Assembly (NCBI GenBank): GCA_020348445.1
Contig: CP070751.1
Location: 2,391,245-2,403,525 of the forward strand
Direction of reading: 5' to 3'
Source: Thermoplasmata archaeon
Lineage (GTDB): Archaea > Thermoplasmatota > Thermoplasmata > GCA-020350865
DNA: 12,281 nucleotides
The notes under the pieces were generated by a model that was given only the letters and a program-made list of their open reading frames with translations, ran no database searches and was not told where the DNA came from. Both the position numbers and the translations under genes were made by a program. Shown piece by piece: positions 1 to 12,281 of the stretch; position 1 is the first letter of the stretch; every line of letters starts with the position of its first letter.

Positions 1-915
1 AAGGAAACTGCACTTGACTATCTCGGAGATGGAGTAATTTCCATGTTCCATACCAGCGACAGGAACGGAAGAAGGATCAGGATGATGGACATACAGAAGC
101 TCAGGGGCTGTGAGATTCCGCATTCCAAATATCTTTATACCCTATTGGGTGGAAGGTTGATGGTTTTTGGACCGCAGCAGCTCAATGGTTCCACCTACAC
201 GGGTAAATGGCAACCGCTACCAGATCCAAATGAACTCATGGTTTCAACCGGGTGCAAGGAGCTTGATGAATTGCTGGGTGGGGGACTTAGAAGAGGCAGC
301 TTAAATATGATCGAGATAGGAGACAACATACAAACCGAACATGCAGATATTATCGAGCATTCCTTGGTTTACAATTTCGCATCTAAGAATCGGGGAGTTG
401 TGTGGATACCTGCAAAAAAGGCTACAAGTAAAACAGTCAAAGAAGCGCTCAATCCCTATCTCAAGGATCACGCATTGGAGGATAATGTTCGGATTTACGA
501 GAAGTACGGGGAGGGCGGCGCAGAAGGATTGTTCCATCATATCGAAGGAAAGGATGTGAGCCAGGACCTGGAATGGAGGACAGCTAAATACGAACTATCT
601 AAATCTGATTCCCCTTTGCTGCTTTTAGCTGGTTTCGATACCATGGAGTCAATATATCCCACAGGTAATCTTGTTGAAGATCTATCAGATGTCATGATGT
701 TCATAAGACGGATGGGAGACATCTTCGTAGGCATAACCACACCTTCAACAATGTCAACACAGAGGCTCGCGGATCTAACTCGCACTCACATAAAGTTCGA
801 GAACATTGGCGGCACAACCGTTGTTTACTGTGAGAAACCACATACAGAGCTGTACGCCCTAGAGATTGCCTGCGAAAATGGATATCCAAAGGCTAAATTG
901 GCCCCGATATTGTAA
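1..915 (+). CDS. GvpD-like / RAD55-KaiC superfamily tandem RecA-fold protein, 5'-truncated by the window edge
   Basis: Frame 1 is open from base 1 (KETALDYLGDGVISMF...RRIRMMDIQKLRG, typical end of a KaiC/RAD55 domain), so the track start at 43 is internal. A second RecA-like domain begins STGCKELDELLGGGLRRGS but lacks a GxxGxGKT Walker A. The C-terminus (HIKFENIGGTTVVYCEKPHTELY...GYPKAKLAPIL) resembles archaeal GvpD homologues. TAA at 913-915. Confidence 0.7.
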   Translation, partial: KETALDYLGDGVISMFHTSDRNGRRIRMMDIQKLRGCEIPHSKYLYTLLGGRLMVFGPQQLNGSTYTGKWQPLPDPNELMVSTGCKELDELLGGGLRRGSLNMIEIGDNIQTEHADIIEHSLVYNFASKNRGVVWIPAKKATSKTVKEALNPYLKDHALEDNVRIYEKYGEGGAEGLFHHIEGKDVSQDLEWRTAKYELSKSDSPLLLLAGFDTMESIYPTGNLVEDLSDVMMFIRRMGDIFVGITTPSTMSTQRLADLTRTHIKFENIGGTTVVYCEKPHTELYALEIACENGYPKAKLAPIL

Positions 916-1009
916 TCGATCCAAAGCTAATACCAAAATTCGGTATCATCCAACATTTTTCACCGAAATAGTCATATCGTCCTAGATTCATGAAGCCCAA
1001 GATCTTTGT

Positions 1010-1852
1010 ATGGAGAAAAAAATTGACATGAATAAAATCGAGCTGGACAAAAGGAAGGGGCAGTATATTCTTTCTAATGAGGATGTTATAAAAAGGCAAG
1101 TGGACTATGCAGAACTTACAGGAAAAGAAACTGTTCTTGAAATAGGGCCCGGCCTTGGGGCATTAACCTTGAAACTAGCTGAGAGAGCAGATAGGGTTGT
1201 GGCCATAGAAAAGGATTATCGGCTGTATTCGCATCTCAAAAACAAAATCCCTCCCAATGTTGAACTCATAAATGCGGATGTCATGGACATTGACATTCCA
1301 AAATTCCAAGTTGTTGTGTCAAATCTTCCATATCAGATTTCTTCCCCTGTGACATTCAAGCTCTTAAACCTTGAGTTTAGCAGGGCCATATTGATGTACC
1401 AAAAGGAATTTGCACTGAGAATGATTGCTAATGCCGGGGATAAAAACTACTCCCGTCTTTCTGTAAATGTGTATTACAATGCAGAGTGTAAACTAATGGA
1501 ATTTGTATCAAGGGAAGCTTTTCGTCCAAAACCCAATGTAGACAGTGCAATAGTCAAATTGACCTTGCGCAGTCCGCCGTTTTCCGTGGTAAGCGAGAAT
1601 TGGTTTTTTAAAGTGGTAGAAGCGCTTTTTAGTCAGAGGAGAAAGAAGATCAAGAACTCCTTGGCAAGTCTGATTGCAAGCCAACTCGGAAATAAAGGGA
1701 TCGATGGTAAATCAGCTTTAAAATACATAATAAATGAACTGCCATTTAAAGATGAAAGGGTGGAGAGACTGAGTCCAAAGGAGATCGGAGAACTGGCAGA
1801 TTGCACTCTCTTGTCAATACAAAATATCGAAGAAAAAATCAAACCGACATGA
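1010..1852 (+). CDS. rsmA: 16S rRNA (adenine-N6,N6)-dimethyltransferase RsmA/KsgA/Dim1
   Basis: Family motifs in order: GQYIL (GQxFL-like), VLEIGPGLG (SAM binding), VAIEKD, NLPYQISS, LMYQKEFA, YSRLSV, FRPKPNVDSAIV, FSQRRKKIKN. The start could also be the ATG at 1028. Confidence 0.96.
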   Translation: MEKKIDMNKIELDKRKGQYILSNEDVIKRQVDYAELTGKETVLEIGPGLGALTLKLAERADRVVAIEKDYRLYSHLKNKIPPNVELINADVMDIDIPKFQVVVSNLPYQISSPVTFKLLNLEFSRAILMYQKEFALRMIANAGDKNYSRLSVNVYYNAECKLMEFVSREAFRPKPNVDSAIVKLTLRSPPFSVVSENWFFKVVEALFSQRRKKIKNSLASLIASQLGNKGIDGKSALKYIINELPFKDERVERLSPKEIGELADCTLLSIQNIEEKIKPT

Positions 1853-1860
1853 TAAAAGAG

Positions 1861-1894
1861 AGGGGACATACTAGGGATCAGTTATTTGTCCCCT
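1861..1894. terminator. Inverted repeat between convergent rsmA and wHTH genes (possible bidirectional terminator or RNA-stabilising hairpin)
   Basis: AGGGGACA (1861-1868) and TGTCCCCT (1887-1894) are perfect 8-bp complementary arms with an 18-nt loop, inside the 53-nt gap between convergent stops. Function is inferred. Confidence 0.45.
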
Positions 1895-1905
1895 GGTTTG
1901 TAGAG

Positions 1906-2313
1906 TCATGATGTACTTTCGTCCAGAAGCGACCAACTGCCTCCAAAATCATCGACTATCCCTGAAGACAACTGCACTCTAGCCCTGAACTTTCCCTTCT
2001 CCAGGAAGAAATGGGCGTTCACGATCTGGGATTGGTAGAGTTTAACCCGCTTTCCATTGCCGTTGAGTTTGTCACCTATACATCTTAGGAATCCCAGGTC
2101 TTCCAGTTGGCGCACTTTTCTATAACAAACTGCAATTGGGATTCCATAGGTCGCACTGATTGTTTGGACCGATTTGGGTTTTTTATAGGTGCTCATTAGT
2201 ATCTTTGAAACGTATTTATCGCTGATGAGATTTGATATCTTGACTGGATTATAGTCGATCTCTTTTTTTGACATAGAAGATGTCCCACTTTCGATGATAG
2301 TTGTTGTTCTCAA
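1906..2313 (-). CDS. ArsR-like winged-helix transcriptional regulator (Thermoplasmata-type family)
   Basis: ISDKYVSKILMSTYKKPKSVQTISATYGIPIAVCYRKVRQLEDLGFL is an HTH, followed by the wing GNGKRVKLYQS. The track start at 2418 looks over-extended. More likely starts are TTG 2313 (GGGGGTG SD about 6 nt upstream) or ATG 2274. Confidence 0.85.
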   Translation of the reverse strand: MRTTTIIESGTSSMSKKEIDYNPVKISNLISDKYVSKILMSTYKKPKSVQTISATYGIPIAVCYRKVRQLEDLGFLRCIGDKLNGNGKRVKLYQSQIVNAHFFLEKGKFRARVQLSSGIVDDFGGSWSLLDESTS

Positions 2314-2510
2314 AAATTCCACCCCCTTTTCCCAGTAGTTGATAATCCGTCCGATTTTACATCTAGCACCCTCGAGATATCCCCATTTCTCAGGGCGATG
2401 GACATGGGTGTTCGACATTTTTCATTAAATTCATGTTGCTCCTTGTTCAGCCACCAAAGTCCATCCTCTCTTTCTAGAACACGTTCGTTAACACACCATA
2501 TTCTCTTCAT
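2310..2510 (-). CDS. Small hypothetical protein (66 aa), probably co-translated with the downstream wHTH gene
   Basis: Strong GGAGG SD (2523-2519) 8 nt before ATG 2510. Its TGA (2312-2310) overlaps the TTG at 2313 as TTGA. No family recognised. Confidence 0.5.
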   Translation of the reverse strand: MKRIWCVNERVLEREDGLWWLNKEQHEFNEKCRTPMSIALRNGDISRVLDVKSDGLSTTGKRGWNF

Positions 2511-2622
2511 CTCATGCTCCTCCCTTTTCTTCTTACCAGGTAGGTGTATTTATGGCAACTCCTTCGCGCTCTTTTGGAAATCATTGTGCCAATGTTCTCT
2601 TGATACTTACATAGAACCAAGA

Positions 2623-2663
2623 TATATAAAGCTTTCCAAATTTTATTGTAATCAGTGCAATAA
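2623..2663 (-). promoter_or_regulatory. Archaeal BRE/TATA promoter (minus strand) with an upstream imperfect palindrome
   Basis: The minus strand reads GGAAAGC-TTTATATA (2637-2623), a purine-rich BRE directly followed by a TATA box. TTATTGTA-N5-TGCAATAA (2643-2663, 7 of 8 arm positions pair) lies just upstream of the BRE. Confidence 0.55.
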
Positions 2664-2774
2664 TAAACTGTAAAAGCTACAACATGATATTGGAGGAATA
2701 GCATAGAGAAGCTAAAATTTTTCTTTTTGAAAAAACTGATTCATTTTACTAACGACTAAATGTTCTTTATACAG

Positions 2775-3041
2775 TTAAAATTTTCTCCATAAATCTGATA
2801 TTTTTTCGAACTCATTTACCAGGTGCTCAGTGTTGATTATATAATATTTAGATTTTTTATCCTCATGCGAAACCTCTACGACCCCAAGGTCAACAAGGTT
2901 CTCGATCCTCCTTTGGGCGGTTCTAAAGTTGAGTTCTGTTCCACCTATTATTTTAGCGAGGGTATGGCCCGTATGAGGATGAAGAAGTAGATAGTCAAGA
3001 ATTCTCGATTCAGGAATGTCACCAATTACATCTTTAAACAT
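2775..3041 (-). CDS. Small winged-helix (ArsR/MarR-like) DNA-binding protein, divergent from the first STAND ATPase
   Basis: 88 aa: ESRILDYLLLHP...TLAKIIGGTELNFRTAQRRIENLVDLGVV (HTH) plus wing KKSKYYIIN. GAGGGGAG SD lies upstream of ATG 3041. Confidence 0.85.
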   Translation of the reverse strand: MFKDVIGDIPESRILDYLLLHPHTGHTLAKIIGGTELNFRTAQRRIENLVDLGVVEVSHEDKKSKYYIINTEHLVNEFEKISDLWRKF

Positions 3042-3158
3042 ATTATTCTCCCTCTATGCCGTATAAATTGTAGGTTCATAGGCCTTTCGGTATGTTTTCG
3101 CCTATTTTAGGGTATTTTACGCAGCGATATCTTTATAGGTGAATAAATACTTTACTTA

Positions 3159-3205
3159 TTACTGTAAATTGAACAGTAAAGATTATAAATGATGTAATTA
3201 TTACA
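3159..3205 (+). promoter_or_regulatory. TATA box for the STAND ATPase gene, flanked by two palindromic operator-like sites
   Basis: TTACTGT-N7-ACAGTAA (3159-3179, perfect 7-bp arms), TTATAAAT (3183-3190) and TGTAAT-T-ATTACA (3193-3205). Confidence 0.5.
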
Positions 3206-3254
3206 CCAAAAAACCTTAGAAAGGGTTCAGTAGCAGAAGAAAACGAGGATATCA

Positions 3255-4676
3255 ATGACCACGAAAAGTCGCACAAAACACGAAAAGAAAAAGAAGATAG
3301 CAGGCAATCTCGCCTACAATATGGGACATATTCTTTATGTGGCCCAGCTTACTGGGGATCTGGAGAAGAAGAAATTGATCAGTTCCATGCCGAAGCATGA
3401 TCAAGAACGCTATGAGATAGCATTTGAAACCCTCCTCAGAGATGGCCTTTTAGTGCATGAAAAAAAGCGCGATATAAGCAATTATTCCCTTAATCCAGAA
3501 AAATTTGAATATACAAAGGAACTTATTCATCGCTTTGTCAGAGGAACAAGAGGTGAGATAAAAGTAAAACAGATAAAAAAGAATCCGTTTTTTCATAGGG
3601 GACCTATTAAAGATACTGAGCACTTTATCGGTCGTGAGAGCTTGATTTCCCACATCTTCGACAGATTGAGGCACACTGAAGATTGTTCAATAATTGGCCC
3701 AAGGGCAATAGGAAAAACCTCCCTCTTGCATTATATCTCCCATAATGAGGTGGTAAGAAAAAATCACTTGGATCCAAAAAAATACATTTTCGTATACTAC
3801 GACCTTCAAAGATTCGGTGAAAACACCAAAATCGAAGATTTCTATTATGAGATGTTTTCTCAAACATCGCAACAGGTACTTCACGGGGGATTGATTTCCG
3901 AGGGGGAGATAAAACAAATCAATGACGAGAATCCGAATGTCATCAAGGAGATCAACAAATCCCTTTTTGAGATGAGGGATCTGGAAGGGCTTATTGGTGC
4001 GCTTTCTGAAAGGGATTATAAAATTGTATACATGTTCGATGAATTCGAATCCATAGCCAATAATCCCACATTTGATTTCAGTTTCTACGGACAACTTCGG
4101 GCTCTTTCGGGTAATCCTGGGTTTCAGGTTGCATTCATAACCGCCTCCAAAAAAAGCATTTATGAGCTCACTTTCCAAGAGGATATAAAAACCTCACCGT
4201 TTTTCAGATACTTTGAGGATTTCAGGTTGGGGCCCATGAATCGTGAAGAAATCAGGGGATTCTTCCGACTGGCTGCAAAAAATGGGGTGATTTTCTCAAG
4301 TGATATGAGAAATTTGATAGAGAAATGGAGTGGCGGCCATCCCTTTATAGTTCAACTTTCCTGTGATTATTTCTTCAATTTGGTAATGAATGGGAATAAA
4401 TTAAAACCTGAAGATGGAGAAAAACATCTTGATATATTCTTAAAACGGCATAAAAAACATTTCGCATATTTTTGGAAACAGGTGGATAAAAGAGAACAGA
4501 CATGTCTGTGGAGGTTGGCCTCCGGTAAATCCCCAGGTAGGGATTGCAAGGGTGTTTTAGAGAACTTGGAGGACAGTTATCTGGTTAACAAGGAAAAGAA
4601 GAAATATAGGATTTTCTCGGCGGCATTTGAAAAGTTCGTAAAAAATATGCCATCTTCAAAATCCGAATTAATATAG
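3255..4676 (+). CDS. STAND-like P-loop ATPase (AAA_35/ATPase_2-type) with an N-terminal wHTH-like domain
   Basis: NPFFHRGPI...FIGRE pre-P-loop motif (from 3582), Walker A GPRAIGKTS (3696-3722), Walker B IVYMFDEFE (4023-4049), GxP motif WSGGHPFIVQLSC, and a C-terminal winged helix (LENLEDSYLV...YRIFSAAFEKFV). The N-terminal ~105 aa contain FETLLRDGLL...NYSLNP, a helix-plus-wing pattern. GAGG SD upstream of ATG 3255. Confidence 0.88.
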   Translation: MTTKSRTKHEKKKKIAGNLAYNMGHILYVAQLTGDLEKKKLISSMPKHDQERYEIAFETLLRDGLLVHEKKRDISNYSLNPEKFEYTKELIHRFVRGTRGEIKVKQIKKNPFFHRGPIKDTEHFIGRESLISHIFDRLRHTEDCSIIGPRAIGKTSLLHYISHNEVVRKNHLDPKKYIFVYYDLQRFGENTKIEDFYYEMFSQTSQQVLHGGLISEGEIKQINDENPNVIKEINKSLFEMRDLEGLIGALSERDYKIVYMFDEFESIANNPTFDFSFYGQLRALSGNPGFQVAFITASKKSIYELTFQEDIKTSPFFRYFEDFRLGPMNREEIRGFFRLAAKNGVIFSSDMRNLIEKWSGGHPFIVQLSCDYFFNLVMNGNKLKPEDGEKHLDIFLKRHKKHFAYFWKQVDKREQTCLWRLASGKSPGRDCKGVLENLEDSYLVNKEKKKYRIFSAAFEKFVKNMPSSKSELI

Positions 4677-4687
4677 AGGTTATGTGC

Positions 4688-4831
4688 ATGTTCAGAAAAA
4701 AAAGACACTGGGGTGAAAAGATTATAATAACATGGGATACATATTTATACACTGGAATAAAAAAGCCCCTTTCCATTAAAGATACTGAATTGGCTTCCCA
4801 AATAGGTATATGGGGGTTTTTATATCGCTGA
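4688..4831 (+). CDS. 47-aa ORF (MFRKKRHWGEKIIITWDTYLYTGIKKPLSIKDTELASQIGIWGFLYR), likely the N-terminal part of the next gene across a frameshift
   Basis: Not in the ORF track (under 60 aa). The GAGGT SD (4676-4680) overlaps the ATPase stop and sits 7 nt before ATG 4688. The ORF overlaps the open downstream frame at 4806-4831. Confidence 0.55.
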   Translation: MFRKKRHWGEKIIITWDTYLYTGIKKPLSIKDTELASQIGIWGFLYR

Positions 4832-4865
4832 TGACATAGGAGAAGAAGAGAAGAATCCTGAGTCC

Positions 4866-5465
4866 TTGGGACCCGTGGATGACTTGATTTTGGACTACTG
4901 GTCCTCCATAATTGAAATTGATAATGATAATAACGGTCATGTTCATCAGACTCTGAAGGCAAGGGTCAAGGTTGGTAGGCTTCGAGAAAAAATGATATCA
5001 ATACTATCAGATAAACCCATAGGGCTCGAAAACATGGGCCTAGTTATTAACGATTTAAATACAGGTGAGGAGCTCATTCCCGAGGTTCTAATCGATGATC
5101 CTAAATATAAGTGGATCAAGATCCCGTTTAAATACCCCATAGAAAAGGACGAGGAATTCGGATTTGAAGCGAGGTATTTGCAGCCCTTGACTTATAAAGC
5201 CATTGGTGAGGATTATTACAGTTATACCAGCAGGCATCATTGCAAAGATATCCTGATAAAGATCAAATTTCCAAGAAATGTTCATATCAAAGATACAGAG
5301 GGGTCCAATATCAGAACGAGTGGAGGCATTATCCTAGATATTTCTGAGGGCAATAAACCGACAATATCCATAGAAGAAGGTAGAGCTTGCATAATATGGG
5401 CTATTAAATACGGGAAAATAGGATACACCTATACTGTCCGATGGAGAACTGAAAAAGAATCATAG
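4866..5465 (+). CDS. Uncharacterised all-beta (two beta-sandwich-like) protein; true start probably at 4688 via a +1 frameshift
   Basis: Beta-strand-rich sequence with PIEKDEEFGFEARY, YYSYTSRHHCKDILIKIKFP and IIWAIKYGKIGYTYTVRW patterns. The frame is open from 4806, but the first start codons (TTG 4866, GTG 4875) lack a well-spaced SD. Confidence 0.8.
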   Translation: MGPVDDLILDYWSSIIEIDNDNNGHVHQTLKARVKVGRLREKMISILSDKPIGLENMGLVINDLNTGEELIPEVLIDDPKYKWIKIPFKYPIEKDEEFGFEARYLQPLTYKAIGEDYYSYTSRHHCKDILIKIKFPRNVHIKDTEGSNIRTSGGIILDISEGNKPTISIEEGRACIIWAIKYGKIGYTYTVRWRTEKES

Positions 5466-5566
5466 CCTAATTTACATTAGTGAATCTAACGAACCCCAGT
5501 ATCGGATTTTATATGACTTCTATAGGCACGATTCAGCTGAATGGTTATTTGCTAAGGTCTACCGTT

Positions 5567-5866
5567 CTAACCGCTGCCAGCGCCGCCACCGTCTACTCCA
5601 CTTCCAGCGCCACCACCATCGCCTCCGCTACCAGCGCCACCGCCATTGTACGTACCAGGATCAATGCCGCTACCTGCACCGCCACCGTCTACTCCACTAC
5701 CTGCACCGCCACCATCAACACCGCTACCAGCACCTCCCCCTGCAAACACTTGGCCTGAAGCAAAAAATAGTACCAATAAACCGACTGCCATCAAAATAGC
5801 GGTTTTTCGGGCACCTTCACACCCACCACCAGCTTCGCTCCCCAGGGATTGCCCCCTATCTTTCAT
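5567..5866 (-). CDS. Small secreted or membrane-anchored glycine-rich repeat peptide (99 aa)
   Basis: GGAGG SD 9 nt before ATG 5866. A hydrophobic segment RK-TAILMAVGLLVLFFASG and a V-F-A signal peptidase I-type site are followed by a 57-aa tail with 32 Gly. Repeat units differ mainly at synonymous third positions in this frame, which supports real coding. Confidence 0.85.
   Translation of the reverse strand: MKDRGQSLGSEAGGGCEGARKTAILMAVGLLVLFFASGQVFAGGGAGSGVDGGGAGSGVDGGGAGSGIDPGTYNGGGAGSGGDGGGAGSGVDGGGAGSG
5570..5740 (-). repeat. 27-bp coding tandem repeat, GGGAGSG(V/I/G)D x5 plus a truncated 6th unit, interrupted once by PGTYN
   Basis: Units on the minus strand include GGG GGA GGT GCT GGT AGC GGT GTT GAT / GGT GGC GGT GCA GGT AGT GGA GTA GAC / GGT GGC GGT GCA GGT AGC GGC ATT GAT. 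The region is a local GC-rich island in an AT-rich window. Confidence 0.95.
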
Positions 5867-6187
5867 GCTTTCTTGCCTCCAACACCTGTTTTGGATATAG
5901 TCTGTAAGACATAAACTTTATCCAAACTGAATATATATGTAACTAAAGTTATTTAAACATTAGGAAACGACATATAGGATGAGGCCAAAAACTTTCGGAA
6001 AGAACCTAAAACCATAATTACGATATTAATCGAAGGTTTATAACACGTATACCTATTTCATTGCCTTATTACCCAGATATGAATTATCGAATGCTACTTA
6101 AAATCATTGAAAAATATTTAAGGTTGAAATCAATAATCCAGGGCAGAACGGGAATTCGCCTGATAAGTCTTGGTAAACAGTGGTACC

Positions 6188-9100
6188 ATGATTCGCAATA
6201 ACAAAACAGGGATTCATAATGGAAGGTTAGAGGAAGACCCTCATCATTCTCAAAAGAAGATTAACGATCTAAGCACACTCACCAAAATGGTTCATAGTAT
6301 TGATCCCAATGTAAGAAAAGAAGCGGCAAATTCTCTTGCTGAGGACGAGCAATTTCATAAAGAATATTTTGACCTATCAAAACGTTTAATTAGAGATGAA
6401 AAGGAGGAGGTATGGAAGGCTTCATGCAAAGCCATGGGTAGATTCGCAGTAAGAGACACTGATGCATATGACTATATAAAGAACCTCGTGGCCGATGACT
6501 ACTTTTGGGTGCAGAAGCGGGGAATAAATGCCTTGGAAGAATTTTCAAAACACGATCAAAGGGGTGTTAGACTACTTGCGCAGCTCGTTTCAACCGGACG
6601 AAAGGAAGCGGCTGAAGAGGCGGTGTTGGTATTAGGAAGTGTCGCGACAATAAATGAAGACGCTTTTAAAATATTAACTGGGATATTAAGAAGTAGAGAG
6701 GAACTTACGATTCAACCTGCCATTTATTCCATGGGATTCATAGCAAAGAAGAACGATGGAGCCTTAAATGAGCTTTCACCCTTCCTTTCTGAGGAGAAGG
6801 ATTTTATTCGGTTATGGACTGCCTCAGCCATTGGAGAGGCAGCCCGTGAAAACGATGGAGCCTTTGTACTTTTTAAAAGTCTCGCAGAGGAAAAGGATGT
6901 TTATCTCCGCCGCGGCTTCTCCAAGGGTTTGGCGAACCTCTCAAAAAGCCGGCCCAATGAAGCCCTAAAATTGATAAAAAGGGCAGTTGAAGATAGCGAT
7001 AGATATGTTAGGACGAACGCTGCCCAGGCGTTGGGCTCGCTTTCCTCCAACAGCAAAGGGGTCTTTGGTGAGATCCAAAGGTTACTCAACCATGATAAAG
7101 GAGATGTTAGGAGAGGAGCTGCCGAGGCTCTGTTGGCTGTAGCAGGCGATATGCCCAAGGATATACTGCCTCTTTTAAGGGAACTGGTTAGAGACGAGGA
7201 TTATTATCTTAGAAGCATCGTAGCATTTGCTTCTGCAAAAATTACTGATACATCTCCAAAAGAAGCTTTAGATCTTTTTAAAATACTGGTGGCAGATAAA
7301 GACGAATATGTCCGAAGGGATGTTGCATTAGCGTTACAAAGAATACCATTTCATGTTGTTGAAGATGTATATCCATTTTTGACACAGCTTTTAGAGGATC
7401 GGGAAACAATAGTAAGAAGGGAGACAATAAGATCACTTAAGGTAGTGGCAAGAGTAAAAACCGATGAGGTACTTCTTTTAATGACTTCATACATTGATGA
7501 TTTCGATGAAGGGGTACGAATAAATGCTGCGGAGGTTTTGGGTGAGATAGCAGGAATCAGCGCAGAAAAAGCGTTCAATCATCTTAGAAAGCTCGCCCAC
7601 GATGAATCACCGAAGGTTTTAGAAAAGGTAGCAATGTCTCTTGAAAAGGTCTTTGATTCAAAACCAGATATGCTATTTGATTGGATCCGTGTCCTACAAA
7701 AGGATGCAATAAATCCCGAAGTTTTTAAATTGGTCTCCAAATGGGCAAAAAACGAGGAAATAGCCTTGGTAATAGATACCTATTCAATGCTGATGGATAA
7801 TTTGGATGAGTCCAACGTTGAGGTAAGATTGAGTAAAACTTTGGACGTTCTTGAGAATATAAATAGATTGAATAACGCAGATGAGATCAGAAATATTTTT
7901 AAAACATTCCTCTTTGGGATCAGGTGTAGGAATATAAATGACATCGCTTTGATAAAATTCGATTCAGAACCCATCAAGTCCATATATGTATCTTCATCAG
8001 GAATGGATTCATGGATCTATAGGGTGATGGAAGTAATCCCGGAGATGGCGTTGAGGTACAAGCAAATCGAAAGTTTAGGTGACAAGCACATATATCTCGG
8101 AAAAATGCTGGGTATAATCGATTCAATTGTTGAAGATCTTCAAAAGGAAAATTATCCTGAGACCAAAATTCTAACACCCGTTCTCCACAGCTGGCGGGGT
8201 GTGATATCCCTTACCATGGATGGTCTGAAAGGAAGATCGAATATCAGGGTAACGCTTAGGACCAGAAAGGTACTTCCTCTTGATACACTAACGTTATTAC
8301 TTGGAGTGGAGAATACGGGAGAAAGCCTGGCAGAGAACTTGATTGCTGAAATCATGCCCTCTGATTCCTATAAGCTTATAGATAAAACCAAGAAAATAGA
8401 TGTGTTGGCCCATGACGCAAAAGATGCCGTTGAATTTCGAATAAGACCAACTGCAAACCGGGATTTTAGGGTGAAATTCAACATTTCTTTCGATGATTTC
8501 GAGATGAAAGGCAAATCCATTTATTTTGCTGATATGGTGAGTTTTATCGATGTCCCCGAGGAATTTAGGTACATACCCAATCCTTATATCACAGGGGGCC
8601 CAATAAAACCCAGTTCAATGGACATGTTCTTTGGTAGGGATGATGTTTTCGATTTTATTAAAAACAACCTCAGTAGCATATCTCAAAAAAATGTCCTTAT
8701 ACTTCAGGGCGAACGAAGAACAGGTAAAACTTCAATACTCTATCAGGTTCCCAAGGTGCTGGGTCCGGATCATATCTGTGTATTTTTAGATGGCCAAGAG
8801 TTTGGGAAGGCGACCTTGGAATATCTTTTCTACAGGATATCTAAACTTATCACAAGTGCCTGTGCCCAGAAGGGAATCATCATTGATTCACCTCCACGAG
8901 AGGCGTTTGCAGATGACCCATGGTATGTCTTCAAGGATCAATTTATCGAGAATCTGAGCCGTGTTTTGGGAAATAGATACATAGTCATTCTTTTTGATGA
9001 GTTTGAGGCATTGGAGTATGCCGTAAAAAACGGCACTTTGGATGATGCTATCTTTGAGTATATAAGAAATCTGATGCAGCACGAGGAGAGAATGGTCTTC

Positions 9101-9739
9101 ATATTCGCAGGTTTGCACAGACTGGAAGAGATGATGCAGGATTATTGGGGTGTGATGTTCAATATCGCACTGTATTGGAAGATCAGTTTTTTGGTGGAAA
9201 AGGAGGCCAGGAAATTGATTATCAAGCCTGTTGAAGGTTACAATATGTTGTATGACGATCTGGCCATTGAAAAGATCATAAGGGCAACTGCATGTCATCC
9301 CTATTTTCTACAGCTTCTTTGTCGTTTTTTGGTGAACAGACATAATGAGATGAAGAGAAACTACATAACAGTTCAGGACGTGAACGAAGAACTCAGCAAT
9401 GTAATAGAGAAGGCAAAACCCCATTTCAACTACGTTTGGGCACTGGCCTCACCACACGAGAAGTTGTTTTTAGCTATTTTACCCGAGATATTGAGGAAGA
9501 AGACCATTGCTACGATGACCGATATACTCAAGGAATGCCAGGAGAATAAGCTCGATATTCCAAGGGGAAAGGCGACATTTGCTCTAAGAAAACTCATCGT
9601 AAAGGATATATTTGAAAGTGTCCAGGATGGTGAACTCCACTATCGATTCAAGGTGGATTTCATTAGGATGTGGGTTGAGAAGCATCAGCCCTTGGAAAAG
9701 GTGATCGAGGAGTTCGGGGAGGAGCTGAGGGAGAGCTAA
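6188..9739 (+). CDS. Large HEAT-repeat + Ig-like + STAND-like ATPase (AAA_35/ATPase_2-type) protein
   Basis: About 14 HEAT-like repeats (~6290-7700; e.g. DSDRYVRTNAAQALG, DKDEYVRRDVALALQ, DFDEGVRINAAEVLG), then a helical linker. An Ig/CARDB-like segment (LLGVENTGESLAENL...VEFRIRP...VKFNISFDD, ~8240-8550) precedes NPYITGGPI...FFGRD (from 8579), Walker A GERRTGKTS (8708-8734), Walker B IVILFDEFE (8981-9007), TACHPYFLQLLC and a C-terminal winged helix. Start uncertain (TTG 6170, ATG 6188 or ATG 6287). Confidence 0.9.
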   Translation: MIRNNKTGIHNGRLEEDPHHSQKKINDLSTLTKMVHSIDPNVRKEAANSLAEDEQFHKEYFDLSKRLIRDEKEEVWKASCKAMGRFAVRDTDAYDYIKNLVADDYFWVQKRGINALEEFSKHDQRGVRLLAQLVSTGRKEAAEEAVLVLGSVATINEDAFKILTGILRSREELTIQPAIYSMGFIAKKNDGALNELSPFLSEEKDFIRLWTASAIGEAARENDGAFVLFKSLAEEKDVYLRRGFSKGLANLSKSRPNEALKLIKRAVEDSDRYVRTNAAQALGSLSSNSKGVFGEIQRLLNHDKGDVRRGAAEALLAVAGDMPKDILPLLRELVRDEDYYLRSIVAFASAKITDTSPKEALDLFKILVADKDEYVRRDVALALQRIPFHVVEDVYPFLTQLLEDRETIVRRETIRSLKVVARVKTDEVLLLMTSYIDDFDEGVRINAAEVLGEIAGISAEKAFNHLRKLAHDESPKVLEKVAMSLEKVFDSKPDMLFDWIRVLQKDAINPEVFKLVSKWAKNEEIALVIDTYSMLMDNLDESNVEVRLSKTLDVLENINRLNNADEIRNIFKTFLFGIRCRNINDIALIKFDSEPIKSIYVSSSGMDSWIYRVMEVIPEMALRYKQIESLGDKHIYLGKMLGIIDSIVEDLQKENYPETKILTPVLHSWRGVISLTMDGLKGRSNIRVTLRTRKVLPLDTLTLLLGVENTGESLAENLIAEIMPSDSYKLIDKTKKIDVLAHDAKDAVEFRIRPTANRDFRVKFNISFDDFEMKGKSIYFADMVSFIDVPEEFRYIPNPYITGGPIKPSSMDMFFGRDDVFDFIKNNLSSISQKNVLILQGERRTGKTSILYQVPKVLGPDHICVFLDGQEFGKATLEYLFYRISKLITSACAQKGIIIDSPPREAFADDPWYVFKDQFIENLSRVLGNRYIVILFDEFEALEYAVKNGTLDDAIFEYIRNLMQHEERMVFIFAGLHRLEEMMQDYWGVMFNIALYWKISFLVEKEARKLIIKPVEGYNMLYDDLAIEKIIRATACHPYFLQLLCRFLVNRHNEMKRNYITVQDVNEELSNVIEKAKPHFNYVWALASPHEKLFLAILPEILRKKTIATMTDILKECQENKLDIPRGKATFALRKLIVKDIFESVQDGELHYRFKVDFIRMWVEKHQPLEKVIEEFGEELRES

Positions 9740-9829
9740 AAGTTTTCAGTGGTTTTTAAACAACATAAATGCGTATATTATGCTAGTTGATATGTTAATA
9801 AGTACAAATAACCTTCTATAAAATATTTA

Positions 9830-9858
9830 TGTGGAACGTTCCACAAAACGTTTTTATA
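9830..9858 (+). promoter_or_regulatory. Perfect 16-bp palindrome immediately upstream of a TATA-like box
   Basis: TGTGGAACGTTCCACA (9830-9845) is its own reverse complement. It is followed by AAAACGTTTT (9845-9854) and TTTTTATA (9851-9858). Confidence 0.5.
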
Positions 9859-10116
9859 CATCACCTAGCAACTGTTATGCATTGGAAGGTATGTTGGGAA
9901 ACATTACCACTTGAGATGTGATGACGCCATCAAAAAATATAGAAAGGGCGAAGGTGATAAAAATGCAGGAGAGGAGGGATATTACCATGATATTCCATTT
10001 GAAACTTTCTAGAACTAGCCCTTTGATATTTTTGGGCTGTGATATGATAGGCGGTGAGGCGGGGTGGGGTATAAATACCAATAAAATCCCATGAATGGGA
10101 GGAGGTGATAAAGGAT

Positions 10117-10614
10117 ATGAGAAAATACATTGCGATACTTGGAACACTGTTAATCGCAACGATTCTATTGAGCGGCTCAGCAGTCGCTCAAAGGTGGCAT
10201 TATGTCGACATTGTTGATAGCCATACGAATTGTGAGAACGAAGATGATGCATGCGGTGTGCCAGATAATAAATACGCTACTGTTGGAACAAATTTCCCCT
10301 CACCAACACTTGGAAATCTAGTTCTCGATCTGAGTGAAGCTAATTTAATGGGCCCCAACCAAGATTTCACTGTATACCACCAGTCTAATACTAATGAGAC
10401 ATATTATATATCAGTAATAACCGATGATAAGACGGTAGAATCAACAGCTTGGCTTGGGTGGGATACTGAAAACCTCGTATTTACCACACCATCGAATGAA
10501 GGACTCTTGTGGCGCTATTTTAATATTGAGGGTGAGACAGGTGAAATTGAGTTTGGTGAACTCGAAGACATAATTTACGGACCAGAGATAAATGCAATCG
10601 GCTGGTATGGTTAG
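10117..10614 (+). CDS. Secreted protein with a probable galactose-binding-like (jelly-roll) domain
   Basis: Perfect GGAGGTGA SD (10101-10108) 8 nt before ATG 10117; the track's GTG 10105 lies inside the SD. Signal peptide MRKYIAILGTLLIATILLSGSAVA. The pattern ACGVPD..YA..G.LVLDL..GP..DFTVY..YYISV..D..RY.NI..GPEINAI resembles jelly-roll cell-surface domains (fold is inference). Confidence 0.8.
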   Translation: MRKYIAILGTLLIATILLSGSAVAQRWHYVDIVDSHTNCENEDDACGVPDNKYATVGTNFPSPTLGNLVLDLSEANLMGPNQDFTVYHQSNTNETYYISVITDDKTVESTAWLGWDTENLVFTTPSNEGLLWRYFNIEGETGEIEFGELEDIIYGPEINAIGWYG

Positions 10615-10786
10615 AGATATCCAAATGTTTAAGGAAACCAAGAACACAGTTATCGGGAGTATTGCAATCACTTTATCAATCTTCTCATTTATTTTTTACA
10701 CTCGGTAAATTAATAAACCTTCCAAATCAATATCATATATGTAATCAAAGAGATATTGTGCAAAATTATGGAAAAGGTGTTAACAA

Positions 10787-12281
10787 ATGGATAACTCCTT
10801 TAGGGGTGAACATAGTGTTAAATCGTTAAAACGTAAGTCTGTTATAGTTAGTATGCTTTTTATAATAGGAATTACTATGTTAATCGTTCCCGATAAAAAT
10901 CTGATATCAACCTCTCATGGTGCAACAATTTATGTACCTACTGATTATCCAACGATACAGGATGCGATAAACGCGGCCAAGGATGGCGATACGGTCTTTG
11001 TCTTTAGCGGGACATATTATGAAAATGTGGTGGTAAATAAGGTCATTGACCTGATAGGCCAGGATAAGGAAACCACAATAATTGATGGTGATTGGATTGG
11101 AGATGTTATCTATGTGGGTGCAAATTGGGTGAACATCACAGGATTTTCCGTCACTAAAAGCGGTGGGAATTCTGCGGATGCGGGAATAGAATTTAACAGT
11201 GTCCAGAACTGTAGACTCATAAACAACAATGTTTCATTGGGCAGACACGGCATCTATATCTATAATTCCAACTTTATAAACATAATAGGCAACAACATAA
11301 CAATGACCTCCGGTCGTGGGATTTTTCTCGATTTTTCCAGCGAAAACAACATTATAGGTAATAATGCTTCAGACACCAAAGTTAGTGACGGCATCGCCAT
11401 CCGGAGTTCGTCGAGCAACACGATAGAGGACAACATCGTCTCGAATAACGAGAAGTATGGCATCACCCTCTATCACTCCAATGGAAACAACATCATAAAC
11501 AACACCTGCAACTCGAACTTTTATGATGGAATCGACGTGAGTTATTCATCAGGCAATATGATCGCCAACAACACCTGCTCAAACAATAGTCACAGTGGTA
11601 TAAATATCGAGGATCACAGTCCGGACAATGACATCATAGGAAATACTGTTTCCTCAAACCTCGAGCATGGCATCGTTAACCATGCGAATTCGGATGGAGT
11701 TAAAATCATCAGCAACAATGTTTCGAACAATGAGTTCATAGGCATCGTAGTTAGCTACTCATTAAATAACATCATAACAGACAACACTGTTTATTTGAAC
11801 AATTGGAGCGGCATTGCTACCTATTTCGACTCGGGCAACAACACAATCTCAAACAACAATATATTATCAAATAATGATAGTGGCATTTATGTTGAGTCAT
11901 CATCAAACAACACCATCACTGGTAATAATATTTCTAACAATATGGACGGCATCTATATTCTCGGTTCATCAAACACAATTTCAAGCAACAATGTCTCATC
12001 AAATAATCGGGATGGTATCATAATTTTGGGCACATCAAATATAATCTCAAGCAACGATGCCTCATCGAACGGTGAGAACGGCATCCGTCTTGGCGGTTCA
12101 TCAAACACGATCACAGGCAACAATGCATATTCGAATAATAATAGCGGTATCCGCCTTGGTTCATCACAAAACAACAACATAATCGGCAATAATATATTAA
12201 ACAATTGGGACGGCATTGATTTATATTACGATTTAAACAACAATGTAACATACAATCATATATCATCGAATAATAGGGATG
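10787..12281 (+). CDS. NosD/CASH right-handed parallel beta-helix surface protein, 3'-truncated by the window edge
   Basis: Absent from the ORF track because there is no stop in the window. AGGTG SD 7 nt before ATG 10787. Translation: MDNSF...KRKSVIVSMLFIIGITMLIVP (signal/anchor), ATIYVPTDYPTIQDAINAAKDGDTVFVFSGTYYENVVVNK (typical beta-helix cap), then many GIxL..S..N.I..N.xS.N repeats. The frame stays open to base 12281. Confidence 0.92.
   Translation, partial: MDNSFRGEHSVKSLKRKSVIVSMLFIIGITMLIVPDKNLISTSHGATIYVPTDYPTIQDAINAAKDGDTVFVFSGTYYENVVVNKVIDLIGQDKETTIIDGDWIGDVIYVGANWVNITGFSVTKSGGNSADAGIEFNSVQNCRLINNNVSLGRHGIYIYNSNFINIIGNNITMTSGRGIFLDFSSENNIIGNNASDTKVSDGIAIRSSSSNTIEDNIVSNNEKYGITLYHSNGNNIINNTCNSNFYDGIDVSYSSGNMIANNTCSNNSHSGINIEDHSPDNDIIGNTVSSNLEHGIVNHANSDGVKIISNNVSNNEFIGIVVSYSLNNIITDNTVYLNNWSGIATYFDSGNNTISNNNILSNNDSGIYVESSSNNTITGNNISNNMDGIYILGSSNTISSNNVSSNNRDGIIILGTSNIISSNDASSNGENGIRLGGSSNTITGNNAYSNNNSGIRLGSSQNNNIIGNNILNNWDGIDLYYDLNNNVTYNHISSNNRD
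11963..12160 (+). repeat. Three 66-bp (22-aa) beta-helix repeat units with DNA-level similarity
   Basis: Units start at 11963 (GSSNTISSNNVSSNNRDGIIIL), 12029 (GTSNIISSNDASSNGENGIRLG) and 12095 (GSSNTITGNNAYSNNNSGIRLG). Shared DNA includes ggttcatcaaacac and tctcaagcaac/tttcaagcaac. Confidence 0.75.

Follow-up and report, generated by a model that had tools for sequence, protein, structure and literature searches.

The locus described here may well encode the archaeal form of a widespread STAND relay built from two subunits, a reading to which we give about even weight, in which one ATPase, termed type B, would serve as sensor and its homologue, type A, as output. It lies in a window of 12,281 nt from a Thermoplasmata archaeon (Table 1), where all five open reading frames named by a sequence-only reading of this DNA are present at the positions it had assigned. 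The host is a sediment archaeon with a genome of 5.16 Mb. The genes of the two ATPases share a strand and stand 1.5 kb apart; a search of the genome returns exactly one gene of each type, together with three paralogues whose matches are far weaker than this pair.

Table 1. Features of the locus, in window positions
Feature	Position	Strand	Remarks
wHTH88, P0001, 88-aa stand-alone winged-helix regulator	2775..3041	-	divergent from type A gene
Operator-like inverted repeat ACTGTAAA-N4-ACAGTAAA	3161..3180	.	wHTH88/type A intergenic region
Type A STAND, P0002, 473 aa	3255..4676	+	proposed output/helper subunit
P0002 N-terminal winged helix	~3303-3554	+	AF2 model
P0002 nSTAND2-type NTPase	~3570-4484	+	Pfam nSTAND2
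P0002 C-terminal winged helix	~4485-4649	+	AF2 model, residues 412-453
BRE/TATA-like element AAAAGATTATAATAA, type A/beta gap	4716..4730	+	read from sequence
beta199, P0003, cytoplasmic 14-strand beta-sandwich protein	4866..5465	+	AF2; start uncertain
Gly99, P0006, small membrane-anchored or secreted peptide	5567..5866	-	translation, tandem repeats
BRE/TATA-like element TTGAAAAATATTTAAGG upstream of type B gene	6107..6123	+	read from sequence
Type B STAND, P0005, 1189 aa	6170..9739	+	proposed sensor subunit
P0005 HEAT solenoid	~6287-7714	+	HEAT_2
P0005 helical linker	~7715-8239	+	
P0005 CARDB-like Ig domain	~8240-8554	+	sub-threshold CARDB
P0005 STAND NTPase	~8567-9469	+	AAA_22
P0005 C-terminal winged-helix region	~9470-9709	+	

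The two ATPases are members of two sister subfamilies, of which type A corresponds to Pfam nSTAND2 (P0002 scores 48.5 bits; cut-off 24). Residues 110–418 of P0002 align with residues 804–1101 of P0005 over ~320 residues at 24% identity (BLASTP E 3e-14), and every motif of the family signature noticed in the sequence-only reading is present in both: NPFFHRGPI...FIGR of P0002 has its counterpart in NPYITGGPI...FFGR of P0005, GPRAIGKTS in GERRTGKTS, MFDEFE in LFDEFE and GGHPFIVQLSC in ACHPYFLQLLC. These positions are invariant or near-invariant across 37–38 relatives per type. Both proteins keep the Walker A lysine and the Walker B Asp-Glu pair; K154, D262/E263 and R282 are conserved in P0002, and G847, R850, G852, K853, D943 and E944 of P0005 are invariant in 37/37 type B proteins. 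ATPase_2 matches occur in 11/38 type A and 20/37 type B proteins. Searches of Pfam, NCBIfam and PADLOC find no enzymatic domain in either ATPase, in agreement with the sequence-only reading.

The AF2 model of P0002 (pLDDT 86.4) contains the N- and C-terminal winged helices that had been proposed. The N-terminal one is canonical (H20-33, H38-44, H47-62, E66-71, E74-79) and has no Pfam match; its modelled fold suggests DNA binding. Foldseek places the model closest to PAB2304 (PDB 2qen; E 6e-10, target TM 0.64) and SSO1545 (PDB 2fna; E 3e-9, target TM 0.60), followed at lower ranks by Orc/Cdc6, plant NLRs (NRC4, Sr35, ZAR1), CED-4 and Avs4. PAB2304 and SSO1545, which we take to belong to the MNS clade/Arch_ATPase (PF01637), are single stand-alone ATPases of unknown function, without sensor or output domains or a known partner. 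The MNS clade of STAND NTPases was reportedly defined by Leipe et al. 2004. The nearest non-orthologous relatives are ~448-aa proteins that join the nSTAND2 module to a Trans_reg_C DNA-binding domain; they adjoin membrane-spanning FG-GAP/Ig/STAND proteins of type B, with genes for secreted proteins in between.

Of the proposed HEAT-Ig-STAND architecture of P0005, the HEAT part matches HEAT_2 (E 7e-43), the STAND part matches AAA_22 (29 bits), and the Ig part is a sub-threshold CARDB match (E 0.07–0.13; 0.069 for P0005) that recurs in three independent type B proteins. Type B has this CARDB-like Ig domain ahead of its ATPase. The ATG at 6287 is a more likely start of the gene than 6170, and the Atlas record for P0005 begins at residue 40. 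Against the large ORFs that neighbour type A loci, the ATPase module of P0005 gives E 1e-106 to 1e-40 and its mid region E 1e-34 to 1e-11.

The association of the two types extends well beyond this archaeon. First, among loci retrieved with the type A alignment alone, a strong type B gene lies within 10 kb in 15 of the 19 that are well flanked (at least 5 kb on either side); overall, 29 of 53 type A loci have a type B gene. The pairs are co-oriented in 28 of 29 cases, with gaps of -480 to 2900 bp, and overlaps of 19–40 nt in Chloroflexota suggest translational coupling. They span at least six phyla (Thermoplasmatota, Chloroflexota, Spirochaetota, Glassbacteria, Gemmatimonadota and Bacteroidota). 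Four of the 19 well-flanked type A loci have no type B gene, some type B genes stand alone, and another Thermoplasmata MAG carries the two types on different contigs. Second, types A and B are reciprocally monophyletic (SH-aLRT 100) and their trees are roughly parallel, with the same lineages clustering in both halves, as expected if the pair is inherited together. Third, seven loci place a sensor-bearing STAND, often membrane-spanning, beside a paralogous STAND with an output (kinase, TIR, EAD7 or OmpR-type wHTH). Unlike these bacterial pairs, the host locus is archaeal and cytoplasmic with a HEAT sensor, its type A output wHTH is N-terminal rather than C-terminal, and its gene order is interrupted by clade-specific genes.

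The domains carried by the two types divide along the same line. Among 38 type A proteins we find Pkinase (8), guanylate cyclase (5), Trans_reg_C (5), CHAT (3), DUF835 (2) and one each of TIR, caspase and EAD7; among 37 type B proteins, TPR (10–11), PEGA (5), GAF (4), HEAT (3) and FG-GAP (3). Because ligand- or protein-binding repeats thus sit on type B and output or effector domains on type A, comparative genomics supports the sensor/helper division offered by the sequence-only reading. The same outputs also lend some weight to an NLR-like immune sensor, in which type B would recognise an invader protein and type A execute, here by DNA binding or through a non-enzymatic effector, which would be the beta-sandwich protein, the Gly-repeat membrane peptide or both. 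We regard this as possible, though clearly less probable than the relay as such. The TIR, CHAT, caspase, EAD7 and kinase domains of bacterial type A proteins are typical conflict effectors, the first three favouring conflict over ordinary regulation; Kaur et al. 2021 (PMC8195603) interpret a related two-gene operon as directed against invaders; wHTH88 matches PADLOC PDC-M05A (E 3e-6); and distant relatives of the beta domain, some with N-terminal TM helices, lie amid restriction-modification, HEPN, integrase and IS605 genes. Against this, PADLOC system models give only weak or HEAT-driven matches to the two ATPases, the locus lacks an enzymatic effector, and it is vertically inherited beside the housekeeping KsgA and GvpD-like genes in all relatives, outside any variable island. 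The DNA-binding or cyclase outputs of many bacterial type A proteins suit signalling.

The three small genes of the locus are lineage-specific. Beta199, whose reading frame is open from 4806, is modelled with pLDDT 88.8 and pTM 0.84 and resembles the luminal domain of Ost1/ribophorin I (VIA Z 11.6–11.8) and the M1-aminopeptidase N-domain (~8.5); it has no Pfam match and no TM segment, and an alignment of 26 homologues holds 37 invariant columns. The predicted Gly-repeat ORF exists; it lies on the minus strand, converging with the beta gene and pointing away from the HEAT gene. Its product combines a GGGCEG motif, a basic stretch, a hydrophobic helix (KD19 maximum 2.26 at residue 24) and GGGAGSGxD repeats with a 27-nt period; orthologues retain GGGCEG and repeated GGG[AV]GSG or GGGVGTD with variable spacers. 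Beta199 and Gly99 each have a promoter-like element of their own. AAAAGATTATAATAA is, as read from the sequence, probably the promoter of the beta gene, and an AAAA-(T)ATATAA equivalent stands in the same gap at six loci. The TTGAAAAATATTTAAGG region, upstream of the type B gene, is a conserved block in the four-locus alignment of the Gly99/type B intergenic region. In the host's clade the pair is not an operon, as two genes with promoter-like elements of their own, one on the opposite strand, intervene. The regulator wHTH88 (sub-threshold Pfam matches to DUF7342, HTH_45 and HTH_20, and a PADLOC match to the Csa3 wHTH region) holds the same place and direction at every orthologous locus, with 66–78% identity. 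The inverted repeat beside it, immediately followed by a TATA-like TTATAAAT, is kept in 7/7 aligned orthologous intergenic regions, has its exact sequence once in the window and nowhere else in the genome, and is the sole conserved operator-like palindrome; the promoters of beta199, Gly99 and type B show none. It thus outlines no regulon, and the control of nearby peptide or surface genes offered by the sequence-only reading is not supported.

It is conceivable but rather unlikely that wHTH88, type A, beta199 and Gly99 form the core unit, type A sensing through the beta-sandwich protein and regulating the Gly-repeat peptide, and that type B is a facultative addition with a separate role. The four genes are intact in 8/8 orthologous loci, even where type B is not close by (G002 has it on a different contig, and it is absent beside the core in JGI contigs L033/L034); P0072, a type A protein 38% identical to P0002, likewise has a divergent gene (87 aa) upstream and a gene of 233 aa downstream; and nSTAND2–DUF835 fusions in other Thermoplasmata, with the DUF835–beta fusion P0162, connect the domains. 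However, wHTH88, beta199 and Gly99 are limited to one genus-level clade, only a single genus among 301 Thermoplasmata-class genomes has the beta gene, no beta homologue adjoins type A genes outside the host clade, and A/B linkage is far older and broader than A/beta linkage. The five-gene unit of the sequence-only reading is weaker than the pair: the HEAT protein is not beside the core in G002 and L033/L034, and with the beta gene so confined its constant synteny is indistinguishable from shared ancestry. Every close relative keeps the gene order all the way from the GvpD-like gene to Gly99, which makes synteny alone uninformative.

That the two ATPases are ancient paralogues acting separately, their closeness and that of the intervening genes being inherited synteny only, would fit this synteny, the separable type B gene, the apparent promoter of each gene and the confined beta gene, but is quite improbable given co-oriented, often overlapping pairs in at least six phyla, parallel phylogenies, complementary sensor and output domains and a chance of ~0.0025 that two given genes of a 5.16-Mb genome, here its only ones of type A and type B, would lie no more than 6.5 kb apart; the original proposal of a pair rather than a chance cluster is supported.

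In paired plant NLRs (RGA5/RGA4, the NRC network) one STAND recognises and a paralogous STAND signals, and in MalT and AfsR/SARP a STAND switch is coupled to a DNA-binding domain. The host pair may be analogous to these in working, not in membership: its NTPases fall in the MNS/nSTAND2 branch rather than in NB-ARC or MalT, and the type B sensor repeats are N-terminal to the NTPase, unlike in these comparators. Nor is the arrangement undescribed, as had been supposed. Kaur, Iyer, Burroughs and Aravind (eLife 2021;10:e70394, PMC8195603; section 15, Fig. 6C) predicted computationally a two-gene nSTAND2 ('MNS-like STAND') operon whose two nSTAND2-type STAND NTPases would form a toroidal hetero-multimer. 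As here, two neighbouring co-directional genes each specify a STAND NTPase–wHTH module from one broad family, and the nSTAND2 partner bears the output; the upstream partner, '??+STAND+wHTH' with a variable N-terminus, may correspond to type B by its described layout. That operon is a mobile, mostly proteobacterial cassette in which one partner has eroded NTP-binding motifs and GT4 or HEPN, whereas the archaeal genes are vertically inherited, have intact Walker A/B motifs in both proteins and stand apart with two genes between them. The type A outputs also differ (wHTH, kinase, cyclase, CHAT or TIR), as does the type B partner, with its defined sensor repeats and Ig-like domain.

In the relay that we favour, the N-terminal solenoid of the type B sensor (HEAT, helical linker, Ig-like, STAND) would bind a cytoplasmic ligand and so release its NTPase. 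Type A, the winged helix plus nSTAND2 output subunit, would then join an ATP-dependent mixed oligomer by way of the homologous NTPase/winged-helix modules of the two proteins; both this hetero-oligomerisation and DNA binding by the type A N-terminus we infer. Which genes it regulates, and if it serves physiological signalling or rather defence, are matters of inference too. The palindrome probably lets wHTH88 set the level of the type A gene, and beta199 and Gly99 would most likely be local cargo or co-factors. Once clustered, the winged helices at the N-terminus of type A would turn DNA binding on or off, and transcription with it.

The two large ATPases of the window, type A (winged helix plus nSTAND2) and type B (HEAT repeats plus ATPase), are homologous over ~320 residues, with 24% identity (BLASTP, E 3e-14). 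Each combines the Walker A motif GxxxxGK[ST] and the Walker B motif hhhhD[DE] of STAND NTPases in one core, the former reading GPRAIGKTS in type A and GERRTGKTS in type B and the latter MFDEFE and LFDEFE, and alignments of 37–38 relatives per type show the Walker Lys and Asp-Glu to be invariant or at least 92% conserved. For the arginine finger conserved across both partners of the operon of Kaur et al. 2021, the candidates here are type A R282, invariant (38 of 38), and its type B equivalent, R966, which is Arg in only 22 of 37 proteins. Since the ESM Atlas record opens at residue 40, the probable start of the type B gene is 6287.

Protein-coding features of the window, with coordinates in nt and coding strand
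Feature	Coordinates	Strand
GvpD/KaiC-like gene	1–915	+
KsgA	1010–1852	+
HTH_20 protein	1906–2418	-
wHTH88	2775–3041	-
Type A ATPase, 473 aa	3255–4676	+
beta199, 199 aa	4866–5465	+
Gly99, 99-aa Gly-rich ORF	5567–5866	-
Type B HEAT-repeat ATPase, 1189 aa	6170–9739	+
NosD/beta-helix surface protein	10787–12280	+

Type A scores 48.5 bits against Pfam nSTAND2 (PF20702; gathering threshold, 24), a family that also matches 37 of 38 type A relatives. In its AF2 model (pLDDT 86.4), an N-terminal winged helix with a long helix after it leads to a P-loop core and then to a helical domain (helices at 330–408) that ends in a C-terminal winged helix (412–453). The core, helical domain, winged helix and likeness to solved STANDs together identify a STAND fold (AF2 and Foldseek); the best solved matches are PAB2304 (2qen) and SSO1545 (2fna), and further Foldseek matches include Orc/Cdc6, the plant resistosome NLRs NRC4, Sr35 and ZAR1, CED-4 and Avs4. 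Type B has no match to Pfam nSTAND2, scores 17 bits against nSTAND1 (below the threshold of 27.1) and 29 bits against AAA_22, and we infer from its homology to type A that it belongs to the STAND class. Its HEAT repeats are clear, with HEAT_2 matching four stretches (145 bits, E 7e-43) and HEAT scoring 63.7 bits. The region before the type B ATPase gives only sub-threshold hints, to CARDB in three independent type B proteins (E 0.069, 0.13 and 0.078) and to a HYDIN-like Ig domain in one (E 0.0066), and ESM Atlas returned no usable match for the mid region.

The signature motifs that the sequence-only reading had picked out are all present in both ATPases, at invariant or near-invariant columns of the alignments, and its statement that neither has a recognizable enzymatic effector agrees with Pfam, NCBIfam and PADLOC, in which neither ATPase matches an enzyme family. 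Among the window proteins, NCBIfam yielded HEAT-lyase look-alikes and nothing further. PADLOC-DB 2.0 returned just mad8 (E 0.002) and PDC-S01 (E 0.004) for type A, both below system-model significance, only HEAT-driven matches (HEAT-ARM_XIII and OloA) for type B, and zero matches for the beta199 and Gly99 proteins. As for the defence system that had been suggested as an alternative, the core proteins have no significant match to a known anti-phage system model.

Type A and type B genes are linked well beyond this archaeon. The genome itself (5.16 Mb, one contig) contains one gene of each type, and its three other matches reach ~30 bits to either type. We fetched 77 loci using the type A alignment only, with one genome per species, and scored every ORF against both modules. 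Of the 19 loci with 5 kb or more of sequence on each side, 15 had a strong type B gene no further than 10 kb from type A; of the 53 loci overall, 29 did. All but one of the 29 pairs share a strand, with gaps of -480 to 2900 bp, and several Chloroflexota pairs overlap by 19–40 nt. Pairs occur in Thermoplasmatota, Chloroflexota, Spirochaetota, Glassbacteria, Gemmatimonadota and Bacteroidota, and more weakly in Omnitrophota and Bacillota; this co-oriented co-occurrence in at least six phyla speaks against a chance cluster of independent genes, the alternative named in the sequence-only reading.

The window type B module matches the neighbouring type B-like ORFs with E values of 1e-106 to 1e-40, versus ~1e-15 for type A proteins, and its helical/Ig mid region matches the same neighbours (E 1e-34 to 1e-11). 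In a quick IQ-TREE search of 91 modules, in which fine branching is not reliable, the A and B modules split with an SH-aLRT of 100, both halves group the same lineages, and archaeal A and archaeal B each adjoin Chloroflexota clades. One contig labelled ‘archaeon’ (L079, DATKXY010000148.1) has an A/B pair that nests within Glassbacteria/Gemmatimonadota clades in both trees; it is probably a mis-binned bacterial contig.

Pfam domains divide between the two types. The 37 type B proteins carry TPR (10–11), PEGA (5), GAF (4), HEAT (3) and FG-GAP propellers (3), whereas the 38 type A proteins carry protein kinase (8), adenylate/guanylate cyclase (5), Trans_reg_C (5) and CHAT (3) domains, and more rarely DUF835 (2), TIR, caspase and EAD7 (one each). 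This clean split of sensors and outputs in relatives partly supports the earlier interpretation of type B as sensor and type A as DNA-binding helper. The closest non-orthologous type A relatives, of ~448 aa, consist of nSTAND2 and a C-terminal Trans_reg_C. Four loci (L041–L044) have a Trans_reg_C type A gene, then genes whose small products are secreted or sortase-anchored, and then the gene of a ~1550-aa type B protein with a signal peptide, FG-GAP propeller, TM helix, helical region, Ig-like domain and ATPase, a layout that would be anticipated for a sensor and an output subunit. In three Chloroflexota loci (L050, L059 and L060), one type B gene precedes three type A genes with differing outputs.

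These three arrays and a fourth Chloroflexota array, L066, run from a ~300-aa type A-like gene through type B (~1240 aa) to up to three type A genes, with ~20–40 nt of overlap between most neighbouring genes; in L050, the scanned type A next to type B has a CHAT fusion and the last one a cyclase fusion. Other Thermoplasmata have type A nSTAND2 proteins with a C-terminal DUF835 (L074:7847–10075 and L048:9377–11617), whose genes are divergent from that of a ~2000-aa protein and have no type B within 6–8 kb.

A two-gene arrangement of this kind has been described: Kaur et al. 2021 (PMC8195603) reported a mobile operon of which both products are nSTAND2-type STAND NTPases, one partner being inactive with a fused GT4 or HEPN effector, and predicted a toroidal hetero-multimer. 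The two-STAND concept is thus already in print, and the description of the present locus as undescribed has to be narrowed accordingly. We found no newer descriptions in the literature on paired prokaryotic STANDs beyond Kaur 2020, Kaur 2021 and a bacterial NLR preprint. The two-STAND logic is common to both systems, window type A passes the Pfam nSTAND2 threshold, and most bacterial relatives resemble the operon in having two adjacent, co-directional genes, each for a STAND NTPase plus wHTH module, whereas the window genes share a strand but lie 1.5 kb and two genes apart. Unlike the operon with its dead partner, the Walker A Lys and Walker B Asp-Glu are kept in both ATPases here and in nearly all relatives. 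Neither GT4 nor HEPN appears among the families that Pfam scans list for the window proteins and 75 relatives; the outputs listed there are wHTH, kinase, cyclase, CHAT, TIR, caspase, EAD7 and DUF835. Further, the archaeal pair is neither an operon nor visibly mobile. Judged by its sequence, it is a known and so far only predicted kind in a new form: cytoplasmic, with a proposed HEAT sensor, a proposed wHTH output, both ATPases active and an interrupted gene order.

Within the archaeal clade, three genomes (G001, G002 and G004) and four contigs (L031–L034) share one gene order, which is KsgA, HTH20, wHTH88, type A, beta and Gly99, at beta identities as low as 57%. Type B follows this core in G000, G001, L031 and L032, and G004, which ends at a contig break, is compatible; G002 has its type B orthologue elsewhere, on a 43-kb contig that carries no type A close to it, and in L033 and L034 flavodoxin and POR genes occupy its place. 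The beta gene occurs in 4 of 301 genomes of the class, all of one genus, and therefore the constant core is indistinguishable from shared ancestry. With beta so confined and type B placed elsewhere in some relatives, the case for the proposed five-gene system is weaker than that for the pair. The GvpD/KaiC-like ATPase gene is syntenic ~2 kb upstream of the cluster. One relative, L033, has a second, unrelated STAND unit (197–3550) some 5 kb upstream of the cluster, in which an 870-aa NB-ARC/ATPase_2/TPR STAND gene comes after a gene for an Arf/Ras-like small GTPase.

Between the wHTH88 and type A genes, an inverted repeat, ACTGTAAA-N4-ACAGTAAA, lies immediately 5′ of a TATA-like element. This palindrome is conserved in 7 of 7 orthologous regions and has a single exact copy in the genome, where the two one-mismatch sites elsewhere are at about control level; as a regulon marker it was rejected, there being no second copy at the window’s other promoters. 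Both the gap between type A and beta and that between Gly99 and type B contain conserved BRE/TATA-like blocks, which makes separate promoters for these genes probable.

The beta199 model (pLDDT 88.8) is a 14-strand sandwich closest to the Ost1/ribophorin I luminal domain (Z 11.6–11.8) and the M1 aminopeptidase N-domain, with no TM segment found in the protein. A full HMMER search recovered ~30 distant beta relatives, in which (P0138–P0162) the domain is fused to N-terminal TM helices, an F-93-type winged helix or DUF835; some (L125–L128) lie amid restriction-modification, HEPN_Swt1, integrase/IS605 and KaiC-like genes. DUF835 is fused to type A in other Thermoplasmata as well as to the beta domain, which connects type A and beta tenuously through a domain network. 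Outside the clade, an HMM search over all fetched loci gave no type A gene with a beta homologue next to it, and a winged helix shared between the type A N terminus and the wHTH–beta fusion P0139 was unsupported (BLASTP E 0.26). As the window has its GvpD/KaiC-like gene, a KaiC-like gene also lies 5′ of the DUF835–beta fusion P0162 (L126), which may be coincidence.

The ORF at 4688–4831 was considered as part of a frameshifted beta gene and rejected: it is interrupted by stops in relatives and a conserved TATA-like element lies there, and we therefore read the region as promoter and 5′ leader. The ORF looks spurious; one 261-aa homologue, P0010, reads through the region. At 4806–4866, a conserved beta N-terminal peptide (GG.II..E..LGPVDDLILDYW) precedes the first canonical in-frame start, TTG at 4866, and a conserved ATGGGGG is out of frame; translation of beta might begin at a non-canonical codon (ATC near 4824), or else the G5 run might be a Shine–Dalgarno-like site. 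Gly99 is a genuine conserved gene. Its orthologues (L019, L020, L021 and L031–L033) have an N-terminal GGGCEG, sometimes doubled, before a hydrophobic helix, and repeated GGG[AV]GSG or GGGVGTD units with spacers whose length differs between species. A repeat search of 2400–6400 gave the Gly-repeat array and chance pairs only, and an Rfam search of the window gave no RNA family. The ~1-kb gap between type B and NosD (9740–10786) contains two overlapping ORFs on opposite strands, 9875–10252 (-) and 10105–10614 (+), and nothing else; neither has a family match or conservation in relatives.

The most likely reading of the locus, to which we give an even chance, is a two-subunit STAND relay. In such a relay, the HEAT protein would sense a cytoplasmic ligand and co-assemble, ATP-dependently, with its wHTH-bearing paralogue; the clustered N-terminal winged helices of type A would then alter transcription, and wHTH88 would tune the type A level via the palindrome. 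The type A–type B interaction, the DNA binding and the target genes are putative. A defensive purpose is possible, though less likely than not: conflict-type outputs on bacterial type A proteins and the genomic contexts of distant beta relatives point towards it, but ordinary signalling is favoured by outputs of the DNA-binding and cyclase kinds and by the stable place of the locus in the chromosome, syntenic with housekeeping genes. Building on the two-subunit relay, we tentatively suggest, as a possibility rather than an expectation, that types A and B make up the two sides of a modular ‘paired NLR’ relay spread throughout prokaryotes, in which both ATPases are active and which in this archaeon is coupled to transcription and controls a clade-specific beta-sandwich protein and a secreted Gly-repeat peptide. 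If so, swappable sensors (HEAT, TPR, GAF and membrane-spanning propellers) would be found on type B and swappable outputs (DNA-binding domains, kinase, cyclase, protease and TIR) on one type A protein or several, and the locus would be the first sensor/helper STAND pair from an archaeon.

In plant immunity, the pairing of sensor and helper NLRs is a central concept. The prokaryotic two-STAND unit has hitherto been only predicted, in one proteobacterial branch and with a dead partner (Kaur et al. 2021, PMC8195603). The pair studied here, a sister with two intact ATPases, is linked in at least six phyla and extends to Archaea. Its separation of sensor and output between paralogues offers a concrete, testable model for how a STAND signal may be relayed to a separate output subunit, and the archaeal member (HEAT as sensor, wHTH as output, a single palindromic site) would be a simple soluble case for which reconstitution in vitro may be feasible.
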